A stretch of 64,000 nt of DNA from Escherichia phage LF82-4. The notes beneath the pieces are model-generated. The model did no database searches. It was not told the origin of the DNA and was given only the letters and a program-made list of their open reading frames with translations. Of this stretch, positions 1 through 64,000 are shown one piece after another. How positions within the stretch are numbered: the stretch's first letter is position 1; the number at the start of each line of letters is the position of its first letter. Both the position numbers and the translations under genes were made by a program. The stretch lies in the sequence record PV660448; one strand, written 5' to 3'.

Positions 1-183
1 AGGAGCAGCAAAAATAGTTAAGCCTGATTGCAGCCCTGCATTCAGTGCACCACCTAGTGCGATATTCAACATCGGAATACGAGTAGGGACTTCATCACGA
101 TTATTAAACAGCTTAGACTTAGTCAAGTCTGCAGTCATTTTAGAAGTAGAAGCTTTAATCAGACGAGATTTTAAATCAGACAT
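1..183 (-). CDS. uvsX: UvsX recombinase, N-terminal fragment (gene continues beyond window start)
   Basis: ATG at 181-183 (minus); translation MSDLKSRLIKASTSKMTADLTKSKLFNN... matches T4 UvsX N-terminus as recalled; open to window edge. Confidence 0.85.
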   Translation of the reverse strand, partial: MSDLKSRLIKASTSKMTADLTKSKLFNNRDEVPTRIPMLNIALGGALNAGLQSGLTIFAAP

Positions 184-281
184 TGTATTTTTCCATAGGC
201 ATCATTATATTTTACTCATGTTTAAAAGATAAGATGATTATATACTAAGGGTTATACAGCATTTAAAACTTTAAATGGCTC

Positions 282-830
282 TTAACGAGCCCATTTGATG
301 ATTTCTGTAATCAAACCATTACGTTCGCTTGCATTAAATCCTATAACTTTGTTAGCACCATCATGATTAAGTAATTGATATGTTTGGATTTTGTTATGAA
401 TTGCAAACTCTTCAAAATGTGAAATGACTGTATTAAAACCGAATGAAGACAAAGTAATAAGGTCGTCTTCAAAACTTTCAGTCATTTCGTTACGTGTTAA
501 AATAATTGTGAACACATCATGGTTTTGGCAAAGACGAACATAGTCCTGTTCATAAACGTCAAGAACCGAGTCCGCATCTTGTCGAATACGCCCATAAACC
601 CAGTTACTAATATATCCACGGTCTAACAGATAAATCTTAGTAGGGTCTAAATAATTCAACATCGTTTCGAAACAGCCAACTTCATTTCGAGACTTAACAT
701 CGAAACGCCCATCAACTGTTCGTTTAGGGAAATCAATCTTTACATATCTTTCACTAATTTCCATTATGTCATTAATGAAAGTTGTTTTACCAGCATTATC
801 TGGGCCGTCTACTAAAATAATTTTAGCCAT
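282..830 (-). CDS. thymidylate-kinase-like P-loop kinase (occupies the locus where T4 has beta-gt)
   Basis: 182 aa; Walker A GPDNAGKTT near N-terminus and DRGY LID-like motif typical of dNMP/TMP kinases; ATG start; stop 1 nt after upstream gene. Confidence 0.6.
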   Translation of the reverse strand: MAKIILVDGPDNAGKTTFINDIMEISERYVKIDFPKRTVDGRFDVKSRNEVGCFETMLNYLDPTKIYLLDRGYISNWVYGRIRQDADSVLDVYEQDYVRLCQNHDVFTIILTRNEMTESFEDDLITLSSFGFNTVISHFEEFAIHNKIQTYQLLNHDGANKVIGFNASERNGLITEIIKWAR

Positions 831-831
831 T

Positions 832-1731
832 TTATTCCTCGATTACGACATCTTCGTATTTAGGTATATTATACGGTGAAGAAATTAAAGCATTAAAGTA
901 GATGAACTCACCAAGACCTGGATGGAATACTTCTTCAGGATTTTCGAAATATTGAATTTTCGGACGTCCTTTAAGAATTTGATAGTACTCAGTTTTAGTT
1001 GGTTTAAAAATTCGAATCAGCGCTTCTTCAGGATACTTATTTCTGTCGAAGCTATTATTTGGATCGGTTATATAAAGCGGTTGACCTAATTGAATTGCAC
1101 ATTCAACCACTTGTTCAAAACGATAACATGGGTCACTAATTCGAAATGGATGAAAAATACCATCTAGATGAATAGGAGCCAAATCACCTACAAGACGCTG
1201 CATGATGGAAGGACGTATAACTTTCTGAGTTACGATAATCTTATTACCATCTGCACCGGCGTTAACCAGCACTTCTTTTTGACGTTCATTCAACACGGTA
1301 GTTTGAAGTGAACGATTAACTGACAACATATCGGTTTTTAAGAATTCGTCAATATAAAAACGTGGTTTATTAGGGTCTGCCGTGATATTGAAATTGAATT
1401 CTACATCAAAAGCGCCGTCATATCCAGTGATATCTGTTATTAGAAAATCACAATCATAATAAGCAATTAATGAATCAACCACAAATTCATTTTCAGACCA
1501 GAAATATTTACGAGTGTTATACGCGTTATCTTTATACCATAATGGAACAAACTTAAATTCCGGGAAAAGACGTTCACATTCTTTAATATCAGATGCATTA
1601 CGTGGATATGTAATCACATCACCTGGATTAGCACGGTGCAAATGAAGTTGGAAGTTGCCATCCTTAAGGATAGCATACTGTCCAGTTTCATAAGACCGCA
1701 TACTCAAGATAGGTACGCGGAAAATAGCCAT
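832..1731 (-). CDS. hypothetical 299-aa protein; candidate DNA sugar transferase by position only
   Basis: ATG overlaps stop of gene 42 (TAATG coupling); sits between uvsX and 42 where T4 has beta-glucosyltransferase; no motif recognised by eye. Confidence 0.55.
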   Translation of the reverse strand: MAIFRVPILSMRSYETGQYAILKDGNFQLHLHRANPGDVITYPRNASDIKECERLFPEFKFVPLWYKDNAYNTRKYFWSENEFVVDSLIAYYDCDFLITDITGYDGAFDVEFNFNITADPNKPRFYIDEFLKTDMLSVNRSLQTTVLNERQKEVLVNAGADGNKIIVTQKVIRPSIMQRLVGDLAPIHLDGIFHPFRISDPCYRFEQVVECAIQLGQPLYITDPNNSFDRNKYPEEALIRIFKPTKTEYYQILKGRPKIQYFENPEEVFHPGLGEFIYFNALISSPYNIPKYEDVVIEE

Positions 1732-2447
1732 TAGTCAAGGAATCCTTTAACATAATCAAAATCACGTTCAAACACATGGGCACTTACCATGGTATGAGTA
1801 TAATCACCAACTTCTACACCACATTCGTTAGCGATATAATGAAGTAATTTTCCTTGGAGATAAAAATCCAACTGCATAACAACAGCACAGTTCTGAGAAC
1901 GCATATGACAGTGGGTATAAAGCTTACCGTCACGAATATAATAAGTCACTGAGTCAGTACATGGATATTCAAGTGTTTCGTCCGAATCAAGCAAAGCCTG
2001 ATCAGAACTTTCTAGAATTTGGAACACAACTCTTCGAGAGTTAGGTTTCTCTTTAAGTTCTTTTAGAAGAGCTGGTAATTGGGCCGCAATGCGAGGACCA
2101 TAGAAAGTGTTGAAGTTCGCCGGCAAAGCGTCTGATTTAGGTTTAGAAATAAATTTAGCGACATTAGGATATGCCTTAAACGCTTCTTCTGCATCAGTAC
2201 CACCAGAAATCATAAACTTCCAGAAGTCTTCGGCATATTCATAAGAGATGCGGTTAATACGTGGGTCGGTCATTTTGAATGATGATGGATTGTCAACAAC
2301 TACTGTCATGGACCCGATTTCATTACAACGTCCAATACGAGAATCAGTTACGAATTCAGGATTTTCTAAAATTTCACGATTGACTGCTTTAAATGCGGCT
2401 TGAAAATCTGCGGCTTTGATATATTTCATTGTGTTATGTTTTCCCAT
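1731..2447 (-). CDS. 42: dCMP hydroxymethylase (thymidylate synthase fold)
   Basis: 238 aa; TS-family pattern incl. catalytic-Cys region EYPCTDSV and RSQN...QLDFY segment; GAGGT RBS 5 nt before ATG; T4 synteny. Confidence 0.85.
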   Translation of the reverse strand: MGKHNTMKYIKAADFQAAFKAVNREILENPEFVTDSRIGRCNEIGSMTVVVDNPSSFKMTDPRINRISYEYAEDFWKFMISGGTDAEEAFKAYPNVAKFISKPKSDALPANFNTFYGPRIAAQLPALLKELKEKPNSRRVVFQILESSDQALLDSDETLEYPCTDSVTYYIRDGKLYTHCHMRSQNCAVVMQLDFYLQGKLLHYIANECGVEVGDYTHTMVSAHVFERDFDYVKGFLD

Positions 2448-2489
2448 GTTTACCTCAATACAATTTATTATATACTCAATTCGTAAAGC

Positions 2490-2729
2490 TTATTTGAATT
2501 TCTTGGCAATGTTGATATAACGTAAAGCTTCAGAATCTATACTTCCAAGAACACTATGAAGGAATGCATCAGTGTAGTATTCCAATTGAACAGGTTCTTT
2601 AATCACTTTAGCCGCTTTGGTTTCAAACAGGCCCATAAGGGCCTTTTTAAGAATTTGTTCGTTAGTGTTCAGTTTTATAGTCAAAATCTCTTCATTAAGT
2701 TGGTGGTTAAAAGTTTTTCTAGAAATCAT
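2490..2729 (-). CDS. hypothetical protein (79 aa)
   Basis: ATGA overlap with upstream 386-aa gene; no TM segment so not an Imm homologue. Confidence 0.5.
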   Translation of the reverse strand: MISRKTFNHQLNEEILTIKLNTNEQILKKALMGLFETKAAKVIKEPVQLEYYTDAFLHSVLGSIDSEALRYINIAKKFK

Positions 2730-3886
2730 TCCGGGTACCTCAAAGCGTCATCAGAGTTAGTTATATCAATAATAGATATAGAGTTTTCTGATAACCCATT
2801 TTTAGATAACTGACGTTTATAATATCTTTCACAATATGTACACGTCGTCCCGCAGATTTCATTAGCACAATCGAAATCTGGATGTCTGAACCACCTTTTT
2901 TCTAAAAAACCGTCTAACAATGAGGTTTCAATATTTACTGTATGTGAAAACTCAGTCTCATTTTCAAGAGTGAAAATAGTCTCTAAAGGCTTCCACAGTT
3001 CTAACAAATTACCTTCAAACTTTTCAGAAGCGTATGCTTCAAGAACTTTCAAAATGTAGTCTGTGCTACCTGTACGTCCTGAAACTTTGAATTGAGTGAT
3101 ACCAATATCATTATAAAGTTTCAAATCTTGAGGACGAACAAAACGAGTTCTCAACCAGTTAAATGGGTCTGTATCACGAGCTTTAATGCAGTGTTGCATT
3201 GGATATCCATTTAAGGATTTAGCATCATCAGCTGTAACATCAGTACTATGGAAAATATAGCAAGAGTCACGATAACTACAATGTGTTGTATACCCTTTAC
3301 CAGCATTAGAACAGAACTCATTTACAAGAACTTCAAATATTATATTGTTCTTATTGCAAAACTCTGCTGCACGCTTCAGGAAAGAAACTGAACGGTTCTT
3401 ATGAATTCCACAGCAGACCTTTTTGATATTGTATTGGTCATGTAAGTATTTTATTTGAGTTACAGCATCGACATGTAGAATTGTTGAAACTTCAATCTCA
3501 ATGTCTTTATTGACTTCACGAACAATTTCCATAACAACAGGGTTAGCGATAGTAATACGCCATACGCCTATTGACCAAAGATACTGAACATAATCCTGAA
3601 TAGCTTTCTTCTTCCACTCGACTAGTTCTCTTTTTGAACCAGGATTTATCGTGTTGAGTGTATAGTTAAAGCAAATACCTAATTCGTTACAACGTTTAAC
3701 GTAATCTTCTAACATCTTTTTGTCAACGTCAGGAAGCCTAAAATCAGGTCTGGCTGCTACAAAAGCCATTTCTCTTGTAGAGCCATATACTTCGTTTATC
3801 AAGCTATTAGGATAGGTTTTATTGAGCTCTACGATTTTATCAAGAAGAGCTAAATCAAAATTCGTTCCGATTTTAAAAGTATTCAT
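2726..3886 (-). CDS. hypothetical 386-aa enzyme; tentative resemblance to peptidase-U32 (RlhA/TrhP/UbiU-type) family
   Basis: ATG start; TIM-barrel-like N-terminal pattern and Cys cluster FCSNAGKGYTTHCSYRDSC plus C-terminal CANEICGTTCTYC; assignment by eye only. Confidence 0.55.
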   Translation of the reverse strand: MNTFKIGTNFDLALLDKIVELNKTYPNSLINEVYGSTREMAFVAARPDFRLPDVDKKMLEDYVKRCNELGICFNYTLNTINPGSKRELVEWKKKAIQDYVQYLWSIGVWRITIANPVVMEIVREVNKDIEIEVSTILHVDAVTQIKYLHDQYNIKKVCCGIHKNRSVSFLKRAAEFCNKNNIIFEVLVNEFCSNAGKGYTTHCSYRDSCYIFHSTDVTADDAKSLNGYPMQHCIKARDTDPFNWLRTRFVRPQDLKLYNDIGITQFKVSGRTGSTDYILKVLEAYASEKFEGNLLELWKPLETIFTLENETEFSHTVNIETSLLDGFLEKRWFRHPDFDCANEICGTTCTYCERYYKRQLSKNGLSENSISIIDITNSDDALRYPE

Positions 3887-3942
3887 TTTTTTGCATCTCG
3901 CGTTAATTGATGCGATGGTTTTTGCAGGTCTTACTTAAATTA

Positions 3943-4344
3943 TTATAGATTTGGTTTATATGATTTAAATGTTTCGAATTCGCCTTTATTCATAAGAGCT
4001 TTGAATTCGTCAGGACGCATAGCTTTGTCGTCGATAATCCAATCATATACTGGTTTATGTGTTAGCAAATTATGGTACTTCAAACCAATGTTTTCCAAGT
4101 TCTGAATCAGACTTGGGAGAATGTCAATTGCTATACGACCAGGACCTACCGACTTCATACCACGGGCAGTGTAAAGCGTTATGGTATGCCCTGCATCATA
4201 CAGAGCATTAATGGCAGACACCATTTCGACGTCTGGTTTGAAGTTCACGTAATCACGATTGTTATTCCACTCTGTTATACAATCATCGACATCAAAACAA
4301 AGATTAAGCATGTTTTCTACACGGTGCATTAGATTCGTTCCCAT
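3943..4344 (-). CDS. HAD-superfamily small phosphatase (KdsC-like)
   Basis: 133 aa; HAD motif I FDVDDCIT, motif II ITLYTARG, motif IV IIDD; alternative ATG at 4329 overlaps upstream stop (TAATG). Confidence 0.6.
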   Translation of the reverse strand: MGTNLMHRVENMLNLCFDVDDCITEWNNNRDYVNFKPDVEMVSAINALYDAGHTITLYTARGMKSVGPGRIAIDILPSLIQNLENIGLKYHNLLTHKPVYDWIIDDKAMRPDEFKALMNKGEFETFKSYKPNL

Positions 4345-6014
4345 TGATGAGTGATATCGCCACCGATTGGACGATAAGAAACACCAGTTTCTTTATCAGT
4401 TAGTACCCATTTACCAGGATTTTTTGTAATCAGAGTAGCCGTTACAGGTTCTGCTACGTCATAACTAATAGAGCCGTCTTGAAGTACACGGCCCATGTTA
4501 CGTAATTGCTTAGTCAGAAGTTCCATACCTTTATAATATGCGGCTACCGCTTTAAGTGGATTATTCTTGAAATAACCACCTAATGCAATCCAGATAATTG
4601 CCACCGCCAAATGATGATACTCGTTAAACGAACTCATCTTTCCATATTTGTAAATTAATGGATTGATGTTAATAGTCACATTACAAGTTGTTTCATCAAT
4701 AGTAAACTGTCCCCAGGTCGGATTAGCATTGAATTCATCATAACCTGAAACAGCATAAAGCACTTTAGCTTCATCATACAATTTTGGCCCGTAAATCTTG
4801 GTTTCGCCAAAATATCCACGAGGGTCGATAAACTTGACTTCGCCGTTATCAGTAATCATAGTATTACTGAAGTTCGGGTCACCATGAATAACAGAGTACT
4901 GTCCCTGAGAACGATTATGATAACGAATAAGGTGTTCTAAAGCTTGTTTCAGCATTGGCTTCAGACGTCCAATCTTAGTGTAGTTCACATGTGTGATTTT
5001 ACCAAATGAATCAATCAATGGTTGAATACTTTCACAACGATCAATAACTTTCGTATAGAATTCTTTAGTGAAATCACGACGAACAGTTTCAGGACTTACA
5101 AAATACGTGTCTGTGCTGAATTTCAGTGCATCTAAAATTGCATCAACAATTTGTGGACGAGCAAGACTTGATTTGGATTTAATATATTCAAATGCCGGCT
5201 TACCTTTAATGCGTTCCATTTCAAAGTTATTTTCATTAACAGAAACTAACTGAGGAACTGAATCTGATTTCACTTTCAAATACCACGAAATCTCATCTTT
5301 CTGAAGAGCTCGTCCCTGTTCGGTTAATGCGAATTTAGTTACAGTTTCTTCACCAATTTCAACTGCATTAAAACTACGATTAAGTTCACGAACTTCATGA
5401 GCTTTTTCAAGTTTAGGCATATCACCTAAATCAATTAGATTCATAAGCTCTGATTTATTGAATGCGCCGCTGTAAAGGAATTCTACGAAATCACGTCCTT
5501 TGCAGTATTCATGAATTTCCTCATCGGTAGAACCCATATAGAATTCCCAGTCTTTGAACTGATAAATTCCTACAACATTACCACCTGTTGAACCTACGTT
5601 AGTGATATTTTCACCGTCGAAATTATACCGACATTCGTCACCCTTAACATAGATTGCGTTAACATTCCAAGACCATGAACCAAAATCAGGAATAATATCA
5701 CACCAGTTAACAATTACATTATGGCCATCTAAATCTTTGTGTAATTTAGCAAGAGCATAAGCAGAACCATACGCTTCATCAACTGTACGAATAGTCACAT
5801 TGAACCCTTCTTGCTCACAATAAGCTCGAACAGTTTCAGCAAATTTTGAATGAACTACTACAATAATTTCATCTGCGCCAAGGTCAGAATAAATTGTATA
5901 CAAATTGCTCAGAATAGTGTCTTGTTTATAGTTAACAAGCACCTTAGGAATATGATGCGTTATTGGATACAAACGAGTTGCCAGTCCAGCACCAAGAATA
6001 ACAGCTTTTTTCAT
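4329..6014 (-). CDS. bifunctional sugar-1-phosphate nucleotidylyltransferase / APH-type sugar kinase
   Basis: 561 aa; N-terminal LGAGLATRL nucleotidyltransferase signature; C-terminal HGDPNFSN and IDPRGYFG kinase motifs (aminoglycoside/choline-kinase fold); GAGGA RBS. Confidence 0.7.
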   Translation of the reverse strand: MKKAVILGAGLATRLYPITHHIPKVLVNYKQDTILSNLYTIYSDLGADEIIVVVHSKFAETVRAYCEQEGFNVTIRTVDEAYGSAYALAKLHKDLDGHNVIVNWCDIIPDFGSWSWNVNAIYVKGDECRYNFDGENITNVGSTGGNVVGIYQFKDWEFYMGSTDEEIHEYCKGRDFVEFLYSGAFNKSELMNLIDLGDMPKLEKAHEVRELNRSFNAVEIGEETVTKFALTEQGRALQKDEISWYLKVKSDSVPQLVSVNENNFEMERIKGKPAFEYIKSKSSLARPQIVDAILDALKFSTDTYFVSPETVRRDFTKEFYTKVIDRCESIQPLIDSFGKITHVNYTKIGRLKPMLKQALEHLIRYHNRSQGQYSVIHGDPNFSNTMITDNGEVKFIDPRGYFGETKIYGPKLYDEAKVLYAVSGYDEFNANPTWGQFTIDETTCNVTININPLIYKYGKMSSFNEYHHLAVAIIWIALGGYFKNNPLKAVAAYYKGMELLTKQLRNMGRVLQDGSISYDVAEPVTATLITKNPGKWVLTDKETGVSYRPIGGDITHQWERI

Positions 6015-6055
6015 GTTGTGGTCCTCATTGGTAAGTAGGAGTATTGTACACTATT

Positions 6056-6199
6056 CTAGTTAAAGCATCCATACTTTGCTTGTAGTCCAATCATAATCCA
6101 TCCGATTATAAGAGTCGGAATCATTACTGGAGCCGTTAAGCTCCAGTAGATAGTCATGACAAGCATCAATAGTAAAAGTCCTATTGTTATTGCTTTCAT
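6056..6199 (-). CDS. small hydrophobic protein (47 aa), not in ORF track
   Basis: ATG overlaps stop of the SIS gene (ATGA); MKAITIGLLLLMLVMTIYWSL... two hydrophobic segments; fills gap 6015-6195. Confidence 0.35.
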   Translation of the reverse strand: MKAITIGLLLLMLVMTIYWSLTAPVMIPTLIIGWIMIGLQAKYGCFN

Positions 6200-6831
6200 T
6201 GCTCGCCTCGTAACATGGCACCTAGTGCACCGCCTGGATGGAACTTAAGGAAATCATTAGAGGTAAATCCACGTTCAGACGAAAGGTTGATAGCAAAAGT
6301 ATCGATAAGCGCTAACAATAATGTAGTGGACATGGTCGGAGCCAGAGAATTCTCATCAACCTCTACTGCGATGCCTGTACAGAAAGAGTAATCAAAAAGG
6401 GCTTCATTTTCTTGTGGAATGTCTGGGTTACAATGCAACAGAATCTGTTTGACGTTCGGTCGAATCATTTTAAGATGCTTAGCCACGCCTATCATTTCTT
6501 CAGTTTTACCAGAACGACTAATATGAATCAACACATCATTAGGCGCAATAAATCCTGCATCACCGTGAGAATAATGCCCAGTGTTCAAGTACATACTTGG
6601 GATACCGAGTGAAGCAAATGTCTCAGAAGCTTTAGTTGCAATATTAGCATTCTTACCAACACCTGTAATAATTACTCGGCTTTCATAATTACTAAGTCCA
6701 GGGCGTCGAAGAGTTTCTAGAATAGCATTATAACGAGCAGGGTTTTGACTAATTACTTTGGCCATAGCGGCCAAAGAAGAAGCTTGTTTTATGATTGCGT
6801 CAATAGCGATATTAATAGGAGTAGTTTTCAT
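6196..6831 (-). CDS. SIS-domain sugar-phosphate isomerase (KdsD/GutQ-type arabinose-5-phosphate isomerase-like, no CBS domains)
   Basis: 211 aa; motifs GVGKNANIA, HISRSGKTEE, APTMSTT, HPGGALG characteristic of API SIS domains. Confidence 0.75.
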   Translation of the reverse strand: MKTTPINIAIDAIIKQASSLAAMAKVISQNPARYNAILETLRRPGLSNYESRVIITGVGKNANIATKASETFASLGIPSMYLNTGHYSHGDAGFIAPNDVLIHISRSGKTEEMIGVAKHLKMIRPNVKQILLHCNPDIPQENEALFDYSFCTGIAVEVDENSLAPTMSTTLLLALIDTFAINLSSERGFTSNDFLKFHPGGALGAMLRGEQ

Positions 6832-6871
6832 ATTTCTCTCATTTAATTAGTTTACCGTCCATGGCATTATA

Positions 6872-9583
6872 TCAAAAATCGAACATATCGAAGAGAGATG
6901 CTTTCTTCTCGTAATCGAGTTTCGCTGCTGATGTGAATCCTTCAAGTGGTTTAATAAATGTCTTCTCAAGGAGAACAGTGTAGTCCATCCAATGAAGTAC
7001 GTCGTCTTTAATTAAATCTGTGATTTCAGTACCAGAAGGCCATGCGATACATTTATCACCGAATGGGTTTCCTTCACGTAAAGGCAGAACATATACTTTT
7101 TCACCTTCTACAACTTGTGGAGCATCAATATTACCTTTGATAGCTCGGTTATATGTCAGAATTCCACGAATATGGAACGGACATTTAGGACCAGGGAATC
7201 CACCAACGTCATATTTAGCAATGTTATTCGCAGAAGATACCGACGCGATGCTAATATAATTCAATTGACGGAATTCTTTTTCAAACTCTTTAAAATATTC
7301 TTGTAATGATTCTTCACCTTCTTGAAGCATACGGCGAATACATTCTTTAAGAGCTTTCTGTACTGCTTTAGGGGTCGAAGATTTCTGTGTTTCGAGACCC
7401 ATGATTTTGAGTTTAGGCTCAGCGTATCTGGTTCCTTCCATATCCCACACGTTTAATGCATAACGTTTCTTACCAGTCCAGAATCCGCCAATACCTTTAG
7501 AACCGAGTGGAGGACCAGCGATAGCTTCTCGGTCCATGAACATTAAGTGTTGTTTATTGTTCATGTATTCACACATTTCACGGAAACCTCTATCAATAGC
7601 CGGTTCCATACGTTCACGAGCGAACTTATCTAAGAAGTCTACCCAATGGTTGGTATCACGGAATTTAGATTCACCAACCTTATCAATAATTTTATCTGCA
7701 GATACGTAAATAGAGTCTGTATCACCATAAAGAACGAAAGCTTCACCTTCTGTACCACAAACTTCGTTCAGATATTCATTAACTTTACGTTCAATCCACT
7801 GTAAAGCCATTTGCCCGAATGTTGTGATTGCAGTAGCATTACGCAAATCATAATAACGGAACCAAACGTTTCCAAGTGCACCATAAAGTGAGTTGATGAG
7901 CAATTTACGGTTAATCTGTGCAGTCATACCTGCAACTTCAGTACGTTGAGCTCTAAACAACATTTCATTAAGAGATTTAGCAGACAACTTTTTAATCTTT
8001 TCTTTAATCTCGTCAGTGAAGTCAAAACGATAATCAACATCTAATGGTTCATCAACAGAAAGATTAGGATTATGTAAGGCTTCTTTAATTATTTCACCAT
8101 TACGTTGAGCTGCAAGCATGTAACCTTTATGTTCTTTACGTTGATTAAAGACCTTAGTGATTTCAGTTGGAACTACACCATCACGGTCTTTATAATACAT
8201 CATGCCGTTAGGAGAGCAACTGTACACATCTGAAGGACGTTCAGCGATTGCGTTAATATAATCATGCAGTGGAGCTACTTTAAACGTTCCTGCTATTGTT
8301 TCCGGGCTAATATTCACTTGGCGAATAATACTTGGATACAGGGATGTAAGGTCGAAACTCATTACATATTTGTATCGATTTGGAATAGGTTCCTTAACAA
8401 AAGCACCGGGATAAGGTTGAACCGGGTGAGAACGACCTTGTGGAATCACCTTGCTCTGCTCTTTAAGGCTATTAAAAATAATAGCATCCCATGTTTTAAT
8501 TGGGCTAAACACAGATTGAATCTGTATCTTAGCATAATAACCCATGTCCAAACTCAAGTTGATGAACTGACGCTTAGCATCAATTTGCAATACACGATAC
8601 ACGTCGATAATGTTATAAGAAATATACCGTTGGTGATTGCTTTCACGAAGCTTAGAAATAGGGCCGTCATATTTCAGTTTACCAACGTTCAATTCAAATT
8701 CTGAAATGTAATCCAGAGAATACGACGGTTGATTGGTAAAAGAGAATTTTTTGTAAAGGTCGATATAATCAAGAACAGAGATACCGAACAATGTAATGAT
8801 TTCACGAGAACCATACATGTTTTCGATAACTTTAACACGAGTTTTACGATGTGGTGATAAACGTTTCGCAGTAGATTCGCCAAAAATATTCTTGATTCGG
8901 TTATACACATATGGAATATCAAATGACTCAACGTTCCATCCAGTCAAAATGACAGGAGTTTTCTGTTGCCAGAAGTTGAGATATTCCATCAACAATTCTT
9001 TTTCGTTATCGAACGGCATATAAATGATTTTATCGATAATTTCAGATGGAACTTCATCACCGCCTTGTTCTTGAAGCTTAGCCGCAATTTCGATAGACCA
9101 TTCTTCTACATTACCATACGGAGAATTCAATAGATCAAATACGTAGAACCTGTCGTCAATTGAGTCATAATGGGTGATAGCATCAATCGGATGTTTTGCT
9201 TGTGACGGCTCAGGGAACCCATCCGGAGATGTTACTTCGATGTCGAAGTTAGCCACACGAATTTTTGTATGGTCGTATTTGATTTCATAGTTATAAGTGT
9301 CAGACAAATACGCCAATTTGAAATCGTCCATGCCGAGTGCTTCAAGTCCGATATCTTCCATGCGTTTAATCCATTGGGAGGCATCACGCATATTAGCGAA
9401 CAACTTACGAGTACACGGCTTACCGTAGATATCGAAATATTTCGTAGCCTGACTTTCTGGGCAATGAGCAAACAATGATGGTTTATATTCTACTTCACGA
9501 GTACATTCACGGCCATTAGAATCGATGTAACGTTCAAAAATTGAATCACCAATCTGTTCAACCGTTAAGTAAAATTCTTTCAT
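6872..9583 (-). CDS. 43: DNA polymerase (family B)
   Basis: 903 aa; N-terminus MKEFYLTVEQIGDSIFERYIDSNG... and exo/pol motifs (FDIEV, YGDTDS) match RB69 gp43 as recalled. Confidence 0.97.
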   Translation of the reverse strand: MKEFYLTVEQIGDSIFERYIDSNGRECTREVEYKPSLFAHCPESQATKYFDIYGKPCTRKLFANMRDASQWIKRMEDIGLEALGMDDFKLAYLSDTYNYEIKYDHTKIRVANFDIEVTSPDGFPEPSQAKHPIDAITHYDSIDDRFYVFDLLNSPYGNVEEWSIEIAAKLQEQGGDEVPSEIIDKIIYMPFDNEKELLMEYLNFWQQKTPVILTGWNVESFDIPYVYNRIKNIFGESTAKRLSPHRKTRVKVIENMYGSREIITLFGISVLDYIDLYKKFSFTNQPSYSLDYISEFELNVGKLKYDGPISKLRESNHQRYISYNIIDVYRVLQIDAKRQFINLSLDMGYYAKIQIQSVFSPIKTWDAIIFNSLKEQSKVIPQGRSHPVQPYPGAFVKEPIPNRYKYVMSFDLTSLYPSIIRQVNISPETIAGTFKVAPLHDYINAIAERPSDVYSCSPNGMMYYKDRDGVVPTEITKVFNQRKEHKGYMLAAQRNGEIIKEALHNPNLSVDEPLDVDYRFDFTDEIKEKIKKLSAKSLNEMLFRAQRTEVAGMTAQINRKLLINSLYGALGNVWFRYYDLRNATAITTFGQMALQWIERKVNEYLNEVCGTEGEAFVLYGDTDSIYVSADKIIDKVGESKFRDTNHWVDFLDKFARERMEPAIDRGFREMCEYMNNKQHLMFMDREAIAGPPLGSKGIGGFWTGKKRYALNVWDMEGTRYAEPKLKIMGLETQKSSTPKAVQKALKECIRRMLQEGEESLQEYFKEFEKEFRQLNYISIASVSSANNIAKYDVGGFPGPKCPFHIRGILTYNRAIKGNIDAPQVVEGEKVYVLPLREGNPFGDKCIAWPSGTEITDLIKDDVLHWMDYTVLLEKTFIKPLEGFTSAAKLDYEKKASLFDMFDF

Positions 9584-9630
9584 TTAATTTCCTTTAGACG
9601 AGTTATTGTCTTTTGTTTGTTGATGAACTT

Positions 9631-9636
9631 ATTATA
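9631..9636 (-). promoter_or_regulatory. TATAAT -10 element upstream of gene 43
   Basis: minus-strand TATAAT 48 nt upstream of gene 43 ATG, immediately after regA terminator hairpin. Confidence 0.35.
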
Positions 9637-9643
9637 CTCCAAA

Positions 9644-9659
9644 TGGGACCGAAGTCCCA
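9644..9659 (-). terminator. stem-loop with UUCG tetraloop after regA (terminator or regulatory hairpin)
   Basis: minus strand TGGGAC-UUCG-GUCCCA followed by UUUGG; 5 nt after regA stop. Confidence 0.45.
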
Positions 9660-9664
9660 TTGCT

Positions 9665-10033
9665 TTAATTACCAATTGTATATTTTGCTTTCAAAGTCCA
9701 GTCATCTTTCTGTTTAAAAGAGATAACACGGAAGTTATTAGTCAGGCCAAACAGATCTTCACGAGCAGAGTCTTCAATAACAATCAATCCCCAGTCTTCA
9801 AGCAACTGAGCAATCGAATCACGTCGCTGATAGTCTTCACCATCAATATCAACCTGACGTCCGTCCATACGCAGCATTTCTTTAAAGTGGACGATGTAGT
9901 ATTTACCTTGCTTTTGGAGGATATGACAGGACTGATAAAGGACTTTATCCTTGTTATTAGCGATGCCCATACGGGTCAGAGTCTCTTTGACTTTAAGAAA
10001 ATCTTCGGGGTTCTTCAATTTAATTTCAATCAT
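9665..10033 (-). CDS. regA: translational repressor RegA
   Basis: 122 aa from ATG at 10033 (MIEIKLKNPEDFLKVKETLTRMGIANNKDKVLYQSCHIL...); close match to T4 RegA as recalled; upstream ATG at 10042 also possible. Confidence 0.9.
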   Translation of the reverse strand: MIEIKLKNPEDFLKVKETLTRMGIANNKDKVLYQSCHILQKQGKYYIVHFKEMLRMDGRQVDIDGEDYQRRDSIAQLLEDWGLIVIEDSAREDLFGLTNNFRVISFKQKDDWTLKAKYTIGN

Positions 10034-10035
10034 TT

Positions 10036-10599
10036 TTACCATTCCAATGCTAATTTTTTAAATTGTTTTTGTTCTTTCACATTTTTTGTAACTTCTTTGA
10101 GAAACTCATCAGTGACCATGGCCTTCAGTTCTTTAAGGACTATTGGCAACTTGTTATTTTTTTCAAGGAGCCGCTTATACTCGGTAGCATCATTCATGTT
10201 GATTGTGTAATGTTTCATCAACAGTTTGATAACTAGTAACTCTGAAGTGTCTTCGACTAGTTTAGCCCATTTAGAGAATCGACGACCACGCGGAATTGCC
10301 GCCATCATATAGTTGAAGTGCGCTTCATCACTTAATTCAGAACCGACTAAGTTCATCATGTAAACGGCTGGCATACATTCTGGGAACTGGGATAATGAGT
10401 TCTCAACCATAAATTTTGAGTAGTCGACCTGAGCAATTGACATAGATTTCTTTTCATTAATAGCATTAATGATTTTAAAGAATTCATTCTCAGGTTTTTC
10501 TTTAAACATATCAGCACATTTTTGAATCGCATCAGCGTCATTAGACTTCCATGCAATTTGGTGCTCGTTAAGTTGGACGTCATCATCAAATAAGTTCAT
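10036..10599 (-). CDS. 62: clamp loader small subunit
   Basis: 187 aa, same length as T4 gp62; position between 44 and regA. Confidence 0.85.
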
Positions 10600-10600
10600 A

Positions 10601-11563
10601 TTATTTCCAAGTCAGTTCGCAGGTCAGTTGAAGAAGCATATACATAACATGTAATTCAATATTACTTGCTAATCCATGAAACTTATTATTTTCGCCTGCA
10701 ATTTCATAAAGCGAAATAATACTTTTACCTGGTGCAACTTTGTCATAACATTCAGAAACTAATTTATCGATGAACCATGAATAATCAGCGGCATATTTTG
10801 GAGCTAATGCACGAAGTTGTTTGATATCTTTATTTTTCATTGCTTCTATGACATCATCCACCGTGCCACGATCATTTGTTACAATCGACAAAATACCTGC
10901 ATCAAGAACACCTTTAGACGAGTACTGGTCTAATTGACCAATTGTACGACGAAAGTCCGGGAAGTTCTTTTTAACCAGAGCTGCAACAACTTTCATATCA
11001 GCGATTTCGATATTTTCATTCTTACAGATTTCAACCATACGATGAATCATTTTCTTCATCATCGATATTTTATCTTCTTCGGTTGGACGTCCGAATTCGA
11101 TAACTCGACAACGACTACGTAACGGTTCGATAATTCCATCGATGTTGTTGGCAGTAATAATAATAGAACAGTTACTAGAGAATTCTTCCATGAATGTACG
11201 AAGGTGCCGTTGTGATTCAGCAAGGCCACTACGGTCAAATTCATCAATAACAATAACTTTAGGCTTGCCTTCCATTGAGACTGAACGAGCGAATGCAGTT
11301 AACGGGCCACGCACAAAATCAATCTTACAATCAGAACCGTTGACGAACATCATTTCGGCATTGATATCATTACATAATGCTTTTGCTACGGTTGTTTTAC
11401 CTGTACCAGGAGAAGGAGAGTGCAAAATAATATGAGGAAGTTTTCCTTTAGATACTAAAGACTTGAATGTTTCATGGTCATACGCAGGCAGAATACATTC
11501 GTCAATGGAAGAAGGACGATATTTCTGTTCTAGAATGTGTTCTTTGGAATTGATAGTAATCAT
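10601..11563 (-). CDS. 44: clamp loader ATPase subunit (AAA+)
   Basis: 320 aa; Walker [11 protein letters not shown], Walker [12 protein letters not shown] motif; T4 synteny. Confidence 0.95.
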
Positions 11564-11589
11564 GTAATTTTCCTCATTATCATTAAACT

Positions 11590-11605
11590 GGAGGATTTCT
11601 CCTCC
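11590..11605 (-). promoter_or_regulatory. stem-loop with GAAA tetraloop in 45-44 intergenic region
   Basis: minus strand GGAGGA-GAAA-UCCUCC, about 26 nt upstream of gene 44 ATG. Confidence 0.4.
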
Positions 11606-11638
11606 ATAATCGTACTACATTAAACGTAAAGCTTTGAC

Positions 11639-12325
11639 TTAGAAGTCGTGAGTAGAATCGGCTTCCATTGCAATAACATAACTTACTTGAGAGCTTTCAA
11701 ACTTGGCTGCAACTTTATCACCAGCTCCCCACAACATTACTTTATAGTTACCTGGCTGGATTTTCATATTAGCCATATTGATTACGAAGTTAAAGTTGTT
11801 AGAACCATCATAATCGGTAAGAGTCAAAGAATACTTAGGACGAGTTAGACCAGAATCTTCAACTTTATTATAGCCATTGATAACAATTTTACCATCTTTA
11901 TTTGTAATAGCAATTGTATCAATCTGAAGACCACGTGAAACTCGAAGCAATTGTTGAAGGTCTTCAGCTTTAATTTCAGTAATCACAGAAGCCACTGGGA
12001 ATTGAATTGGCTTATTAGGAAAAACAATGGTGCTCTTGTCGGCAGCAGGCCAATAAACTGTGGAACGTGTGTCCGCAATTTTAATATTGCCATCAGTGTG
12101 CATTGAAATTTCAGCATCGTCAGACACTAGACTCAAAATGCTTAAGAAGCTATTCAAATCATAAAGTGCTACGTCAAAATCAATTTCATCAGAGATATTT
12201 GCTTCCGCATAAGTGGTGCCATTAACTGCACGAGTCATAATAAATTTACCTTGACTCAGCAGAATGCCGGAGTTAATAGAGGCAAAGTTTTTCAGAATAG
12301 CGATAGTATCTTTAGACAGTTTCAT
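11639..12325 (-). CDS. 45: sliding clamp
   Basis: 228 aa from ATG at 12325 (MKLSKDTIAILKNFASINSG...), AAGGAAA RBS; track start at 12340 is TTG. Confidence 0.95.
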   Translation of the reverse strand: MKLSKDTIAILKNFASINSGILLSQGKFIMTRAVNGTTYAEANISDEIDFDVALYDLNSFLSILSLVSDDAEISMHTDGNIKIADTRSTVYWPAADKSTIVFPNKPIQFPVASVITEIKAEDLQQLLRVSRGLQIDTIAITNKDGKIVINGYNKVEDSGLTRPKYSLTLTDYDGSNNFNFVINMANMKIQPGNYKVMLWGAGDKVAAKFESSQVSYVIAMEADSTHDF

Positions 12326-12367
12326 TTTATTTCCTTTCAAGACAATTCAAAGTTTATAACAAATTTA

Positions 12368-12784
12368 TTATGCAGCAACCATCTGCTTTTTAATAGCTTC
12401 AGGCAGTGATTCAATATATTCTGGAATTTTAGAAGCAACAATTTCGCCAGCTGCAATTAATTGTTCATCGGCATCAACGCAGTAGAAATCTTCCAGGCGC
12501 TCAGAACCATCTTTATCAAGAACGATTTTTCCACCTGCTTCAATAGAATCTTTAAAGTGCTTACGCATCAGATGAATCCACATATCAGATACATCGTTAT
12601 CAATAAAACCATAAATCATAAAACGAGTTTCTTGTGGCAAAGATTGAAGCTTTTTAGCACTTGCGTCATCACAATGCAGGACCCATGCTTTACGAACACG
12701 ATTATGGTTATGCGGGTTAGCGTCAGTACGGATAGAAGTAACTTTCAGATCAGCAGCAGTGAAACCTTTAGCAGTAGTAAACAT
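12368..12784 (-). CDS. rpbA: RNA polymerase binding protein RpbA (by synteny)
   Basis: 138 aa between 45 and 46 as in T4. Confidence 0.65.
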   Translation of the reverse strand: MFTTAKGFTAADLKVTSIRTDANPHNHNRVRKAWVLHCDDASAKKLQSLPQETRFMIYGFIDNDVSDMWIHLMRKHFKDSIEAGGKIVLDKDGSERLEDFYCVDADEQLIAAGEIVASKIPEYIESLPEAIKKQMVAA

Positions 12785-12796
12785 ATTATTTCTCTC

Positions 12797-12997
12797 TTAT
12801 TCGTAGAAGTCAGTAACTGTCCATGCGGAATTGCGATTAGACATTATTTTATTATACTCATCTTTAAAAGCAGATTTGAGCATTTGTTCAGTAACAATAT
12901 GTTCTTCACCTGAAAACGTATTGGTCAAAACATATTTTTTAATTTCAGGGACAACAAGAAGATGTTGTCCGGTTGAATACTCCATGTTGTTCTCCAT
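12797..12997 (-). CDS. hypothetical protein (45.2-like)
   Basis: 66 aa; position as T4 45.2. Confidence 0.55.
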   Translation of the reverse strand: MENNMEYSTGQHLLVVPEIKKYVLTNTFSGEEHIVTEQMLKSAFKDEYNKIMSNRNSAWTVTDFYE

Positions 12998-13004
12998 TTA
13001 ATTT

Positions 13005-13027
13005 GATGTGGTCATTATAACCACATC
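13005..13027 (-). promoter_or_regulatory. stem-loop with TATAAT in loop (PeSL-like) upstream of 45.2-like gene
   Basis: minus strand GAUGUGGU-UAUAAUG-ACCACAUC, 8 nt before ATG at 12997. Confidence 0.4.
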
Positions 13028-13039
13028 GTGTTAAAGCGT

Positions 13040-14728
13040 TTATGAAACAGTCATTACAGTAAATCGTCCAACTTTACTCATCTGAAGATGTTGTCCATAA
13101 CGTTGAGGGTCATGGTCTCGATGAGAGATAATGAACACGTTAGTATTTTGTAAACTTCCAAGAATGGTATCTATAGCCTTAACAGCTTCAGAATCTACAG
13201 CGCCGTCAAAAACCTCATCAAGAATCAACGTGTTGATTTTAACACCAGAAACTTTTTCAGCAATATCTCGCCATGTAAACAACAATGCGATATCGATACG
13301 TGCCTTTTCACCTTGACTAAATGAAGCATAACTAAAATCTTCACGACCACGTGATTTTATAGATTCATTGAATTCTTCGTCAATAGAAAACACATAATCA
13401 GCTTCCATGATTTTAAGGTAATGGTTAATCTGCTTGTTGAACAGAGGCACATATTTTTTAATGATAGCACCTTTAATACCAGAATCTTTTAACATATCTG
13501 TTATAATACCACGATGGTATTTTTCAAGAACGTTATCCGATTTTGTTTTAATGATTTTATCAAGTTCTTTTTGAAGCAAAGCTATCTCATCGGCATGGTC
13601 GATAAATTCCGCCGAGGCTTGTTCTATTGCAGCTTTAACTTTCTTAGCTTTATCAATAGTGGCAATCATTGCTTGTTTCTTGGTACGAATATCAGATGCA
13701 AGGTCCTGTTTAGTCTTAACATTAGCTCTATATTCGTCCACTAGGACACTCAGATTATCTCTGTGACAGGTAAGTTGCTCGAATGAGTGATTACATTCAT
13801 GAAGCTTATCGGTAATCTTAGAGACAATAGGATCACCCTGGTGCAACTGTGATGCACAAGTAGGACATGTGCCACCGTCATGATACATCTTAATAACTTT
13901 GTTGTATGAGTCGATTTTAGATTTAATCAAGAATGCTTCTTGTCCTATCTTGTTGAATGCCTCAGTAGGGTCTTCATCAAGAACGATATTAAGTAGTCGC
14001 TCATTAGCTTCTTCGATTTCCGCTTTTAATGAACGAGCTTCTTTGGCTAGGTCGTCATACATATTCTGTAGACGCGCTACATTATCACCAGATAATTTCT
14101 TTTGACGTTCGATATTCTCGTTATAAATCTTAATTTGTTGGATAACACCATCTTTCTTAGCATCGAGAACTTGTCCCTGGGAATTAAGTTCTCGAACTTG
14201 AGACTTATTGATTTTATCCATTTCAGCGAGTGTGCCGACTTCTAAAAGGTCTTCGACAAGTTTTCTACGAGCAGGGGTGCTAAGAGCCATGAAAGGGGTA
14301 TACCCTGCCGTCCCAAGCACAACGATCTGTTTAAAAGACGCGTATGACATTCCGATGCTACGTTCAAATTCTTCTTGGAAGTCACGACTGCTGGCAGATT
14401 CATCGAGACGAACACCGTCAACGGAGATTTCGAAAATATTGGGCTTTTGGCCTCGTTTAATGAAGTATTTTTTATCATCGAATTCCATCCAAAGCTCAAC
14501 TAAGAGCTCTTTCTTGTTCGTGCTATTAATGATTTGTCCTTTCTTAACATCACGAAATGGTTTACCGAAAAGTCCGAAAGTAATGGCTTCTAACATCGTA
14601 GATTTACCACCGCCATTTTTACCAGTGATTAATGTCTTTTGGACTTTATCTAATTGGATATCAATAGGATTCCCACCTACCGACATGATGTTTTGATAAC
14701 GAACACGATTTAATTTAAATGATTTCAT
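13040..14728 (-). CDS. 46: recombination nuclease subunit (Rad50/SbcC-like)
   Basis: 562 aa; Walker A GKNGGGKST, zinc hook CPTC, signature/Walker B near C-terminus; T4 synteny. Confidence 0.95.
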   Translation of the reverse strand: MKSFKLNRVRYQNIMSVGGNPIDIQLDKVQKTLITGKNGGGKSTMLEAITFGLFGKPFRDVKKGQIINSTNKKELLVELWMEFDDKKYFIKRGQKPNIFEISVDGVRLDESASSRDFQEEFERSIGMSYASFKQIVVLGTAGYTPFMALSTPARRKLVEDLLEVGTLAEMDKINKSQVRELNSQGQVLDAKKDGVIQQIKIYNENIERQKKLSGDNVARLQNMYDDLAKEARSLKAEIEEANERLLNIVLDEDPTEAFNKIGQEAFLIKSKIDSYNKVIKMYHDGGTCPTCASQLHQGDPIVSKITDKLHECNHSFEQLTCHRDNLSVLVDEYRANVKTKQDLASDIRTKKQAMIATIDKAKKVKAAIEQASAEFIDHADEIALLQKELDKIIKTKSDNVLEKYHRGIITDMLKDSGIKGAIIKKYVPLFNKQINHYLKIMEADYVFSIDEEFNESIKSRGREDFSYASFSQGEKARIDIALLFTWRDIAEKVSGVKINTLILDEVFDGAVDSEAVKAIDTILGSLQNTNVFIISHRDHDPQRYGQHLQMSKVGRFTVMTVS

Positions 14729-14973
14729 ATGTATTCTCTTCGAATGAAGTCCTCTACATATTTTAACATGTCATCCCTATCAGCAAAATATTCATCTAGT
14801 TCTGCATACATAACAACACCTGGTGCGTACTCACAGGTAACATACATTGTTCCAAAGAAACGAGGAGTTGATTCCTCGTAATTCTCAGTCCATTCAACGA
14901 TACCAATATAACCGTCACCAATACTAAATTCGTGACGATGGATTTCATAGTCAGTCTTCGTCATTATACGCAT
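14725..14973 (-). CDS. hypothetical protein (46.1-like)
   Basis: 82 aa, overlaps gene 46 start by 4 nt. Confidence 0.55.
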   Translation of the reverse strand: MRIMTKTDYEIHRHEFSIGDGYIGIVEWTENYEESTPRFFGTMYVTCEYAPGVVMYAELDEYFADRDDMLKYVEDFIRREYI

Positions 14974-15208
14974 CCTCGATACATGCTTCAGCCATTTTAA
15001 GAATAGAGCCAGGAGTATCGTTGTCCATTATATTAAAGCTAAATTCAATAGCCCAGTCGGTACAGACATGAACGGCTTTAACTTCATTGCCTTCAACACG
15101 TAATGGCTCAATCCAATACTTGATAGTGTTCTCGAATCCATCATCATCTTTAACGTCTATTTCAACTTCAAGCCCGAGCCCAGCATTGTTAAATTCATCT
15201 AAAGTCAT
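14951..15208 (-). CDS. hypothetical protein (46.2-like)
   Basis: 85 aa between 47 and 46. Confidence 0.55.
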   Translation of the reverse strand: MTLDEFNNAGLGLEVEIDVKDDDGFENTIKYWIEPLRVEGNEVKAVHVCTDWAIEFSFNIMDNDTPGSILKMAEACIEDAYNDED

Positions 15209-16224
15209 TGTGTTGCCTCAATATAAAGTTCGTTAGAATATTTGACCAGCGCTTCTCTGTCTTCGTCTGAGATATCTGGAATCGCGTCAATATATTCTTT
15301 AATGATATCTTGAAGTGATTTAATCTCGATTTCCTGGTCGTCATCAGATTCAACACTGTTATCAACTTTAGAAACCATACGAAGAGAGTGAACTACTTTT
15401 TCAAGTTCAGATTCAAACTTAGTCAACTCTGAATCAATTTCTGATACTATAACACGTACGGCTAGATTAGTATAATCAGAATAATTAATTTTGCCTTTAA
15501 ACGGATAAGTGATTCGTCGATGCCATGTTGTTTCATTAGGAATAAATTCCATACGTTCAACATCAGTGTCAAATACCCAGAATCCACGTGGGTCGTTCTC
15601 GTCACCTGCAGTAAGGGTCCATGGTGTCCCAATATATTTGACGTTAGCAGCTTCAGAGATTGTGTGGAAGTGGCCAGACCAGACTTGTTTATAGGTCTTT
15701 AAGAAATCAGGTTCAAGCCCATGAGACTTCATTCCTTTATAGAAATAAAAGCCGTTCAGTTCCCAATGACCAACACAATACGCAGCAGAAGAAGTCTTGA
15801 TGTGCTCTAAGATTTCACCTGTATTTTCTTCACACATCCATGGAATTAAATCAATCAGACACCCATCGAAATCAACAGTCGTAGGTTTATCATAAATAAC
15901 AACATTTTTACGATGAGACAAAAGCTCTTGGGTTGTATTAGGGTATAAAGTTGTCTTATAAAAAAGGTCGTGGTTACCCAAAATAGTGTTAACGGTTATT
16001 CCAGCGTTTTCAGCCATATCAAATAATTCACGAGTAAACTCCATACAACGTTGTGTTGTGTGAGCTCGTACATCAAATACGTCCCCGTACTGTATCCATG
16101 TTGTTATTCCATTTTTAACAGAATAATCCACCATTTGTTTGAATCCATGACGTTGGATGTTTTGAATCCACTCATCATCCTTTTTTACACCTAAGTGCAA
16201 ATCGCCTACGTTAAGAATTTTCAT
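15205..16224 (-). CDS. 47: recombination nuclease subunit (Mre11/SbcD-like)
   Basis: 339 aa from ATG at 16224 (MKILNVGDLHLG...), AAGGTG RBS; phosphoesterase motifs GDLH, GNHD, GHWH. Confidence 0.93.
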   Translation of the reverse strand: MKILNVGDLHLGVKKDDEWIQNIQRHGFKQMVDYSVKNGITTWIQYGDVFDVRAHTTQRCMEFTRELFDMAENAGITVNTILGNHDLFYKTTLYPNTTQELLSHRKNVVIYDKPTTVDFDGCLIDLIPWMCEENTGEILEHIKTSSAAYCVGHWELNGFYFYKGMKSHGLEPDFLKTYKQVWSGHFHTISEAANVKYIGTPWTLTAGDENDPRGFWVFDTDVERMEFIPNETTWHRRITYPFKGKINYSDYTNLAVRVIVSEIDSELTKFESELEKVVHSLRMVSKVDNSVESDDDQEIEIKSLQDIIKEYIDAIPDISDEDREALVKYSNELYIEATQ

Positions 16225-17038
16225 ATTGCACCTTAAATTTACCATAAATTATACTGTGATAACTTAAATCAGGAAAACCTTCTGCGACGGCTAAAGGTCT
16301 AAACTTCTTAGGACTTATTCTACCACATTTTACCCAAAGAGCATATAGTGCTTCATAATATTCAAATAATGGTCCTTTACGAGCTTCAGAAACAGCTTTA
16401 CGCACTTTGTCCTTTATTGACGGGTCTAAATTTCTAAGGGTTTCACTAATTTTGTTTCGATGGGTTTCATTAATAAGATTTCCTTTAAGCCAGCCTTCGG
16501 GTTCAGTCCCTGGGACAAACATTTTCTTTTCTTTGCCATTATTATACCATTTGCGGCCTTTATTGTGACTAGAGGCTTTATATTCAGGAGAACGACCTTT
16601 TACATTACCTTCAGGTATATAAGGTAGAAAACTTTGTTCTAACGTTTCAGGGTTGTATGAGTGTATATGGCCTTTACCATTATGTGAGCCGTACAATGGG
16701 TGCTCTTCTTTTGGAAGTGATAATCCGAAAAATCCTTTAGGAGCAGCAATTGCTTTATTCATATACATCGGGTTATTGGCAGCATCCACCTTTAGTTGGA
16801 GTAAACGTTCAGCTTTTGTCGCTTCTTCTCTCGTGGCGTGTTCACTTACAATACATGAATCAAAAAGGTGTGGATTCATTTTTAGTTCAGAATTGTAAAT
16901 TTCCTTATATGCTTTTGATAAAACCGTTCCGTGATATCCAGCTTTATGCTTTGCAATACTTGTAGAACCTATATAAAACGGTGGAAGTTTGTCACCATCA
17001 TAAATCGTAAAATATACTATGTACATGTTATTCTCCAT
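16211..17038 (-). CDS. GIY-YIG homing endonuclease (Seg-like), free-standing
   Basis: 275 aa; GIY-YIG variant YIVYF...FYIGST, conserved R/E/N, NUMOD3-like HNKGRKWYNNG repeat; 3' end overlaps gene 47 start by 14 nt; locus where T4 has alpha-gt. Confidence 0.8.
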   Translation of the reverse strand: MENNMYIVYFTIYDGDKLPPFYIGSTSIAKHKAGYHGTVLSKAYKEIYNSELKMNPHLFDSCIVSEHATREEATKAERLLQLKVDAANNPMYMNKAIAAPKGFFGLSLPKEEHPLYGSHNGKGHIHSYNPETLEQSFLPYIPEGNVKGRSPEYKASSHNKGRKWYNNGKEKKMFVPGTEPEGWLKGNLINETHRNKISETLRNLDPSIKDKVRKAVSEARKGPLFEYYEALYALWVKCGRISPKKFRPLAVAEGFPDLSYHSIIYGKFKVQYENS

Positions 17039-17053
17039 TTTGTATAGAAATTA

Positions 17054-17082
17054 CTATATCATAGTTTATACTGTTTGTAAAC
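17054..17082 (-). promoter_or_regulatory. early-type promoter (GTTTAC -35, TATAGT-like -10) just upstream of the homing endonuclease gene
   Basis: minus strand GTTTAC...GATATAGT, ending 8-15 nt before ATG at 17038; no obvious RBS in the resulting leader. Confidence 0.35.
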
Positions 17083-17096
17083 CCTAGAAACGGAAA

Positions 17097-17116
17097 AGGA
17101 ACTCCGAAGAGTTCCT
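17097..17116 (-). terminator. hairpin with UUCG loop followed by U-rich tract
   Basis: minus strand AGGAACUC-UUCG-GAGUUCCU then UUUCC. Confidence 0.4.
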
Positions 17117-17288
17117 ATCCACATAGTACACCGTACAGAGGCTCATTTGAACTTTTAAATCGAATGGGCTTGTACGTAATAGTTCCTTCGGCTTTAGCTT
17201 TATCATAAGACTCTTTAAAACGTCTCATTCTTTCTGCTTTGCCTTTACGGATTTTATCGAAATTTTCAGAAGTCGGGATGTTCGTCAT
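17115..17288 (-). CDS. small hypothetical protein (57 aa), not in ORF track
   Basis: ATG at 17288 with GAGAGGTG RBS; MTNIPTSENFDKIRKGKAERMRRF...; fills 290-nt gap. Confidence 0.3.
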   Translation of the reverse strand: MTNIPTSENFDKIRKGKAERMRRFKESYDKAKAEGTITYKPIRFKSSNEPLYGVLCG

Positions 17289-17327
17289 GCATAAGCACCT
17301 CTCAGAAAATGCCTAAATCGATTTCTC

Positions 17328-17549
17328 TCATCGTTTCCACCATTTCTTAACTTGAAATGAATCGACCCACACGAGTTGTTTTGGGTCTGCCTTTACAATA
17401 GGCGGACAAATTTCTGTAATAGAACCGTCGTGATATTCCTTTTCGGAAATTTTAACACAAAGAGGACCTCCCAATTTAAGGGAGAACCCTGCGTTCAGCT
17501 TCAGACGTTTAAACTTTGTTTGAACTAGCGCCATTAATGATGTCCTCAA
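17328..17549 (-). CDS. hypothetical protein (73 aa)
   Basis: track ORF; start uncertain (overlaps upstream ORF by 41 nt). Confidence 0.45.
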   Translation of the reverse strand: MRTSLMALVQTKFKRLKLNAGFSLKLGGPLCVKISEKEYHDGSITEICPPIVKADPKQLVWVDSFQVKKWWKR

Positions 17550-17832
17550 TAGCCTGACGAGTAGTAATCCACTGGATTTTAATTAACTTGTCATTGTATG
17601 GTTGTCGTAGAATATCCCGAGATTTCTTAATAGCATATTCGTAAGCTTCGAAGTTGTTTTGAATTGCTGCTTCTTGAGCATGTGCATAAAGACGGTTTAG
17701 TTCAAAACGATTCTTTTTAAGAATCTTTTCGGATTTTTTACGTGCTTCAGCTTCATTTTTCTTTTGGATTTCTTGTAGCATTTTAGCTACTGCATCTTCT
17801 GCTTCTTTATTTTCAATAATCTCGGTAGTCAT
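17509..17832 (-). CDS. hypothetical protein (107 aa), charged/helical
   Basis: ATG start 2 nt after upstream stop. Confidence 0.6.
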   Translation of the reverse strand: MTTEIIENKEAEDAVAKMLQEIQKKNEAEARKKSEKILKKNRFELNRLYAHAQEAAIQNNFEAYEYAIKKSRDILRQPYNDKLIKIQWITTRQAIEDIINGASSNKV

Positions 17833-17833
17833 A

Positions 17834-18049
17834 TTATCTCATTAAATTAAAATAAAAACGTCCATCCTCTTCAATACAGAACTCGTACTCAACTGGAGTC
17901 CCATTTATTGAAAATGACACGTCATGTGGGTTCAAAGGGTCGATGTCAAAATTAATTTTAAATTCACGACCCAACAGTTTTACCAAATAAGGGATTGCTT
18001 CGTCAAAAGGTTCTTCTAAGTAGTTAGAGATGTCAATTGTCATCCTCAT
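17834..18049 (-). CDS. hypothetical protein (55.x-like)
   Basis: in-frame ATGs at 18127, 18049 and 18043; start ambiguous; overlaps gene 55 3' end. Confidence 0.4.
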
Positions 18050-18608
18050 ATAAAAAATCCAAACTAGGCGAATCGCTAACAACTTCCTTCTTTTCAGCCC
18101 CAGGAGCTTTATAAGCGGATTCTTCATAATGCGTCATTTTATCGTAGATGTCTTGAATAAACGTTTCATCTACCAACGCTACCATATCATCGTCATGACT
18201 GTCGTAGACATTATGAACGAAGTAACTATATTTCTTTGCAACTTCCTTACGTTCTTTTTTGATACGTTGGACAAAAGCATTAAAACAAGCTCGAGTTATG
18301 TATGCATGTGGGTTATTGTACTTAGTTTCGTCGAAATTATGAAGTCCCTTAATAGAGGCTTCAATCCCATCTGCAATCATCTCCTGCTTCCAAGACTGGG
18401 TATATCCTGAAAAGTTGAAACGTTTGGACAGGCCTTCGGCGATAAGCATAATTGCTAAACCGATGGTATCATTCTGACGAATAATTTTGTTTGGGTCTTT
18501 ATTATTTAAGAGCTCCTTTTTCCACTCGATTATAGCGGCGAGAAGCTCTTTATTATTCACATAGTTATTTTTAGGTTTTTGTTCAGTCATAAGTACCTCT
18601 TGGCTCAA
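18033..18608 (-). CDS. 55: late-transcription sigma factor
   Basis: 191 aa; N-terminus ...[21 protein letters not shown]... resembles T4 gp55 as recalled; synteny. Confidence 0.93.
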
Positions 18609-18612
18609 TTCA

Positions 18613-18646
18613 TAGGTCTATTATATCATAATATTTAGAGACCTAT
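18613..18646 (-). promoter_or_regulatory. promoter-early stem-loop (8-bp inverted repeat ATAGGTCT/AGACCTAT enclosing TATAAT) upstream of gene 55
   Basis: read directly; ends about 5 nt upstream of gene 55 ATG region. Confidence 0.4.
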
Positions 18647-18662
18647 CTTAAAGCACGAGATA

Positions 18663-18932
18663 CTATCGGAGCAAACAATAAGCCTGGAATACTTTTTCCA
18701 TTAAACGTTTGAACTCATGGATATCGATATAAAGCTCGGTTAATCCAGCTCCATAAAGAAAATCTAAAAAGTTCTCATGTGTTTCGTTATAGTCGCCTTC
18801 GTTTAATTGAGATACATGAGTTTCCCAAAAACCGACACCTTTAACAAATGGAAAATACGTAACTTTCATAAAGTTGTCGACGTAAAATTCGCCCAGCTTT
18901 TCTTCAGTTATACTGATTCGAGTTAATTTCAT
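18663..18932 (-). CDS. hypothetical protein (89 aa)
   Basis: track ORF in densely packed minus-strand array. Confidence 0.55.
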   Translation of the reverse strand: MKLTRISITEEKLGEFYVDNFMKVTYFPFVKGVGFWETHVSQLNEGDYNETHENFLDFLYGAGLTELYIDIHEFKRLMEKVFQAYCLLR

Positions 18933-19156
18933 TCTAGTTCCTTTGCTGCAAATAAGGCAGCATCCAATGAATCAAATTGGTCAACGAAATCAATATTCAA
19001 CGCATCGTCAACCGTAGCATATAACCACCATTGTTTGAATTCGTATTCTAGAATAAATCCAGGACCTTCAATCTGAGGAAGACCTAGGCTATTTGTACCA
19101 ACTTCGTAACCAGCTAGACGCAGGTCATTAATCAAAGTTTCTGTTAATACGCTCAT
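18929..19156 (-). CDS. hypothetical protein (75 aa)
   Basis: 4-nt overlaps with both neighbours. Confidence 0.55.
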   Translation of the reverse strand: MSVLTETLINDLRLAGYEVGTNSLGLPQIEGPGFILEYEFKQWWLYATVDDALNIDFVDQFDSLDAALFAAKELE

Positions 19157-19485
19157 TTTGCCGCCTTAACAATTTTCAGGTCAACGAATTTTTTCTTACG
19201 TTGATTTTTCATACGACGGATAGTCTTTTCAGAGATTTCATGTTTCTGATAAGCTTTAGATTCAACACCAAATGCAGCAACGTCAAATTCAGAAAGAATA
19301 TATTGTACTAGAATTTCACGAATAGAATTACGTCCAATTTTCTGGTCGTGTTTTTGCATGATTTCATAAAGACGGAATTCCCACGCGTCAAGAACTTGAG
19401 GAGTAACAATACCACCTTTTTCTAGAAGACTAACAACTTTATCGAAAGCGAAAGAGTTCACTACGTTTTTGATTTTAGTAGACAT
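19153..19485 (-). CDS. hypothetical protein (110 aa)
   Basis: ATG at 19485 with GAGGAAAA RBS; track start at 19524 lies inside the upstream promoter cassette. Confidence 0.55.
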   Translation of the reverse strand: MSTKIKNVVNSFAFDKVVSLLEKGGIVTPQVLDAWEFRLYEIMQKHDQKIGRNSIREILVQYILSEFDVAAFGVESKAYQKHEISEKTIRRMKNQRKKKFVDLKIVKAAK

Positions 19486-19503
19486 ATTATTTTCCTCTGT
19501 TAT

Positions 19504-19548
19504 TTTATTATCCAACGAGAGCATTATACTCTGCTCTCAAGAGTTTGT
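19504..19548 (-). repeat. 45-bp promoter cassette, copy A (identical to 49445-49489)
   Basis: tttattatccaacgagagcattatactctgctctcaagagtttgt; contains 7-bp inverted repeat GAGAGCA/TGCTCTC around TATAAT. Confidence 0.8.
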
Positions 19549-19551
19549 GCG

Positions 19552-19791
19552 TTATTTCGTGATAAGATAATGTAAATAGTTTGCTTGACGAACACTGATA
19601 TCAACACCCATATCAAAGATACCTTTATAGAACGGGTATTTGTTTTCAGTAGAATCTAGACTAAAAGCCTTTCCGCCACAACTAACGGTAATAGCATCAG
19701 TTAAAGTGTCATATACAAACTTAATAGTTGAGCCGTTCACTACAACTTCAAGACGTTTTTTCGATGTAATAATGTCTAATTCTTGTTCCAT
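19552..19791 (-). CDS. hypothetical protein (79 aa)
   Basis: track ORF. Confidence 0.55.
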   Translation of the reverse strand: MEQELDIITSKKRLEVVVNGSTIKFVYDTLTDAITVSCGGKAFSLDSTENKYPFYKGIFDMGVDISVRQANYLHYLITK

Positions 19792-19808
19792 GATATTCTC
19801 CTCAAATT

Positions 19809-19835
19809 GGTAGGAAGAAGTGTTATCTTCCTACC
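19809..19835 (-). promoter_or_regulatory. 10-bp inverted repeat hairpin GGTAGGAAGA/TCTTCCTACC between genes
   Basis: read directly; 18 nt upstream of ATG at 19791. Confidence 0.4.
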
Positions 19836-19846
19836 ATCATAAACTA

Positions 19847-20047
19847 TTAACCGAACTTTTTAGCGCCTTTCCAGCCTTCGTACATAATTGCGCAAGTCAA
19901 TAGCACAGCATGTTGGCATTCTTTGTATTTGTAAATCCAGAACCAGCGTAAAAAGTCTTCATCCTCAACACCGTTGAGTTTCATATTGGCAAAGAATTCG
20001 GCACGTTCTTCACGAAGCTTTTGCGATAACATAGATTCAGGATTCAT
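19847..20047 (-). CDS. hypothetical protein (66 aa)
   Basis: ATG at 20047 overlapping upstream stop (ATGA); track start 20059 is GTG. Confidence 0.5.
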   Translation of the reverse strand: MNPESMLSQKLREERAEFFANMKLNGVEDEDFLRWFWIYKYKECQHAVLLTCAIMYEGWKGAKKFG

Positions 20048-20178
20048 TTTGTATTCCACGCCCCATTTTCATCGATGAACTTAATCCAGTCATTTACAGA
20101 CCATTTAGTTGTATCACCCTTTGGATTAACATTTAAAGTATATAATCCTTGCTTAAAAAGCATTCGTTTGATATTCAT
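20044..20178 (-). CDS. small hypothetical protein (44 aa)
   Basis: ATG at 20178 with GAGGAAA RBS, 7 nt after upstream stop; longer track ORF overlaps neighbour by 86 nt. Confidence 0.4.
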   Translation of the reverse strand: MNIKRMLFKQGLYTLNVNPKGDTTKWSVNDWIKFIDENGAWNTK

Positions 20179-20185
20179 AATTTCC

Positions 20186-20479
20186 TCAACTGTAACGATA
20201 ACATTCGTTAGCTTTACGTTTGGCTTCAGTATGAGAAGTATTATAATCATACTCTTCTTTACTGTAAACATCTTTTTTCAACTTACGAACTTCTTTGCGG
20301 AGTTGTCGATTCATTTCATTCTTGACTTCAGAATCAACACCTTTCATACGTTTCCATTTATCTGAGCGGAAGATGTTTTCAACCATGTCTTTGTGGCTAA
20401 CACCGTCAGGAGCTTTACGCTTACCAAAATAGTCGTAATCGCGAACTTTCAAATCTTTACGACGATATGTTTTACCCAT
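20186..20479 (-). CDS. lysine/arginine-rich basic protein (97 aa)
   Basis: ATG at 20479 with GAGGT RBS; MGKTYRRKDLKVRDYDYFGKRK... Confidence 0.5.
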   Translation of the reverse strand: MGKTYRRKDLKVRDYDYFGKRKAPDGVSHKDMVENIFRSDKWKRMKGVDSEVKNEMNRQLRKEVRKLKKDVYSKEEYDYNTSHTEAKRKANECYRYS

Positions 20480-20486
20480 AAGTACC

Positions 20487-20735
20487 TCAGAGGTTGATTG
20501 ATACAATGCGTTTGATAAAATTCACTTCACTTACTGAAAGGTCTTTAAGTCCGATTGATTCTAAACGCTGAGTAAGCGTCAACATCGGGATATAGTCCCA
20601 ATGAGTTTTATTTGCTTGATAAGTACGGACGCCATTAGCAATTTCAACATGTAAATCGGAAATGGTAATGAATACCGGATGCTCGTCATTAACTTTAAGG
20701 GTTAGAACAACCTTCTTTGAATCTAAACTAATCAT
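20487..20735 (-). CDS. hypothetical protein (82 aa)
   Basis: ATGA overlap with upstream gene. Confidence 0.55.
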   Translation of the reverse strand: MISLDSKKVVLTLKVNDEHPVFITISDLHVEIANGVRTYQANKTHWDYIPMLTLTQRLESIGLKDLSVSEVNFIKRIVSINL

Positions 20736-20914
20736 GGCTTAATTTCCTTCGCAATTGAACAGAAGATACTACGGTCACAAAGCATTTCACCAATTTCTGG
20801 GTATTTGATTGAACGGTACCAAACATCCAGGCTTGAAACTCTGGTTATCTGTACTGCATTACCGTTGACAGAATAGTACTGGTCAACCTTAATTTCTTTA
20901 TCTTCAATTGTCAT
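20732..20914 (-). CDS. hypothetical protein (60 aa)
   Basis: ATG at 20914 with GAGGAAA RBS; longer track ORF starts further upstream. Confidence 0.45.
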   Translation of the reverse strand: MTIEDKEIKVDQYYSVNGNAVQITRVSSLDVWYRSIKYPEIGEMLCDRSIFCSIAKEIKP

Positions 20915-21064
20915 TTTGTTTTCCTCTATAGCAGATGGTTTAATCTTAACATATCTATCGAGGATGTAAACTGTTTTATGAAAATATTTTTGATTTGAGA
21001 GGGGCACAAGGAGATAGTGAAGTGAAGATTCCAATGGATTATATTAGAAATGAGATAAAGAAGA

Positions 21065-21079
21065 CCAGGCGGCACCTGG
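21065..21079 (-). terminator. GC-rich hairpin followed by U-rich tract, after nrdH-like gene
   Basis: minus strand CCAGG-UGCCG-CCUGG then UCUUCUUUAUCUC. Confidence 0.45.
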
Positions 21080-21403
21080 TCAATCTTCTATGATATCAGA
21101 GTCGTATCCTAATGAAATCAAGGACTTTTTAAACTCTGCAATATTCTTTTGTTTCTTATCATTTAAAAATATGACAGGATAACGAATATTAAGTGAAGTG
21201 AATCCTGCACGTTTAGCAAGAGATACGATTAAAGGACGGTCATATTCAATCTTACCATTATTAGTGAGGACTTTATAAAATGTATAAGGAGCATTGAGCT
21301 CCTTTAAAAGTTTTGTAACAGTATAACATCCTGGACAACGTCCAACTTCTTCAGGGATGCCATAAATTTCAATCTTGTTCTTTAAGTTCGAGTTTTGTTC
21401 CAC
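21080..21403 (-). CDS. glutaredoxin-like protein (NrdH-like), start codon unresolved
   Basis: CPGC redox motif in IEIYGIPEEVGRCPGCYTV; no in-frame ATG near domain start; candidate GTG at 21403 with AAGGAA upstream; overlaps upstream ORF. Confidence 0.5.
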   Translation of the reverse strand: MEQNSNLKNKIEIYGIPEEVGRCPGCYTVTKLLKELNAPYTFYKVLTNNGKIEYDRPLIVSLAKRAGFTSLNIRYPVIFLNDKKQKNIAEFKKSLISLGYDSDIIED

Positions 21404-21686
21404 GAGAAATAATTCCTTGGTAAGCCCAATAAGGAGGATTAACCGAATCCTCACCCGAGTTTTCTTCAGGAAAATAAACCTGGATAACGAAGCCGGATTC
21501 ATCAAATGTAAAATAAACTGTAGGCAGTTCACCTAACAATTCGGCACGAGCATTAATTTCTTCGAGGTCTTGTTCACGTCCAGCCCAAAAACTAGGATTT
21601 AGATTACATTCGTAAAAATAATAGTCATTACCGAACATATCAAACCCCTTCCAACTCTCTACCACGTACCGCTCAAAACTAATCAT
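21369..21686 (-). CDS. hypothetical protein (105 aa)
   Basis: track ORF. Confidence 0.5.
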   Translation of the reverse strand: MISFERYVVESWKGFDMFGNDYYFYECNLNPSFWAGREQDLEEINARAELLGELPTVYFTFDESGFVIQVYFPEENSGEDSVNPPYWAYQGIISRGTKLELKEQD

Positions 21687-21688
21687 AA

Positions 21689-21904
21689 TTAAGCCTTTTT
21701 ATCAAGAACAGAATTCAGTTTGTTAGTAATTTTATCCAGACGCTCATTGAACTCATTAGAAGATAAGCCCTTTTCTGGAGAAATTAAACTAATCACGAAA
21801 AATACACCAGTAAAAGGAATAAGAAAAATAGCTCCAACTGCCATAAACAGAAAGAATGTTACAGTTGTAAGAAAATCAGCTAAACCTTTACGAAATTTAT
21901 ACAT
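21689..21904 (-). CDS. small membrane protein (71 aa)
   Basis: hydrophobic segment FLTTVTFFLFMAVGAIFLIPFTGVFFVISLI. Confidence 0.55.
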   Translation of the reverse strand: MYKFRKGLADFLTTVTFFLFMAVGAIFLIPFTGVFFVISLISPEKGLSSNEFNERLDKITNKLNSVLDKKA

Positions 21905-21912
21905 ATTTACCC

Positions 21913-22023
21913 TTAATTAATTAACCAAGCGTTGATAAGCAAACCATATTGCGAATAAAATTCTGGGCCAAAATGAAAAATCATATCATTTATAGTATCC
22001 ATAATATAATTCAATTTAATCAT
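21913..22023 (-). CDS. small hypothetical protein (36 aa)
   Basis: ATG at 22023, 2 nt after nrdG stop; longer track ORF overlaps nrdG by 119 nt. Confidence 0.3.
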   Translation of the reverse strand: MIKLNYIMDTINDMIFHFGPEFYSQYGLLINAWLIN

Positions 22024-22486
22024 GTTTCCACACCCCATCGGTATTTGACCAAAGTCGCTGATTATCTGATCCTCGCCACAGCTTTTTGGTCGGAAGATTT
22101 TTCTCATACTTCCCATCAATAATAACATCAACATATTTAAGCATTTTTAGTTGTTTAATATCTTCAAACTTATATCCTGTCCACAACCAAATGCTTTTAT
22201 TGGGATAAAGATTTTTAATAGTTTGAACCACAGAGTGAATCACATCTCGGTTATCAGGATAGAGAGGGTCACCTCCGGTTATAGTCAATCCTTCTATATA
22301 ATCATTATTCAAACATTCAATTAATTGTTCTAGTGTTTCACCAGTGAATGGAATACCATTTCTAGCATTCCATGTTGATTTATTATAACACCCTTCGCAT
22401 TTATGCAAACAACCTGTGACGAAAAGAACGACCCTACAACCAGGGCCATTCACAAAATCGCAAGGATAAAATCTATCATAATTCAT
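22016..22486 (-). CDS. nrdG: anaerobic ribonucleotide reductase activating protein (radical SAM)
   Basis: 156 aa; Cys cluster CLHKCEGCYN; 4-nt overlap with nrdD. Confidence 0.9.
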   Translation of the reverse strand: MNYDRFYPCDFVNGPGCRVVLFVTGCLHKCEGCYNKSTWNARNGIPFTGETLEQLIECLNNDYIEGLTITGGDPLYPDNRDVIHSVVQTIKNLYPNKSIWLWTGYKFEDIKQLKMLKYVDVIIDGKYEKNLPTKKLWRGSDNQRLWSNTDGVWKHD

Positions 22487-24300
22487 TGGTGTTTAACCCT
22501 ATGCATGATTTCTTTATTTTTGCCGAGATTAAATCCACGTTCGTTCGGGTTCCCCAAATAACCGCACGTTCTTCTTATGGTGTTCATCTTTTTAGGATCA
22601 GTTTCTCCACAAACTGAACAAACAAATCCATTTTCAGTAGGAGTCATCTCATGGGTACTTCCACACGTAAAACATTTATCTACTGGCATGTTAACACCAA
22701 AATAATCTAAATGTTGTGCAGCATAATCCCACACGGCCTCAAGACCTTTTAAGTTATTTTTCATATCAGGAAGTTCAACATAAGAAATGTGACCACCTGT
22801 CGCAATGAAATGATATGGCGCTTCACGAGAAATCTTTTCAAACGGAGTAATATTTTCTTCTACTGAAACATGGAAACTATTAGTGTACCAGCCTTTATCA
22901 GTAACATCCTTTACACTTCCATATTTTTCTGTATCAAGTTTACAGAAGCGATAACAAAGGTTTTCAGCAGGAGTAGAATACAAGCTAAAAGCAAATCCGG
23001 TTCTTTCAGTCCACTGTTTAAGACGAGCATTCATTTTAGTTAAAATTTCTTGCCCAATATCACGACCGACAAGAATATTCAATTCGTGAATACCAATGTA
23101 TCCTAAAGACACTGAACTTCTACCGTTTTTAAATAACTCAATTATGTCGTCATCAGGTTTAAGACGAACCCCGAATGCACCTTCTTGGTAAAGAATAGGA
23201 GCAACAGTCGCTTTAACACCCTTTAAAGAACTAATTCTACACATCAAGGCTTCAAAACACAGATCCATTCGTTCATTAAATAATTCGATAAATTTCTGTT
23301 CATTGAACTGTGTTCCAATATAAGAATCTAATGCGATACGAGGAAGATTCAGTGTTACAACACCAAGATTATTACGTCCATCAAGAATTTCATTACCAGT
23401 CGAATCTTTCCATACGCTCAAGAAACTACGGCAGCCCATTGGAGAAACTGGAACTGAAGAACCGGTAATAGCTTTATTATTCTTAACAGAAATAATGTCA
23501 GGATACATTCTTTTGCTTGCACATTCTAACGCAAGTTGTTTAATATCATAGTTCGGATCATCTTTATAAAGATTAACACCTTCTTCAACAAACATAACAA
23601 GTTTAGGAAAAATAGGAGTTATTCCATCACGACCAAGACCTTTAATCCGATTTTTCAGAATTGCCTTCTGAATCATTCGTTCAGTCCAATCGGTTCCCGT
23701 ACCAAATGTAATTGTTACAAAAGGCGTTTGTCCGTTTGAACTAAAGAGAGTATTTACTTCATATTCATAAGCTTGGAACGCATCGTATACGTCTTTTTCT
23801 GTTTTAGATTGGGCATAATTCAACGCATCAGCGATTTGCCATTTTTCTGCATCCTCAATATGTTTTGCATAGGTGCGTTTAACATAAGGAGAAAGAACTT
23901 TATCGACATTCGCAAATGTAGTTCCGCCATACTGATGTGAAGCAACTTGTGCAGTAATTTGTGCCATAATTGCAGTAGCAACACCAATCGATTTAGGCGT
24001 TTCAATTTGAGCATTGCCTAATTTAAATCCATTCTCAAGCATCCCCTTTAAATCGACTAAACAGCAATTAGTAAATGGAAGAGCAGGAGAATAATCAATA
24101 TCATGCATATGAATGATTCCGCTTTCATGCGCATTCATAATAAAAGACGGGACCATATTTTTGGCAATGTGCTTAGACACAATACCAGCCATAAGGTCCC
24201 GTTGAGTTGGAAAAACACGAGAATCTTTATTAGCATTCTCGTTCAAAAGATCTTTATTAGTTTTATAAATTAATCCTTCAATTTCTTTTTCAATTTTCAT
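22483..24300 (-). CDS. nrdD: anaerobic ribonucleoside-triphosphate reductase (glycyl radical enzyme), uninterrupted
   Basis: 605 aa; C-terminal glycyl-radical motif RRTCGYLG and Zn-ribbon CFTCGS...CSVCG; single continuous ORF (no intron). Confidence 0.95.
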   Translation of the reverse strand: MKIEKEIEGLIYKTNKDLLNENANKDSRVFPTQRDLMAGIVSKHIAKNMVPSFIMNAHESGIIHMHDIDYSPALPFTNCCLVDLKGMLENGFKLGNAQIETPKSIGVATAIMAQITAQVASHQYGGTTFANVDKVLSPYVKRTYAKHIEDAEKWQIADALNYAQSKTEKDVYDAFQAYEYEVNTLFSSNGQTPFVTITFGTGTDWTERMIQKAILKNRIKGLGRDGITPIFPKLVMFVEEGVNLYKDDPNYDIKQLALECASKRMYPDIISVKNNKAITGSSVPVSPMGCRSFLSVWKDSTGNEILDGRNNLGVVTLNLPRIALDSYIGTQFNEQKFIELFNERMDLCFEALMCRISSLKGVKATVAPILYQEGAFGVRLKPDDDIIELFKNGRSSVSLGYIGIHELNILVGRDIGQEILTKMNARLKQWTERTGFAFSLYSTPAENLCYRFCKLDTEKYGSVKDVTDKGWYTNSFHVSVEENITPFEKISREAPYHFIATGGHISYVELPDMKNNLKGLEAVWDYAAQHLDYFGVNMPVDKCFTCGSTHEMTPTENGFVCSVCGETDPKKMNTIRRTCGYLGNPNERGFNLGKNKEIMHRVKHQ

Positions 24301-24770
24301 TTTAAACTCTTTCTAAGCTGCTTTTTGAATGAAGCTATTAATTGTGTTTTAGTATCAGATTCATTATATTCAAATCCTCTTTGAAGCATCTCGGTCATCA
24401 TTTCCTCTTTACCTAGTCTTGAGAACTCTTTAGTTTTGTCTGGAACAAAATTAGGATGGATATTATTATCAGAATAATCTTGTTTCAAATAAGCAAGAAG
24501 AGCTTCAAGCCATTCGAGGTAGTCGACATCACGTCCTTTAAGACCGGAACGGTTGAACTTATGCTTCATTTGACCTTCTGCTGCGTTGCACAGATTACAG
24601 AGTAATCCACGAACTCTACCGGCTTTTGGCCCGTTTAATTCATGGTCGTGGTCAAGATGGTTACCTTGAACATCAGGGTCTAATTCACGGTGGCAAATAG
24701 GACACTTACCATTCTGTGCATCATAAAATTTTTGTTTTTCTTCTTTATATTTTGCGCCTGATAATAACAT
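24297..24770 (-). CDS. 49: endonuclease VII (Holliday junction resolvase)
   Basis: 157 aa; Zn-binding CPICHREL and HLDHDHE...LLCNLCN motifs. Confidence 0.9.
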   Translation of the reverse strand: MLLSGAKYKEEKQKFYDAQNGKCPICHRELDPDVQGNHLDHDHELNGPKAGRVRGLLCNLCNAAEGQMKHKFNRSGLKGRDVDYLEWLEALLAYLKQDYSDNNIHPNFVPDKTKEFSRLGKEEMMTEMLQRGFEYNESDTKTQLIASFKKQLRKSLK

Positions 24771-24805
24771 GATAAACCCTTACCTTAAATAGATAAGGGT
24801 ATTTA

Positions 24806-25231
24806 TTAACTTAAACGTCTTTCTAAATATTCAATGTATTCTGCGGCTGCTTGCATCAGGTTACCTTCATAGCCGTCGTTATTTTCTTGTCCAGCTAATT
24901 TAGCTAATGCATAAGAAATTCGTTCACCTTCGAATTCACCAAGTTTACTACCTAGCACATCAGCAATATCAGCCGAATCAATTTCTTCGAGTTCATCTAT
25001 TGAATGGGATTCCCAGAAGCACCAAAGAGAAGTATCACGGTCATAGATGCAAAGTTTCTCACCTGTGTTCAACATCACTTCGATAATGCCATGGTCGCCA
25101 TAACCATCTTCGGTAGTAGTACCAATTACCTTGAGGATTGTTCCTTTCTTTAATTCAGGAAACTTGACTTGTAGTTCTTCGTCTTCTTTAACAATCTTGA
25201 ACCATTTACCGCGAGTTTCAGAAATATTCAT
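24806..25231 (-). CDS. hypothetical acidic protein (142 aa)
   Basis: ATG at 25231; alternative ATG at 25369 would add a 46-aa extension. Confidence 0.5.
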   Translation of the reverse strand: MNISETRGKWFKIVKEDEELQVKFPELKKGTILKVIGTTTEDGYGDHGIIEVMLNTGEKLCIYDRDTSLWCFWESHSIDELEEIDSADIADVLGSKLGEFEGERISYALAKLAGQENNDGYEGNLMQAAAEYIEYLERRLS

Positions 25232-25232
25232 A

Positions 25233-25403
25233 TCAATATTCTCTATAAAAGTTACGATGAGAACGTTTAGCTTTGCGAAGCTGACGTTTAGTAGGACGAA
25301 CTGTAAATAGTTGTCCAGAGAAAAAATTCGAATCGGTTTTAATAAGCAAATACCAATCATGCTTGCCATTTTTTAATAAACGGTACAATAATTTAACTTG
25401 CAT
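25233..25403 (-). CDS. small basic protein (56 aa)
   Basis: ATG at 25403 with GGAAGAG RBS; track start is TTG. Confidence 0.35.
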   Translation of the reverse strand: MQVKLLYRLLKNGKHDWYLLIKTDSNFFSGQLFTVRPTKRQLRKAKRSHRNFYREY

Positions 25404-25531
25404 AATAATCTCTTCCCATTTCCATATCAATTAATTCATTTATTGAAGGTTCATCATAACATGGTTCTTCGTCGTTGTAAACCGTTTCGACGTCTGGCTC
25501 GACAGTCTCCCATCGAGCAGAATACCACGGT

Positions 25532-25867
25532 TTAACCCCGGAGTTTATTGAGCTCTTCATAATCAATCCAGGATTCTAGCCCTGACGGCAGGTCACATTC
25601 AATGTTCCACAGAAGCTCTTCAATGGCTTGCAGGCGATTATATTCTTCAACAGTAATAGTAACCATTGTTTCAGGCTTTTTAACCATCATGTCATTCATC
25701 AGAATGTACAGATCTTCACAAACAGCCGGGTCGTCCCATGTCCATATTTCAGCATCTCGAACCAATGAAGTCGGAATAGAATTTAAAACTTCAAGCTTAG
25801 TAGGAGCGTCAGGACCGAGAAGAGTTGCTACAAATTTATATGCTTTGGCGAAATCAATATCGTTCAT
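25532..25867 (-). CDS. hypothetical protein (111 aa)
   Basis: track ORF. Confidence 0.55.
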   Translation of the reverse strand: MNDIDFAKAYKFVATLLGPDAPTKLEVLNSIPTSLVRDAEIWTWDDPAVCEDLYILMNDMMVKKPETMVTITVEEYNRLQAIEELLWNIECDLPSGLESWIDYEELNKLRG

Positions 25868-25885
25868 TTAAAATATTCTCGCAGT

Positions 25886-26182
25886 TTATTGTTCTACCCA
25901 GGCACAGGAAACTTCGAAATCAGGACCACCGTATTCCCAGTGATATTCACCAACAGGAATCCAGTCACCGTGCTCGTTTTCTTCGTAGTCTTCAGGTTCA
26001 AGACCAACGAATCGCCATTGAACACCTATGATTCGATTACCCATTAATATACGAAATTCACCCCATGGATTATCGATAGCATATTGGATATCGTTCTTAG
26101 CACGAGAACACATTTCTTGATATAACAAAGCTTCTAATTCGCCCTGATCATAAGGGCCCGGGAAAGTTAAATCAATACTCAT
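25886..26182 (-). CDS. hypothetical protein (98 aa)
   Basis: 4-nt overlap with nrdC. Confidence 0.55.
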   Translation of the reverse strand: MSIDLTFPGPYDQGELEALLYQEMCSRAKNDIQYAIDNPWGEFRILMGNRIIGVQWRFVGLEPEDYEENEHGDWIPVGEYHWEYGGPDFEVSCAWVEQ

Positions 26183-26442
26183 TTAAAATATTCTCGCAGT
26201 TGGTCAAATCCACCAATATGACTTCCATCAGGAGCAAATACTTGAGGCATAGTCAATCCAACTTGTGATTCACGTCCTAGTTTATTCAGAAGCTCGTCAA
26301 TTTTTTCTTCATCAAATACACCTTTCTCTGGCATAACATTAATGAATTCGAATGGCTGTTTCTTAACAGTCAGCAATCGTTTCGCATTATCACAATAAAT
26401 GCATTTATGAATAGTAGAGTCATACCCGTACACTTTAAACAT
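26179..26442 (-). CDS. nrdC: glutaredoxin/thioredoxin (NrdC)
   Basis: 87 aa from ATG 26442 (MFKVYGYDSTIHKCIYCDNAKRLL...); CIYC redox motif; matches T4 NrdC as recalled. Confidence 0.9.
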   Translation of the reverse strand: MFKVYGYDSTIHKCIYCDNAKRLLTVKKQPFEFINVMPEKGVFDEEKIDELLNKLGRESQVGLTMPQVFAPDGSHIGGFDQLREYFK

Positions 26443-26848
26443 TATTTTTCCTTTCATCGATTAAATATGCAATGCCAAATACAATACATGTAATAAAACC
26501 TGTGATACAGATAGAAACCAACAACACTGTACCAAAGAACCAAATCAAGTTATCTTTAGTAGTTTGTTTGATATCCATCTCACGAATTTCTATAGCTATC
26601 GTATCACCTTTATTCAGAAGCGTATAAAACGACGGTGATACACGCCTGTCAAAAACTCGTCCTTGCTCATCTTTATAGACTGCAATAAATTCTAATTTAG
26701 AATATTTTCCTGTAGATTGGCCTGAGATTAATTCCACTACCTCCACAGGAATTACTTTAGTTTCCATGTAAGTATTCTGACTGTTCCAAATGAATGGAAT
26801 AACGGCAAAAACTAAAGCTGCGATAAAACAACGAAGGCTATATCTCAT
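26435..26848 (-). CDS. membrane protein (137 aa)
   Basis: N-terminal and C-terminal hydrophobic helices. Confidence 0.55.
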   Translation of the reverse strand: MRYSLRCFIAALVFAVIPFIWNSQNTYMETKVIPVEVVELISGQSTGKYSKLEFIAVYKDEQGRVFDRRVSPSFYTLLNKGDTIAIEIREMDIKQTTKDNLIWFFGTVLLVSICITGFITCIVFGIAYLIDERKNNV

Positions 26849-27153
26849 TATAATATTCTCTCAAATTTGTGGAAGCATTTACGGCATTTCAATTTCAAGT
26901 TATCAGTGGTCCAGTTAACCAGTTGGACTTGGATAGTTCCACATTCCGGGCATGGATGTTTTGCTGCTGATTTGGCAGCATTTTCACGTCGTTCAACCAT
27001 TTTCATTATTTCGTTCCATGCTGGAGGAACGAACTCTTCTTCACCGTGGATTTTATCTCGCTGAACAAATTCAATCTTTGAACTATCGTCAATAAACTTA
27101 ACCAAGCCATGATTAGTGCTCATATCAATATCCTCTAAAAGACGTAGTTTCAT
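26848..27153 (-). CDS. zinc-ribbon protein (101 aa)
   Basis: CPECG...CRKC four-Cys motif. Confidence 0.55.
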   Translation of the reverse strand: MKLRLLEDIDMSTNHGLVKFIDDSSKIEFVQRDKIHGEEEFVPPAWNEIMKMVERRENAAKSAAKHPCPECGTIQVQLVNWTTDNLKLKCRKCFHKFERIL

Positions 27154-28103
27154 TATAACACCTCAATGGCATTTCGTAAACCGTCCGCTTTCGCATTCAG
27201 AGCTTTTAACGATTTAGTCTGTTCTTTAATCTGGGCTTCGACTTCTTTCAGACGAGATTTGAGATATTCACGTTCTTCGCTCAAGTTGTCAACTTTTTCT
27301 ACTTTAGGTTCTTTAATAGTCTTAAGTTTATACTCGTTAGGGTTCTTCAGCTTAATTCGGGTGCGAGAACTGTATAACATTGAACCGTTATCTTCGGATT
27401 CGTCGAACGTTTCAACAACATCCATAGTCTCTAACAATGTAATAAGTTTATAAGACAATGAACGAACGGTTTTGTTATGCTTATTAATTTCTTCAGCTTT
27501 CATGGTACCGAGATTACGTGAGTAGTAATAAGGAACCTGGATATCAATTGATAATGATGCGTTACCATTACCGGTCGGTTTGAATACTGCAGTAACCCAA
27601 TCTTTAACATGAACTTTATTTGTACGACCATCACCGCCCGTGAATAATTTACGAGAATGTTTAAAAAGCATATTCACTTGGTTATTGAATTCACAAGCAA
27701 ATTTATCAGCGAATTTAGTTTCAGGAATGGTAGATAACCAATCAGCCAAATGAGTCTTTTTAACATCATTAATAATAGTGAATTCAACCAAATCAGTTTT
27801 AGATGTCACAGATTTAATAAAGCTCGGTTTCATAAAGTTTTTAATGTTATCGCGAGCTACAGTAGAAGATAATAAACGAGAACGTTTGAACCATTGAAGC
27901 AGTGTCCCTAATGAATGAGAATACGCATTCTGAGTATCTTTACAGATATGATTTTCTTGACCTGTGTATGTACCAAAATCGCGAAGAATACCACTTACTA
28001 CATCTCGGTGTGGAACATCAAATCCTAGTGCACCAACAGCGCGCTGGGCACGAACGTTAGCGATAAGACCGGCAAAGTATTCAATGTAATGTGAACGTGT
28101 CAT
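27153..28103 (-). CDS. hypothetical 316-aa protein with C-terminal coiled coil
   Basis: own promoter cassette at 28127-28161; heptad-like C-terminus LKSRLKEVEAQIKEQTKSLKALNAKADGL. Confidence 0.6.
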   Translation of the reverse strand: MTRSHYIEYFAGLIANVRAQRAVGALGFDVPHRDVVSGILRDFGTYTGQENHICKDTQNAYSHSLGTLLQWFKRSRLLSSTVARDNIKNFMKPSFIKSVTSKTDLVEFTIINDVKKTHLADWLSTIPETKFADKFACEFNNQVNMLFKHSRKLFTGGDGRTNKVHVKDWVTAVFKPTGNGNASLSIDIQVPYYYSRNLGTMKAEEINKHNKTVRSLSYKLITLLETMDVVETFDESEDNGSMLYSSRTRIKLKNPNEYKLKTIKEPKVEKVDNLSEEREYLKSRLKEVEAQIKEQTKSLKALNAKADGLRNAIEVL

Positions 28104-28126
28104 AATATTTTCCTCTCGTTAAGATA

Positions 28127-28161
28127 GATTTATTATACTCCAACCATCCTTGGTTGTAAAC
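28127..28161 (-). promoter_or_regulatory. early promoter cassette (GTTTAC -35, 18-nt spacer with CAACC/GGTTG inverted repeat, TATAAT -10), copy 1
   Basis: minus strand GTTTACAACCAAGGATGGTTGGAGTATAATAAAT; 32-bp core identical to 29147-29181. Confidence 0.6.
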
Positions 28162-28165
28162 CGTT

Positions 28166-29125
28166 TTATGATTTTAATGCATTCATTGCATTAAAAAGTT
28201 TAGAGTACTGCAACTGGAGATTCGTTACAACACTTTGAGCATCACGAAGCTTAGCTTGTGCTTTGTCAAGTTCAACGGACAGTTGGTCTGCAGTAGCCTT
28301 GATTTGGTTGTAATGATAATCTTCGGCCGGAAGAAGGTCATTAGAAACATTTAGTTTTACTGCCGACAGTTTGCACACATTTGGCAAACCTTTAAACATA
28401 CCGGGTTGTGTCGGAGAATATGCGCTTAGAACCTCTGCATTACCGACTGGTGTTGCTGTAATATTGCCTTCAAACAATGCATTTTCCTTTTTAAGATTTT
28501 GATAGTATTCAGAGTCTTTGTGCCACCATGGCGCAGGAACCTTTTTACCAATAGATACACGAGCCTGGATAGCGATATGGCCCTTATTCTTGATAGGGTC
28601 GATAATATTAAGCTCACGAGAATAAATTGCTTTAATTTGGTGAATATTATCACCTAACACTTCCAACGCTTGGTGGAATACACGAGCAACGTTATCGTTC
28701 TTAGGTTTATATGTAAGAGTGAACTCGTTCTCACTGATAACCATGATTTCTAACTTATCGTAAGTATATTTCAAATGTTTCATGTTAATTGCTTGAGGAC
28801 GAATACGAGAAGCAATGGCCATCAGATTGTTAAGGTTATTTCGGAACTGTTTAGCGAAATATTGTCCTTCACCGCCGATACAAAAATTACGAAGTTTCTG
28901 TTTGGCTAATAAACGGCTGAACTCACCATTTTTAATGAACTCTTTAACGGGTGTGTTAGTAATGCATTCAAATTGAGTAAACATACGAGAATTAATCCCA
29001 TAATATGAACAGATTTCCTCAATCTCTTCAGGAGTCTTTACAGGCATACGGATAGGATTAGGTCCTGGAGTATATGCGTTCGAGGTAAATTCTTTGATAA
29101 GTTCTCTACGTGTAATAAAAGCCAT
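28166..29125 (-). CDS. hypothetical 319-aa protein with C-terminal coiled coil
   Basis: own promoter cassette at 29147-29181. Confidence 0.6.
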   Translation of the reverse strand: MAFITRRELIKEFTSNAYTPGPNPIRMPVKTPEEIEEICSYYGINSRMFTQFECITNTPVKEFIKNGEFSRLLAKQKLRNFCIGGEGQYFAKQFRNNLNNLMAIASRIRPQAINMKHLKYTYDKLEIMVISENEFTLTYKPKNDNVARVFHQALEVLGDNIHQIKAIYSRELNIIDPIKNKGHIAIQARVSIGKKVPAPWWHKDSEYYQNLKKENALFEGNITATPVGNAEVLSAYSPTQPGMFKGLPNVCKLSAVKLNVSNDLLPAEDYHYNQIKATADQLSVELDKAQAKLRDAQSVVTNLQLQYSKLFNAMNALKS

Positions 29126-29146
29126 TTTATATTCCTCATGTTGAAA

Positions 29147-29181
29147 AATTTATTATACTCCAACCATCCTTGGTTGTACAT
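29147..29181 (-). promoter_or_regulatory. early promoter cassette, copy 2 (-35 variant TGTACA)
   Basis: atttattatactccaaccatccttggttgta shared with copy 1. Confidence 0.6.
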
Positions 29182-30176
29182 CATTCCTTAAGAAGTTTTA
29201 CTACTTGAATAAGATTAGCTCGTTCTGTTTTATTTTTACCGTTTAAGCCTGCTAATCGTGAGATTTCATCGTCAGTCTGTTGAATAGTTACATTAAGTTC
29301 GTTAATCAAAGCTTCAAAGTATTTGATTTGCTCAGCATGTTTTGATTCAAATTTCTGAACCGGAATAACGTCTTGGTTCAGTCCATCAATAAGGTCTTTA
29401 AGAGCATCTTCTTGGTTGATATCATATTCAACTTCCTTTATTTCTTCAACGAGCTCGTCTTTATATCTAACGTCTTTTAGTCCTGGTGCTGGTCCTGAAA
29501 TCTCTTCTTTAAGAGTACAAACATACCCAATACGGTATCCAATGCCGTCTCGCTTGATATCAACTTCGTCGATAAATCCACAATGTTTAAGTCCAGAGCC
29601 GATTATGTCAAAATATCCTTGACGACGTCCTTCAAACGTTACACGAACTACTAAGACAGTTTTGCCACCGACCTTTTGAAGCTCACATTTATAAAAGTCC
29701 GTTGAACCTGAATAACGTGGATGAGTTTTAAAGTTCATCTGACGATCTAGGCCCATTTGTAAACGTGCTGTTACGGCCATAAAACGTGTTTGGTTCTCGT
29801 TAAGATGAGCAACAATCCATTTCAAAGGCATTTTACACTGTTCACGACCGAACAAATCAGTACGTCCTAGATTACGCAGGATGTTGTTAGAGTTAATCAT
29901 CGACAGAACGTTAAGTTTATTCAACGCGCTGAAGATTCCGTCAGCCATTGATTTTCCATAACCTTTACACGCTTTAATAAGTGCTCGCGGCAGATTAGTA
30001 TAGATTTCAGACGGCATATGAAAATCAAATTTACTAGTCAGTAATTGATGAACTTGGATAGCAATTTGCTCATAATTAAGTGCTCTGCGATCGTTATGGT
30101 CTTTAAACCACACTTTAATCTGTGAAGCACATAAACCGTTAATTTCATGTTTTACCGCATCAGATGTAATGCTCAT
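29181..30176 (-). CDS. hypothetical 331-aa protein with C-terminal coiled coil
   Basis: track ORF; promoter 30213-30236. Confidence 0.6.
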   Translation of the reverse strand: MSITSDAVKHEINGLCASQIKVWFKDHNDRRALNYEQIAIQVHQLLTSKFDFHMPSEIYTNLPRALIKACKGYGKSMADGIFSALNKLNVLSMINSNNILRNLGRTDLFGREQCKMPLKWIVAHLNENQTRFMAVTARLQMGLDRQMNFKTHPRYSGSTDFYKCELQKVGGKTVLVVRVTFEGRRQGYFDIIGSGLKHCGFIDEVDIKRDGIGYRIGYVCTLKEEISGPAPGLKDVRYKDELVEEIKEVEYDINQEDALKDLIDGLNQDVIPVQKFESKHAEQIKYFEALINELNVTIQQTDDEISRLAGLNGKNKTERANLIQVVKLLKE

Positions 30177-30212
30177 AACTATTTCCTCAGATTGAATTGG
30201 AACTCAAAACCA

Positions 30213-30236
30213 TTATAACCCGTCCTTGGGTAAAGC
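30213..30236 (-). promoter_or_regulatory. early-type promoter (CTTTAC -35, CCAAGGA spacer motif, TATAAT -10)
   Basis: minus strand CTTTACCCAAGGACGGGTTATAATGG. Confidence 0.45.
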
Positions 30237-30238
30237 GT

Positions 30239-30766
30239 TTATGCGTGAACCGTCTTTAAACGTTCTTCAAATTTCCGAAGAGTACTAATACGTTCTGCTT
30301 TCTGTTTTGTATAGTTTGCAATACGTTCTGAAGTGAGAGCGTATCGTTCGTTTACTGTTTCTTTCATGAAGTCAGGGATTTCACGAGAAGCTTTAATTTC
30401 ATCAAACTTGTCGAGTACTGCCTGGTCTTCAGCGATTAAATTTTCGTACATCTCGATATCTTTCTTGATAAACTCGATATCTTCCTGGGTTACTTTGGAT
30501 AAACGAGACGCTTTATCCTTTTTGTACTGCTCGTTAGTTTCACGAGACCAGAATAATGTACGTTTTTTGTTAGTGTTTTTGTAGACTTCCACAATTCCAA
30601 CTGAATCGATGATAACAATCCAATTCCAGCGAGATTTGAAAATCTGACCTCCGTCCACGGTAATCTCGTTATCATAAGCAACGTCATTAAAGAACTTGCT
30701 CTGTGCTTCAGATTTAAATTTACCGTCGTTATAATTTACCAGGTTGAAAATATCTTTAGCGTTCAT
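30239..30766 (-). CDS. hypothetical protein (175 aa)
   Basis: track ORF with ATG. Confidence 0.6.
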   Translation of the reverse strand: MNAKDIFNLVNYNDGKFKSEAQSKFFNDVAYDNEITVDGGQIFKSRWNWIVIIDSVGIVEVYKNTNKKRTLFWSRETNEQYKKDKASRLSKVTQEDIEFIKKDIEMYENLIAEDQAVLDKFDEIKASREIPDFMKETVNERYALTSERIANYTKQKAERISTLRKFEERLKTVHA

Positions 30767-30785
30767 GTTTTACCTCCAGTAGTTG

Positions 30786-30822
30786 ATAGGTCTATAATAA
30801 CACAACCATAGACCTTGTAAAC
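30786..30822 (-). promoter_or_regulatory. promoter-early stem-loop, family ttgataggtctataataaca
   Basis: GTTTAC -35; inverted repeat AGGTCTAT/ATAGACCT around TATTAT. Confidence 0.5.
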
Positions 30823-30824
30823 AA

Positions 30825-31112
30825 CTAAAAGAAACTTTTTTCAGTATTTTTTCCACTGAACCAAACCGACTTCGGGGTTTTCTGTAACTTTTCAGATTTA
30901 AGTTTCTCTTCCTGTTCTTTCTTATATACACTCTTGTCGTACTGGAGCATCTCTATGGCATTCTTTTGCAAACGATCTAAGGTAATTAAGGCTTTAGTTT
31001 TTCCTTTCAAGGAAGAGTCCTGGCGAACCTCCTCGCTATATTGCATTGTAGAACTAACCATACGATGAGCATAGAGTTCGACTGCGGCTTTAATTTTTTG
31101 CATAAAATCCAT
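30825..31112 (-). CDS. hypothetical protein (95 aa)
   Basis: track ORF; an alternative overlapping ORF 31007-31213 exists. Confidence 0.45.
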   Translation of the reverse strand: MDFMQKIKAAVELYAHRMVSSTMQYSEEVRQDSSLKGKTKALITLDRLQKNAIEMLQYDKSVYKKEQEEKLKSEKLQKTPKSVWFSGKNTEKSFF

Positions 31113-31250
31113 AACATATCCTCTTTGATTTGTACATCATTATTTTTAAATATTTCTATGCCCTCAGTAGGTTCCTGGTGTCCTTCTTTGAGGTAAGCCA
31201 TATGATTATTCATCTTTATGGCTTTTGTTACCTCAGGACTTCCTGTAAGC

Positions 31251-32231
31251 TTATTTCAGTAAAGTTACTTCAGAGATTTCCTCCCAACCATCTTTATCAG
31301 TTGAAATAAAATCTGCCACATAAAGAGCCGTACGTAATGATACATTGCGAAGACGAGACACGTTAGCCTTCATCCAGGACAATGCTTTGTACGTTTCAGC
31401 ATTAGTCAAGCCACGTTTCTGCATCATGTCAGTAGATAATATTACATCTTCAACTCGAACCATAATCTCTTCATTAGAGTGTACTCCAAGGTCGAGATAC
31501 ACTGAACGAGATACTAAAGCTTGAAGGTGCGGAGCAAGTTTCGAACCGCGTTCTAACTCTTTATCGATATCAACGTTTGTAATGAAAACAATAGTACCTT
31601 CAAACTCAAATTCTTTATCGATACCCTTATCATCAAGATAAGATGATGCAGTGCTCCAGCAAACTTTGCGTTTATCATCAGTATCTAATGCTGCTTTAAG
31701 AAGGTTCAAGATATCTATATCCGAGAATACATCAACATCGTCGATTAAGAGAACGCTGTCTGCATCACGGTTGAGCCAAAGTTGTTCGTAAAGGCCAATA
31801 CCAGAGATTTTACCATTAATGCTTTTGTATTTGATGAAACCATTATCATTAGCATTATTAAGCGCTTTATCCAGAGAATACGTCTTACCAATACCAGCTG
31901 CACCTGAAATAATGAGTGAACGAATTTTGCCATCGATAATGCCATTCGTCATCATGTTCATTACTTTAAAGCGTTTGTTGATACGAGTTTTCATATCTTC
32001 AGTGCTTTCAACAACTGCAACTGGTGTCGTCTCAACTCCTTCCATTACGATGTCTGATTTGAAGACCCATACTCCACGTTCAGAACCATCAATCATAACG
32101 AAAATTTTACCGTCACCTAAGTGGGAACATTCAGGATTAAGCTTTGCTGGGAACCATGTCTTTGTGGCAACATAAGAACCGGAGATTTCATTATTACGAT
32201 AGATACCTTTTTTGATTTGAACGTTGAACAT
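31251..32231 (-). CDS. P-loop ATPase (AAA-like)
   Basis: 326 aa from ATG 32231 (GGAG RBS); Walker A GAAGIGKT, Walker B LLIDDVD. Confidence 0.6.
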   Translation of the reverse strand: MFNVQIKKGIYRNNEISGSYVATKTWFPAKLNPECSHLGDGKIFVMIDGSERGVWVFKSDIVMEGVETTPVAVVESTEDMKTRINKRFKVMNMMTNGIIDGKIRSLIISGAAGIGKTYSLDKALNNANDNGFIKYKSINGKISGIGLYEQLWLNRDADSVLLIDDVDVFSDIDILNLLKAALDTDDKRKVCWSTASSYLDDKGIDKEFEFEGTIVFITNVDIDKELERGSKLAPHLQALVSRSVYLDLGVHSNEEIMVRVEDVILSTDMMQKRGLTNAETYKALSWMKANVSRLRNVSLRTALYVADFISTDKDGWEEISEVTLLK

Positions 32232-32261
32232 TTTATTCTCCAAATTTACTCATTTCGTTTT

Positions 32262-32299
32262 GATAGGTCTATAATAACATATCCTAAAAACATGTACAC
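32262..32299 (-). promoter_or_regulatory. promoter-early stem-loop, family ttgataggtctataataaca (GTGTAC -35 variant)
   Basis: 20-bp core identical to 30784-30803. Confidence 0.45.
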
Positions 32300-32329
32300 T
32301 ACTTTTTAAAAATATTTTGACCCCCTAAA

Positions 32330-32343
32330 GGGCCCGAAGGCCC
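32330..32343 (-). terminator. GC hairpin with UUCG loop after 329-aa gene
   Basis: minus strand GGGCC-UUCG-GGCCC followed by UUUAGGGGG; 3 nt after stop. Confidence 0.4.
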
Positions 32344-32346
32344 TTA

Positions 32347-33336
32347 TCATTTATAGTATGAATTGTGGTTTTCTAAGTAGACTTGCTCAAGGAAGTCATC
32401 CCAGAAACTCATATCTACTTTTTGCTGCATACCATTCTTGGCAGCTTGTTCTGACGCATGTTCAACTTGGTCAACGATATCTTCTAGGAATTCTTGTACA
32501 GTTTTAAACGTATGTTTACCAAGCTTAACATCGAGAATAAATGGAGCATCCTGAAGCGGGTAAACCAGGTCGCCGGTTTTGTAAATTTCTAAGAGCTGAA
32601 GTCCACCACGGCATGCGTGACTCAATGCTTTCCAATCAATGCCTTCATTGGCTTCTGCCTTACGAGCACGTTCACCGTAGTTCTCTTCAAGTTTAACCAG
32701 GATGGCATTGAACTCTTTGTTAGTTAACGTATCTTGGAATTTACGGTCTAACAGACTATAGAATGTTTGCTTACCTGTTTTCTCGTTTTCAGTTTCAACC
32801 CATGAAGCAAATTCACCTATAGGCAAAACATTCTTCATATGTGATAAACGAATTACTGCACCGTTATCAAAGTATTGTCCCCATTCATTAGAACGTTTAA
32901 GGGCTTGACGAAGAACAGCCAGCCGAGAACCCTTGACACCGTATTTAGAAGCTTGCTTACGGACATACCCTAAATAAGATTTCATGTTAGTGGTATAGAA
33001 ACGAGACCTGTTATCTTGAATATACTTCCATACATCAGGCAAATCAGATTTAACTACTAGACTTTGTGGAGTGTGAAGCATATCTAATGCGACGGTTTCA
33101 CCATCCGCAGCTAGTTTAAAGAAATATTTGAGACTATATAACTCATGGTCTACGTCGTCTTTTGTGTTCTTAGAAGATGTGTTATTCGTGTTCTTGCTCA
33201 TATGTTCTTTAACGTTACCGGTCAAGATATCACGAGCATGAGGGACATAAATTTCTTTAAAATCGACGTCAGACTCAGGAGTAGACGTTCCATAAAGGTG
33301 GCTACCAAAGTAGCCTTTCATAATTGTTTTCATCAT
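32347..33336 (-). CDS. predicted nucleotidyltransferase (Pol-beta fold) with C-terminal domain of unknown function
   Basis: 329 aa; N-terminal GS-x13-DVD motif (FGSHLYGTSTPESDVDF) typical of the Pol-beta nucleotidyltransferase superfamily. Confidence 0.6.
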   Translation of the reverse strand: MMKTIMKGYFGSHLYGTSTPESDVDFKEIYVPHARDILTGNVKEHMSKNTNNTSSKNTKDDVDHELYSLKYFFKLAADGETVALDMLHTPQSLVVKSDLPDVWKYIQDNRSRFYTTNMKSYLGYVRKQASKYGVKGSRLAVLRQALKRSNEWGQYFDNGAVIRLSHMKNVLPIGEFASWVETENEKTGKQTFYSLLDRKFQDTLTNKEFNAILVKLEENYGERARKAEANEGIDWKALSHACRGGLQLLEIYKTGDLVYPLQDAPFILDVKLGKHTFKTVQEFLEDIVDQVEHASEQAAKNGMQQKVDMSFWDDFLEQVYLENHNSYYK

Positions 33337-33806
33337 TTAGCCTTATATTCAAGAGTAGGACAGACTTTTTCTTTATGAGCTTTAAGGTATTCACCTATTA
33401 ATGATTTCTTACGTTCAATAGGCTCAAGTCCATTTTTAATTCGTTCTTGGTTTTGTGCAATGAGCTCAATTTCTTTATAATATTTTCTGTCGTTATATTT
33501 GTCTAACAACCAAGACGGACCAATTACCAACCCGGTAGCAATAAAAGCCATGACTGCTACAATTAAAATGCCTACACCAATTGAGGCTGGAACTAATGTC
33601 CATAGACTGCTAAAAACAAAGAATTTAGTTAAAATTTCCTGGCCAATGATTGTGACTGCTGCTAAAATCGCAAATCCAATAATTGAAGCAGCCAATACCG
33701 GGATTAACGTTTTCCAAAAATAAGCACACAACGTTTTAGGACGATTCCATGTACTATTGAATGCAGCATAAATTTTATAGTGCCAAGAGTTTTCATTGAT
33801 AATCAT
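33333..33806 (-). CDS. polytopic membrane protein (157 aa)
   Basis: three hydrophobic helices. Confidence 0.55.
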   Translation of the reverse strand: MIINENSWHYKIYAAFNSTWNRPKTLCAYFWKTLIPVLAASIIGFAILAAVTIIGQEILTKFFVFSSLWTLVPASIGVGILIVAVMAFIATGLVIGPSWLLDKYNDRKYYKEIELIAQNQERIKNGLEPIERKKSLIGEYLKAHKEKVCPTLEYKAK

Positions 33807-33815
33807 AATAATTCC

Positions 33816-34352
33816 TTATTTCAAAGTCGGGATAATAGAATCAAGATAAGCTTTAAGAGCAACTGCTTCGTCTTTGGTAAACGTAGTAATATGTGAACGT
33901 AAATCATCAATTTGACGAATAGTTACGACATCACCATCTTCATAAGAATTCCGTACATCCAACGTCGTGGTATAGTTTAGAGCTACCGGATTAATAATAA
34001 AAGCACCACGTCCTTTACCCCATTGAAGTTTAGCCTTTTCGGGTGTTTCAGGTGTTTCAGAATTCAAGAATTCTTTAACCTTATCAACGAATGTTTTCCA
34101 ATTATCAATAGAAAGACACATATCTTCAGTTTCGATATTAGCACCACGTTCCCCACGATAAAAACGAACTTGTAGCTCATTGCCAATACTAGTTACGCTA
34201 TTAAATCCTGAAGGAGCATAAGATAAAATCTCTTCCAATTCCATAGGAAGAATAGTAATACTATCATCTTCTTGAGTGAAAAGATAGGTATTACCGAGTT
34301 TTTCGATAGTCAAGTCACCGAACATTTCAGTTGTTTCAATTACAGTTTTCAT
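33816..34352 (-). CDS. hypothetical protein (178 aa)
   Basis: ATG at 34352; track start 34364 is TTG. Confidence 0.55.
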   Translation of the reverse strand: MKTVIETTEMFGDLTIEKLGNTYLFTQEDDSITILPMELEEILSYAPSGFNSVTSIGNELQVRFYRGERGANIETEDMCLSIDNWKTFVDKVKEFLNSETPETPEKAKLQWGKGRGAFIINPVALNYTTTLDVRNSYEDGDVVTIRQIDDLRSHITTFTKDEAVALKAYLDSIIPTLK

Positions 34353-34353
34353 A

Positions 34354-34533
34354 TTATTCACCAATTAAAGTTTCAACAAAATTCACCAAATCATTCTGAC
34401 GAGCATCAACTTGCTTTTCATAGAAGTCTCCGCTATCATTTACTGCGTGATAAGCTACATCATTTAAATCAGTATCGGCTTCACGCAAGTCATGGATAAG
34501 GTCCATCAATTTATTAGCTTGTTCACGGGTCAT
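34354..34533 (-). CDS. small protein (59 aa), not in ORF track; paralogue of 34912-35091
   Basis: MTREQANKLMDLIHDL...; stop overlaps next ATG; N-terminus similar to MTRKEKISKLMFLIEEY of the other small gene. Confidence 0.4.
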   Translation of the reverse strand: MTREQANKLMDLIHDLREADTDLNDVAYHAVNDSGDFYEKQVDARQNDLVNFVETLIGE

Positions 34534-34640
34534 TTTACCATACTCGTTTCAATAAGATTCACTATGCCGTTTACCATGTTATAAGTAAACATCGGATAAT
34601 TGTATTGTACTACAACATAAGCGATAAGCAAAAGTTTCAT
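34530..34640 (-). CDS. hydrophobic peptide (36 aa), not in ORF track
   Basis: ATG at 34640 with GGAG RBS; TGA overlaps downstream ATG. Confidence 0.25.
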   Translation of the reverse strand: MKLLLIAYVVVQYNYPMFTYNMVNGIVNLIETSMVK

Positions 34641-34659
34641 TTTGTTCTCCGTTCGTTTT

Positions 34660-34698
34660 GGTAGGACTACTATAACATAGTCCTACCAAGATGTAAAC
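34660..34698 (-). promoter_or_regulatory. promoter-early stem-loop, family taggactactataacatagtcct
   Basis: GTTTAC -35; 9-bp inverted repeat GTAGGACTA/TAGTCCTAC around TATAGT-like -10. Confidence 0.5.
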
Positions 34699-34931
34699 TA
34701 CCGATTGTGTTTTAAATGTTGATAAAGTTCTTCAACTTGTTTAGGGTCCAAAACAATTAGGTCATTTTCTTGGCGAAGATAAAGCCATCCCTTATCCCCA
34801 GGACCATTTTTACAAAACATCGCCACCATATCATCATCTTCAGCGCTTTCAGGTAAAAGTTCAAGCACACCGTCTTCAGATTTTCCAGTATAATCGTAAA
34901 GCATAATATCCTCACATAATCTCGTTAACAT
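34698..34931 (-). CDS. hypothetical protein (77 aa)
   Basis: track ORF. Confidence 0.5.
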   Translation of the reverse strand: MLTRLCEDIMLYDYTGKSEDGVLELLPESAEDDDMVAMFCKNGPGDKGWLYLRQENDLIVLDPKQVEELYQHLKHNR

Positions 34932-35091
34932 ACATTTGCAATTCGGTGTGAGCGTCGGCCATCTTTTTCATAGCTCTGTTAATGTCGATGTCTCCATCTT
35001 CGCAACCATGAGCATTTTCCCAATCAGATACCGCATTAGCGTACTCTTCAATCAAAAACATCAACTTAGAAATCTTTTCTTTACGTGTCAT
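34912..35091 (-). CDS. small protein (59 aa), paralogue of 34354-34533
   Basis: ATG at 35091 directly after SD-bearing inverted-repeat arm. Confidence 0.45.
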   Translation of the reverse strand: MTRKEKISKLMFLIEEYANAVSDWENAHGCEDGDIDINRAMKKMADAHTELQMYVNEIM

Positions 35092-35095
35092 AACG

Positions 35096-35147
35096 TTCTC
35101 CTCTAGTAAGTAAGGTCTACTATAACACAACCTGAGGAGAAGTAAAC
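35096..35147 (-). promoter_or_regulatory. promoter-early stem-loop with SD in 3' arm (8-bp inverted repeat TTCTCCTC/GAGGAGAA flanking TATAGT)
   Basis: minus strand GTTTAC TTCTCCTCAGGTTGTGT TATAGT ...CTAGAGGAGAACGTT ATG. Confidence 0.55.
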
Positions 35148-35155
35148 TGCTAAAT

Positions 35156-35186
35156 GCAAAAAAGCCCCAACCTTTCGGAAGGGGCT
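35156..35186 (-). terminator. intrinsic terminator, copy 1 of 3 identical hairpins
   Basis: minus strand AGCCCCUUCCGAAAGGUUGGGGCU followed by UUUUUUG; 5 nt after stop of 35191-35748. Confidence 0.6.
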
Positions 35187-35190
35187 TTGA

Positions 35191-35748
35191 TTAGTTTTTG
35201 TAATATCGTAAAGGGTTGATATGGAATGAAAGCATTGCGCGTGGAATAGGACGTCTCAAAAGACTCTTAAGTTTCCAACCACAGTAAACACGCAGATAAA
35301 ATGTAATACCACCAACCTTAAGATAAGGTATAGCAGCGAATAATCCCCATGCAGACTCGTTCCAAACTAAAAGATATCCATGATGTGCTGGGTCAGGAGA
35401 TCCTGATTTAGTTTCGGCGTTGCCTTTATAGTGCCATTTTGATGAAGCTTCGCGACCTAAAACATGATACGAAAAATTATATGCTTTGTTGCGCCATAAC
35501 CAAGCTACGCGTTGAGCATATTTACCTATAACAGGAATTTTACGTATTTTAGACCAACGTTCAACATGGCCACGGTCACCATCGATAGGATTATCGTAAG
35601 TCATCATCCAGTCAAAGCCATAAGGTAGTTTACCGGTTTTTTCACTATGGAATGGAACTACAAATGGTGCTAGAATAATTGCTAAAATCGCTGCGATCCA
35701 ATCTATAGGAACAAGAACAACCCAACTTACATATTTTAAAAATTTCAT
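35191..35748 (-). CDS. membrane-anchored protein (185 aa), late-promoter driven
   Basis: N-terminal TM helix; TATAAATA late promoter 25 nt upstream; AGAGAGGA RBS. Confidence 0.6.
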   Translation of the reverse strand: MKFLKYVSWVVLVPIDWIAAILAIILAPFVVPFHSEKTGKLPYGFDWMMTYDNPIDGDRGHVERWSKIRKIPVIGKYAQRVAWLWRNKAYNFSYHVLGREASSKWHYKGNAETKSGSPDPAHHGYLLVWNESAWGLFAAIPYLKVGGITFYLRVYCGWKLKSLLRRPIPRAMLSFHINPLRYYKN

Positions 35749-35772
35749 ATATCCTCTCTTAGTTTACAAGGA

Positions 35773-35780
35773 TATTTATA
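35773..35780 (-). promoter_or_regulatory. late promoter TATAAATA
   Basis: exact T4 late consensus on minus strand, 25 nt upstream of ATG at 35748. Confidence 0.6.
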
Positions 35781-35809
35781 CAAAAAGCCCCAACCTTTCG
35801 GAAGGGGCT
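35781..35809 (-). terminator. intrinsic terminator, copy 2 of 3 identical hairpins
   Basis: same 24-bp hairpin plus U-tract, 7 nt after rI stop. Confidence 0.6.
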
Positions 35810-35815
35810 AGTAAA

Positions 35816-36118
35816 TTAGATAGATGTAGGCTCTAATTTTATTTTCATGAACTCGGCAAATTGTCTGGCGGTTTTTATGCCTTGTTCATGACATTCAAAT
35901 GCATCATCACAGGGGCTATTTTTGTAATGCTTTGCCATATACTTATAGAATTTTTCAGAGTTCTCGACATTTTGAATTTCAAACAAAGTATATACGTTTT
36001 TAATCCCTGATTCCATAAAGTTATCAAAGTATGGGTCAATATGTGCAGTACCAACGATAGGAGTTGTTGCTGCAAAAAACCCCAGCATCGCCATGACAGC
36101 TATCGCTCTTAAGGCCAT
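35816..36118 (-). CDS. rI: lysis inhibition regulator (periplasmic, signal-anchored)
   Basis: 100 aa; MALRAIAVMAMLGFFAATTPIVG signal; ...DPYFDNFMESGIKNVYTLFE... resembles T4 RI as recalled. Confidence 0.85.
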   Translation of the reverse strand: MALRAIAVMAMLGFFAATTPIVGTAHIDPYFDNFMESGIKNVYTLFEIQNVENSEKFYKYMAKHYKNSPCDDAFECHEQGIKTARQFAEFMKIKLEPTSI

Positions 36119-36130
36119 ATAGGCCTCCTG

Positions 36131-36343
36131 TTAATTTTGGCCAGTATTTATTTTTCGCCTTTGGACGGCCTTAACATCTGTGAGGTATTTTTCCAGCTTG
36201 CGCTTGCGTGTATAATCAGCTTTAGAACCAGTTTGACGGATATCCTCGTTTAAATGAGAAATAGAATGTCCTAATTCTCTTCGGATTTCATCCAATTGGG
36301 TTACAGTAAGATTACGAAGTTGTCTTTCGTTTAATTGCTGCAT
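36131..36343 (-). CDS. hypothetical protein (rI.1-like)
   Basis: 70 aa; late promoter TATAAATA at 36368-36375. Confidence 0.55.
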
Positions 36344-36367
36344 ATATACCTCTTGGTTAGATATTAG

Positions 36368-36375
36368 TATTTATA
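36368..36375 (-). promoter_or_regulatory. late promoter TATAAATA (inside 3' end of tk)
   Basis: exact late consensus on minus strand, 25 nt upstream of ATG at 36343. Confidence 0.55.
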
Positions 36376-36952
36376 ACAACCCTGTCAAATCATTCCAATG
36401 CTTCCGGCATAATGACACATATCTATCGGTATCACCAATTTCAATTTGACTGCCATCTGTAATTGGAAGTCCGTCTTCCGTGACTCTAGCTACCATTGTG
36501 GCCTTTTTACCACAATGACAGACACCTTTAAGTTCAACAAGCTTATCGGCAATAGCCATTAATGCTTGAGAACCTTCAAATAGATTACCTTTAAAATCTG
36601 TTCGTAGTCCATATGCCATTACCGGCACATTGTATACGTCAACAATACGACTAAGTTGATACACCTTTTCAGTAGTTAAGAACTGAGCTTCGTCAACAAA
36701 TACGCAGTGAATATCCTTTTGTGCTGCAGCCCATTTATAGAATTCAAAGATATCCATGTCTTTTGTAATTATATTGGCATCCTGACGAATACCAATACGA
36801 GAGACTATTTCACCTTTTGAATTACGAGTATCAATAGCCGGTTTAAGAACTAATACACCCATGCCACGTTCTTTATAGTTATGTGCGGCAGTAAGTAATG
36901 AAGCAGACTTACCAGCGTTCATAGCGGCATAGGTAAAAATTAAACTAGCCAT
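36371..36952 (-). CDS. tk: thymidine kinase
   Basis: 193 aa; P-loop NAGKSASLL, C-terminal Zn motif CHCG...C; T4 synteny. Confidence 0.93.
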   Translation of the reverse strand: MASLIFTYAAMNAGKSASLLTAAHNYKERGMGVLVLKPAIDTRNSKGEIVSRIGIRQDANIITKDMDIFEFYKWAAAQKDIHCVFVDEAQFLTTEKVYQLSRIVDVYNVPVMAYGLRTDFKGNLFEGSQALMAIADKLVELKGVCHCGKKATMVARVTEDGLPITDGSQIEIGDTDRYVSLCRKHWNDLTGLL

Positions 36953-37142
36953 AAGAGTCCTTAGTTAAATTTTCTAAATATGTTTCTAAATCATTTTCAG
37001 CTTTATTGATAGATTTTACTAATTCGTAGTATGTTTCGGCATCTCCATATTCAGAAGATATTTCAAAAGACAAATCCTTTTCTAAACTAATAATTTCACC
37101 AACTAAAAATAATATTTCGTTCTTTTGTTCGCGAGTAATCAT
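36945..37142 (-). CDS. hypothetical protein (tk.x-like)
   Basis: 65 aa. Confidence 0.5.
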   Translation of the reverse strand: MITREQKNEILFLVGEIISLEKDLSFEISSEYGDAETYYELVKSINKAENDLETYLENLTKDSYG

Positions 37143-37330
37143 AATGAATTTATATAATCAATAAGTTCTTGCTCTTTATCGTCAAAATCTTTACACAGTT
37201 CTTCGTATTCGTCAGTATTAAAAGGACCGCATTCATTACAAACTTTTTCCAATTCGCTATTTTTATCCATAACTTCGTGGATAAGAGAAAAGAGTTTGTC
37301 TTTTTGTTCTTTACTTAAACTCATAACCAT
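37139..37330 (-). CDS. hypothetical protein (tk.x-like)
   Basis: 63 aa; N-terminal region similar to previous ORF (possible duplication). Confidence 0.5.
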   Translation of the reverse strand: MVMSLSKEQKDKLFSLIHEVMDKNSELEKVCNECGPFNTDEYEELCKDFDDKEQELIDYINSL

Positions 37331-37548
37331 GTCACCTTTAAACAGTATTCTTCTACATGCTGTTTACGACCTTTCTTATCAATAAAGGTATATTCAACGA
37401 ATGTTCCAATGTAGTCTTTATCGACATCATGTGGACTATTAATTGGACATTTAGTACGACAAATGCGTTCCCATTGACGAATAATTACTGCTTTATTTTT
37501 AGGATCAAACGGATGTGGGTAATGCACATTCATAATAATGGTTCCCAA
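37321..37548 (-). CDS. hypothetical protein (75 aa)
   Basis: track ORF. Confidence 0.5.
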   Translation of the reverse strand: MGTIIMNVHYPHPFDPKNKAVIIRQWERICRTKCPINSPHDVDKDYIGTFVEYTFIDKKGRKQHVEEYCLKVTWL

Positions 37549-38027
37549 TCAACAATCACAATTTCTAGTTTAGTGGAATATGTATCAAGAATTTCTTCAA
37601 TGATATCCCAGTTTCCACCACCTATACCTGCACCAATTCTTGGCATGTAAATCACAGGCTTTGCTATCTTATTCTTTCCGAATTTATTTAATTCTATTAT
37701 ACAATTCATTAAAGCAGAGTACTCAAAATTAGGTCCGGGCTCAAACTGTGTATAAAGATTAAAGCAATAAGCTTTATGGGTCTTAAAATATTTTTCATAA
37801 ACCGAATAGGAACCGAGTTTAGACTCGTCTCCGAATTCGGTTTGAAGTTTATCGGCTTCTAAAATTTTTGGATAAGCCTTTGCTAATTGTCCTGCTACAC
37901 CAGCGCCCATTGTATGAAAACAATTGCACCCATGAGCAATATTATTACCTTTAGAAAACAGGGCGACAATATCGCCCTTGATATAGTTTTTAATCACTTG
38001 CTGCAAGTCCTCTAGTATAAGAGTCAA
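37530..38027 (-). CDS. macro-domain protein (ADP-ribose binding/hydrolase fold)
   Basis: motifs NNIAHGCNCFHTMGAGVAG and IGAGIGGGNW resemble macro-domain signatures; start is non-ATG (TTG at 38027 or GTG at 37997 with GAGGA RBS). Confidence 0.6.
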   Translation of the reverse strand: MTLILEDLQQVIKNYIKGDIVALFSKGNNIAHGCNCFHTMGAGVAGQLAKAYPKILEADKLQTEFGDESKLGSYSVYEKYFKTHKAYCFNLYTQFEPGPNFEYSALMNCIIELNKFGKNKIAKPVIYMPRIGAGIGGGNWDIIEEILDTYSTKLEIVIVDWEPLL

Positions 38028-38337
38028 CTAGACGGTCCACCATAGAATTGCATGCTGCCTTATCTTTAGGTTCCGCCACCGAGCATTCTAATATTTGCCA
38101 TTTTTTATAGTATCTTTTAATTAAGGTAGACGCCTTGAACCTACTAGACGCCCCATCTTTTTCTCCGTCTTTATATGCATATAACAATTTTTGTGAAAAA
38201 TCTACTTTACACTCTTGACTTTTACCACAATAATCAGACGCCGTTCTGTTTGTATACTCCGTTACATCAGTATATGTAGTATTAGCAAGAGCGTTAAATG
38301 AAACCAAGCCAACTATTAAAGCCAACATTTTGGTCAT
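37990..38337 (-). CDS. secreted protein with signal peptide (115 aa)
   Basis: MTKMLALIVGLVSFNALA signal. Confidence 0.55.
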   Translation of the reverse strand: MTKMLALIVGLVSFNALANTTYTDVTEYTNRTASDYCGKSQECKVDFSQKLLYAYKDGEKDGASSRFKASTLIKRYYKKWQILECSVAEPKDKAACNSMVDRLVDSYTRGLAASD

Positions 38338-38876
38338 TCTTTTATTTCCAGTAGTTTATTTGATTTAAGGTAATTAGCCTTTTCTAGGACTTCAGAAGCA
38401 TATTTACTTCCAGCACTTGTCTTCCATCCAGCATTATATGAGGATATGGCTTTCCTTATATCCCCGTTATGTATATTTAACCAATAAGAAAATTCGATAT
38501 AAGCCCATCTTGCTGAATTAGACCGCTTAGATAGCATTTTCTTAATTTGGGCATCAGTCATATTATAACCAAGCTGGTTAATTCTTGCCCTCATTGTTGG
38601 TAGATAATTTTGGAACATTCCATACGCATGGTGACCTTTCTTATCTTTAAGATTAATACCGGCAGATGATTCCTGCCATAGTATTGCGGCCATTATGTAT
38701 CCAAGTCCTTTCTTATGCATATTTTCATGCGTTTTAAATTTTCCATCCTTAGAAAACTGTTCCCCAAACTGATAAGCATAATTCAAGTTATCGAGTTGGA
38801 CATTACTAAAAGTATGCTCGGAGCTATGTGCTGATAACGAAAGAGCAAATAGACCAGCGAGTAGTGCTTTTCTCAT
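38334..38876 (-). CDS. periplasmic lytic-transglycosylase-like protein (SLT domain)
   Basis: signal peptide; ILWQESS catalytic-Glu motif, GMFQ and SYNAG motifs. Confidence 0.6.
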   Translation of the reverse strand: MRKALLAGLFALSLSAHSSEHTFSNVQLDNLNYAYQFGEQFSKDGKFKTHENMHKKGLGYIMAAILWQESSAGINLKDKKGHHAYGMFQNYLPTMRARINQLGYNMTDAQIKKMLSKRSNSARWAYIEFSYWLNIHNGDIRKAISSYNAGWKTSAGSKYASEVLEKANYLKSNKLLEIKE

Positions 38877-38884
38877 GTTTACCT

Positions 38885-39343
38885 CTAGATTTTAATCACT
38901 GCTTTAGAAGCTTTTCCTGGTAGTCGTTTACTGTTAATAATAGCCATTCTGCATTGAAGAGTCTTCATTTTGAATGCTGGATTTTCGCGACAAACTGTAA
39001 GTCCTAACCAAAGATTTCCATCAGTTATTTCTAAACGGCCTGGGCGATATTCGACACCTTCGACAAAATCTTCATCAACATCTGGACGTGCCGGCATTGA
39101 TAAAAATTCTGCAACTTCTTTAGCATGATTTTTTACTTTATGAAATAATTCAAAAACGTAATTCTCATCTATTTCTCTCTGGATGGCACGATCTAAGAGA
39201 TGTTGAGAATACTTGATATGAAAGCCTGGTAGTCCAAGAGACTTTGCAGCATCTTTTATACCGGCATTTATTTTGCGGAACTCCGTTTCAAAGATTCGAC
39301 GGAGTTTATTACGGCGGATAAAAACTTCCGAATTGATAGTCAT
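38885..39343 (-). CDS. regB: endoribonuclease RegB
   Basis: 152 aa from ATG 39343 (MTINSEVFIRRNKLRR...); matches T4 RegB as recalled; track start is TTG. Confidence 0.85.
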   Translation of the reverse strand: MTINSEVFIRRNKLRRIFETEFRKINAGIKDAAKSLGLPGFHIKYSQHLLDRAIQREIDENYVFELFHKVKNHAKEVAEFLSMPARPDVDEDFVEGVEYRPGRLEITDGNLWLGLTVCRENPAFKMKTLQCRMAIINSKRLPGKASKAVIKI

Positions 39344-39350
39344 TTTGATT

Positions 39351-39400
39351 TCTCCTCTAGTTGACAAGTCTATAGTAACACAACTAGAGGAGAAGTAAAC
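39351..39400 (-). promoter_or_regulatory. promoter-early stem-loop with SD in 3' arm (10-bp inverted repeat TCTCCTCTAG/CTAGAGGAGA) upstream of regB
   Basis: minus strand GTTTAC TTCTCCTCTAGTTGTGT TACTAT ...CTAGAGGAGAAATCAAA ATG. Confidence 0.55.
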
Positions 39401-39699
39401 TACTCTTTGAAAGGAATTAACTTTTTAACTGCTTTAGATACTTCGTCACGAACCTGATGGAAGTTCTTGAGCTGTTCAAGGCGTTGTTCGTAATACGCAA
39501 TCTCATCTTCTTCAAGACAATCGTCAGCGTCTTCTTTCAGATATGCCTTGTACTCATTAAAGAGGGCCCATAGGCGGTTCTCAAAGTCATCAAGGCTTTG
39601 AATTTTCTTGTGCTTCGGAACAAGGCCAAAAGGATTGCTTTCAGTTATGCGTCTAGATGCTTCATAATGAGTTCCAAAGCCTGATAGGATTTGAGCCAT
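39400..39699 (-). CDS. hypothetical protein (vs.3-like position)
   Basis: 99 aa; ATG start. Confidence 0.55.
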
Positions 39700-39965
39700 T
39701 AGTATTTTTCCTCAGGTCGAAATACTGCACGACAGGCCCACATGCTGGCTTCTTTTAGATGTTGCTTAGCATACTTAAGAGCCTGTACTGCATCCATATC
39801 TTCTTTGGTTTGTTGCTCTGTTTCATTTTCTTTCAAGATATATGCTTCTTCAATCAGAGCATCAAACAACAATCCAAGACGGACTTCTGCATCTTTAATA
39901 GCGTTCACTTTACCGATTTTATCGTCGGTATGCGGCTTGTAGCCTTTGATGTCTTCAATCGACAT
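39699..39965 (-). CDS. hypothetical protein (88 aa; position of T4 vs.4)
   Basis: ATG at 39965; longer track ORF N-terminus is an out-of-context extension. Confidence 0.5.
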
Positions 39966-40179
39966 AAGGAATTTCCTCATCGGTGACAAGGTCATATTCG
40001 ACCAATTGGATAGGCTCGTTAATACCATATCCACGTACAGTGATATCGGTTGTCGGATATTTTCCAGTAATATCACCCATTCTAAATGCTTCAGTGAATG
40101 ATTGCTCACCTGAGCAACTAAACCAGGCGGCAAAACATTTTAAAACATCTTCAGACCCTTCTATAATCAATTTAGCCAT
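39955..40179 (-). CDS. hypothetical protein (74 aa)
   Basis: ATG start; 1-nt overlap with GrcA-like stop. Confidence 0.5.
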   Translation of the reverse strand: MAKLIIEGSEDVLKCFAAWFSCSGEQSFTEAFRMGDITGKYPTTDITVRGYGINEPIQLVEYDLVTDEEIPYVD

Positions 40180-40541
40180 TATAGACTCTCAGTAAAGGTA
40201 CGAGCGATAACGTCGCGCTGCTGTTCCGGAGTCAGAGAGTTAAAGCGAACTGCATAACCGGATACACGAATGGTCAGCTGAGGATATTTTTCCGGATGCT
40301 TAACTGCATCTTCCAGAGTTTCACGACGCAGAACGTTAACGTTCAGGTGTTGACCACCTTCAATTTTAACTTTAGGTTGATGTTCAATTTCAATTTCACG
40401 GGCATGTAAACCGTAGAAAATTTCCGGGTCTACAATAGCGTCTTCTTTAAAAGTCTTAGAGACGATAATCCGGGCTTGAGTACCATCTTCAAAATAAATA
40501 GTGCCTTTATGTACACCTTCAAGAATTTGATATGCTTTCAT
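40179..40541 (-). CDS. autonomous glycyl radical cofactor (GrcA/YfiD-like)
   Basis: 120 aa; C-terminal ~60 aa (…[59 protein letters not shown]) match E. coli GrcA as recalled incl. glycyl-radical site RVSGYAV; 3' half visibly GC-richer. Confidence 0.8.
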
Positions 40542-40547
40542 ATAACC

Positions 40548-40856
40548 TCAATTAGAAAATAAATTTATCCAAGTTTTTTCTTTAATCAAAAATGGGTCGG
40601 AATTAAACGCCATTAAACTTTGAGTGATTAATCCCTTAAACGGCCCATCAATAAATTCCATTTTGAAATGCGGAATACTAGTCATCAACCGTGCATTAGG
40701 AGCAGTACAAAGAACCTGCTGCCCCGCGAAAGGACCTTTAGTCAAACTGTATCGTTTAGGTTTAAAATGGTAAATCTCATAATTTTCTACAAGAGCCCTT
40801 TTATTGCATACTGGGCTGTTATAACAATATTCAAAAACTTCAATAGTGGTCATCAT
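40548..40856 (-). CDS. hypothetical protein (102 aa)
   Basis: track ORF. Confidence 0.5.
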   Translation of the reverse strand: MMTTIEVFEYCYNSPVCNKRALVENYEIYHFKPKRYSLTKGPFAGQQVLCTAPNARLMTSIPHFKMEFIDGPFKGLITQSLMAFNSDPFLIKEKTWINLFSN

Positions 40857-41392
40857 TGCATTCCAATCACAAAAAATTGAGGACGAGCATTACCGCCGAT
40901 GCAATATTTGCTTTTGCAACAGTGTTGGACTGTTTTAATATGGACATTGTAAATCTTATCCATATCAGGAGCTTTAATAGGCTCGTCAATTATGTACAGA
41001 ATACGAGAAAGCGTTAATCCACGGAATTTAGAACCTTCATTGCCAATAAAACTACGGACAGAATCGGTAAATAAACGGAATCGAATATCATCGCTAGAAT
41101 AACGAGAAAATTCTTTTTTAATGTTGCCAGCAGAAATTTTAGCATAGGCTGAAGTATTAGAAAGAACAATAACTGTTCCACCATCATACAGCCAATTAGC
41201 AGCAAAGTTAGTCACAGCAATTGATTTACCTGATTGTCGGCCGCCGTCTAAACGAAGTGTACAGTACTGCTTGAGTACGTCTTCAAACGGTGGGATATAA
41301 CCGTTCTTACAAATTTCTTCTACTCTAGCATCAGAATGGTGTGTAAAAGCATTCATCAGGGATAGATAAGGTCCAGTTAAAAATGTTCTCAT
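40853..41392 (-). CDS. hypothetical protein (179 aa) with P-loop-like GGRQSGKS
   Basis: ATG start; Walker-A-like motif. Confidence 0.55.
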   Translation of the reverse strand: MRTFLTGPYLSLMNAFTHHSDARVEEICKNGYIPPFEDVLKQYCTLRLDGGRQSGKSIAVTNFAANWLYDGGTVIVLSNTSAYAKISAGNIKKEFSRYSSDDIRFRLFTDSVRSFIGNEGSKFRGLTLSRILYIIDEPIKAPDMDKIYNVHIKTVQHCCKSKYCIGGNARPQFFVIGMQ

Positions 41393-41452
41393 TTAGTTTC
41401 TCTTTTAGGTTGGGCCATTCCGTGGCGCATGAATTGTCCATTTCTGTATTTA

Positions 41453-41503
41453 CCCCTCTAAGTAATTATGAATATACTATCACAATTCTAGGAGAAAGTA
41501 AAC
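41453..41503 (-). promoter_or_regulatory. promoter-early stem-loop with SD-like 3' arm
   Basis: minus strand GTTTAC TTTCTCCTAGAATTGTG ATAGTA ...CTTAGAGGGG. Confidence 0.4.
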
Positions 41504-41505
41504 TG

Positions 41506-41808
41506 TTATTTACCTTTAATTACTTTAGCTGCTTCGATAGCCGCTTGCTGAAGGTCATCCATAGACATACCGAATTTAGAAGCAAAGTTATCAATTTTCT
41601 TTTCGACAGCATTCAAAGGCTTGGCCTGTTTACCTTCATTAGCGCCAGGAAGAGCGAGAATACGCTCTTTGTCAATATAAAGGCTTACAAGTTTCTTACG
41701 GTCTTTATCGGACAAATCATGAAATGAATGGGCCTTTTTATTTATAGCGGCTTCTAATTTACCTGCACTCACTCGCGCTTCAGTAATAAATTCTTGATAT
41801 GTTTTCAT
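41506..41808 (-). CDS. internal head protein (capsid-targeting sequence)
   Basis: N-terminus MKTYQEFITEARV... = T4 IP capsid-targeting signal. Confidence 0.75.
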   Translation of the reverse strand: MKTYQEFITEARVSAGKLEAAINKKAHSFHDLSDKDRKKLVSLYIDKERILALPGANEGKQAKPLNAVEKKIDNFASKFGMSMDDLQQAAIEAAKVIKGK

Positions 41809-41839
41809 TTTTTGTTTCCTTGTTTGTTTTGATAGAGTA

Positions 41840-41869
41840 ATTATACCATATTAATACTTAAGCGTAAAC
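41840..41869 (-). promoter_or_regulatory. early promoter (GTTTAC -35, TATAAT -10)
   Basis: minus strand GTTTACGCTTAAGTATTAATATGGTATAAT; upstream of IP gene 41506-41808. Confidence 0.5.
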
Positions 41870-41872
41870 AAT

Positions 41873-42133
41873 TTAAGCTTTACCGCCAGAAATAATTCCG
41901 AAGTTGTTAAAATCGTATCCAATATCGTCAACATCTACTTTAGGATTTACTACAACATAAGCAATTTCACTACGTTTTGCATAGGTGTTGATTTCTTTAC
42001 CATCGCCACCTAAGAAAGAATACCCATTACGTTTTAATGAGCCAAAGTCTTCGGCATCACCAATGAAAGCTTTAACTTTAAATTTAGGACCTTTGGCATC
42101 TGCTTCAATGATAAATTCTTGATACATTTTCAT
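41873..42133 (-). CDS. internal head protein (capsid-targeting sequence)
   Basis: N-terminus MKMYQEFIIEADAKG. Confidence 0.7.
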   Translation of the reverse strand: MKMYQEFIIEADAKGPKFKVKAFIGDAEDFGSLKRNGYSFLGGDGKEINTYAKRSEIAYVVVNPKVDVDDIGYDFNNFGIISGGKA

Positions 42134-42139
42134 TTTTCC

Positions 42140-42553
42140 TTAGTAAATTGATTTACCATAGTATTTGTACCAAGTAGGACGTTGAGCAATTTTTTCATCT
42201 AAGCGTGCTTGACTTATCGCAACGGACGCTTCGGACGGGACATAATTATTACGAAATTCGGCAGGGATGTCGGAAATATCCTGGACTGTCGTGTCCTTGA
42301 TTTTGAAACCACGTTTCAAGCATTCAGCGATTAGCTCGATTTGTCGTAAACGTAAAAATTCAAGTTTGTCGTAAAAGAATGTTACGTGACCTGTGCCTAA
42401 GATAAATGTTGGAGAGATTTTAAAATCCTTTACACGTTTACCGTTTTGGACATGTTTACGGACTGCACTAAATACGCGTGGTAATTCACGATACTCAGCC
42501 ATAAGATGTTGATCGGTCAGTTCAGAAACAAGTGTTAAATTGATACGAGTCAT
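42140..42553 (-). CDS. denV: endonuclease V (pyrimidine dimer DNA glycosylase)
   Basis: 137 aa from ATG 42553 ([28 protein letters not shown]...); matches T4 DenV as recalled. Confidence 0.93.
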
Positions 42554-42556
42554 AAT

Positions 42557-42610
42557 TTCCTCCAAGTAGTTGATGAATGTATAGTATCAAAACCCTTGGA
42601 GGAAGTAAAC
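42557..42610 (-). promoter_or_regulatory. promoter-early stem-loop with SD in 3' arm (10-bp inverted repeat TTCCTCCAAG/CTTGGAGGAA) upstream of denV
   Basis: minus strand GTTTAC TTCCTCCAAGGGTTTTG ATACTATA ...CTTGGAGGAAATT ATG. Confidence 0.55.
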
Positions 42611-42611
42611 A

Positions 42612-42893
42612 CTATTTTTCTGAAGCGCCTGAAATATATTTTTCAAGACGTTGTTTCATCAGCGAGCCGTTCTTAGCGATTTCTTCCGGTTTATCGCACA
42701 TACGTAACAAGGCTTCAAGCTTAGCGATATCGCTGGTACGTTCAAATTTGCGAGTATCTATCTTACTAGCAAGTTCAGAAATACGTGCTAATAGACTTTC
42801 GGCTTCAACCAAAGCTGCACCTAGCTTAGTTGCAAATGTGTCAGTAGCTTCGTTAAGAATAGATTCTGATAAAAATTCACTATATGTTTTCAT
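42612..42893 (-). CDS. internal head protein (capsid-targeting sequence)
   Basis: ATG at 42893 gives [13 protein letters not shown]...; overlaps e stop (ATGA). Confidence 0.7.
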
Positions 42894-43378
42894 ATATACG
42901 CTTTCCAAGTTCCTGTTTTAAATGTTGAGATTACGCGTTTCGCGCGATTAGGTGTCTGACGATACCATTTAGATTGGGCGAGATTTACTGCCGCTTCATC
43001 CCAACGTTTCTGTTGAAGCATACGAAGAGAATTAGTAAAACCAGCAACGCCTGCTACACCCATTTGGAAGACCATATTGACCAATGCACATCGACGAACC
43101 GCGTCTAAAGAATCATATACCGGTTTAAGTTTAGCATTACCCAAGATTCCGCGAACGGCTTTATCGACGTCTTCGTTAAATAGCTTTTCAGCCTCATCAA
43201 GGGTAATTGTACCGTTGCATTTACGACCGATCATTCTGTCAAGTTCAGCTTTAGCTACGGCTAAAGACGGGTTCTTTGTTACTAAATGGCCTATGCCAAT
43301 CGTCCAAAAGCCTTCAGTGTCTTTGTATAAAGTCAGTCTAAGACCTTCGTCATTACGAAGCATTTCAAATATATTCAT
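42890..43378 (-). CDS. e: lysozyme (endolysin)
   Basis: 162 aa from ATG 43378 ([32 protein letters not shown]...); matches T4 lysozyme as recalled; track start is GTG inside upstream hairpin. Confidence 0.95.
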
Positions 43379-43380
43379 AA

Positions 43381-43404
43381 TACCTCCCACGTTTATAGGA
43401 GGTA
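43381..43404 (-). promoter_or_regulatory. stem-loop sequestering the lysozyme Shine-Dalgarno (7-bp stem UACCUCC/GGAGGUA, loop UAUAAACGUG)
   Basis: read directly; SD GGAGG is the 3' arm, 4 nt before ATG; loop carries TATAAA late-promoter-like element. Confidence 0.6.
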
Positions 43405-43412
43405 TTTATTAC

Positions 43413-43871
43413 TTATAGGATGGTAGTGAGCACCTTGTATAACGATTTGCCCATTACATATTCCCATTGAGAAGGTTTAATTAAAGCGAATGCATCAAAT
43501 TCAGGAATCTGTCGTCCGTCTGGGAATGTATGATAGGAATTACAAACACTGTTTCTGAATTGCTCATGCTCTACAGGGATGGTATATAGGAACAGATGAA
43601 TATTCTTATTGTCTGAGTAATGATGTTCACCTAGGTCTTTCAGGAAGGCAGGGTCATATTGTGTAAACCCAGTTTCTTCTTCGCATTCACGAATAGCGGC
43701 TTCAATAGGAGATTCGCCAGGTTCGACACGGCCTTTAGGAATATCCCACCGATGAGCTAATGCACCTTTAGGACGAGAACCAGTTACACGACCCATGAAT
43801 AATTCTTTATTTTCGGTAAGGAAAATAATACCGGCAGATAGTTCTTTCACTTTATTTTTCTTACTCATCAT
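43413..43871 (-). CDS. nudE: Nudix hydrolase
   Basis: Nudix box GRVEPGESPIEAAIRECEEETGF. Confidence 0.85.
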   Translation of the reverse strand: MMSKKNKVKELSAGIIFLTENKELFMGRVTGSRPKGALAHRWDIPKGRVEPGESPIEAAIRECEEETGFTQYDPAFLKDLGEHHYSDNKNIHLFLYTIPVEHEQFRNSVCNSYHTFPDGRQIPEFDAFALIKPSQWEYVMGKSLYKVLTTIL

Positions 43872-44097
43872 CTCGGTCCCATGATTTGGCCATTAATTCA
43901 GACATAAATTCTTCAATGCGCGTTTCTTTAGATGGACTTTCACTATTAGAGACCGCAAGTTTGTAATCTGCAATAGGACGGAACAAATCAAGGTCCATAT
44001 TAAGATCGTCTTTGATTTGTTCTTCAGATACGTCTTTATCATACGTATACAAATAACTATCACCCGATTCTGATTTAACGTAAATTGCTATGCTCAT
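43861..44097 (-). CDS. hypothetical acidic protein (78 aa)
   Basis: track ORF. Confidence 0.5.
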   Translation of the reverse strand: MSIAIYVKSESGDSYLYTYDKDVSEEQIKDDLNMDLDLFRPIADYKLAVSNSESPSKETRIEEFMSELMAKSWDRDDE

Positions 44098-44492
44098 CTC
44101 AAATTCCTACATTCGGTAATAAAACGTTCAACTTCATTATTCTTGGCCTTTATCTTGTCTTTACGTTCCTGTAAACTACTTTTAACAAGATTAATAATGA
44201 TGCCTATAGTACCTCCACCAATAATACCACCAATAATACTTACGATAGTAGATGCTAATAATATAGCGATAATATCTGGTATGGCAAAGGCACTTACTTT
44301 AGTACTAAAAAACCATACCGACGGTACAAATATAATCCATCCTGTTATCCATTGGCACTTATTGAAAAACTTTTCAAGCTCAGCTTGAGTTGTTCTTATT
44401 ACTTCATCGATAGGTTGATATCCATTAATGTATCTGTTCACGATAATACCTGCTGGCTGGTCGATTTTAAATTCTTGACAAATACGTTTCAC
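44094..44492 (-). CDS. membrane protein (132 aa)
   Basis: two TM helices incl. glycine-zipper IIGGIIGGGTIGIII. Confidence 0.55.
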   Translation of the reverse strand: MKRICQEFKIDQPAGIIVNRYINGYQPIDEVIRTTQAELEKFFNKCQWITGWIIFVPSVWFFSTKVSAFAIPDIIAILLASTIVSIIGGIIGGGTIGIIINLVKSSLQERKDKIKAKNNEVERFITECRNLR

Positions 44493-44573
44493 TAAGTAGG
44501 ATGGACATCCTGTCCAATCTACTGAATAGTACGAAATACCTTCATTACTTAGACCAATATGTTTTGTTAATCA

Positions 44574-45260
44574 TTACCAGCCTTCCATAGGGAATTCCAG
44601 ATAAACTTGAGCATTGACACGAATTTCATTGGTAATCTTTTTAACTCGGTCTGTATTACGAGATACACGTCCGAACCAACGCCATCCATTACTAATTGCA
44701 CGAGAACCAGTGTGCCATGTTTGCCAATCAAACTGAAGAAGAGTACGGTCCGGAGCTTCCCATTTCTCTAGTTCACCTTTTTCAATTTTTTCGAGGACTT
44801 CTTTGTGCCATTGGCGATAGATAAGTTCGCCATCAGGAATCTGACTGAACTCTGCAGTTCCTGTTGCAAAATGAGTAGGACACACGTCAGCGTTAACAAG
44901 ACCAAGAATATGTTCAGAATGGTAACGAGGGTTATCATAGTCAGGTTGTCCTGCAGTAATAAAGTGTTGGCCGACTGGAATATCAGGGCGAGGAACATCG
45001 TCATGGTGATATCCAGGAATAGCAGGATACCAACCAGGCATCAGCATATGAACCCGAGAATCAAATACAACATGTTGATTAGTCCAATCAATTGGGAGAT
45101 TGGCAATAAAGCTACGAGTAATAGGACCGCCGTTATCCCAAGCAAAACTCAAATCACAGTTAAAGAACATTGGTTCATTTTTGATTTGGTCATTTTGTAC
45201 GTTATGAGCAAAACCACCTACTGCGCGAGCTTGACTATTAAACACTTTAGAACTATTCAT
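44574..45260 (-). CDS. hypothetical protein (228 aa)
   Basis: ATG start; His/Asp-rich segment YHHDDVPRP (possible metal site), no firm family. Confidence 0.55.
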   Translation of the reverse strand: MNSSKVFNSQARAVGGFAHNVQNDQIKNEPMFFNCDLSFAWDNGGPITRSFIANLPIDWTNQHVVFDSRVHMLMPGWYPAIPGYHHDDVPRPDIPVGQHFITAGQPDYDNPRYHSEHILGLVNADVCPTHFATGTAEFSQIPDGELIYRQWHKEVLEKIEKGELEKWEAPDRTLLQFDWQTWHTGSRAISNGWRWFGRVSRNTDRVKKITNEIRVNAQVYLEFPMEGW

Positions 45261-45261
45261 A

Positions 45262-45567
45262 TTATTTTCCTCGACATTCTTTAATGAAATTTTCTAGATT
45301 GGTAGATTCAATAGCTTTTTTACGAGCTTCTGCATGTTCTTCTTCAGACAATTTACATTTATAATTAACCCAGACGTTATGGTCAAAACTAGTCGTGGCA
45401 TATAATAACAATGCTCCAACGAATAGCAAAAACGGCGATAAGAATACAAAACCAGGAACACCATCCATATCGTAAGCCTTTTGTAATACTGCAACAGAAA
45501 GGGCTGCGTAAAAAGGTGATGCAAATATTGTTAAAAGACCAATTCGGTTGGTTTCGCCTAATTTCAT
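45262..45567 (-). CDS. membrane protein (101 aa)
   Basis: two hydrophobic helices; GAGGAGAAT RBS. Confidence 0.55.
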   Translation of the reverse strand: MKLGETNRIGLLTIFASPFYAALSVAVLQKAYDMDGVPGFVFLSPFLLFVGALLLYATTSFDHNVWVNYKCKLSEEEHAEARKKAIESTNLENFIKECRGK

Positions 45568-45588
45568 AATATTCTCCTCATGTTTTTA

Positions 45589-45626
45589 ATAGGACTACTA
45601 TAACATAGTCCTATAATTGTGTAAAC
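45589..45626 (-). promoter_or_regulatory. promoter-early stem-loop, family taggactactataacatagtcct
   Basis: GTTTAC -35; inverted repeat ATAGGACT/AGTCCTAT. Confidence 0.5.
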
Positions 45627-45638
45627 AGTTTTGTGAAG

Positions 45639-46595
45639 TTATTTGAAAGGTTTTACCATATGGAAATTTTGTTTGAAACGTTTGACGTAATCATTTTTGC
45701 CGAGCTTATGATACATAGCCACTACTTCATAATAGTTCTCGTATGCGTACTCACGGAACCATCCGGAGGTGATGCTTGTACAGACTTTTTCCAATGCCAT
45801 CATAAAACTGGCTTCAGGGTTAATTTTAAAGTTATTAGGAATCTGAGAACGTTCTAATGCTAATACACATGATTCTTCGTATACACCGGCCAATTTGACC
45901 ATTTCTGGTAATGATTCGAACTTCTCGCGTGAGGTCATGACTTCAGAACCATCTTTCATATAAAATGTATACGCTGGACGGTCTGTTAGTGCAATGGCTT
46001 CATGAATAGTATCATGGTCATATGTATAGATGTCATCTTTAAAGAACGCACTTTTAGAAGTGTCAAGAACCGGGTGAGCATAGTTCAAAGTTTCTTTCTG
46101 GCGTTTCAACATAATTTCAGTAAGTTCATCGTTCAGTGTAACACCTTTACCACGAAGATACTGAATATGGTTCATAGTCTTTAAAAAGAATGGATTATTT
46201 TTCTTGAAACGATGAGACATCTTAATTGCAAGACATATCTCAGGAGTTGCCCAGTAAAACCCAGTCAAACGGTCTTTAGTCAAATTTTTCTTGGCGTATT
46301 TTAAAAGGTCATAAGAAGATGTGAAATCTTCAGGAGTGAGTTCACCGACTAATTCACGGACATTAGTGATTGCCGGAACAATATATGCTTCAAAATGAGT
46401 TTCACGTCCATTATGGAAGCATTTGAAAACTTGGACATCAGGGTTATCTTGGTGAACATATACACCCATCATTTGATTTTTGAATACATTCCAAGAACCT
46501 TGGTCCGCAATAAAGTCCCAATCACTATTTTTGATAGCGCTAGAATCAATAAGGCCATGGTAGTGAAGTGCACGAGAACCAATAACTAACATCAT
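45639..46595 (-). CDS. hypothetical protein (318 aa)
   Basis: track ORF; N-terminal GSRALHYHG...SDWDF weakly nucleotidyltransferase-like. Confidence 0.55.
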   Translation of the reverse strand: MMLVIGSRALHYHGLIDSSAIKNSDWDFIADQGSWNVFKNQMMGVYVHQDNPDVQVFKCFHNGRETHFEAYIVPAITNVRELVGELTPEDFTSSYDLLKYAKKNLTKDRLTGFYWATPEICLAIKMSHRFKKNNPFFLKTMNHIQYLRGKGVTLNDELTEIMLKRQKETLNYAHPVLDTSKSAFFKDDIYTYDHDTIHEAIALTDRPAYTFYMKDGSEVMTSREKFESLPEMVKLAGVYEESCVLALERSQIPNNFKINPEASFMMALEKVCTSITSGWFREYAYENYYEVVAMYHKLGKNDYVKRFKQNFHMVKPFK

Positions 46596-46620
46596 AATAT
46601 TTTCCTCGAATTTAGATTAC

Positions 46621-46872
46621 TTAAATTTCGCGACATGCGATATTATATTCATCCCAGAGGTCGTCATGTGAAGCCTCTACCAATGGAACGATTGTACCAT
46701 TTATATCTTCATTATAAGGGCAAATTGTACAGTGCGCATCTTCGAATCGGATGCCTTTGTGTTCAGATTTTTTATAACGCATATCGAATATCTTTGCAAA
46801 CTTTTCACGAGTAATAGTTTTAGCAACTACTTCGGTTCCTATACTTTCGTAATAAACCATTGTTGTCTCCAT
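46621..46872 (-). CDS. hypothetical protein (83 aa)
   Basis: track ORF. Confidence 0.5.
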   Translation of the reverse strand: METTMVYYESIGTEVVAKTITREKFAKIFDMRYKKSEHKGIRFEDAHCTICPYNEDINGTIVPLVEASHDDLWDEYNIACREI

Positions 46873-46880
46873 TTAATTTG

Positions 46881-46918
46881 ATAGGACTACTATAACATAG
46901 CCCTATCTTGTTGTAAAC
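46881..46918 (-). promoter_or_regulatory. promoter-early stem-loop, family taggactactataacatagtcct (one arm mismatch)
   Basis: GTTTAC -35; gataggactactataacatagccctatc. Confidence 0.45.
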
Positions 46919-46922
46919 TGTT

Positions 46923-47120
46923 TTAGCAAGAATAACTAGATGATACCCAGCCTTGAACAGTGATACTATTGTGGGATAATGAGATCGCGTCCTGGAGATT
47001 CAGACCTGCATTATCTTCAATCCACAATGTAACTTCTTCACGCTCTTCGGTTGCAATCTGGAACAGGTTTTCTAGAGCAGCTACGGCCGTACGTACAGCA
47101 CAATCTAATTCACGAGACAT
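46923..47120 (-). CDS. small protein with conserved C-terminal W-V-S-S-S-x-x-C motif (paralogue 1)
   Basis: ends ...QGWVSSSYSC. Confidence 0.5.
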   Translation of the reverse strand: MSRELDCAVRTAVAALENLFQIATEEREEVTLWIEDNAGLNLQDAISLSHNSITVQGWVSSSYSC

Positions 47121-47129
47121 ATGATTTCC

Positions 47130-47402
47130 TTAACAAGTGTGAGAAGATGCAACCCAACCACCAGTTTCGAGGCTCAGGTTGTAGTCGTATTGGTAAACGT
47201 CAGCCCATTCGGCATAACCGTTTTTTGTACAACGTTCAAGATCGGCTTTAAGATGTCCGGGTGAATGATAGGTTCCACCCATACCATAAGCTGGGTACAA
47301 GTTGAATGTTGTGTTTTGTTTATCAGCAATTTCTTTGGCAGCCTCAATAGCTGCATAGATTTTTGCTACAGCTTCAGCCAGTTCGGTTTGTTCTTTAGAC
47401 AT
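47130..47402 (-). CDS. small protein with conserved C-terminal W-V-[AS]-S-S-x-x-C motif (paralogue 2)
   Basis: ends ...GGWVASSHTC. Confidence 0.55.
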   Translation of the reverse strand: MSKEQTELAEAVAKIYAAIEAAKEIADKQNTTFNLYPAYGMGGTYHSPGHLKADLERCTKNGYAEWADVYQYDYNLSLETGGWVASSHTC

Positions 47403-47411
47403 AATGATTCC

Positions 47412-47717
47412 TTAGCACAACGCAGAAGATGAAACCCAAGCACCTTCAGTAATAACGTATCCATTACCTTCACGCTTAACATCGCCGCCATTATTTTCAA
47501 TTTCATCTTTCATCCACTGGGATACGATTTCACCCTTAGGATAATAAGTACGACCGCTACCATAATCACCTACAGAAAATGATACGGCATATTGGTCTGC
47601 GATCTTTGTTGCTTCTTCTTCGATACGTTCAGCTTGATTCAGAAGTTTATAAATTGCATCTGAAGCGGATTTGGCATCATTAAACTCTGGTACTTTAATT
47701 TCAATAATCTTACTCAT
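47412..47717 (-). CDS. small protein with conserved C-terminal W-V-S-S-S-x-x-C motif (paralogue 3)
   Basis: ends ...GAWVSSSALC. Confidence 0.55.
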   Translation of the reverse strand: MSKIIEIKVPEFNDAKSASDAIYKLLNQAERIEEEATKIADQYAVSFSVGDYGSGRTYYPKGEIVSQWMKDEIENNGGDVKREGNGYVITEGAWVSSSALC

Positions 47718-47776
47718 TTTCTACATTCCTTAATAAAGTTTTCGATTGTTTCATTTTCACGTTTAGCTAGGAGTTC

Positions 47777-47806
47777 ATTATAACTAATCATTTGAGAAGC
47801 GTAAAC
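47777..47806 (-). promoter_or_regulatory. early promoter (GTTTAC -35, TATAAT -10)
   Basis: minus strand GTTTACGCTTCTCAAATGATTAGTTATAAT. Confidence 0.5.
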
Positions 47807-47815
47807 AGCATAAAT

Positions 47816-48208
47816 TCAGTTAAGGCTTTTGCATCTTATTTCCTTAACGAATTCCATAGCTTCTTCATATTCATACTTTTTAACAGCTTCATCATACTGA
47901 GCTTGGGCTTTTGCGCACTGAACTTTCCATTCTCTTAATCGGGCTCTGTGATGACGGCCTTGGTACCAATATCCCATCCAGTTAATAGGCATTAATAAAA
48001 ATGGTACAATAAGTGGTGCGACGAACATTAATGAAAATGCTGCATCAGACGATATAACTTCACTAGAATCTAAAACGGCTCCTATAATCATAAAGATTAA
48101 AAATGCTAAAGCTAAAATAGGGCCAAATAGTACTTCATTTGGGATTAATTTACGCTTGTATTCATACGCCCAGGGCTTACTTGGCATGTACAGGGTTGGC
48201 TTTGACAT
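47816..48208 (-). CDS. membrane protein (130 aa)
   Basis: ATG at 48208; two TM helices; track start is TTG. Confidence 0.5.
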   Translation of the reverse strand: MSKPTLYMPSKPWAYEYKRKLIPNEVLFGPILALAFLIFMIIGAVLDSSEVISSDAAFSLMFVAPLIVPFLLMPINWMGYWYQGRHHRARLREWKVQCAKAQAQYDEAVKKYEYEEAMEFVKEIRCKSLN

Positions 48209-48779
48209 ATTCTCTACATTCCATAATAAATTGCTCAAGGATTAAATTGTTAGTGAAATTAGGACTAACAACCATAGTTTCATAAAGCGCATCAATAGCA
48301 CTTAAAGCATCAACTCTCTTAAGCAAAGGCTTGCCTTCATACATAGTTTCAGAATCGACGATTAACGTAAAGTAGTATTTTTTATTATCGACTAGAACTT
48401 CTGTATCGATATAAAACATATTAGACCTCAGAAGCTTATCTCTAAAACCATAATAATCTTCAGAGCGTTCGCTGATATATTCCCATTCAGTGTTTAAACA
48501 ACAAACAGACCACGTAGGAGCAACGAAATCAGTGAATCTAATATCATAGTCTGCAACTAGTTTAGCAATAGCTCCGATATCATGAATCATAATACCTGGG
48601 GCTAATAAAGATTTTCTGCTATGGCTAGCCGTTTTCTCAGTGGTTTCATAAGAAGACGACCAATACCATTTACGTCCGGTTGCAACATATCGTAATGAAT
48701 CAACTAAAGACGTAGGTGGATTTACCTTATCTCGGAACTCTTCGAACATTGAGTCAATATCATTATTTTGGTTTCGCAT
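48177..48779 (-). CDS. hypothetical protein (200 aa)
   Basis: ATG at 48779 with AAGGAG RBS; track start is TTG. Confidence 0.55.
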   Translation of the reverse strand: MRNQNNDIDSMFEEFRDKVNPPTSLVDSLRYVATGRKWYWSSSYETTEKTASHSRKSLLAPGIMIHDIGAIAKLVADYDIRFTDFVAPTWSVCCLNTEWEYISERSEDYYGFRDKLLRSNMFYIDTEVLVDNKKYYFTLIVDSETMYEGKPLLKRVDALSAIDALYETMVVSPNFTNNLILEQFIMECREYVKANPVHAK

Positions 48780-48802
48780 GTTAACTCCTTTATTATCCAA
48801 AA

Positions 48803-48820
48803 GGAGGACCGGAGTCCTCC
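48803..48820 (-). terminator. hairpin (7-bp GC-rich stem) followed by UUUUGG
   Basis: minus strand GGAGGAC-UCCG-GUCCUCC UUUUGG, after stop at 48829. Confidence 0.5.
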
Positions 48821-48828
48821 GTATTATT

Positions 48829-49422
48829 TTATTTCAAAGAGTTAATATATTCTTGTACATCAGCAGAAGTGGTTTCGACACCGGCTGGAGTGCCATTGAA
48901 CGTTTCAACACGAGTCAGAGTGTCTTCGATATCAACCTTAGTCAGTGCAGCGATTTCAATCACATCATCAGCCGTAGAGATACCAAGGGCATTGGCTGCT
49001 CGAGTTTCACGAATGTATTCGAGTTTGATTGCCAGGTTCTGACGAGCATCATCAAGTTCAACCACCTTACGAGCAATTTCAATTCGCATAGCGGCATACC
49101 CATCAGCTTTTGTATTAAGTTGTTCGGCAGTTCGACGATACAGAAGACCAAGCTTAGCATGCATGGTAACATCTTGTCCTTCAGCCAGGAGCTTACGAAT
49201 TTCACGTTCCTTAGAAGCGGCTTGCTTGTTCTTTTCATTAACAAGTTCGCGAATACGTTTTTCTTCATTAATAGATTTAACAGAAGCCGTTTTTAGTTCT
49301 TTGATTTGGGTAATCAACTTATCTGCAGCTGCGTTATACTGTTCTTCGACAGTCAGATTTTTAGCCATAGCAGTACCCAGTTTAGTGCGGATGAATTCAA
49401 CAAGTTTCTTCAGTGTGTTCAT
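48829..49422 (-). CDS. hypothetical coiled-coil protein (197 aa)
   Basis: ATG at 49422; track start is TTG. Confidence 0.55.
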
Positions 49423-49444
49423 ATTATTACCTTTCAATTGGTGG

Positions 49445-49489
49445 TTTATTATCCAACGAGAGCATTATACTCTGCTCTCAAGAGTTTGT
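49445..49489 (-). repeat. 45-bp promoter cassette, copy B (identical to 19504-19548)
   Basis: minus strand TTTACA -35 ... TATAAT -10 embedded in GAGAGCA/TGCTCTC stem-loop. Confidence 0.8.
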
Positions 49490-49492
49490 AAA

Positions 49493-49720
49493 TTATTTTT
49501 TAATCAAATTGACATAAAACTTGGCATCTTCGGGGTGCATGCCTTCGCAGTATTCTTCAACCATGAACTTCTTAACAGCTTCATAAGGACCACTCAGATT
49601 AAGCTCAGTTGTCCAGAACTTGGAATCTTGTACTGAATCGATACGAACTTCAGGGTGACGGTTGCGAATAACTTCTTCTGTGTATTCATAATCAACGACA
49701 TCAATACTAACTTTAGCCAT
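49493..49720 (-). CDS. hypothetical protein (75 aa)
   Basis: track ORF; GAGGAAAA RBS. Confidence 0.55.
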   Translation of the reverse strand: MAKVSIDVVDYEYTEEVIRNRHPEVRIDSVQDSKFWTTELNLSGPYEAVKKFMVEEYCEGMHPEDAKFYVNLIKK

Positions 49721-49766
49721 TTTGTTTTCCTCTTGATTTGATGTGATTACTATAACATAAACTTAC

Positions 49767-49931
49767 TTAGATGTAAACTATTTCAACATCACCTTTAGCT
49801 GCTTTATAACCTTCGGCCCAAGATACAACAGAGTTTTTATCTGAGGATTCAAATTCAGGCATTGGACTTTCACCAATATTCACACAGTATGTTTCTTCAT
49901 TTTCATCGAACCAAATAATTAAAGTAGTCAT
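49767..49931 (-). CDS. small acidic protein (54 aa), not in ORF track
   Basis: ATG at 49931 with GGAG RBS; fills 280-nt gap. Confidence 0.35.
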   Translation of the reverse strand: MTTLIIWFDENEETYCVNIGESPMPEFESSDKNSVVSWAEGYKAAKGDVEIVYI

Positions 49932-49950
49932 TTTGTTTACTCCACTGTAG

Positions 49951-49990
49951 TTGATAAGTCTATAGTATCACCATCCTTGGTGCTTGTACA
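49951..49990 (-). promoter_or_regulatory. promoter-early stem-loop, family ttgataagtctatagtatca
   Basis: TGTACA -35, CCAAGGATGG spacer motif, TACTAT -10. Confidence 0.45.
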
Positions 49991-49999
49991 TCATTATTT

Positions 50000-50305
50000 T
50001 TAATTTTTCCAACTTAACAACTTGTAGTGTCCTTCATTCGTACGAGGTTTATCCCAATAGATATTAATAAACGATGTCTCACCAATAGAAGTCGGCGGTT
50101 TTTTCTCTACAGTAAGACCTTCGCTTTCTAACCACTCAATGACTTTTGTAGATAAAGCTAAAGAAACATGTAATGGACAACGACAGTATTTTTCACCTTT
50201 AGCTGAAGACTCGTACATCATTTCTAAAATACGTTTTTGCACTTTTTTAAAAATAGTTTCAGCAGATTCTTCAGATTTTTTATTCAGTTCAGTGTAAAGA
50301 CTCAT
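50000..50305 (-). CDS. hypothetical protein (101 aa)
   Basis: track ORF with ATG. Confidence 0.55.
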   Translation of the reverse strand: MSLYTELNKKSEESAETIFKKVQKRILEMMYESSAKGEKYCRCPLHVSLALSTKVIEWLESEGLTVEKKPPTSIGETSFINIYWDKPRTNEGHYKLLSWKN

Positions 50306-50322
50306 AATATTCTCCTCTGCGG

Positions 50323-50362
50323 TTGATAAGTCTATAGTATCATGTCCTTAGAAGAAGTAAAC
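50323..50362 (-). promoter_or_regulatory. promoter-early stem-loop, family ttgataagtctatagtatca
   Basis: GTTTAC -35; 20-bp core identical to 49951-49970. Confidence 0.45.
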
Positions 50363-50392
50363 AACTTTTTAAACTTTTTCTGCCCTAGATAC

Positions 50393-50421
50393 CAAAAAGC
50401 CCCAACCTTTCGGAAGGGGCT
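50393..50421 (-). terminator. intrinsic terminator, copy 3 of 3 identical hairpins
   Basis: same 24-bp hairpin AGCCCCUUCCGAAAGGUUGGGGCU plus U-tract. Confidence 0.55.
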
Positions 50422-50462
50422 AAGCCTTGCGGCAACCTTGTCGGGGTTTCCACCTACTAGGT

Positions 50463-50554
50463 AAGTGTTTGTACGAAACGCCGGGATTCGAACCCGGTTA
50501 TTAAGCAGTTGACGCTACTCAATATTTTTAAAAGGCCATATCTCGACCATATCC
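50463..50554 (-). ncRNA. tRNA-like structured RNA candidate (acceptor stem plus canonical T-arm, non-canonical interior)
   Basis: minus strand 7-bp acceptor pairing CGGAACG/CGUUUCG and T-arm CCGGG-UUCGAAU-CCCGG; no canonical D/anticodon arms found by hand; lies in 330-nt ORF-free gap. Confidence 0.3.
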
Positions 50555-50732
50555 GAACGTTCCGTCAAAAACGCTACTCGGCTTACGGCAAAGATATTTC
50601 CTCGAATCGATAATTCTGTGCGCCGTTTCTGCTGTGATGTAAGGGGATATTAACGAATCATAAAGATTTATTAAGACCAGTCCTTACTCAGGGAACATCA
50701 GTCCGACGACTTACCGGTAGCGACCCGGCTTC

Positions 50733-51077
50733 TTATTTTGGCATATCATCAATTTGCTCTCGACGCCGACGCCATAGATTAATCGCTTCATAAACACATT
50801 CAGCATTTGGTATATGGCGACAATAGTATAGTGATTCGCGTTTCTGGAACCGATGTTGCAATGGGATTTCGTTTAAAAGGTCTTTACGGTCAAAGTATTC
50901 AAAACTAGTTAACCCGGAACGGTTTTTAAGAAACTTCCAATGGCCAAATTCATTTTGGAAATAAACGTAATCAGCGTGTTGATATAATGAATTAATCAAC
51001 CGGTCGGAAATAACTGTATCCTGTTCGTTAAAATAAAACGTTAAATCATGAACTACCAGATAAATATTGCCTTTCAT
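50733..51077 (-). CDS. hypothetical protein (114 aa)
   Basis: ATG start; 8 nt after HEG stop. Confidence 0.55.
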   Translation of the reverse strand: MKGNIYLVVHDLTFYFNEQDTVISDRLINSLYQHADYVYFQNEFGHWKFLKNRSGLTSFEYFDRKDLLNEIPLQHRFQKRESLYYCRHIPNAECVYEAINLWRRRREQIDDMPK

Positions 51078-51084
51078 ATTTTCC

Positions 51085-51753
51085 TCACTTAAATTTTAGT
51101 TTATAGCCTTTAATCCAACCTTCCGGAATAGGATCGGTTTTCTTAATTTTCTTAGATTTCTTTTCTTCTAATGAATGAATCCACATAGTACCAAACTGGG
51201 AATTTTTCTCGCCTTGTTGGTGTTTGTTCCTGGCGTGGGTATCTTTCATTTTAGCAATAGTTTCGGAAGTATGATTTTTATTTAAAAACGACTTAGTGCT
51301 AGAGAATTTTTCTCTGTATTCAGGTAAAGTCCACAGATGCTTTAATTTCTCTGAACCCATTTTACGATATTTTTCTTGAAGCACTTCATCAGAATCAAAT
51401 CTCTCTTTAAAAGCTTTGGCTCCTTTAATAGAGGCTTCTTTCTTTTTATAATTAAATTCGTAAGTATTTAAATGGTCCCAACCACCTTCGCCACCAAGTT
51501 TTAAATTATATACGTCAGAACGATTCAAAAATTCTTCGTTTACGATATTTTTCTCGGCTTCAAACATCTGCTCTTTAGTGTCAAAGAATTCTAAAATTTC
51601 TTTATTAAAATTTTCTATACCATACTTGTCTTGGGCTCTTTTTAATAATTTACCAGAACCCATATATCCATCATCTAAATTTTCGGTAGAATGAGCGCCT
51701 ATATAGATTTTATTATTAATTTTATTTGTTATTTTATAAGTGTAATGGAACAT
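51085..51753 (-). CDS. GIY-YIG homing endonuclease (SegB-like) in tRNA region
   Basis: 222 aa; GIY-YIG YTYKITNKINNKIYIGAH, NUMOD3-like repeats KNHTSETIAKMK and GEKNSQFGTMW. Confidence 0.8.
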   Translation of the reverse strand: MFHYTYKITNKINNKIYIGAHSTENLDDGYMGSGKLLKRAQDKYGIENFNKEILEFFDTKEQMFEAEKNIVNEEFLNRSDVYNLKLGGEGGWDHLNTYEFNYKKKEASIKGAKAFKERFDSDEVLQEKYRKMGSEKLKHLWTLPEYREKFSSTKSFLNKNHTSETIAKMKDTHARNKHQQGEKNSQFGTMWIHSLEEKKSKKIKKTDPIPEGWIKGYKLKFK

Positions 51754-51794
51754 AAATATCTCCTATTTCTAAGAGTATTTATGTTCCCAAAATA

Positions 51795-51866
51795 TGGCCC
51801 TGGCTGGTTTCGATCCAGCTACCTATCAGTTATGAGCTGACAGCTCTCCCATTGAGCTACAGGGCC
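51795..51866 (-). tRNA. tRNA with anticodon CAU (Met or Ile2-type)
   Basis: 72 nt cloverleaf folded by hand: acceptor GGCCCUG/CAGGGCC, D-arm GCUC/GAGC, anticodon stem GUCAG/CUGAU with loop CUCAUAA, T-arm GCUGG/CCAGC; no encoded CCA. Confidence 0.8.
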
Positions 51867-51960
51867 TTAATAACTTTCTATTATGAAAGGCACTTTAGAG
51901 CACCTTTGGTAATAGAGGGTAGATTAATAATAACACATAATTCTTAAAGCAAATTACGTT

Positions 51961-52251
51961 TTACCATACCATATTAATGTAATTATACTCAATACATTCA
52001 AGATTTAAAGGATTCTTGAAAATATCATATTCAAGAGGACCTTTTTCTGTTTCAATAAAGAAATCAAAGTTCACACTATTAAATTTGCGGTCTTCCCAAA
52101 GTAATTTAACCTGTGAAGATGAACGGTCGACGTAAACCTTTTCAACTTCAAAGTGGGTCAAAATACCATAGTAATCGACTAGTGCTTTAGCTGCACGTTG
52201 ATCGCTTTCATATCCATTCTCAACGGATTTTACCTTAGCATAAAGAATCAT
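51961..52251 (-). CDS. hypothetical protein (96 aa)
   Basis: track ORF. Confidence 0.55.
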   Translation of the reverse strand: MILYAKVKSVENGYESDQRAAKALVDYYGILTHFEVEKVYVDRSSSQVKLLWEDRKFNSVNFDFFIETEKGPLEYDIFKNPLNLECIEYNYINMVW

Positions 52252-52610
52252 GAATGTTCCACCACTTCAAAGGTGTGAGCATCAACAATATGATACCAGT
52301 CAAAATTTTCTTCTGCGTTTTTATAAATTTCGCGAAGAGCCTCAACAGTTTTTCCTGTAGCAACAAGGTCGTCAATACCACCAAGAGGATAACAGTCATA
52401 ACCAGCAAACAGAAGGAAATTAATAGTTTCTGTAGGTTCTGGATGCAAAACACCATTATCATCTACCACTTCAAAGAAAGTGTAAGAAGGAGTACAAGTT
52501 TTAATCCAAGCCCATGCTTGAGCTGCTGAATCAAATGGTCTGCGTATCAAACGACAATCAGGGTCTTTAGAAGGATTTGCTTCAAAATCCGCATATACGT
52601 GATATTTCAT
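52248..52610 (-). CDS. hypothetical protein (120 aa)
   Basis: ATG at 52610 with AAGGTGAG RBS; track start is TTG. Confidence 0.55.
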   Translation of the reverse strand: MKYHVYADFEANPSKDPDCRLIRRPFDSAAQAWAWIKTCTPSYTFFEVVDDNGVLHPEPTETINFLLFAGYDCYPLGGIDDLVATGKTVEALREIYKNAEENFDWYHIVDAHTFEVVEHS

Positions 52611-52611
52611 T

Positions 52612-52797
52612 TTACTCACCTTTTGCAATTTTATCCATAACGATAGCGATTAAGCCGATTAGAAATGCTACTACCAATGAGATAGAATTTTCTGTTGTTG
52701 TCAGTAGTCCACAAATGAATCCTACAAACATCGAAAAACTAAAAGCCATTGAAGCAATTACTACAGCAACATTACGAATCAGTTCAGCGCGTTTCAT
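52612..52797 (-). CDS. small membrane protein (61 aa)
   Basis: two hydrophobic helices. Confidence 0.5.
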   Translation of the reverse strand: MKRAELIRNVAVVIASMAFSFSMFVGFICGLLTTTENSISLVVAFLIGLIAIVMDKIAKGE

Positions 52798-52816
52798 TTT
52801 ATTCTCCTCAGTAGTT

Positions 52817-52855
52817 GATAGGGTAATAGTATCACTACCCTATCTAAAAGTAAAC
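52817..52855 (-). promoter_or_regulatory. promoter-early stem-loop (9-bp inverted repeat GATAGGGTA/TACCCTATC)
   Basis: GTTTAC -35 at 52850-52855. Confidence 0.5.
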
Positions 52856-52866
52856 GGTTTTATAAA

Positions 52867-53175
52867 CTATTTTATTCCGCGTGATGCAATCGTATTCTGC
52901 CGTTTAACACCAGTTTGTTTAAAGTCATGACTGTCGATTTGATCGGTGCGAGCAACTCCGAATGATGATTTAATCTTAGCTTTAGATCCTTTAGTTATAG
53001 AAATAAACATCTCGGAAGACCCTTTCTTAAAGTCTGATGCAGATACTTCAACACCGTTCTTAGCAAGTGACCTCAGAATTGCATCCGCGTACTCATCATC
53101 AAGACTCGCTTGAGTATTAATAACAAATGTCTTTGGTGCAGCCGCTTCATTGATAAATTCTTTATAGGTTTTCAT
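52867..53175 (-). CDS. internal head protein (capsid-targeting sequence)
   Basis: N-terminus MKTYKEFINEAAAP. Confidence 0.7.
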   Translation of the reverse strand: MKTYKEFINEAAAPKTFVINTQASLDDEYADAILRSLAKNGVEVSASDFKKGSSEMFISITKGSKAKIKSSFGVARTDQIDSHDFKQTGVKRQNTIASRGIK

Positions 53176-53197
53176 TTTATTTTCCTAATTAATTTTG

Positions 53198-53235
53198 ATA
53201 GGACTACTATAACATAGTCCTATTAGCATGTAAAC
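53198..53235 (-). promoter_or_regulatory. promoter-early stem-loop, family taggactactataacatagtcct
   Basis: GTTTAC -35; inverted repeat ATAGGACT/AGTCCTAT. Confidence 0.5.
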
Positions 53236-53238
53236 TAC

Positions 53239-53526
53239 TTACAGAAGGGTTTTTGCAATAATTTTAAGCTGAGCTACAGAAATATGCTTAGCTTTAAACA
53301 GTGCAGTCTCTTCAGCCGGAGAGATAACAATAGTAGCGCCATCTTTCTTAGCAGACCATCCATCCCCTAAGTAAACAGTACCTTTTACTTCTTCGCCATC
53401 AACCAGACTAATCATTGGTTTACCCTCACGTCCTTTATTTGCTTTAATAACTTCGGAAGTAAGGGTCGCTTCGGTCAGAGTAGAAACGTTAGCATCAGGT
53501 GATATAAATTCTTTATAGGTTTTCAT
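53239..53526 (-). CDS. internal head protein (capsid-targeting sequence)
   Basis: N-terminus MKTYKEFISPDANV. Confidence 0.7.
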   Translation of the reverse strand: MKTYKEFISPDANVSTLTEATLTSEVIKANKGREGKPMISLVDGEEVKGTVYLGDGWSAKKDGATIVISPAEETALFKAKHISVAQLKIIAKTLL

Positions 53527-53554
53527 TTTATTTCCTTGAGGTTGTTTATTTTAT

Positions 53555-53590
53555 AGGATGATAGTAACACACCATCATCCTTATGTAAAC
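53555..53590 (-). promoter_or_regulatory. promoter-early stem-loop (8-bp inverted repeat AGGATGAT/ATCATCCT)
   Basis: GTTTAC -35 at 53585-53590. Confidence 0.5.
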
Positions 53591-53603
53591 TGTTTTGTGA
53601 AAA

Positions 53604-54289
<686 letters not shown>

Positions 54290-54293
54290 TTTA

Positions 54294-55028
54294 TTACCTT
54301 AAGATTTTTTCAATTTTAGAATAAAGCTCTTCTAACGAGCCGTCGTTTGTAATAACTAAGTCGCCTTCTTCAATAGGCAACCCAGCTTCTGTAATATGTT
54401 TATCAGTGGATTCCGTACCAGAGCGAACCACATGAATAACTGTAGCACCCATCGCTCTAGCGGTTTCCATTTCATGGACTTGTCGTGTATCGGTCACAAC
54501 GTAGTAATCGAAATCACTTCCAATATAATCCATATAGTTTAATGCAAAAAGCTTAACCCAATACATACGGTCAAATAAATTAACGACAACATCCGTACCG
54601 AGGGCTTGCATAAGACGGCGGATCGACCATGTGTCGTTGATATTATTTATAGCTTCACGCAGGGCTTCATATGGTTTAATATCTAGATATGAATATCCAC
54701 CTTCTAACGATGATAATACTTTAACATTATTAATTGGTAAATATTGACTTTGCAAATAAATTAGCGCTTCTTCCAATAATTCAATAACATCCAACTTATT
54801 GAGATTTAATGGTGTTTCACGGTCGTATCCAATGCCTTCAAAGTATTCGTATTTCAACTCTGTGAATACATCAGGATTTTCAGCATGTCTACGTCCCCAG
54901 GCTATTGCTAGAGCGTCTTTAATTGGATATGCTAATTGGTATTTTACGGATTTAAAGTTTGAATTGATGTAATCAGCAGTAGTGTCTTTACCACTACGTT
55001 TGATGCCACTTAAAAAGATTAGCTCCAT
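54294..55028 (-). CDS. 1: deoxynucleoside monophosphate kinase
   Basis: 244 aa; MELIFLSGIKRSGKDTTADYI... matches T4 gp1 as recalled. Confidence 0.93.
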   Translation of the reverse strand: MELIFLSGIKRSGKDTTADYINSNFKSVKYQLAYPIKDALAIAWGRRHAENPDVFTELKYEYFEGIGYDRETPLNLNKLDVIELLEEALIYLQSQYLPINNVKVLSSLEGGYSYLDIKPYEALREAINNINDTWSIRRLMQALGTDVVVNLFDRMYWVKLFALNYMDYIGSDFDYYVVTDTRQVHEMETARAMGATVIHVVRSGTESTDKHITEAGLPIEEGDLVITNDGSLEELYSKIEKILR

Positions 55029-55081
55029 AGGTTTTCCTCATATAATTTATAAGTGATTATAACATACGGAGCTAGAAGCGA

Positions 55082-55666
55082 TTAACGCAAGGAAGGGTGT
55101 CTAGAAATGGATTTAGATTCGGCTGCTTGACGAGGCTGTTGAGATACAATGACTTCGCCGTCTTTTTCTATCGTCATATACGCGTAGTGAATAGTTGCTA
55201 CGCACGTAACGGCAGGATCAGAATCTTCAGTGTAACTAAATTCAATTTCGCTCAAATCAGAAATCCATGGTTTATAGAAATTTGCCGTCAAAACGACTTC
55301 AGTCTTATTGTTGTTTAAAATGTGCAAAGTAACAAACTCAGGACCATCGGCATGGGCTGTATTATGACCGGTTATATAGTTATTAGTGCTGAGCATCCAT
55401 TTATACATGTTCATCCAGGACGTCATGTCTTCATCAACTATAAATCGTACAATAAAAGGGTCATATTCAAATGTAGTGCCTGCGCGCATTGCACGTCCTA
55501 ACCCCATTGTGCCTGTCACAGTTTCAACAACAGGAATTCTCACACCTGGCAATGGTGCCGTTTGGGCATTGAGCACAAAACCTGAAGTTCGTGTACTATC
55601 TGGGATATCCACAACAAAGTTTGTTATATTTGTTTGGTTAAAAATCTGTCTCGTTGGACGAGTCAT
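55082..55666 (-). CDS. 3: tail completion / sheath stabiliser protein (by synteny)
   Basis: 194 aa from ATG 55666 with GAGGTG RBS; position between 1 and 2. Confidence 0.75.
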   Translation of the reverse strand: MTRPTRQIFNQTNITNFVVDIPDSTRTSGFVLNAQTAPLPGVRIPVVETVTGTMGLGRAMRAGTTFEYDPFIVRFIVDEDMTSWMNMYKWMLSTNNYITGHNTAHADGPEFVTLHILNNNKTEVVLTANFYKPWISDLSEIEFSYTEDSDPAVTCVATIHYAYMTIEKDGEVIVSQQPRQAAESKSISRHPSLR

Positions 55667-55768
55667 AAGCACCTCAAAAACGCTTTAATAAAAATACAGT
55701 ATAATGGTTTTAGGTCTCTTCCATTAATCCGGTTCAACAGAATATCAGAAGAACGGAAGAGAATAGAA

Positions 55769-56590
55769 TTAAGATTTCCAAACAGTATTCGCAGAGAAAC
55801 GTTTTCCTTTTGACATAAATTGCTGAGTAGGTAACATGATTATGTTAGCCCAGTCTTTAGGAGCGATTTCTGTTATTGTTCCTCTAATGTGGCCTGGCAG
55901 GTATGCTTTAATCATTTTGTCAGCACCTTGAAATCCTTTCACCTTGCTCCAGTCTATCTTCAACTTTGTGTTATTAGTAATAGTAGTTGTGCTAGCATAT
56001 TGCTTCAGCAATTCTTCAAGAAACTGTTGACGTGCTTTAGGTGGGATATAGTGCAAGTTTAACCCGTACATCAAATTATGTTTACCTAATCCTAAATAAA
56101 TAATCAAAGGATATCGGTCCCAGTATGGCAGAGTATCTTTATGTTTAGCATCATACACGTAAGTATAAATTTTGCCTGGTGTAGGCTTGACTACTTTGTG
56201 ACCTTTTACACTTTTCTTAATTGTTTCAACAAACCACTTAGATGATTTGTTGTTTACTGCTGCGCCTTCATTTCTAATCTTTTCTCGTATTGAACTGCGA
56301 AACGAGTTTATCATCAGAAGTTGTCGTTCTTGCTTATTGAGTTTATTTTTAGGTTTGGATTCAAGCGTTTCAATTTTCTGTGCAGTCTTAATAGATGATG
56401 CATATCTAGACATTGCAGATGTAAACGACGAGTATTTTATTCCTTTTGATTCTGCAAATGCTTTTGCAGTGATTCCTTTCTCTTTAGCTTTCTTGTATTC
56501 TAATCCTATCTCAATCCATTTTCTTTCATTCATAGACTGAGCAATCTTAGGGGCTTGTACGCCTTCAGATATAATTTGGAATATGCTCAT
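55769..56590 (-). CDS. 2: DNA end protector protein
   Basis: 273 aa; [10 protein letters not shown]..., GLNLHYIPP and [22 protein letters not shown] match T4 gp2 as recalled. Confidence 0.93.
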
Positions 56591-56592
56591 AA

Positions 56593-57042
56593 TTACCCCT
56601 TGTATCCGAGTTTCCTAAGTCCGTCTTCGGTTAGAACTCGAAATTTTATATTTCTCTTTTCTGCGACAGCAGAAGCAGCTTTCCATTTGTCGCAGTTCAC
56701 AGACCAGGTGTATATTTCATTCATATAACGTTTCTTTGCTGCGGTCGTAAGATTTGCAGGCTTAATAGGTGGTTGAGTTTCTTTCTTTGGTTTTATTTCT
56801 ACAAAGAACTCTTGACCTGATGCATCTTTCATCCATATGTCCATATAGTATCGACGTTTCTTACCTTCAGCATTACAAAAATATGGAATTACGGCTGTTT
56901 CACTACCCCATGCAATAATTTCCGGATTTTTATCCAACCATTCGAAAAAGAATTTTTCCCAGTTTGAACGATACGTTATTTTGGTATGGTCTCCACGGTA
57001 TTTTTTTAAATTTTTTGGGACCCATTTACCAGAGTAGGCCAT
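56593..57042 (-). CDS. 4: head completion protein
   Basis: 149 aa; synteny and N-terminus resemble T4 gp4. Confidence 0.88.
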
Positions 57043-57053
57043 GTTGTCCTCCT

Positions 57054-57061
57054 TATAAATA
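57054..57061 (+). promoter_or_regulatory. late promoter TATAAATA for gene 53 operon
   Basis: exact late consensus on plus strand 43 nt upstream of gene 53 ATG. Confidence 0.6.
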
Positions 57062-57068
57062 GTATTAT

Positions 57069-57076
57069 TATTTATA
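57069..57076 (-). promoter_or_regulatory. late promoter TATAAATA for gene 4 (divergent)
   Basis: exact late consensus on minus strand 27 nt upstream of gene 4 ATG; AGGAGGA RBS in leader. Confidence 0.55.
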
Positions 57077-57103
57077 CCAATTTAATATTGGAAGGAGACT
57101 ATT

Positions 57104-57679
57104 TTGTTATTTACATTCTTCGACCCAATAGGATATAGTGCTAAAACAGTTGATAAGAATGCACCTACTATTCCTATGACAGACATATTTCGTAACTATA
57201 AAGAGTACTTTAAACGTGTTGCTGCCAATTATAGATTACGTTCTTATTACATTAAAGGCTCTCCACGTCCTGAAGAACTAGCAAACATAATTTATGGCAA
57301 CCCTCAATTATACTGGGTCCTTTTGATGTGTAATGATAACTATGATCCGTATTATGGTTGGATTACATCTCAGGAAGCAGCGTATCAAGCGTCTATTCAG
57401 AAATATGCAAATGCTGGCGGAGACCAAATTCTTTACCATATTAACGAGAATCGTGAGAAATTTTACAATTTAGTTTCATACCCAGACGAGCCTTTAGTGT
57501 GGTATGATAAAGGTGATGAAGCTCGTAAGTATCCGCAATATAAAGGACCTTTAGCTGCAGTAGATACTTATGAAGCGGCAATATTAGATAATGAAAAACT
57601 TCGTAAAATAAAAATTGTTGCAAAAGAAGATATAAACTCGTTTATTACTGATTTGATTCGTGAGATGGAGATTGCATAA
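57104..57679 (+). CDS. 53: baseplate wedge protein
   Basis: 191 aa; MLFTFFDPIGYSAKTV... matches T4 gp53 as recalled. Confidence 0.93.
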   Translation: MLFTFFDPIGYSAKTVDKNAPTIPMTDIFRNYKEYFKRVAANYRLRSYYIKGSPRPEELANIIYGNPQLYWVLLMCNDNYDPYYGWITSQEAAYQASIQKYANAGGDQILYHINENREKFYNLVSYPDEPLVWYDKGDEARKYPQYKGPLAAVDTYEAAILDNEKLRKIKIVAKEDINSFITDLIREMEIA

Positions 57680-59412
57680 TGGAAATGATTAGCAGTAGCC
57701 TTAATTGGTTCGTGGGTGTTGTTGAGGACAGAATGGACCCATTAAAACAAGGGCGAGTTCGAGTTCGAGTCGTTGGTCTTCATCCAGCACAGAGAGCACA
57801 AGGTGATGTACAAGGTATTCCTACAGAAAAACTTCCGTGGATGACTGTTATTCAACCTATTACGTCTGCATCAATTTCAGGTATTGGTGGTTCTGTTACA
57901 GGTCCTGTTGAAGGAACTCGAGTATATGGTCATTTCTTAGACAAATGGAAAACAAACGGGATTGTACTTGGTACATACGGCGGAATCGTACGTGAAAAGC
58001 CTAATAGACTTGAAGGTTTTTCAGACCCGACTGGCCAATATCCGCGACGTTTAGGTAATGATACGAACGTATTAAACCAAGGTGGTGAAGCTGGTTATTA
58101 TTCAAACTCTAACGTAATTCAAGATAACAACTTGGATTATGGTATAAACCCAGATGATACAGATTTGGCAAATATTCCAGAAGATGATGACCCTAATTTT
58201 ACAATAACAGAAATGTTACGTCGTGACGAAGGACTTCGTGATAAAGTGTATTGGGACCATCTAGGGTATCCTACAGTAGGTATTGGACACCTTATCGTAA
58301 TGGAAAAGACCCGAGATATGTCTCGAATTAATAAATTGTTATCTGACCAAGTAGGGCGTGAAGTAACAGGAAATCCAGGGACTATTACATTAGAAGAAGC
58401 AACAGCGTTATTTGAGAAAGACCTTGCTAAGATGCAGAAAGATATTCGTTCTAATTCTAAAGTAGGTCCTGTTTATGCCAAAATGAATAGGTCTCGCCAA
58501 ATGGCATTAGAAAACATGTGCTTCCAAATGGGTGTTGGCGGTGTAGCAAAATTCAATACTATGCTTAAAGCAATGGCCGCAGGCGATTGGAAAACTGCAT
58601 ACAAATCTGGGCGTGATTCGTTATGGTTCCAACAGACTAAAGGACGTGCTTCACGCGTAACAACAATTATTTTAACTGGTAACATGGAATCATACGGTGT
58701 TCCTGTTAAAACACCACCTTCGCCTGGTGTTGGTGCCGATTTAGTTACTAGAAATACAGATCCAGAAGATCCGGCTAGTCCTCCTGTTCCATTAGATTCA
58801 CGTATCCTTTTTAAAGAACCGGAATCAAGTTATCGTGGTGAATACCCGTATGTTCATGCTATGGAAACAGAAAGCGGACATATCCAAGAGTTTGACGACA
58901 CTCCAGGTAATGAACGTTATCGCTTAGTTCATCCGACAGGGTCATATGAGGAAGTTTCTCCATCCGGTCGTCGTACTCGTAAAACTGTAGAAGACCTTTT
59001 TGACATCACTAATGGCGATGGGAACTTCTTGATTTCTGGTGATAAACTTGTTAACGTTGGTGCTAATGAAATATATTATAACATGGCAGACCGCCTCCAT
59101 CAAATAGATGGCAGCGACACAATCTTTATTCGTGGTAACCAAACTAAAACTGTTGAAGGCGATGGAACTCTTTACGTTAAGGGCAATATCAAAATAGTTG
59201 TTGACGGAAATGCAGATATTCTTGTTAAAGGTGATGCTAAGACTCAAGTTGAAGGGAATCATGACTATACTGTCAATGGTAATGTTAAATGGACTGTCAA
59301 TGGTAATGTTGATATGACTGTTGCTGGCAATTGGTCTGAGACAATGACTACAATGAGCTCAATAGCTTCAGGACAATATACTGTTGACGGATCTCGTATT
59401 GATATTGGGTAA
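57679..59412 (+). CDS. 5: baseplate hub/central spike with lysozyme domain
   Basis: 577 aa; N-terminal OB domain, central T4-lysozyme-like domain (...ITEMLRRDEGLRDKVYWDHLGYPTVGIGHL...), C-terminal VxGxxxxx beta-helix repeats. Confidence 0.95.
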   Translation: MEMISSSLNWFVGVVEDRMDPLKQGRVRVRVVGLHPAQRAQGDVQGIPTEKLPWMTVIQPITSASISGIGGSVTGPVEGTRVYGHFLDKWKTNGIVLGTYGGIVREKPNRLEGFSDPTGQYPRRLGNDTNVLNQGGEAGYYSNSNVIQDNNLDYGINPDDTDLANIPEDDDPNFTITEMLRRDEGLRDKVYWDHLGYPTVGIGHLIVMEKTRDMSRINKLLSDQVGREVTGNPGTITLEEATALFEKDLAKMQKDIRSNSKVGPVYAKMNRSRQMALENMCFQMGVGGVAKFNTMLKAMAAGDWKTAYKSGRDSLWFQQTKGRASRVTTIILTGNMESYGVPVKTPPSPGVGADLVTRNTDPEDPASPPVPLDSRILFKEPESSYRGEYPYVHAMETESGHIQEFDDTPGNERYRLVHPTGSYEEVSPSGRRTRKTVEDLFDITNGDGNFLISGDKLVNVGANEIYYNMADRLHQIDGSDTIFIRGNQTKTVEGDGTLYVKGNIKIVVDGNADILVKGDAKTQVEGNHDYTVNGNVKWTVNGNVDMTVAGNWSETMTTMSSIASGQYTVDGSRIDIG

Positions 59413-59415
59413 TAT

Positions 59416-59931
59416 ATGGCACAAATACTTCCTTTAAATACCGACTTAGGAGAAGACATGGAAGTGGCGTCTATTGACGTCCTTTTTACTCCTCAGCTAG
59501 AAACGTCCGAAACTTTAGTGTCAATAAATATAACAGATTATGAACCGACACAAGGCATTACGGTAGATGGTAATCGTTTATATGGAACATATGAAAGTGT
59601 GTTTAGCTTTTCTTCGGATGCATTGAAATATCGATTAAATGATGATTTTAAAACTGCATCTTCATGGGATGATTTACCGAAAGATGAATCCGCACAGTTA
59701 TATTTGTGGAGAGCTCCTCAGAATCTTCGTAAAGTGTTTAGTTATACGGTTGAAATGATTTATAACTACCAAGAAGAAAGTTCATCAGGCGGCACAAGAA
59801 GTGACTCTGGTGCAGAACCTCCACCGGCTCCAGTACAAAAAACTCTTACTAAGGTTTATACAAAAACTATAGTAGGAAATTGGAGCAAATGGGCACAACA
59901 ATTACGAAACTATGTTTATATGAGGCCATAA
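59416..59931 (+). CDS. baseplate-associated protein 5.1 (by synteny)
   Basis: 171 aa between 5 and 5.4. Confidence 0.7.
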
Positions 59932-59933
59932 AA

Positions 59934-60227
59934 ATGTCTGGCTTAAGTTACGACCAGTGCGTTACAACAGGTCATGAAGCATGGCCTCCTACGGTAATTA
60001 ACGCTTCTCAATCTAAAGTATTCACCGGTGGTATTCCTGTTCTTGTAGCAGGAGACCAAATAACACCTCATACAGAAATTAAAAAACCATACGAGACTCA
60101 TGGTGGTGTTACTGAACCTCGTACATCTAAAGTATATGTCACCGGTAAAAAGGCCGTTCAAATGGCTGACCCAATTTCATGCGGGGATACTGTTTCTCAG
60201 GCCTCGTCAAAAGTCTTTATCAAATAG
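59934..60227 (+). CDS. 5.4: PAAR-repeat spike tip protein
   Basis: 97 aa from ATG 59934 ([21 protein letters not shown]...); matches T4 gp5.4 as recalled. Confidence 0.9.
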
Positions 60228-60235
60228 GAATTAAA

Positions 60236-62206
60236 ATGGCAAACACTCCTGTAAATTATCAATTAACCCGAACAGCGAATGCTATTCCCGAGATTTTTAT
60301 CGGGGGCACATTTGCCGAAATCAAACAAAACATTATCGAATGGCTCAATGGACAGAACGAATTTCTTGATTATGATTTTGAAGGTTCGCGTTTAAACGTA
60401 TTGTGCGACCTTTTAGCATATAATACTCTTTATATCCAACAGTTCAGTAATAGTGCGGTGTATGAAAGCTTTATGCGCACTGCAAACTTGCGTAGCTCTG
60501 TTGTACAAGCGGCTCAAGATAACGGATACCTGCCTGCATCTAAATCGGCAGCACAAACAGAAATTATGCTCACATGTACGGATGCGTTAAATAGAAACTA
60601 TATCACTATTCCGCGTGGTACTCGTTTCCTGGCGTATGCTAAAGGTACTTCTGTTAACCCGTATAACTTTGTTTCCACCGAAGACGTCATTGTAGTTAAA
60701 GACAAAAATAATCAATATTTCCCACGTCTTAGGTTAGCTCAGGGACGTATTGTTCGTACTGAATTAACATTTGATAAATTAAAACCTATCATTATTCGTG
60801 ATAAGAACATTGACCGTAATTTGGTTAAATTGTATGTTGACGGAGCAGAATGGATTAACTGGACTCGCAAATCGATGGTTCATGCTGGTTCTACTTCAAC
60901 CATTTATTATATGCGAGAAACTGTTGACGGGAACACTGAATTTTATTTTGGTGAAGGTGAAATCTCTATTAACACATCAGAAGGTGCTTTAACATCTAAC
61001 TACGTTGGCGGCCTTAAACCTGTCCAGGGTTCTAAAATCGTAATTGAATATATTTCTACTAATGGTGCTGAAGCAAATGGTGCAGTAGGATTCTCTTATG
61101 CTGATACATTAGCTAATATCACAGTTATTGGAATTAATGAAAACCCAAGTAATAACCCTGACTTCGTTGGTGCGGATGGCGGTGGCGACCCTGAAGATAT
61201 TGAACGTATCCGTGAATTAGGTACAATTAAACGCGAAACTCAACAACGATGTGTGACTGCGACAGATTACGACACATTCGTCTCTGAACGATTTGGTTCT
61301 ATTATTCAAGCGGTTCAGACATTTACGGATTCATCTAAGCCTGGGTACGCATTTATTGCTGCTAAACCTAAGTCTGGGTTATATTTGACTTCCGTCCAAC
61401 GAGACGATATTAAAAATTATCTTAATGAGTATAACTTAGGGACGATAACTCCTGTTGTTATTTCTCCTGATTATTTGTTTATTAAAATGAATATTCGCGT
61501 TACGTATGCATTGAACAAATTACAGGAATCTGAACAATGGTTAGAAGGCCAAATTATTAATAAAATCGACCGGTATTATATTGAAGACGTGGAAATTTTT
61601 AACTCGTCATTCGCAAAATCTAAAATGCTAACGTATGTCGATGACGCAGATATTTCTATCATTGGTTCGTCTGCGACTATTCAAATGGTTCGCGAGGTAC
61701 AGAACTTCTACAAAACACCTGAAACAGGTATTAAATACAATAACCAGATTAAAGATAGAACATTAGAATCTAACGTGTTTTCATTTGATAGTTTACGCGT
61801 TGACCCTGAAACGGAAGCTACTATTAAATACGACGTTCGCATTGTAGGTTCAGATAGAAATGACCGTGGCATTGGACAAGTTATCATTGGCCCGTTTGCA
61901 GATGGCGACGTTATAGAAAATGCTTATATTCAACCATATACTGGTGACGATTTTAATAAACTTCATGTTACGGACGGAAGAAACAAATATTACTCTATAG
62001 GTGAAGTAAATTATCCTGCTGATTCAATTTATTGGAATATAGCTAAAATTGATTTAACTTCTGATAGGTTTGAAGTTCAAACTATTGAACTCTATTCAGA
62101 CCCAGCTGATGATGTTATCTTTACTAAAGACGGGTCATTAATTGTATTTGAAAATGACTTACGTCCGCAATATTTAACCATAGATTTGGAGCCTATTTCA
62201 CAATGA
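60236..62206 (+). CDS. 6: baseplate wedge protein
   Basis: 656 aa from ATG 60236 (MANTPVNYQLTRTANAIPEIFIGG...); track start further upstream is non-ATG. Confidence 0.93.
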   Translation: MANTPVNYQLTRTANAIPEIFIGGTFAEIKQNIIEWLNGQNEFLDYDFEGSRLNVLCDLLAYNTLYIQQFSNSAVYESFMRTANLRSSVVQAAQDNGYLPASKSAAQTEIMLTCTDALNRNYITIPRGTRFLAYAKGTSVNPYNFVSTEDVIVVKDKNNQYFPRLRLAQGRIVRTELTFDKLKPIIIRDKNIDRNLVKLYVDGAEWINWTRKSMVHAGSTSTIYYMRETVDGNTEFYFGEGEISINTSEGALTSNYVGGLKPVQGSKIVIEYISTNGAEANGAVGFSYADTLANITVIGINENPSNNPDFVGADGGGDPEDIERIRELGTIKRETQQRCVTATDYDTFVSERFGSIIQAVQTFTDSSKPGYAFIAAKPKSGLYLTSVQRDDIKNYLNEYNLGTITPVVISPDYLFIKMNIRVTYALNKLQESEQWLEGQIINKIDRYYIEDVEIFNSSFAKSKMLTYVDDADISIIGSSATIQMVREVQNFYKTPETGIKYNNQIKDRTLESNVFSFDSLRVDPETEATIKYDVRIVGSDRNDRGIGQVIIGPFADGDVIENAYIQPYTGDDFNKLHVTDGRNKYYSIGEVNYPADSIYWNIAKIDLTSDRFEVQTIELYSDPADDVIFTKDGSLIVFENDLRPQYLTIDLEPISQ

Positions 62207-64000
62207 CAGTAAAAGCGCCAGCAGTCACGAGTCTCAGATTATCTAAATTGTCCGCAAACCAAGTTCAAATTCGCTGGGATGAGGTTGGCGCTAATTTCTA
62301 CTATTTTGTGGAAATAGCTGAGACCAAAACAGCTAACGGGGAAGCAATTCCCCGTAATAGCTATAGATGGACTAATTTAGGATATACCGCTGATAACAAT
62401 TTCTTTGAGTCTGGTTTAAATTCATTAACAACATATATGATGCGTGTGGCTACAGCAGCGGAGGGATTTGAGCAGTCTGATTGGAGATACACCGAAGAGT
62501 TTGAAACATTTGAAATAAACGCTTACACATTCCAACATATGATTGAAATGCAATTAGCTAACGAGTTTATTTCTGAAAAATTTACAAAAAATAATACAAG
62601 CTACGTTGATTTTAATAATGACACGATCATGGCAGCACTGATGAGCGAGTCGTTCCAATTTAGTCCTGCATACACCGATGTGTCATCGATTAGAAATTTT
62701 ATAATTGGTGAAAATCAGTATCATGAAATCCAGGGGCATATCCAGGATGTATGTAAAGATATAAATCGAGTATATCTAATGGAATCTGAAGGAATTCTTT
62801 ACCTTTTTGAAAGATTCCAACCTATTGTAAAAGTGTCTAATGATAAAGGCCAAACATGGAAAGCGGTTAAATTGCTTAATGACCGTGTAGGATATCCACT
62901 TTCACGAACCGTATATTACCAATCAGAATATACGACGTATTTGCTCGGCTATGATAAGATTTTTTACGGGCGTAAATCATCCGATATTCGTTGGTCTGCT
63001 GATGATGTTCGTTTCAGTTCACAAGACGTAACATTTGCTAAAATCGGGGACCAATTAAATTTAGGTTTTGATGTAGAGATTTTCGGTACATACGCGTCAT
63101 TACCAGGAAACGTATCACGTATTGCAGAAGCTATTACTTGTAATGATGACTATGTTTATATTGCGGCCAGAGATAAAGTTCGCTTCGTTAAAACCAGTAA
63201 CGCTCCTATTGATTCAGATCCATTATCTCCGACCTATTCCGAACGGTTGTTTGAACCTGAGATGTTTACAATAACAGGCAACCCTAAAGCAGTTTGTTAT
63301 AAAATGGATTCTGTTGGTGGAAGAATATTCGCTCTTATTATTGGTGAAGTCGAAAACGTTAATGACGACCCAAGAACAAAGCCTATTTTGGATTCTGTTG
63401 ATAAAGGTGTATACGTTTTAGACCATGACGCTGGAACATTTAAAAGGATATTTGGTAATACTGAAGAAGAACGCCGTCGTATAGAACCGGCTTTCACCAA
63501 TATGTCTACTGACGGTGTTGAGCTTTATATCTCTTCTAGTAATTTTAAATTTTTAGAATCTGATATTGTTGACGACCCGGAAACGCAATCTAAGTATGGA
63601 CTTTTAGGAGCGGTTAAGTATGAATATCCTAGAGAATGGCTCGCAGATAAACATTACCATATGATGATTTTCGCATCAAACGAAGAAAGTAATTGGGAAA
63701 CTTTTTCACCAACTCCTATGCAGTATTATGCAGAACCTTTCTTTAGTTATTCTAGAAAATCAGGCACACGTTCTTGGATTAATAACTCTGATAGAGCGGT
63801 AGTGATTTATTCTGATTTGCTTTACACAAAGGTAGTGGAAAGCTACCCTAGCACTTCACCTGATCGTAAAGTTCACGAATACTGGAATGATGGCGATTGT
63901 AAGATTGTTATGCCGAATATAGAATTCACTGGATTTAAAAAATACGCGTCTGGTATGTTGTTTTATAAATCATCAGGTGAAATAATTTCATATTATGATT
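62203..64000 (+). CDS. 7: baseplate wedge initiator, 5' part (continues beyond window end)
   Basis: ATG at 62203 overlapping gene 6 stop (ATGA); frame traced open to window end; MTVKAPAVTSLRLSKLSANQVQIRWDEVGANFYYFVEIAETK... matches T4 gp7 as recalled. Confidence 0.9.
   Translation, partial: MTVKAPAVTSLRLSKLSANQVQIRWDEVGANFYYFVEIAETKTANGEAIPRNSYRWTNLGYTADNNFFESGLNSLTTYMMRVATAAEGFEQSDWRYTEEFETFEINAYTFQHMIEMQLANEFISEKFTKNNTSYVDFNNDTIMAALMSESFQFSPAYTDVSSIRNFIIGENQYHEIQGHIQDVCKDINRVYLMESEGILYLFERFQPIVKVSNDKGQTWKAVKLLNDRVGYPLSRTVYYQSEYTTYLLGYDKIFYGRKSSDIRWSADDVRFSSQDVTFAKIGDQLNLGFDVEIFGTYASLPGNVSRIAEAITCNDDYVYIAARDKVRFVKTSNAPIDSDPLSPTYSERLFEPEMFTITGNPKAVCYKMDSVGGRIFALIIGEVENVNDDPRTKPILDSVDKGVYVLDHDAGTFKRIFGNTEEERRRIEPAFTNMSTDGVELYISSSNFKFLESDIVDDPETQSKYGLLGAVKYEYPREWLADKHYHMMIFASNEESNWETFSPTPMQYYAEPFFSYSRKSGTRSWINNSDRAVVIYSDLLYTKVVESYPSTSPDRKVHEYWNDGDCKIVMPNIEFTGFKKYASGMLFYKSSGEIISYYD

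Follow-up and report, generated by a model that had tools for sequence, protein, structure and literature searches.

What are the short genes of this phage that share an N-terminus, and why do their bodies differ? Within the window (the whole 64 kb stretch of DNA analysed here) a six-frame scan gives five ORFs, and no more, that match MK[TM]Y[QKS]EF[IL], all on the minus strand (Table 1), and the same pattern was matched by none in 200 shuffles of the sequence. The earlier note, which had pointed to five such ORFs with differing bodies, was thus right on the count, and the observation itself is confirmed. The bodies do differ, since blastp between any two of the proteins aligns only the first ~10-30 residues (best E 3e-4) and detects no sequence similarity among them beyond that. 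A correction applies to the ORF at 42612, which is indeed a motif gene but whose mechanical listing begins at a TTG at 42908; the motif begins at the ATG at 42893, and this is the start annotated in relatives, overlapping the stop of the lysozyme gene e by 4 nt. All five proteins match PHROG families annotated as internal head or virion protein, and judged by sequence the five ORFs appear to be ordinary internal-protein (ip) genes of an RB69-like T4-type phage (Mosigvirus), specifying small head-packed and injected proteins.

Targeting signals and identities of the five proteins

In T4 IPIII, Y4 and F7 serve targeting and I/L8 with E10 serves processing, and across the known T-even internal proteins Y/F4 and F7 direct packaging (PMC9026906). 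All five proteins here have both Y4 and F7, residue 4 of T4 IpI being F, and by the rule of the same paper an (L/I)-x-E prohead-protease motif ends every one of the five propeptides, so that a T4-type capsid-targeting sequence (CTS), as originally proposed, is well supported at the sequence level. The motif occupies residues 8-10 in four proteins, as ITE in IpII, IIE in the 125c-type, LSE in the Ip5-like protein and INE in Ip7, and in IpI it is an LTE at residues 17-19, a site that agrees with where mature IPI* begins (residue 1) in PDB 2JUB. The Ip5-like protein has an LNE at 13-15 beside its LSE and three more (L/I)-x-E sites in its body, and therefore its mature form is uncertain.

IpI is identified by its Pfam match, PF11634 (IPI_T4) being hit at 169.6 bits (E 1.4e-50, gathering score 25) over residues 20-95, and these residues align end to end (76/76) with the solved T4 IPI* structure 2JUB with four substitutions (I→V, A→V, H→Q, N→T). 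Amino acid identity is 88% to T4 IpI and 99% to RB69 IpI (1 of 95 residues differs). IpII is 93% identical to the T4 protein over its full 100 aa and 96% in DNA (phrog_7857, E 4.5e-55). Ip7 shares 94% of its 102 aa, its full length, with RB15 Ip7 (Z35082) and 92% with T2 (phrog_2667, E 4e-42), and its DNA is 93% identical to RB15/T2 versus 69% to the Ip7-like gene p156 of RB69. An AF2 model of Ip7 (mean pLDDT 64, core 70-84) predicts a small alpha/beta core at residues 13-72 followed by a basic low-confidence C-terminal tail; the structure models of the proteins gave no functional clue.

Of the remaining two, the Ip5-like protein aligns with RB15 Ip5 / PST IpV over 84 of its 93 residues at 48% identity (E 3e-23) and hits phrog_3499 (E 2e-46), its RB69 counterpart carries the RefSeq label 'internal head protein', and by its sequence it represents a divergent Ip5 subfamily at another locus. 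The 125c-type protein is 97% identical to RB69p125, annotated 'internal head protein', and matches phrog_2667 (E 9e-21) and phrog_35655 (E 3e-26). Its type occurs in 217 phage records, which include Mosigvirus phages, a Gelderlandvirus (Melville) and VR20, and, in a set of 5.8 billion proteins, accounts for no more than 12 clusters.

Table 1. Positions of the ip genes, start-region repeats and promoter cassettes in the window
Feature	Coordinates	Strand	Remarks
ipI, internal protein I precursor, 95 aa	53239..53526	-	propeptide 1-19 (MKTYKEFISPDANVSTLTE), mature IPI* 20-95
ip7, internal protein 7, 102 aa	52867..53175	-	propeptide 1-10 (…INE)
Ip5-like internal protein (RB69ORF127c type), 93 aa	42612..42893	-	ATG overlaps e stop in ATGA
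RB69ORF125c-type internal protein, 86 aa	41873..42133	-	propeptide 1-10 (…IIE); CTS confirmed; mature pI about 6.4
ipII, internal protein II, 100 aa	41506..41808	-	propeptide 1-10 (…ITE); basic mature protein, pI 9.7
30-nt Shine-Dalgarno + CTS-coding repeat at ipI start	53504..53533	-	100% direct repeat; second copy 53153-53182 at ip7 start
36-nt Shine-Dalgarno + CTS-coding repeat at ipII start	41777..41812	-	direct-repeat family D1; other copies 42102-42137 (89%), 42862-42897 (72%)
PeSL, 57B/ipI junction	53561..53590	-	GTTTACA-N17-TACTAT; stem-loop over -10 hexamer, -15.4 kcal/mol, z = -4.4
PeSL, ipI/ip7 junction	53206..53235	-	GTTTACA-N17-TATAGT; -12.9 kcal/mol, z = -3.5; downstream leader matches T4 57B/ipI leader
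PeSL, ip7/trna.4 junction	52826..52855	-	GTTTACT-N17-TACTAT; -16.4 kcal/mol, z = -3.8; equivalent of T4 ipI/trna.4 cassette
PeSL, Ip5-like/denV junction	42581..42610	-	GTTTACT-N17-TACTAT; -18.9 kcal/mol, z = -5.0; spacer pairs with denV Shine-Dalgarno, architecture as in T4 ipII/denV cassette
Plain early-type promoter, 125c-type/ipII junction	41840..41869	-	GTTTACG-N17-TATAAT; no stem-loop (fold -2.5 kcal/mol, z = -0.06)
PeSL, ipII/vs.8 junction	41474..41503	-	GTTTACT-N17-TAGTAT; -12.2 kcal/mol, z = -2.2; closest to T4 e/ipIII cassette, which precedes ipIII (93% identity over 44 nt)

Two loci, promoter cassettes and breakpoints

The genes had been described as dispersed, which does not hold: they form two clusters, at e/denV/vs.8 and at 57B/trna.4, the two canonical T4 ip loci, where T4 has ipII/ipIII and ipI respectively, and synteny at these loci extends to RB69, PST, T2 and RB15. 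The claim that each gene lies next to a promoter cassette holds only loosely. A cassette is found 2-12 nt past the stop codon of all five genes, but an upstream one is found for only three (ipII, ip7 and ipI), and the ORFs starting at 42893 and 42133 are without a promoter of their own and follow directly on e (4-nt overlap) and on denV (starting 6 nt past its stop codon). None of the ip genes has a canonical late promoter (TATAAATA) immediately before it, and the closest one upstream of the ipI/ip7 pair is inside gene 1, at 54644-54651, a point against the packaging reading as far as supply during prohead assembly goes.

The cassette pattern GTTTAC-N18-TANNNT has 17 matches in the window, all on the minus strand, versus 0.83 expected, with 10 of these within 41.4-53.6 kb, and cassettes occupy 6/8 ip-flanking junctions versus 4/22 other junctions (Fisher p = 0.007). 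Five of the six ip-flanking cassettes carry stem-loops (-12 to -19 kcal/mol, z -2.2 to -5.0). They resemble the PeSLs of Arbiol et al. 2010 (PMC2839356) and Comeau et al. 2014 (PMC4122927), in which an early sigma-70-type promoter (TTTAC… N17 TA…T) is joined to a stem-loop and which cluster in hyperplastic regions, bordering genes by which closely related phages differ; here too the early-promoter consensus, an intergenic position on the transcribed strand and a location at breakpoints are found. The stems are of the A-G-N-A … T-C-N-T style of PST and T4 (ATAGGACTA … TAGTCCTAT). Unlike the published elements, the -10 hexamer here is often TATAGT, because of which only 6 sites conform to the strict PST/T4 consensus, and one ip-flanking promoter has no stem-loop.

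Comparison across phages bears out the idea of a variable gene set, related phages holding different ip sets in the same slots. Between 57B and trna.4, T4 has ipI, this phage ipI and ip7, PST ipV and ipVI, RB15 the string ip5, ip9, ip7, ip8, and RB69 an Ip7-like gene with ipI. DNA identity follows the modules, being 96% to T4 for ipII and 93% to RB15 for ip7, and 68-86% for the flanking core genes. Against RB69 the crossovers map to the codons of the targeting sequence and to the cassettes: the breakpoints between window, RB69 and T4 lie at 41431-41473 (cassette) and 41779-41821 (CTS), RB69-like and T4-like homology overlapping in the latter, a window/RB69 junction falls within the 30-nt repeat of the ipI and ip7 starts, and the ip7 module (52808-53192) has cassettes at both of its bounds. 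An ip module would accordingly have three parts, namely a Shine-Dalgarno with CTS-coding sequence, a body that varies, and a cassette of early promoter and stem-loop, and homologous recombination in the conserved module ends would allow bodies to be swapped, inserted or deleted, which may be why related phages carry different ip sets.

What the five proteins may do

That the T4 internal proteins include anti-restriction factors, as the earlier note had stated, is experimentally established: Ip1, Ip2 and Ip3 each block a distinct GmrSD type IV restriction enzyme, Ip2 inhibiting the ECOR21-type (PMC12373910; Silas et al. 2025), and according to PMC6024577 the IPI of RB69 prevents restriction by GmrSD. 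By homology, two of the five proteins, IpI and IpII, are close relatives of the proven inhibitors Ip1 and Ip2. The best explanation for the motifs, homologies, positions, cassettes and breakpoints observed, and one that we regard as highly probable, is an injected T4-type ip set, swapped as modules, which by analogy would be packaged, cleaved and injected and would inhibit first-response nucleases. The N-terminal propeptide of 10 or 19 residues (MKTYxEF…) on each product would hold the protein on the prohead scaffolding core, the gp21 prohead protease would cleave after the Glu of (L/I)-x-E to leave a mature protein of 8-10 kDa, and this would remain with the DNA in the head and accompany it into the cell upon infection. 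Once inside, the protein would act as a stoichiometric inhibitor of a first-response host nuclease before phage gene expression. IpI should block the CT596-type GmrSD and IpII the ECOR21/BrxU-type, and Ip7, the Ip5-like and the 125c-type proteins would most likely inhibit other modification-dependent or similar defences.

It is possible, if rather doubtful, that some of the five are instead injected effectors against targets other than type IV enzymes, be these other first-response defences or host functions, in the manner of Alt modifying RNA polymerase. According to the legend of Supplementary Fig. 9 in PMC12373910, Ip4-10 gave no reproducible inhibition, and so no target, in a screen of 15 GmrSD groups; the 125c type has a spread that takes in Mosigvirus phages, one Gelderlandvirus and VR20; and RB69, the sole Mosigvirus tested, has arabinosyl-hmC and not glucosyl-hmC (PMC6024577), and therefore the relevant nucleases or defences may differ. 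However, with 76-92 mature residues and no enzyme-family match in Pfam/NCBIfam the proteins look like binders and not enzymes, and all members characterised so far target GmrSD.

The Ip4-10 result of that legend could also be taken to mean that Ip7, the Ip5-like and the 125c-type proteins are mainly structural, serving as basic or neutral filler proteins that offset the charge of DNA and aid packaging or ejection with no specific host target; mature Ip7 is indeed basic (pI 9.7), its low-confidence tail rich in Lys and Arg, and T4 internal-protein lysines touch DNA phosphates (PMC3012670). Such a role seems improbable, in that the mature Ip5-like and 125c-type proteins are near neutral (pI 6.3-6.4), a generic function needs no non-homologous bodies turning over between close relatives, and all three T4 internal proteins, formerly seen likewise, proved to be specific inhibitors (PMC12373910). 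Least credible is that the set includes one or more relics of recombination, in which cassette shuffling joined a CTS-coding sequence to a body and whose product is no longer packaged or functional, for while recombination inside CTS codons does happen and RB69 127c has a divergent N-terminus (MKTYMNFYQN), all five ORFs are intact, conserved in 217-496 phage records with identities down to about 45-50%, which points to purifying selection, and every window copy retains Y4, F7 and the (L/I)-x-E site.

The reading as an injected counter-defence arsenal is consistent with the sequence on every checkable point. Neither the ip genes nor the notion of a shuffled arsenal of this kind is new, the latter having been stated in nearly identical terms in PMC3012670 and PMC12373910.

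Comparison with known systems

With T4 IPI, IPII and IPIII the set shares the N-terminal capsid-targeting sequence, the (L/I)-x-E motif and the two loci, and IpI and IpII appear as direct orthologues of IPI and IPII. Unlike T4 there is no IPIII, with Ip7, the Ip5-like and the 125c-type proteins in its stead, and the order is e-ip-denV-ip-ipII versus e-ipIII-ipII-denV, two of the genes here being without their own promoter. The T-even polymorphic locus Ip1-Ip10 (Repoila et al. 1994, EMBO J 13:4181; Z35082 for RB15 ip5/ip9/ip7/ip8), as described in the GenBank record and in papers citing the 1994 study, has a comparable variable string of CTS genes in the slot between 57B and trna.4; in this phage, by contrast, the Ip5 relative is found at the second ip locus, flanked by e and denV. 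RB69 (NC_004928) has both ORF125c and ORF127c, labelled 'internal head protein' in RefSeq, but holds six CTS genes in another combination and order: ipII is missing, ORF124c and ORF123c occupying its place, and an Ip7-like gene lies upstream of ipI in contrast to ip7 downstream of it. With Shigella phage Shf125875 (KM407600) the agreement is close: at least four of the five proteins (IpII, the 125c type, the 127c or Ip5-like type, and Ip7) are 100% identical to CDSs there, the ipI DNA is 98.3% identical, and three of the five are named as IpII, Ip7 and Ip1. Overall the findings agree with Repoila 1994, Rao & Black 2010, Arbiol 2010, Comeau 2014 and Silas 2025.

Internal-protein genes and their identities

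Scanned in all six frames, the whole 64 kb contains exactly five ORFs starting MK[TM]Y[QKS]EF[IL], every one on the minus strand, against none in 200 shuffles, and a looser pattern adds no further ORF with a capsid-targeting sequence (CTS) over the same 64 kb; the five CTS genes described in the earlier note are thus real. Their bodies do differ as it held, and have no detectable sequence similarity, since pairwise blastp of the five proteins aligns the first 10-30 residues only. The ORF noted at 42612 exists, but its true start is the ATG at 42893, which overlaps the stop codon of the lysozyme gene e in ATGA. Megablast of 41400-53600 matched around 1,000 T4-like phage records. The best match is Shigella phage Shf125875, a Mosigvirus in the RB69 group (97% identity across 94% of the query), whose deposited genome has CDSs identical to at least four of the five proteins. 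On the minus strand the gene order runs gene 1, 57A, 57B, ipI, ip7, trna.4-trna.2, tRNA-Met, and then the SegB-like endonuclease, e.x genes, nudE, e, an internal-protein (ip) gene, denV, another ip gene, ipII and vs.8, so that two ip genes lie directly behind e and denV. The genes are therefore not dispersed, contrary to what had been proposed, but form two clusters, at the two loci that house the ip genes in T4.

Positions of the features discussed, in the window unless another record is named
Feature	Position	Strand	Basis or likeness
IpII	41506-41808	minus	CTS motif scan; 93% amino-acid identity to T4 IpII
125c type	41873-42133	minus	CTS motif scan; RefSeq label for RB69ORF125c, 'internal head protein'
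Ip5-like	42612-42893	minus	CTS motif scan; 48% relative of Ip5/IpV, E 3e-23
Ip7	52867-53175	minus	CTS motif scan; 94% identity to RB15 Ip7 (GenBank Z35082, 1994)
IpI	53239-53526	minus	CTS motif scan; Pfam IPI_T4, 169.6 bits
Shared-stem cassette	34669-34698	minus	near-identical stem-loop
Shared-stem cassette	45597-45626	minus	near-identical stem-loop
Shared-stem cassette	46889-46918	minus	near-identical stem-loop
Shared-stem cassette	53206-53235	minus	near-identical stem-loop
Stem before vs.8	41449-41503	minus	promoter spacer with Shine-Dalgarno
Stem before denV	42556-42610	minus	promoter spacer with Shine-Dalgarno
RB69ORF136c type	46923-47120	minus
RB69ORF137c type	47130-47402	minus
RB69ORF138-139c type	47412-47717	minus
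ORF-free gap	50306-50732	minus	427 nt
rnaC/rnaD-like stretch	50386-50738		91.5% identity to T4
SegB-like gene	51085-51753	minus	GIY-YIG homing endonuclease
tRNA-Met	51795-51866
RB69 CTS ORFs	NC_004928 3450-5204 and 16450-17110

Every one of the five proteins has PHROG matches, in families annotated internal head or virion protein. Residues 20-95 of IpI differ from the mature T4 IPI* structure (PDB 2JUB) by four substitutions, the same number as reported for RB69 IPI (PMC6024577). Ip7, the Ip5-like protein (RB69ORF127c type) and the 125c type (RB69ORF125c type) have no Pfam or NCBIfam match; the 125c type and Ip7, possible paralogues, both match phrog_2667, but with a mutual blastp E of only 0.012, CTS included. 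No Ip number was found for the 125c type, which in this survey occurs in Mosigvirus phages, one Gelderlandvirus and VR20, and in few T4/T2-type phages. Searches of large protein collections yielded no more than 12 and 14 close clusters, a depth insufficient for profiles. The AlphaFold2 model of the 125c type, from a 7-sequence alignment, was unusable (mean pLDDT 42.7). That of Ip7 (mean pLDDT 64) has a moderately confident small β-α-β-β-α core, for which Foldseek against the PDB gave nothing at E ≤ 1e-3 and generic ferredoxin-like, ACT or RRM folds only, and so no functional inference is drawn from it.

In the propeptide of T4 IPIII, capsid targeting depends on positions 4 and 7 and processing on positions 8 and 10; gp21, the prohead protease, cleaves after Glu in (L/I)-x-E (PMC9026906). 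Y4 and F7 are kept in all five window proteins and I/L-x-E stands at residues 8-10 in four of them, while IpI has LTE at 17-19, coinciding exactly with the start of mature IPI*. The predicted mature forms are of 76-92 residues, basic for IpII, Ip7 and IpI (pI 9.0-9.7) and near neutral for the Ip5-like and 125c-type proteins.

Promoter cassettes

The pattern GTTTAC-N18-TANNNT has 17 matches against 0.83 expected, all on the minus strand and ten of them within 41.4-53.6 kb, where cassettes occupy 6 of 8 junctions touching an ip gene versus 4 of 22 others (Fisher one-sided p = 0.007). The claim that each ip gene has a cassette beside it stands for the downstream side, a −35 element lying 2-12 nt past every ip stop codon, but not for the upstream side, where two of the five have none. 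These are PeSL (promoter-early stem-loop) elements, known from T4-type phages; for PST and T4 the published consensus is TTTACW-N17-TAYWAT with stems A-G-N-A … T-C-N-T (PMC2839356; PMC4122927). Folding of the six ip-flanking cassettes gives a stem-loop in five (−12 to −19 kcal/mol, z −2.2 to −5.0), which either covers the −10 hexamer or base-pairs to the ribosome-binding site of the next gene; the promoter upstream of ipII is without one. At denV and vs.8 the stem is made of promoter spacer and downstream Shine-Dalgarno, and the ribosome-binding site could therefore be masked in read-through transcripts. In early transcripts of T4 gene e the ribosome-binding site is masked in like manner.

T4 has the same cassettes joined to different genes: that between ipII and vs.8 in the window matches the one between e and ipIII in T4, and the leader of window ip7 matches that of T4 ipI. 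A near-identical stem-loop, (A)TAGG(A/G)CTATGTTATAGTAGTCCTA(T), recurs in four cassettes, a repeat spread over 19 kb that could offer a substrate for recombination outside the ip loci too. No ip gene has a canonical late promoter, TATAAATA, immediately upstream; a late-promoter motif inside ipII (41739-41746) was dismissed as coding sequence. The stretches examined of the T4 records AF158101 and NC_000866 carry no promoter features.

Module exchange and neighbouring loci

Comparison across related phages finds different ip sets in the same slot between 57B and trna.4: ipI in T4, ipI and ip7 in the window, ipV and ipVI in PST, ip5, ip9, ip7 and ip8 in RB15, ip5 and ip7 in T2, and an Ip7-like gene (p156) with ipI in RB69. 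RB69 (NC_004928) has six CTS ORFs (123c, 124c, 125c, 127c, ipI and p156), with ORF124c and ORF123c at the position of ipII in the window. RefSeq still labels ORF123c and ORF124c hypothetical, and 127c has a divergent N-terminus, MKTYMNFYQN.

DNA identity of modules and flanks to other phages shows the ipII and ip7 modules as apparently foreign to this genome. The flanking genes denV, e, nudE, trna.4, 57B, 57A, gene 1 and vs.8 have 68-86% identity to T4 or T2, against 96% to T4 for ipII and 93% to RB15/T2 for ip7, the latter having only 69% to RB69 p156. One crossover is placed inside the CTS codons, because the T4-like stretch runs from 41473 to 41821 and RB69-like sequence resumes at 41779; on the other side of ipII the RB69-like sequence reaches 41431, just beyond the cassette. 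The ip7 module (52808-53192) sits between ipI and trna.4 in the window and is absent there from RB69. Upstream of ipI the window tracks the RB69 intergenic between 57B and p156 as far as the CTS codons and then RB69 ipI, the switch falling inside a 30-nt repeat of Shine-Dalgarno and CTS whose copies at ipI and ip7 are identical.

The SegB-like gene adjoins tRNA-Met and has 79% DNA identity to T4 segB with its adjacent tRNA; RB69 and Shf125875 carry tRNA-Arg at this site. The window has tRNA-Met only. The ORF-free gap largely coincides with a stretch resembling the part of T4 that holds two small stable RNAs, rnaC and rnaD (species 1 and 2). Rfam gave no match, and so these conserved phage RNAs seem to be without a curated model. 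The tandem small ORFs of the RB69ORF136c, 137c and 138-139c types all end in W-V-(S/A)-S-S-x-x-C and match nothing in Pfam; they look like a set of paralogues that share a conserved tag at the C-terminus.

Predicted anti-restriction role and known systems

Arriving together with the DNA, internal proteins act earlier than any other phage counter-defence. IPI* blocks the CT596 enzyme of the GmrSD type IV restriction class (Bair, Rifat and Black 2007, cited through PMC12373910), and on ECOR17 IPIII is needed (PMC9391042). In T4, Ip1, Ip2 and Ip3 were each shown to inhibit a GmrSD subtype of its own, without cross-protection (Silas et al. 2025, PMC12373910). For Ip4-10, the legend of Supplementary Fig. 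9 in that paper gives no reproducible inhibition of the GmrSD groups tested. The reading of the set as an injected counter-defence arsenal is essentially right: given the published GmrSD inhibition by T4 homologues, a predicted anti-restriction role of IpI and IpII is well founded by homology, and for the other three proteins, Ip7, the Ip5-like one and the 125c type, one may be inferred by analogy. A rather improbable idea is that the 125c-type protein, and possibly the Ip5-like one, inhibits on injection a defence not yet tied to internal proteins. A candidate target could then be a nuclease recognising arabinosyl-hmC or another non-glucosyl modification, or a non-GmrSD system.

Knowledge of the ip set of a therapeutic T4-like phage is of use in forecasting its host range among wild E. 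coli and Shigella strains, and the window flags three predicted injected proteins: Ip7, the Ip5-like one and the 125c type. Each element, from the motif and the gene families through the hypervariable loci and promoter cassettes to an injected arsenal against restriction, has been published or annotated before, and the window adds no new principle. It is a clean worked example of an RB69-like genome carrying T4-type ipII and T2/RB15-type ip7 modules, with the crossovers in targeting-sequence codons and promoter cassettes.

Follow-up and report, generated by a model that had tools for sequence, protein, structure and literature searches.

What might be the function of three small, adjacent phage genes whose products all end in the same C-terminal motif? 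The genes are located in a stretch of 64,000 nucleotides from Escherichia phage LF82-4 (sequence record PV660448; the whole stretch is referred to as the window), which represents a Mosigvirus (RB69-like, T4-type) genome. All three are on the minus strand and encode small acidic proteins. The first, of 101 aa and pI 4.6 (47412..47717), contains a 'DYGSGRTYYP' hairpin motif, and the second, of 90 aa and pI 5.0 (47130..47402), contains an 'AYGMGGTYH' motif; both belong to PHROG 899. The third, of 65 aa and pI 4.2 (46923..47120; PHROG 4882), is a minimal form made up of a helix, strands, and the tail. The protein ends are EGAWVSSSALC, TGGWVASSHTC, and VQGWVSSSYSC, respectively, and a stop codon immediately follows each of them. 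Together with the stop codons, the tails W-V-S-S-S-A-L-C, W-V-A-S-S-H-T-C, and W-V-S-S-S-Y-S-C occupy 47412..47438, 47130..47156, and 46923..46949 on the minus strand. The genes are spaced by 9 nt. The junction has the form TG[CT]-TAA-GGAA(A)TCAT(T)-ATG, in which the stop codon and the ribosome-binding site of the following gene overlap; in the case of the 90-aa gene, this site is TAAGGA.

The first-pass annotation regarded these genes as a tandem family of three and proposed an alignment of the ORFs as a check. The alignment bears out the family: similarity reaches beyond the tail in all pairwise BLASTP comparisons (2e-6, 1e-3, and 4e-4), profile matches were obtained along the helix-hairpin core, and a profile HMM of the family recovers a near-identical ortholog (L006) of the 65-aa protein with an E value of 2.3e-6. 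Judging from these comparisons, the three genes are paralogs. When all six frames of the 64-kb window were scanned, no ORF other than these three had the W-V-[S/A]-S-S-x-x-C ending. The ending had been given earlier as G-x-W-V-(S/A)-S-S-x-x-C. The part from the Trp onward is indeed present in all three proteins, but the Gly is found at −1 or −2 of the Trp and is not fixed. The MS(K/R) start, which was also thought to be shared, is not a feature of the family, the N-termini being highly variable.

The codons for the motif vary between the copies (TCA TCT AGT / GCA TCT TCT / TCA TCT TCT; TGC / TGT). This means that no DNA-level element is repeated here. Selection at the protein level had been proposed, and comparison with four Mosigvirus relatives agrees with it: the codon differences are mostly synonymous, with an overall dN/dS of approximately 0-0.2. 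The 65-aa gene differs from that of RB69 by 13 synonymous changes and one non-synonymous change, and the 101-aa gene differs from that of phiE142 by nine synonymous changes and no non-synonymous change. These values indicate that the three genes are under purifying selection. In the RB69 reference genome, a 1-nt insertion splits the 101-aa gene (ORF138c/139c; L086 5735-6041, equivalent to 47412-47717 of the window), which shows that the phage can do without this gene in the laboratory. The tail of the broken copy is WVSSPALC, in which the almost invariant second Ser is replaced by Pro. This replacement is consistent with a constraint relaxed after inactivation.

The three proteins gave no match above sub-threshold noise in Pfam, NCBIfam, and PADLOC. 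Their PHROG matches (E values of 1.3e-22, 5e-19, and 7.7e-37) lead to PHROG 899 and PHROG 4882, both of which are described as 'unknown function', so that the family, which the first-pass annotation did not recognise, is a nameless one in these collections. A profile search against 1.84 billion representatives gave 173 clusters at 50% identity; nearly all members have 70-120 aa, and the match extends to the last residue. A word-indexed search gave at least 461 family clusters at 90% identity, and a Pfam domain or a meaningful name was found in none of them. With this number of homologous clusters, the purifying selection, and the confinement of the motif to three ORFs in the window, the probability that the similarity is due to chance or that the ORFs are non-coding is negligible. 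One 112-aa family member (P0305; L125 4001-4339) has the JGI name 'seryl-tRNA synthetase', a label that probably arose from a spurious match to the long N-terminal helix of the protein. A 953-aa protein (P0188), considered as a domain fusion, turned out to be a false positive on helicase-associated repeats.

Which part of these proteins is conserved? In an alignment of 66 sequences, the W, S, S, and C of the tail are the sole invariant columns. Within one subfamily in this alignment, the 'YG(M/S)GxTYYP' hairpin is nearly invariant as well. The conserved core of the tail is W-x-x-S-S-x-x-C with the stop codon directly after it, and it is present in all three genes of the window. The tail statistics, which lean towards the motif because a pattern demanding S4 and a near-terminal Cys selected part of the set, cover 336 non-redundant tails, 278 of which have the common 8-residue form; the 66-sequence alignment was chosen without this pattern. 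In the 8-residue form, position 1 is Trp in 278 of 278 tails by construction, as the tails were counted from the last Trp. Position 4 is Ser in 278 of 278 and never Thr, position 5 is Ser in 268, and position 8 is Cys in 276, whereas the other positions of the 278 tails are variable. A short form, W-x-x-S-x-C, accounts for 36 of the 336 tails, and some family members have extra internal W-x-x-S-S-C copies. The tail is thus firmly supported, by these alignments, as the feature under the strongest constraint.

The tail is carried on bodies of 52-170 aa that have in common a helix, an '(I)ADExG(I/V)xF' element, and a short sheet. The core of each protein, approximately 60 aa, consists of a long N-terminal helix, a short β-hairpin or sheet, and the C-terminal tail. 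In the monomer model of the small protein, the Trp and the first residues of the tail belong to the last β-strand. Therefore, the motif could be partly structural and not a free tag. A PDB search with the modelled small protein gave no fold match. In addition, PDB sequence searches with single sequences and profiles of the family gave nothing meaningful, the matches being designed helical bundles.

The 1.8 kb around the triplet is 97-98% identical to the corresponding region of many Escherichia and Shigella phages, in which all genes are annotated as 'hypothetical'. The RB69 counterparts are ORF134c to ORF139c, which form an insertion between the T4-type genes e.2 and e.3; the T4 gene names are therefore not applicable to the region. 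Approximately 330 nt downstream of the triplet is a partner gene, the key context that was missing from the first-pass annotation. This gene (45639..46595, minus strand) starts 328 nt past the end of the 65-aa gene, on the same strand, and encodes a 318-aa protein with a nucleotidyltransferase fold. It matches the Pfam families DUF7277 (95.5 bits, E value of 3e-27) and DUF7275 (260.7 bits, E value of 1e-77; the cut-off is 27).

Between the tail genes and the enzyme gene lies a gene of 83 aa (46621..46872, minus strand; PHROG 3723). Its product has a conserved 'RFEDAHCxIxPYxED' block, and gave nothing above sub-threshold noise in Pfam, NCBIfam, and PADLOC. Single-linkage clustering hinted that it might be a degenerate tail protein; the alignment assigns it to a separate, tail-less, lineage-specific family, which occupies the equal position in enterobacterial T4-like loci. 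It is a possible member of the module. The sole tRNA gene found between 40 and 56 kb of the window is approximately 4 kb away.

The association of the tail genes with the enzyme gene was examined from both directions. Starting from the enzyme, 80 IMG/VR loci were fetched through this gene. Tail-bearing ORFs, one to seven per locus, are present in 74 of the 80, nearly all of them upstream and on the same strand. Of the 1306 ORFs that are upstream on the same strand in these loci, 204 have a loose form of the motif; of the 5558 other ORFs, one has it. Two families alone are common to nearly all of the loci, that of the enzyme (80 loci) and that of the small proteins (73 loci); the family that follows them is found in 35. 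A tail gene is absent nearby in five or six of the 80 loci, and one of the six pattern-negative loci has a short-form tail gene. In L043, L044, L047, and L077 (~4788-5714), the enzyme gene has no tail-bearing ORF within 2.5 kb upstream, and in L047 the enzyme gene itself appears to be split. In the opposite direction, from the small proteins, 24 loci were obtained with a DNA pattern for YGMGGTYY; 14 of these have enough downstream sequence, and the enzyme gene is downstream in all 14. Furthermore, eight diverse small proteins were looked up in public assemblies, including Myxococcus phage Mx1 and a 395-kb contig, and a PF23940 gene is located less than 1 kb downstream on the same strand in all eight. 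The other neighbours differ among the eight loci: NAPRTase, Macro/HopBF1 kinase, adenylosuccinate synthetase, DNA polymerase/RecA, T7-like kinase, Band_7, and gp59/gp32.

The same arrangement of tail genes and enzyme gene is found in unrelated groups, namely Mosigvirus, Tulanevirus, Phapecoctavirus, Lazarusvirus, and jumbo-phage contigs. Two or three tail genes followed by a DUF7275 gene of approximately 300 aa are present in Phapecoctavirus phiWec181, Pseudomonas phage PsgM04F, Aeromonas phage 25, and Acinetobacter phage Berthold. Among bacteria and archaea (one representative genome per species, 185,579 species), the enzyme gave five matches. All are metagenome-assembled contigs, which are probably phage, as judged from the record titles, and they offer no cellular context. 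The pair therefore forms a mobile, self-contained module, and it looks phage-restricted. Gene order and co-occurrence firmly support the view that the small genes and the enzyme gene belong to one functional unit.

When would this unit be expressed? On the coding strand, the best promoter-like sites resemble T4 early promoters; the total number of sites is not above that in shuffled controls. The site TTTACG-17-TATAAT (47777..47805, minus strand) falls within what is left of gene e.3, upstream of the 101-aa gene, and the site TTTACA-17-TG-TATAGT (46889..46917, minus strand) is upstream of the 83-aa and 318-aa genes; both are consensus matches only. The T4 late-promoter motif TATAAATA was not found around the genes. 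The tail genes are probably expressed early in infection. The earlier suggestion to look for the products among virion proteins finds no support in this promoter pattern.

Small size, acidity (pI 4.2-5.0), probable early expression, and fast diversification are features of many anti-defence proteins, and the frameshifted copy in RB69 points to accessory genes. On this basis, the small proteins might be independent effectors of host takeover or anti-defence, for example acidic decoys or sponges. Their tail would bind a host target or a metal, and the linkage to the enzyme gene would reflect shared regulation or co-inheritance in an accessory-gene cassette. This explanation is unlikely, because the pair stays together across very distant phages as the other neighbours change, for which co-regulation alone is insufficient.

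The partner enzyme belongs to a family of 2131 clusters and is found in 733 phage records; among the records listed, two guess 'nucleotidyltransferase'. Its AlphaFold model, based on a 36-sequence alignment, has a pLDDT of 91.9. Invariant residues are found where the first helix begins (G6-S7), where the next strand begins (D25-x-D27), and on a later strand (E69). Pol-beta-type nucleotidyltransferases are characterised by G-[GS] in a helix-turn, followed on the next strand by D-x-D and on a later strand by a third carboxylate, and all of these elements are present in the enzyme. As this catalytic signature is intact, the enzyme is predicted to be probably active. Structure comparison gave the toxins MenT1, MenT3, and MenT4 as the best matches; Foldseek supports the match to MenT1 weakly, with an E value of approximately 4e-3 that indicates a remote similarity. 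Since the nearest solved folds are those of tRNA-modifying toxins, RNA may be the real substrate of the enzyme. A Pfam search at E values up to 1 gave nothing but DUF7275/7277, and no AbiEii/DUF1814; no match was obtained in PADLOC and NCBIfam, and sequence and profile searches against PDB chains gave no meaningful match. The C-terminal helical half is the most conserved part (blocks 'GVYEESCVLALER' and 'KVCTSITSGWFRE'), and no counterpart of it could be recognised.

Shorter homologs of the enzyme (approximately 250-263 aa) occur in Gordonia, Streptomyces, Mycobacterium, and Vibrio (KVP40, K354) phages and have no tail-bearing neighbours (L088 3827-4911, L089 4878-5968, L090 4360-5417, L091 4821-5941, and L092 4818-5979). 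Each of them adjoins a protein of approximately 100-120 aa that ends in '...YFK..GYYDSWD...VEV.P.QK.IT.Y'. This second partner family gave no Pfam match, and homology between the two partner families was rejected with an hhalign probability of 0.1%.

The resemblance to the MenT toxins leads to the main alternative, in which the small proteins are antitoxin-like or regulatory partners of a MenT/AbiEii-like enzyme acting on RNA, for instance in extension or repair of the tRNA 3' end. The small proteins would inhibit, time, or redirect the enzyme, with the tail as a pseudo-substrate or a plug of the active site; in a variant, each paralog would be a specificity adaptor. Besides the structural matches, the gene order is that of MenAT and AbiE, with the small gene upstream and the nucleotidyltransferase gene downstream. 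The long N-terminal helix of the small proteins is comparable to the regulating helix of MenA1, a 7.4-kDa partner of which a single helix suffices to regulate MenT1 (PMC11375011). In addition, the enzyme family has two unrelated families of small partners according to phage lineage, and such partner-swapping is typical of toxin-antitoxin pairs. However, up to seven divergent paralogs per locus would be unusual for an antitoxin, and the enzyme is alone at some loci. The enzyme shows no sequence membership in DUF1814, and the strict Ser, never Thr, with a terminal Cys looks chemical more than a docking surface. An antitoxin-like role is possible and has to be taken seriously, although we would not expect it to be the correct one.

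The differences from MenAT and AbiE, in which a DUF1814 toxin is paired with a small antitoxin, extend to both partners. The likeness is that the small gene or genes are directly upstream on the same strand. The phage enzyme, in contrast, has no AbiEii/DUF1814 match in Pfam, its similarity being limited to the Foldseek value given above, and has an extra, highly conserved C-terminal helical domain. It is accompanied by one to seven partner paralogs instead of one, and these have the invariant W-x-x-S-S-x-x-C tail and, as modelled, no fold match in the PDB. Furthermore, the phage module is found in virulent phages and not in bacterial chromosomes.

Divergent paralogs that share one tail, with a hydroxyl that is never that of Thr and a terminal thiol, favour the small proteins as modified clients; an arrangement of many clients for one enzyme fits better than that of one antitoxin. 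The near-obligate coupling of the tail family to a nucleotidyltransferase-fold gene makes the tail better motivated as a candidate site of modification or attachment, an idea already raised in the first-pass annotation. The model that we tentatively prefer, to which we give not quite an even chance, is therefore that the tail is a docking or acceptor element for the enzyme, which would most likely modify the invariant Ser covalently. Enzymes of the nucleotidyltransferase fold can modify hydroxyls of small proteins, as in GlnD-PII, MntA-HepT, and CitX-ACP. Upon binding of a small partner, MenT-type nucleotidyltransferases transfer a phosphate from an NTP to a Ser/Thr of the active site (PMC11375011).

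In the docking and acceptor model, the genes of the module would be expressed early, and the common tail would dock every paralog into the enzyme; we infer such a physical interaction from the conserved pairing. The enzyme would then spend an NTP on covalent modification of the tail. The likeliest chemistry would be O-nucleotidylylation or phosphorylation of the invariant first Ser, and the Trp and the terminal Cys with its carboxylate might be recognition or assisting groups. Through their variable bodies and acidic linkers, the paralogs would bring the modification to differing targets. A more specific version of this model, which is put forward as a possibility and is rather doubtful in its details, is a hitherto undescribed phage protein-modification system. 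Here a dedicated nucleotidyltransferase would mark the invariant Ser (or the Cys) of the W-x-x-S-S-x-x-C tag with a nucleotide or phosphate, on diversifying early proteins that might serve as carriers, decoys, or effectors in host takeover.

A different chemistry of the tail should also be considered. The S-x-x-C termini of epidermin-type peptides form an AviCys-type ring. The S-x-x-C-COOH spacing of the 8-residue tail matches these termini, and it is conceivable in principle that the hydroxyl of the Ser is activated by a nucleotidyltransferase. The Ser would be eliminated to dehydroalanine, to which the terminal Cys would add, giving a C-terminal lanthionine or AviCys-type ring as in ribosomally synthesised modified peptides (RiPP-like cyclisation). 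However, the spacing fits the 8-residue tails only, and is unsuited to a ring in the 36 of 336 tails with the W-x-x-S-x-C form. No family of flavoprotein (LanD-type) decarboxylase, dehydratase, or cyclase is conserved in the 80 loci, and the tails are on folded proteins of 52-170 aa and not on leader-core peptides. Such a ring is very improbable, because short tails exist and the accessory enzymes are absent. The small proteins also do not show the combination of a β-grasp fold with a C-terminal Gly-Gly by which sulfur carriers of the ThiS/MoaD type are recognised.

Modification of the tail by the enzyme has parallels among known pairs. Like GlnD-PII, MntA-HepT, and CitX-citrate lyase ACP, the phage module combines a Pol-beta-type nucleotidyltransferase with a small protein that has a conserved hydroxyl as acceptor; in the case of CitX, a Ser on a carrier of approximately 100 aa receives a nucleotide-derived group. 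Unlike in those pairs, the modification in the phage module is a hypothesis, the small proteins have no sequence relation or detected fold relation to the known substrates, and the candidate acceptor lies at the very C-terminus, in a tail that ends in Cys. The combination of a short invariant C-terminal motif on divergent proteins with one co-occurring enzyme gene is also seen in sortase/LPXTG, exosortase/PEP-CTERM, CaaX prenylation, and LysW-LysX. However, the phage small proteins have no transmembrane segment or secretion signal. The Cys is the last residue in 276 of the 278 8-residue tails, whereas in CaaX prenylation it is four residues from the C-terminus. The phage partner has a nucleotidyltransferase fold and is not a protease, a prenyltransferase, or an ATP-grasp enzyme.

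The superfamily of the enzyme and the theme of a nucleotidyltransferase plus a small partner are already known. What is new is that the C-terminal tag is invariant, that the paralogs come in arrays, and that the module is apparently restricted to phages. The entries of PHROG 899 and 4882 and of Pfam DUF7277 and DUF7275 record no function, no link between the families, and no tail motif, and the literature search turned up no description of the family, its motif, or the linkage in papers or annotations. This suggests that the tail family beside a nucleotidyltransferase-like gene is an undescribed system of an enzyme and its tagged partners. The module is widespread in large virulent phages, that is, T4-like phages of Escherichia, Klebsiella, Aeromonas, and Acinetobacter, phapecoctaviruses, jumbo-phage contigs, and Myxococcus phage Mx1. 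In the annotation found, its genes are 'hypothetical' except for a few scattered labels, which are spurious-looking or are guesses of a nucleotidyltransferase. Joining two Pfam DUFs and two PHROGs in one functional unit would be an immediate gain for annotation, and a role would be assigned to several 'dark-matter' genes per genome in therapy phages. Study of the tag and the enzyme could bring to light a protein modification, or a control of MenT-like nucleotidyltransferases, that is new.

Some features of the region upstream of the triplet should be mentioned. At 47718-47815 of the window, approximately 250 bp are absent when compared with phage 55 (L001 5307-5556); these correspond to most of the T4-type gene e.3. 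The deletion seems to be common to phages TH12, CCU7, and p000v, whose alignments to the window are unbroken. The adjacent gene for an e.4-like membrane protein (47816-48238, minus strand) is labelled 'sulfurtransferase' in phage JK42 (L002 3056-3430). This label looks spurious, and the protein has only a weak Yip1 match in Pfam. Between the e.5-like and e.6-like genes, at 48803-48820, there is a perfect 7-bp GC-rich hairpin, GGAGGAC-CGGA-GTCCTCC, with a terminator-like score on both strands.

Follow-up and report, generated by a model that had tools for sequence, protein, structure and literature searches.

The window, i.e., the whole 64,000-nt stretch of DNA analyzed here, comes from a T4-type (Mosigvirus-like) phage, and its minus strand carries, in this order, tRNA-Met, a seg-like ORF, a homolog of RB69ORF150c, rnaD, rnaC, and a terminator. 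Judged from the sequence, an element described in an earlier note as tRNA-like very probably (at about 0.9) belongs to the RNA C (species 1 RNA) gene, of which it covers the 3′ two-thirds and whose product has an architecture derived from tRNA; this figure refers to the identity and architecture of RNA C, not to its function.

Stable RNA Genes at the End of the tRNA Cluster

The tRNA-Met gene (51866–51795, minus strand) is detected by ARAGORN and by Rfam at the gathering thresholds. The 222-aa ORF downstream of it (51085–51753, minus strand) has a GIY-YIG domain and represents a seg-like homing endonuclease. It sits exactly where relatives, e.g., ATK47, carry tRNA-Arg, between tRNA-Met and the RB69ORF150c homolog; as far as both junctions, its flanks are near-identical to those in the relatives, with a single mismatch each. 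The start codon of this ORF lies in a perfect 15-bp hairpin, GGAACAUAAAUACUC...AGAUAUUUAUGUUCC (51747–51787, minus strand), which surfaced as a spurious miRNA match and is similar to a hairpin that has been proposed to block translation initiation of T4 segB (PMC2330249).

The homolog of rnaD (T4 species 2 RNA) is found at 50617–50736 of the minus strand and matches T4 at 99 of 118 aligned bases, with three gaps (84%). It shares bases with the stop codon of the preceding ORF (50733–51077), starts with a 5-bp hairpin with a 7-nt loop, and ends in ...CACAG, as opposed to ...CACC followed by A (CCA-like) in T4. A convergent SNP in rnaD arose during adaptation to a semi-permissive host (2025 study). 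Homologs of rnaD are present in 734 phage records and are more variable than those of rnaC, with conserved 5′ and 3′ ends and a variable or replaced center. The fold of rnaD itself, including the consensus fold, does not look like that of a tRNA. The AU-rich spacer GAAUUA between rnaD and rnaC (50611–50616, minus strand) is identical to T4 at five of six positions, and its final five bases match the 5-nt leader, AAUUA, AAUAA, or AACAA, that follows the tRNA CCA end in other genera.

RNA C is a 139-nt tRNA-like stable RNA, known and sequenced in phage T4 since the 1970s. Its homolog in the window occupies positions 50472–50610 of the minus strand (139 nt), with the ends transferred from the T4 annotation. 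In the full-length alignment, 137 of 139 bases are identical to T4 rnaC (NC_000866, 70908–71046), which bears out the suggestion of the earlier note that the element could be a stable small RNA like T4 RNA C or D; both substitutions, C-G to U-G and U-G to U-A, keep the pairing. The locus is already known: it is a homolog of T4 rnaC that is annotated in some GenBank records, and the annotators of ATK47, RB3, RB33, and Aplg8 labelled it rnaC (in ATK47, the matching stretch reads "rnaC, small stable RNA; species 1 RNA"). Rfam holds no family or model for RNA C, and ARAGORN gives no match, hence the membership in the RNA C family rests on sequence homology. The covariance model R1, constructed from 22 homologs, scores the window copy at 162.8 bits. 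A blastn search with positions 50300–50800 against GenBank phages matched 969 T4-type records, the best matches being Mosigvirus-like Escherichia phages at 96.5% identity.

The 3′ trailer between rnaC and the terminator (50471–50422, minus strand) is identical to T4 at 40 of 50 positions (80%). This 50-nt stretch contains the well-conserved sequence CCCCGACAAGGUUGCCGCAA and may be the site of 3′ processing. It is followed by a hairpin with a U-run (50394–50421, minus strand), read from the sequence as an intrinsic terminator that marks the end of the tRNA/stable-RNA transcription unit. The consensus scanner misses this terminator due to a UU/UU mismatch in the stem; in the same promoter/terminator scan, promoter-like sites were not above those in shuffled sequence. 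As first reported, the terminator is repeated: two more exact copies of the 28-nt sequence AGCCCCTTCCGAAAGGTTGGGGCTTTTT are found in the window, at 35159–35186 and 35782–35809 (minus strand), and the repeated cassette could be a recombination site.

The 330-nt ORF-free gap that had drawn attention to the locus is genuine, with no minus-strand ORF of at least 30 aa between 50422 and 50710, and is fully explained by rnaD, rnaC, and the terminator. The arrangement is similar to that in T4, where rnaC and rnaD (71053–71171) are found at the end of the tRNA cluster: in both phages rnaC lies on the strand of the tRNA genes, with rnaD upstream across a 6-nt AU-rich spacer and the terminator downstream. 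The upstream content differs, as here the seg-like gene replaces tRNA-Arg, and the RB69ORF150c homolog is found 5′ of rnaD.

Comparative Model of the RNA C Fold

The fold was assessed in two alignments, A4, comprising 22 distinct rnaC homologs, and A5, comprising 31 sequences aligned via R1 (30 distinct rows from approximately ten genera). In this comparative model, the conserved fold is a tRNA-derived four-way junction formed by a 7-bp acceptor stem, a 70-nt arm 1, a 9-bp arm 2, and a T-arm. RNAalifold on A4 yields such a junction, in which compensatory changes are seen at 24 of the 40 pairs. The explicit structure pairs 93.8% of cells in A4, compared to 38–51% with the 3′ partners slid by 1–3 columns; 24 pairs show double changes, and none of 500 shuffles reaches the observed values. 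Similarly, 94.0% of cells are paired in A5 (35–51% in the slid controls), with double changes in 27 pairs; here, none of 500 shuffles attains four of the five measures, and the remaining one, the number of further pair types, is attained by two. Folded singly, the window RNA C has the same shape as the consensus, with a minimum energy of −50.2 kcal/mol (z = −4.55; 0 of 200 shuffles as good), and of seven divergent homologs folded independently by minimum energy, five adopt this architecture as well.

The 5′ strand of the acceptor stem, CGAUUCG (50603–50609, minus strand), pairs with the 3′ strand CGUUUCG (50474–50480, minus strand), that is, A4 columns 2–8 with columns 134–140. The third pair is A-U in 11 and G-C in 11 of the 22 A4 sequences, and A-U in 12 and G-C in 18 of the 30 sequences of A5. 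The stem contains a tandem U.U in 28 of 30 sequences, replaced by U-A and C-G in the Yersinia phage lineage. The earlier note had correctly identified the 3′ strand, but paired it with CGGAACG instead of its true partner at 50609–50603; moreover, the boundaries it gave, 50463–50554, stop short of the 5′ strand of its own stem and cover about 60% of the 139-nt unit. Downstream of CGUUUCG come U (50473), A (50472), and the CAA trailer (50471–50469), so that the 3′ end reads GUACAA; this trailer is invariant in the 22 A4 sequences and is shared by 30 of the 31 A5 sequences. RNA C does not encode a CCA end.

The T-arm, CCGGG-UUCGAAU-CCCGG (50497–50481, minus strand), directly precedes CGUUUCG at 50480–50474, as had been observed. 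Its 5-bp stem is paired in 98% of cells, the middle pair being G-C in 12 and U-A in 15 of 30 sequences, and it closes the 7-nt loop UUCGAAU; the T-loop motif GGTTCRANTCC occurs in the 64-kb window once, at this site (shuffle mean, 0.19). As both the acceptor stem and the T-arm are real and covary, the label "tRNA-like" is fair. In the Kanagawavirus lineage (L004:406–548, L033), the T-loop is UGCAUGC, not UUCGAAU, hence strict tRNA mimicry at the elbow is not universal.

Arm 1 (50533–50602, minus strand) is an irregular 70-nt hairpin closed by AGG/CCU at the D-stem position. Compensatory changes affect most or all pairs of every one of its four inner helices (14 of 16 pairs in A4 and 15 of 16 in A5), and the shape is retained even where the sequence is replaced. 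By analogy with tRNA, we infer that AGG/CCU is the equivalent of the D-stem, and the long hairpin would then be an insertion in the D-loop. Just 5′ of CCU, at the position of G18-G19, there is an invariant unpaired GG (50537–50536, minus strand); in tRNA, G18-G19 dock on the T-loop. Kanagawavirus has CG instead of GG alongside its non-canonical T-loop, a single event; the co-change would turn G18.U55 into C-G and keep G19-C56, which is only suggestive.

Arm 1 is followed by a single-stranded A-rich linker, UUUAAAAA (50525–50532, minus strand), whose AAAA, together with U50524 opening arm 2, forms the motif AAAAU, invariant in 22 of 22 A4 sequences. Arm 2 (50499–50524, minus strand), at the position of the anticodon arm or the variable arm, has a 9-bp stem and the 6-nt loop CGUCAA (50514–50509); 98% of its cells are paired, and six to seven of the nine pairs show compensatory changes. 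One unpaired A separates arm 2 from the T-arm.

The loop of arm 2 is complementary to the apical loop of arm 1, UUGACG (50563–50568, minus strand), proposed as its kissing partner. The complementarity extends over all six positions in each of the 30 distinct sequences. Only two lineages vary, both in a compensatory manner: the Klebsiella/Marfavirus lineage has UUGGCG with CGCCAA (A-U to G-C), and the Yersinia/Tegunavirus lineage has UUGAUG with CAUCAA (C-G to U-A); no one-sided change in the hexamers is seen among the 30 distinct sequences. The hexamer persists in lineages whose arm 1 is otherwise replaced, and A5 is not biased towards these pairs, since the pseudoknot is outside model R1. The two independent events are good, though not conclusive, sequence evidence that the loops of arms 1 and 2 form a kissing contact, either within or between molecules. 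We found no published description of the covarying loop pair in a search that did not reach the older T4 literature; this pair is the only new evidence presented here. The hexamers also contain an anticodon-like GUC opposite a codon-like GAC (Asp); in the Yersinia variant the codon, GAU with AUC, still specifies Asp, and the Klebsiella variant has GGC with GCC (Gly). The codon/anticodon look may be coincidental.

Compared to canonical tRNA (RF00005), RNA C shares the 7-bp acceptor stem formed by both RNA ends, the 5-bp T-stem and its UUCGAAU loop, and the location within tRNA gene arrays; in addition, the D-stem position is occupied by a 3-bp helix, whose 3′ strand is preceded by an unpaired GG. 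It differs by a hairpin of approximately 60 nt inserted at the D-loop position; by an 8-nt linker in place of nucleotide 26; by arm 2, whose 9 bp and 6-nt loop replace an anticodon arm (5 bp, 7-nt loop); and by the tandem U.U in the acceptor stem and the lack of CCA.

Distribution of RNA C and Alternative Readings

The rnaC segment alone matches 750 phage records, 683 of them (approximately 91%) at at least 95% identity: 268 records at 99% or higher, 415 at 95–99%, 64 at 80–90%, and 3 at 60–80%. Distant homologs are found in Kanagawavirus, Moonvirus, Karamvirus, Tegunavirus, Gelderlandvirus, Marfavirus, Gaprivervirus, Edwardsiella phage PEi20, and others. Four of these genera (Moonvirus, Karamvirus, Gelderlandvirus, and Tegunavirus) have the homolog within a tRNA array, with tRNA-Met or tRNA-Trp before it and tRNA-Gly or tRNA-Trp after it; in the first three genera it starts 5 nt past a tRNA CCA end, and in all four the next tRNA follows after approximately 5–8 nt. 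Three pattern scans of IMG/VR revealed no lineage beyond enterobacterial Tevenvirinae-type phages, the extra matches being due to chance and rejected by the covariance model; a pattern scan yielded 0 hits in 185,579 genomes of bacteria and archaea (representative bacterial genomes) and two in metagenomes, both rejected by the covariance model. Most phage records miss rnaC and rnaD, or carry a spurious "hypothetical protein" or "tRNA-OTHER" there.

This distribution bears on the possibility that RNA C is a purely cis-acting operon element, i.e., a processing or stability cap that recruits RNase P/RNase E or shields the 3′ end. Both in T4 and in the window, no other structured unit lies between it and the terminator, and a tRNA-like shape suits processing enzymes; however, in Moonvirus, Karamvirus, and Gelderlandvirus the homolog is found mid-array and not at the 3′ end, the invariant AAAAU, the kissing hexamers, and GG exceed the needs of a generic processing signal, and in T4 the excised RNA is abundant late in infection. 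We consider an exclusively cis-acting role unlikely.

The class-II-length tRNA considered in the earlier note would be 92–96 nt long, with acceptor stem ACGGAACG/CGUUUCGU and unusual D and anticodon arms. The sequence CGGAACG (50558–50564, minus strand) can indeed pair with CGUUUCG in the window (7 bp, one G.U), and in phage vB_EcoM_G9062 (L040:347–442), whose rnaC has an A-run longer by one A, ARAGORN reports this very element as "tRNA-??? (aa)" (GenBank, "tRNA-OTHER"), hence the misfold was an attractive near-miss rather than a careless one; the Rfam model of tRNA-Sec (RF01852) aligns likewise, over 50473–50565. However, this pairing shows no compensatory change, has A.C at one position in 10 of 22 sequences, and fails at three of seven pairs in the Yersinia lineage, while most of the 5′ strand belongs to the covarying arm 1: CGGAACG runs from the end of the apical loop through the 3′ strand of the hairpin that carries this loop, with four of its seven bases in this hairpin, where all four pairs are compensatory, and two more in the loop. 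The tRNA-Sec score, 16.6 bits (E = 5.5), is far under the gathering threshold of 47 bits; at E up to 10, Rfam matches in 50300–52000 are limited to chance-level tRNA-Sec, isrK, ceN54, and MIR9563, and at the gathering thresholds the only match in the window is tRNA-Met (RF00005 cut-off, 29 bits). ARAGORN, too, reports only tRNA-Met in the 64-kb window, with no call at the RNA C locus, nor in T4 rnaC. There is no 7-nt anticodon loop and no CCA, and the annotated T4 RNA is 139 nt long. A class-II-like tRNA is therefore highly improbable.

Equally improbable is a decayed tRNA, also suggested initially, that would be kept as a pseudogene by its location in the tRNA cluster or by gene conversion driven by a homing endonuclease. 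The acceptor stem and the T-arm are indeed tRNA-like, with no usable anticodon arm; the GIY-YIG seg-like gene is approximately 500 nt upstream; and SegB drives the inheritance of the T4 tRNA region (PMC2330249). However, a conversion tract fails to explain why rnaC (98.6% identity to T4) is better conserved than rnaD (84%), which is nearer to the endonuclease gene; the trailer is 80% identical. A pseudogene predicts substitutions in rnaC at the neutral rate across phages, whereas the opposite is observed: approximately 91% of the 750 records are at least 95% identical, and there are 27 compensatory pairs and several invariant loop motifs across about ten genera. Besides, RNA C accumulates stably in T4.

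Finally, small proteins encoded by plus-strand ORFs at 50509–50613 (34 aa) and 50342–50464 (40 aa) can practically be dismissed: the ORFs exist, and many GenBank records overlap the locus with a "hypothetical protein," but they are short, one has a TTG start, their strand is opposite to that of all surrounding genes, the 34-aa ORF would be shifted out of frame by 1-nt indels in near-identical homologs (deletion in L024, insertion in G9062, U/A run), and the substitutions track RNA base pairs, not codons.

Processing and Possible Function

The acceptor/T-arm module is of the kind recognized by tRNA-processing enzymes. Given the tRNA-like acceptor stem and T-arm, RNA C is probably excised from the operon transcript by the tRNA-processing machinery; the same is suggested by the AU-rich leader, whose 5 nt are conserved, and by the shortness of the trailer that precedes the following tRNA. 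RNase P or RNase E would cut at this leader, and exonucleases would trim the CAA-containing trailer; the compact fold would then make the excised RNA C stable. These roles of RNase P and RNase E are proposed from the tRNA-like shape of RNA C, its genomic context, and older work on T4. The T4 cluster forms one transcript with the tRNAs, which terminates after the species I gene (PMC2330249). Rfam gives no match for the element, which the earlier note would have counted against it, but the near-identical T4 gene has a stable transcript: on Northern blots, T4 RNA C is stable and accumulates late and to high levels (PMC9697503).

The function of RNA C is given as unknown in T4 reviews and papers of 2010, 2022, and 2025, and in a full-text literature search that did not extend to the classic T4 papers, no work on its function or structure went further than "unknown function." Tentatively, RNA C might be a non-decoding tRNA mimic that binds a tRNA-recognizing factor via the acceptor/T-arm module, thereby titrating or recruiting it, while the invariant linker and loops would supply the specificity.

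Generally, the tRNA-like domain of tmRNA, YrlA, and viral tRNA-like structures are non-decoding and reuse the acceptor/T-arm module for tRNA-recognizing enzymes. The tRNA-like domain of YrlA closes differently, its ends forming the Ro-binding stem, and the tRNA-like structures of plant viruses are 3′-terminal and aminoacylatable, with a CCA end. A tmRNA was rejected as a candidate for the locus, as ARAGORN reports none in the window and there is no tag reading frame.

The loop pair allows for another reading, which we regard as rather doubtful: a tRNA-derived RNA whose anticodon-like CGUCAA is held by UUGACG on the inserted arm, so that it acts as a decoy or forms an oligomer. If the contact is intramolecular, RNA C would be a self-locked, nuclease-resistant tRNA decoy, which could titrate a tRNA-targeting or tRNA-activated host factor, e.g., an anticodon nuclease or a defense effector. 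If it is intermolecular, head-to-tail kissing would produce RNA-only oligomers resembling the cage-forming ROOL, GOLLD, and manA. These RNAs, whose function is not known, are similar to RNA C in being phage-encoded, adjacent to tRNA genes, and highly structured; they assemble by RNA–RNA contacts (PMC12286853; bioRxiv 10.64898/2026.07.01.735769), and the complementary loops of RNA C could act between molecules. They differ in having no sequence or structural homology to RNA C and no Rfam match to it, and RNA C is much smaller and visibly derived from tRNA.

The conservation of RNA C is extreme, with two differences in a 139-nt RNA between genera, while the neighboring sequence is 80–84% identical. 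The comparative model corrects the acceptor stem and identifies the D-loop insertion and the covarying loop pair, which provide handles for mutation. Should the loop-contact reading be true, either as a decoy or as an oligomer, it would assign a role to an RNA that has lacked one for about 50 years.

Follow-up and report, generated by a model that had tools for sequence, protein, structure and literature searches.

We identify the 222-aa ORF with an ATG start at 51085..51753, on the minus strand of the window (by which we mean the whole 64-kb stretch of DNA that was analysed), as the positional and sequence orthologue of segB of phage T4, because the two share the upstream tRNA(CAU), the 41-nt leader and an identity without gaps. 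We propose, with a probability of about 80%, that it encodes a functional orthologue of T4 SegB, which homes into segB-less Mosigviruses and replaces tRNA-Arg each time; in this proposal we infer the nuclease activity, the target site and the original loss of tRNA-Arg through cleavage from the enzymes of T4 and T6. Judged from sequence, the window is that of a Mosigvirus, an RB69-like T-even coliphage. The closest matches of its tRNA region are phages classed as Mosigvirus, the LF82 phage series is 98.4% identical to it over 20 kb, and the Logan metagenomic contig L012 matches it at 100% over 49493-53175; at the segB locus, none of the records in the phage collection equals the window. Biochemical work has proved T4 SegB to be a site-specific endonuclease, and in T4 x T2L crosses the T4 tRNA region depends on it for an inheritance near 100% (Brok-Volchanskaya et al. 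2008, PMC2330249); what the initial annotation said of its biology, namely that segB lies in the T4 tRNA cluster and promotes the inheritance of that cluster, agrees with this work.

Identity and conservation of the SegB protein

The ORF was first described as a SegB-like GIY-YIG gene lying 41 nt downstream of a tRNA on the same strand, and both parts of this description are borne out. The tRNA-Met with the anticodon CAT, called by ARAGORN and by Rfam (62.4 bits), lies at 51795..51866 on the minus strand like the ORF, and the spacer between them (51754-51794) measures exactly 41 nt. In BLASTP against T4 SegB, taken as the translation of the T4 locus, 169 of 221 residues are identical (76%) over the full length with 0 gaps (E = 2e-128). 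The Pfam GIY-YIG domain (PF01541) is found at aa 3-73 with 29.0 bits, which exceeds the gathering score of 22.6, and phrog_314, 'homing endonuclease', matches with E = 1e-49. The nuclease assignment is further supported by the presence of the two motif tyrosines, the glutamate and the asparagine, and assignment to the SegB group by the full-length colinear similarity and by the site 3' of a tRNA(CAU) with a leader hairpin. A tRNA-Arg directly downstream, which is a site trait of this group, is absent here, and this concerns the insertion site and not the protein; the insertion site of T4 segB has been described as tRNA-Arg/tRNA-Ile (PMC2988022).

Within the protein we distinguish an N-terminal GIY-YIG catalytic domain of about aa 1-95 (51469..51753, minus strand) and a presumed C-terminal DNA-binding region comprising aa 96-222 plus the stop codon (51085..51468, minus strand). 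Residues Y6, Y17, G19, E67 and N83 do not vary in an alignment of 8 SegB homologues with identities as low as 48%, which draws on T4, AV116, G8, BF15, Acinetobacter phage AM101, Klebsiella phage 15882-3 and Vibrio phage Va1. The GIY motif of the ORF reads YTY at Y6, and the YIG motif is Y17-I-G19. The family profile built from the 8 homologues aligns aa 4-84 to I-TevI's catalytic domain (1MK0/1LN0; E = 0.002), and its positions 127-192 match the I-TevI DNA-binding domain (1I3J) weakly (E = 0.043), so that the matches to both domains agree with a proposed two-domain design of SegB. The profile was needed to reach I-TevI, as a single-sequence phmmer search of PDB chains with SegB gave no match. 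In the profile alignment, residues Y6, Y17 and N90 of I-TevI pair with Y6, Y17 and N83 of the ORF, and E67 of the ORF aligns 2 residues ahead of E75 of I-TevI. The catalytic arginine of I-TevI is R27; the stretch bearing it corresponds to a gap in the SegB profile alignment, and to a gap in T4 SegB likewise. As to basic residues, the ORF has an R39, for which two homologues have Lys, and a K38 that does not vary. The gap at the Arg27 stretch is shared by T4 SegB, which is an active enzyme (PMC2330249), and T6 SegB with Y17A/G19A has no catalytic activity (PMC13096335).

I-TevI, the endonuclease of the T4 td intron, thus resembles SegB in its N-terminal GIY-YIG domain, in its extended C-terminal DNA-binding region and in the control of its translation by a leader hairpin. 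It differs in being intron-encoded, whereas SegB is free-standing and is without the Arg27 stretch in the alignment, and the sequence similarity between the two is marginal (E = 0.002 and 0.04). No Pfam match to NUMOD3 was obtained in the ORF at E up to 10; a NUMOD3-like stretch, KNHTSETIAKMK...GEKNSQFG, is visible by eye only.

Comparison with four diverged alleles (Nei-Gojobori) gave dN/dS values of 0.15-0.17 for segB at dS of about 0.8-1.0. The C-terminal half of SegB is more diverged than the N-terminal part, and dN/dS is below 0.2 in both halves (0.13-0.18 in the C-terminal half). These low values indicate that segB is under purifying selection, and thus that it is kept as a protein-coding gene and is no decaying remnant.

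The initial annotation had called segB the second GIY-YIG gene of the window. A Seg-like ORF of 275 aa at 16211..17038, on the minus strand, matches phrog_10820 (4e-75) and phrog_314 (3.7e-19), which makes this count plausible, although the ORF is without Pfam support at 1e-3. Searches of the window for another GIY-YIG gene by phmmer with SegB and by a regular expression for the motif missed this ORF, and it was reached only via the PHROG scan of candidate ORFs.

Leader hairpin, transcription unit and tRNA complement

The leader between tRNA-Met and segB (51754..51794, minus strand) is nearly identical to the leader of T4 segB, where the spacing is also 41 nt; G8, BF15 and AV116 agree with T4 and the window both in having segB behind tRNA(CAU) and in this 41-nt leader. 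It contributes to an RNA hairpin at 51747..51787, on the minus strand, with a minimum free energy of -21.4 kcal/mol (z = -5.9), and none of 200 shuffled sequences folds as well. Both the Shine-Dalgarno sequence (51760-51764, minus strand) and the AUG of segB (51751-51753, minus strand) are base-paired in this hairpin, and 8 leaders of the SegB family have the stem, in which 2 of the pairs are compensatory. Its 5' arm contains a late-promoter-like CATAAATA (51776-51783, minus strand), and the element (T/C)ATAAATA recurs at this place in the SegB leaders of distant phages. Occlusion of the ribosome-binding site by the leader hairpin has been proposed for T4 segB (PMC2330249, PMC2988022).

Upstream of tRNA-Met lies a middle-promoter-like element with a MotA box, TTTGCTTTA-N12-TATTAT (51927..51953, minus strand), which shares homology with the sequence that precedes the tRNA cluster in T4, and the MotA-box pattern has 10 matches in the window against 1.8 expected. 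T4 segB is transcribed from the middle promoter of the tRNA cluster (PMC2330249). By analogy, this element is likely the start of the tRNA-segB-rnaD/C transcript, and the unit likely comprises the promoter, tRNA-Met, segB, ORF150c, rnaD, rnaC and a terminator. Downstream of rnaC, a GC-rich hairpin followed by a U-run (50392..50421, minus strand) likely marks the end of the transcription unit; its fold is weak (z = -1.6) and it is conserved in T4 and ATK47. A generic scan for sigma-70 promoters and terminators performed no better than on shuffled sequence and missed the hairpin after rnaC, and the MotA-box pattern was more informative than the generic promoter scan. The arrangement of middle promoter, tRNA, segB, rnaD, rnaC and terminator is like that around T4 segB, and together with the 76% identity, the position after tRNA(CAU) and the occluding leader of 41 nt it places the T4 gene (PMC2330249) among the closest known counterparts.

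The differences from T4 lie downstream of segB and in the tRNA set. In T4, tRNA-Arg follows 5 nt past the segB stop, whereas in the window an RB69 ORF150c-like gene of 114 aa (phrog_3355; 50733..51077, minus strand) begins 7 nt past the stop, without tRNA-Arg; this neighbour lies outside the mobile cassette and is 99.7% identical to that of the segB-less phage ATK47. SegB of the window is one residue longer than that of T4, with its stop in sequence common to segB-less relatives, and the RNase P cleavage at tRNA-Arg that has been proposed to cut the T4 segB mRNA at its stop codon is impossible in the window. T4 has eight tRNA genes and the window, a Mosigvirus, has one.

That the stretch holds one clear tRNA, as first annotated, is true of the entire 64-kb window, where ARAGORN finds tRNA-Met(CAU) as the sole tRNA. 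The degenerate tRNA-like element that had been noted beside it, at about 50472-50500, is real sequence but belongs to the 3' domain of rnaC (species 1 stable RNA; 50472..50610, minus strand, mapped from the ATK47 annotation). We reject its reading as a decayed tRNA: rnaC is annotated in ATK47 and is strongly conserved, the rnaD/rnaC block being 92-97% identical to T4 and ATK47, and its fold has z = -4.55. An Rfam scan of 49500-53000 (E up to 1) returned tRNA-Met only, rnaC and rnaD being without an Rfam family, and rnaC was named through the ATK47 annotation and the alignment to T4.

The suggestion that endonuclease-driven turnover had reduced the tRNA complement holds for tRNA-Arg only. Comparison of the genomes shows the drop from the eight tRNAs of T4 to two to be a trait of Mosigvirus, which also occurs in segB-less relatives such as ATK47, the LF82 phages and SHSML-52-1. 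Only the further step, from two tRNAs to one, goes with segB on the same comparison, because the cassette sits exactly in the place of tRNA-Arg(UCU) and because phage p000v, which has the same arrangement, carries tRNA-Met only. tRNA-Arg is absent both from the window and from the complete p000v genome; relocation of this tRNA to another site was considered and is rejected for p000v, where the ARAGORN scan of the whole genome gives tRNA-Met only, which means that tRNA-Arg was lost and not moved.

Allele series, junctions and predicted target sites

Four arrangements were found at this locus. Segment for segment, the segB-less Mosigviruses (ATK47 and many others) read tRNA-Met-CCA, ATT, tRNA-Arg(UCU), 18 nt and ORF150c; T4, BF15 and Mosigvirus AV116 read tRNA(CAU), segB, tRNA-Arg and rnaD/C; phage G8, inspected directly, and about seven other phages, assigned by match pattern, read tRNA-Met, segB, tRNA-Arg and ORF150c; and the window, VIPECOMC06, p000v and three metagenomic contigs read tRNA-Met, segB and ORF150c, without tRNA-Arg. 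The absence of segB from ATK47, the LF82 phages, SHSML-52-1 and others lies between near-identical flanks. Relative to ATK47, the segment 51097..51794 of the window (no strand assigned; BLAST break points refined to base-level junctions) substitutes exactly for the 82-bp CCA-ATT-tRNA-Arg(UCU) segment. The tRNA-Met of the window has no encoded CCA, since the segB cassette begins directly after the discriminator base, and at the other end the last segB codon, AAG, and the stop, TGA, fall in sequence common to segB-less relatives. Relative to G8, the window is without 88 bp, consisting of TAATTA, tRNA-Arg and ATTAT; this deletion lies between AAATTT and AAGTGA, its ends share imperfect short homology, and it results in one additional Lys codon for SegB and a TGA stop just ahead of ORF150c.

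The site of T4 SegB comprises 27 bp, with the core GGTTCRANTCC, a degenerate middle and usually CCAR, directly after which cutting is preferred, and all mapped sites are at the 3' ends of tRNA genes (PMC2330249). Aligned in this register, tRNA-Met of ATK47 reads GGATCGAAACC AGCCAGGGTCA CCAA and its tRNA-Arg reads GGTTAGAATCC TTCTGTCTCGA CCAA, so that CCAA stands at positions 23-26 in both. Against GGTTCRANTCC, the core departs at two positions in tRNA-Met (an A at both 3 and 9) and at one in tRNA-Arg. Five bases have been singled out in the preferred tRNA-Asn site of T2L (PMC2330249), and the tRNA-Met site of ATK47 bears four of them (G6, A16, G18 and A26). In T4, G8 and the window, which are the segB+ genomes that were compared, TATT occupies positions 23-26 for the tRNA that lies upstream of segB; the CCAR element of the tRNA-Met site is thus removed, because the cassette begins directly after the discriminator base. 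With cuts predicted by the rules for T4 SegB, from which the SegB studied here differs by 24%, the cassette starts, on its left, 4 nt short of the cut expected in the tRNA-Met site, and the deletion ends, on its right, 4 nt beyond that expected in the tRNA-Arg site (CCAA|). These junctions are consistent with a predicted target that was destroyed by the insertion and with a tRNA-Arg that was lost between two SegB cuts. The core motif is not enriched in the window (6 matches with at most one mismatch against 5.4 expected), and this possibility was rejected; the sole perfect match, GGTTCGAATCC at 50484-50494 on the minus strand, lies in the tRNA-like 3' arm of rnaC.

The distribution of sequence differences around segB points to a recent transfer. 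A stretch of 782 nt, comprising segB, its leader and tRNA-Met, is 100% identical among the window, VIPECOMC06 and p000v; the identical tract extends over 51024..51920 (no strand assigned) in the comparison with VIPECOMC06 and over 51070-51920 in that with p000v, and the flanks of the tracts differ by 5-11%. Outside the tracts, these two phages have 93-95% identity to the window in ORF150c and 89-93% in the tRNA.2-like gene. An identical tract in diverged flanks is also seen in the metagenomic contigs L013 and L014, L013 having one synonymous difference in segB and a tRNA.2-like gene that is 88% identical. Taken together, the cassette and tRNA-Met are 99.85-100% identical in four backgrounds (the window with L012, p000v, VIPECOMC06 with L014, and L013), in which the adjacent genes have 88-98% identity and so differ by 2-12%, and the flanks of the window are themselves 99.7% identical to the segB-less ATK47. 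On these comparisons, the cassette, identical in backgrounds that have diverged, bears the mark of recent lateral spread. This pattern has the form that is classic for a homing element with short co-conversion tracts, and the vehicle may be the general mosaic recombination of T-even phages. SegA and SegC-G of T4 are likewise intergenic GIY-YIG genes whose presence or absence varies in close relatives, and which cut a nearby endonuclease-less allele and have short co-conversion tracts as they spread; what they target is a protein-coding gene or an intergenic region, whereas the SegB motif is common to tRNA genes (PMC2988022).

Proposed homing mechanism and competing explanations

We propose a series of linked steps by which the cassette would spread. 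The middle promoter ahead of tRNA-Met would give a common transcript of this tRNA and segB, and translation of segB would be kept low by the leader hairpin, in which the AUG and the ribosome-binding site are hidden. When a segB-less Mosigvirus infects the same cell, SegB would cut the genome of this rival at the 3' end of its tRNA genes, at sites composed of the TψC-arm core, 11 bases and CCAR. Recombinational repair from the segB+ genome would then copy the cassette, which spans from the discriminator base of tRNA-Met to just ahead of ORF150c without tRNA-Arg, into the cut genome. Each conversion would thus swap the tRNA-Arg(UCU) of the recipient for segB, and would strip CCAR from the tRNA-Met site, so that the product would no longer be a good target. 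In T4 x T2L crosses, homing of segB similarly strips markers of the tRNA region from the recipient (PMC2330249). Several observations weigh against the proposal. The more diverged C-terminal, DNA-binding half may give a specificity different from that of T4 SegB, and the predicted cores carry two mismatches in tRNA-Met and one in tRNA-Arg. The gap opposite the Arg27 stretch of I-TevI also counts here, although T4 SegB is active with the same gap. T-even genomes are mosaic, and the identical tract could stem from general recombination and not from conversion started by the nuclease. Moreover, homing from the sampled donors in which tRNA-Arg follows segB (T4, AV116 and G8) would retain tRNA-Arg, and therefore at least one illegitimate or deletion event must be assumed.

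That event may have occurred without cutting by SegB, an explanation to which we assign somewhat less than even odds. In this explanation, an ordinary deletion or illegitimate recombination removed tRNA-Arg from an ancestor with the order tRNA-Met/segB/tRNA-Arg/ORF150c, and the product spread later by recombination or descent. Such an arrangement exists in G8 and at least seven other phages, and the window corresponds to it minus 88 bp, with imperfect short homology at the ends; AGA codons amount to 4.9 per 1000 in the large ORFs of the window, so that doing without this tRNA may cost little. It has to be set against this that both junctions are 4 nt from predicted SegB cuts, which is suggestive but could be coincidence, since the ends of tRNAs are also natural boundaries of modules, and that T4 SegB cuts tRNA genes of its own genome in vitro (PMC2330249). 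If the cuts were indeed made by SegB, the allele could be read as a natural 'tRNA-erasing' homing cassette, formed when two SegB cuts led to the loss of an 80-bp fragment with tRNA-Arg, and deleting tRNA-Arg(UCU) from the recipient at each homing event; on the junctions and predicted sites, we regard this stronger version as speculative and rather doubtful.

A role of segB that serves mainly the phage, with homing secondary, appears unlikely as the principal explanation. T6 SegB (Chihara et al. 2026, PMC13096335), a member of the same family which conserves Y17 and G19 and adjoins tRNA genes, recognises the cleavage motif RAWTSGAAC in the TψC region and drives segmental amplification of tRNA-Tyr and anti-defence loci, by which the phage escapes defences such as Septu, OLD and ToxIN. 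If segB of the window were kept for breaks of this kind, leading to amplification of tRNA or anti-defence genes, several facts would fit: the segB/tRNA-Tyr locus of T6 is amplified in a nuclease-dependent manner and segB is associated with tRNA genes family-wide (PMC13096335), the SegB-like genes of the Acinetobacter, Klebsiella and Vibrio phages also lie within tRNA arrays, and the allele is under purifying selection. The window, in contrast to T6, shows no duplication, segmental amplification or tandem repeat around segB, where these were looked for; its cassette is linked to tRNA loss, having taken away a tRNA and added no copies, and presence or absence of the gene together with an identical cassette in diverged backgrounds is the pattern of a selfish element. 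The two roles are not mutually exclusive. It is very improbable that segB is inactive or decaying and owes its persistence to hitch-hiking alongside tRNA-Met and the genes for stable RNA, for although homing endonuclease genes often decay after fixation, segB remnants limited to aa 19-113 occur in T-even phages such as RB68 and HY01 and weak translation is expected from the leader hairpin, the frame is of full length and without gaps against the active T4 SegB, the motif residues are intact, dN/dS is about 0.15 over both domains at near-saturated synonymous divergence, and segB is polymorphic among close relatives and not fixed.

The element is of an ordinary, well-understood kind, whose protein and regulation match T4 SegB throughout. 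segB can be named with confidence, where VIPECOMC06 and p000v have the identical gene under the labels 'homing endonuclease' or 'hypothetical protein', and the identification as such has little importance beyond annotation. The alleles with tRNA-Met/tRNA-Arg, tRNA-Met/segB/tRNA-Arg and tRNA-Met/segB form a natural series in which a homing cassette is seen to take the place of a tRNA gene and to spread among RB69-like phages, and they offer a simple system for SegB target choice and for tRNA loss by self-cleavage as against the amplification reported in 2026. If the cassette does erase tRNA-Arg as it homes, a selfish nuclease would be reducing the tRNA set of this phage lineage to one gene, and would so act in the opposite sense to T6 SegB, which drives amplification.

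Candidate SegB targets and codon use around the cassette

The SegB core motif GGTTCRANTCC, the part of the T4 SegB site that lies in the tRNA TψC arm, occurs in perfect form only once in the window, within the stable-RNA gene rnaC (50484-50494), which makes rnaC a possible self-cleavage site of SegB. Two bases in or beside this motif differ in ATK47, a Mosigvirus relative without segB. The rnaD/rnaC block as a whole (50386-50738, minus strand) is 92% identical to T4, compared to about 80% for the neighbouring protein genes. In the tRNA-Met(CAU) gene (51795-51866, minus strand), two mismatches to the core motif stem from the T-loop, which reads AUCGAAA (A54, A60) instead of the usual UUCRANY and resembles the signature of eukaryotic initiator tRNAs. 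The loop is identical in ATK47 and is therefore not specific to segB carriers.

AGA and AGG make up four of the six Arg codons in segB (51085-51753, minus strand) whereas their share of Arg codons across 30 large ORFs in the window is 14%, although these are small numbers. Yet the phage’s tRNA-Arg(UCU) has been displaced by the segB cassette.

Variation in and beside segB

ATK47, two phages with the same segB cassette (VIPECOMC06 and p000v) and the cassette-bearing metagenomic contig L014 share a segment of 508 bp that contains a 171-aa ORF (phrog_2290) and is located between the tRNA promoter and the tRNA.2-like gene. This segment is absent from the window (at 51955-51960), from two further such contigs (L012, L013) and also from T4. 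Within segB itself, codons 124-132 contain a MotA-box middle-promoter pattern, TGCTTCA-N12-TAAAAT (51359-51383, minus strand), which might serve as a separate promoter for ORF150c and rnaD/C or might have arisen by chance; T4 has TACTTCA at the matching position.

Compared with the window, the ORF150c homologue of p000v (L007, about 2501-2846) has one inserted nucleotide, and it lacks a CDS annotation; a frameshifted pseudogene or a sequencing error is the probable explanation. In the Tequatroviruses RB68, HY01, AV122 and TadeuszReichstein, SegB tblastn matches span aa 19-113 only, at about 76% identity, which suggests truncated segB remnants, or C-terminally shortened copies as described for amplified T6 loci.

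A second Seg-like ORF and repeats at small ORFs

A 275-aa Seg-like ORF (16211-17038, minus strand; phrog_10820, 4e-75; phrog_314, 3.7e-19), whose N-terminus reads MYIVYFT...PPFYIGST, has no Pfam match at 1e-3 and overlaps with the gene 47-like ORF (15205-16245) at the start of the latter. The p000v annotation has no ORF of this size adjoining its gp47 gene, and the Seg-like ORF may hence represent another presence/absence homing-endonuclease polymorphism.

A perfect 30-nt direct repeat (53153-53182 and 53504-53533) spans the starts of two adjacent ORFs (52867-53175 and 53239-53526), which share the N-terminus MKTYKEFI. Since the homologue of the former is annotated as an internal head protein in relatives, MKTYKEFI probably corresponds to the sequence that targets T4 internal proteins to the capsid. 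Repeated minus-strand cassettes of about 44 nt (49928-49977, 50300-50349, 52792-52841 and 53170-53213) immediately precede small ORFs and comprise a Shine-Dalgarno sequence and a promoter-like sequence, similar to the repeated regulatory cassettes of T4-type hyperplastic regions, which are thought to mediate gene shuffling.
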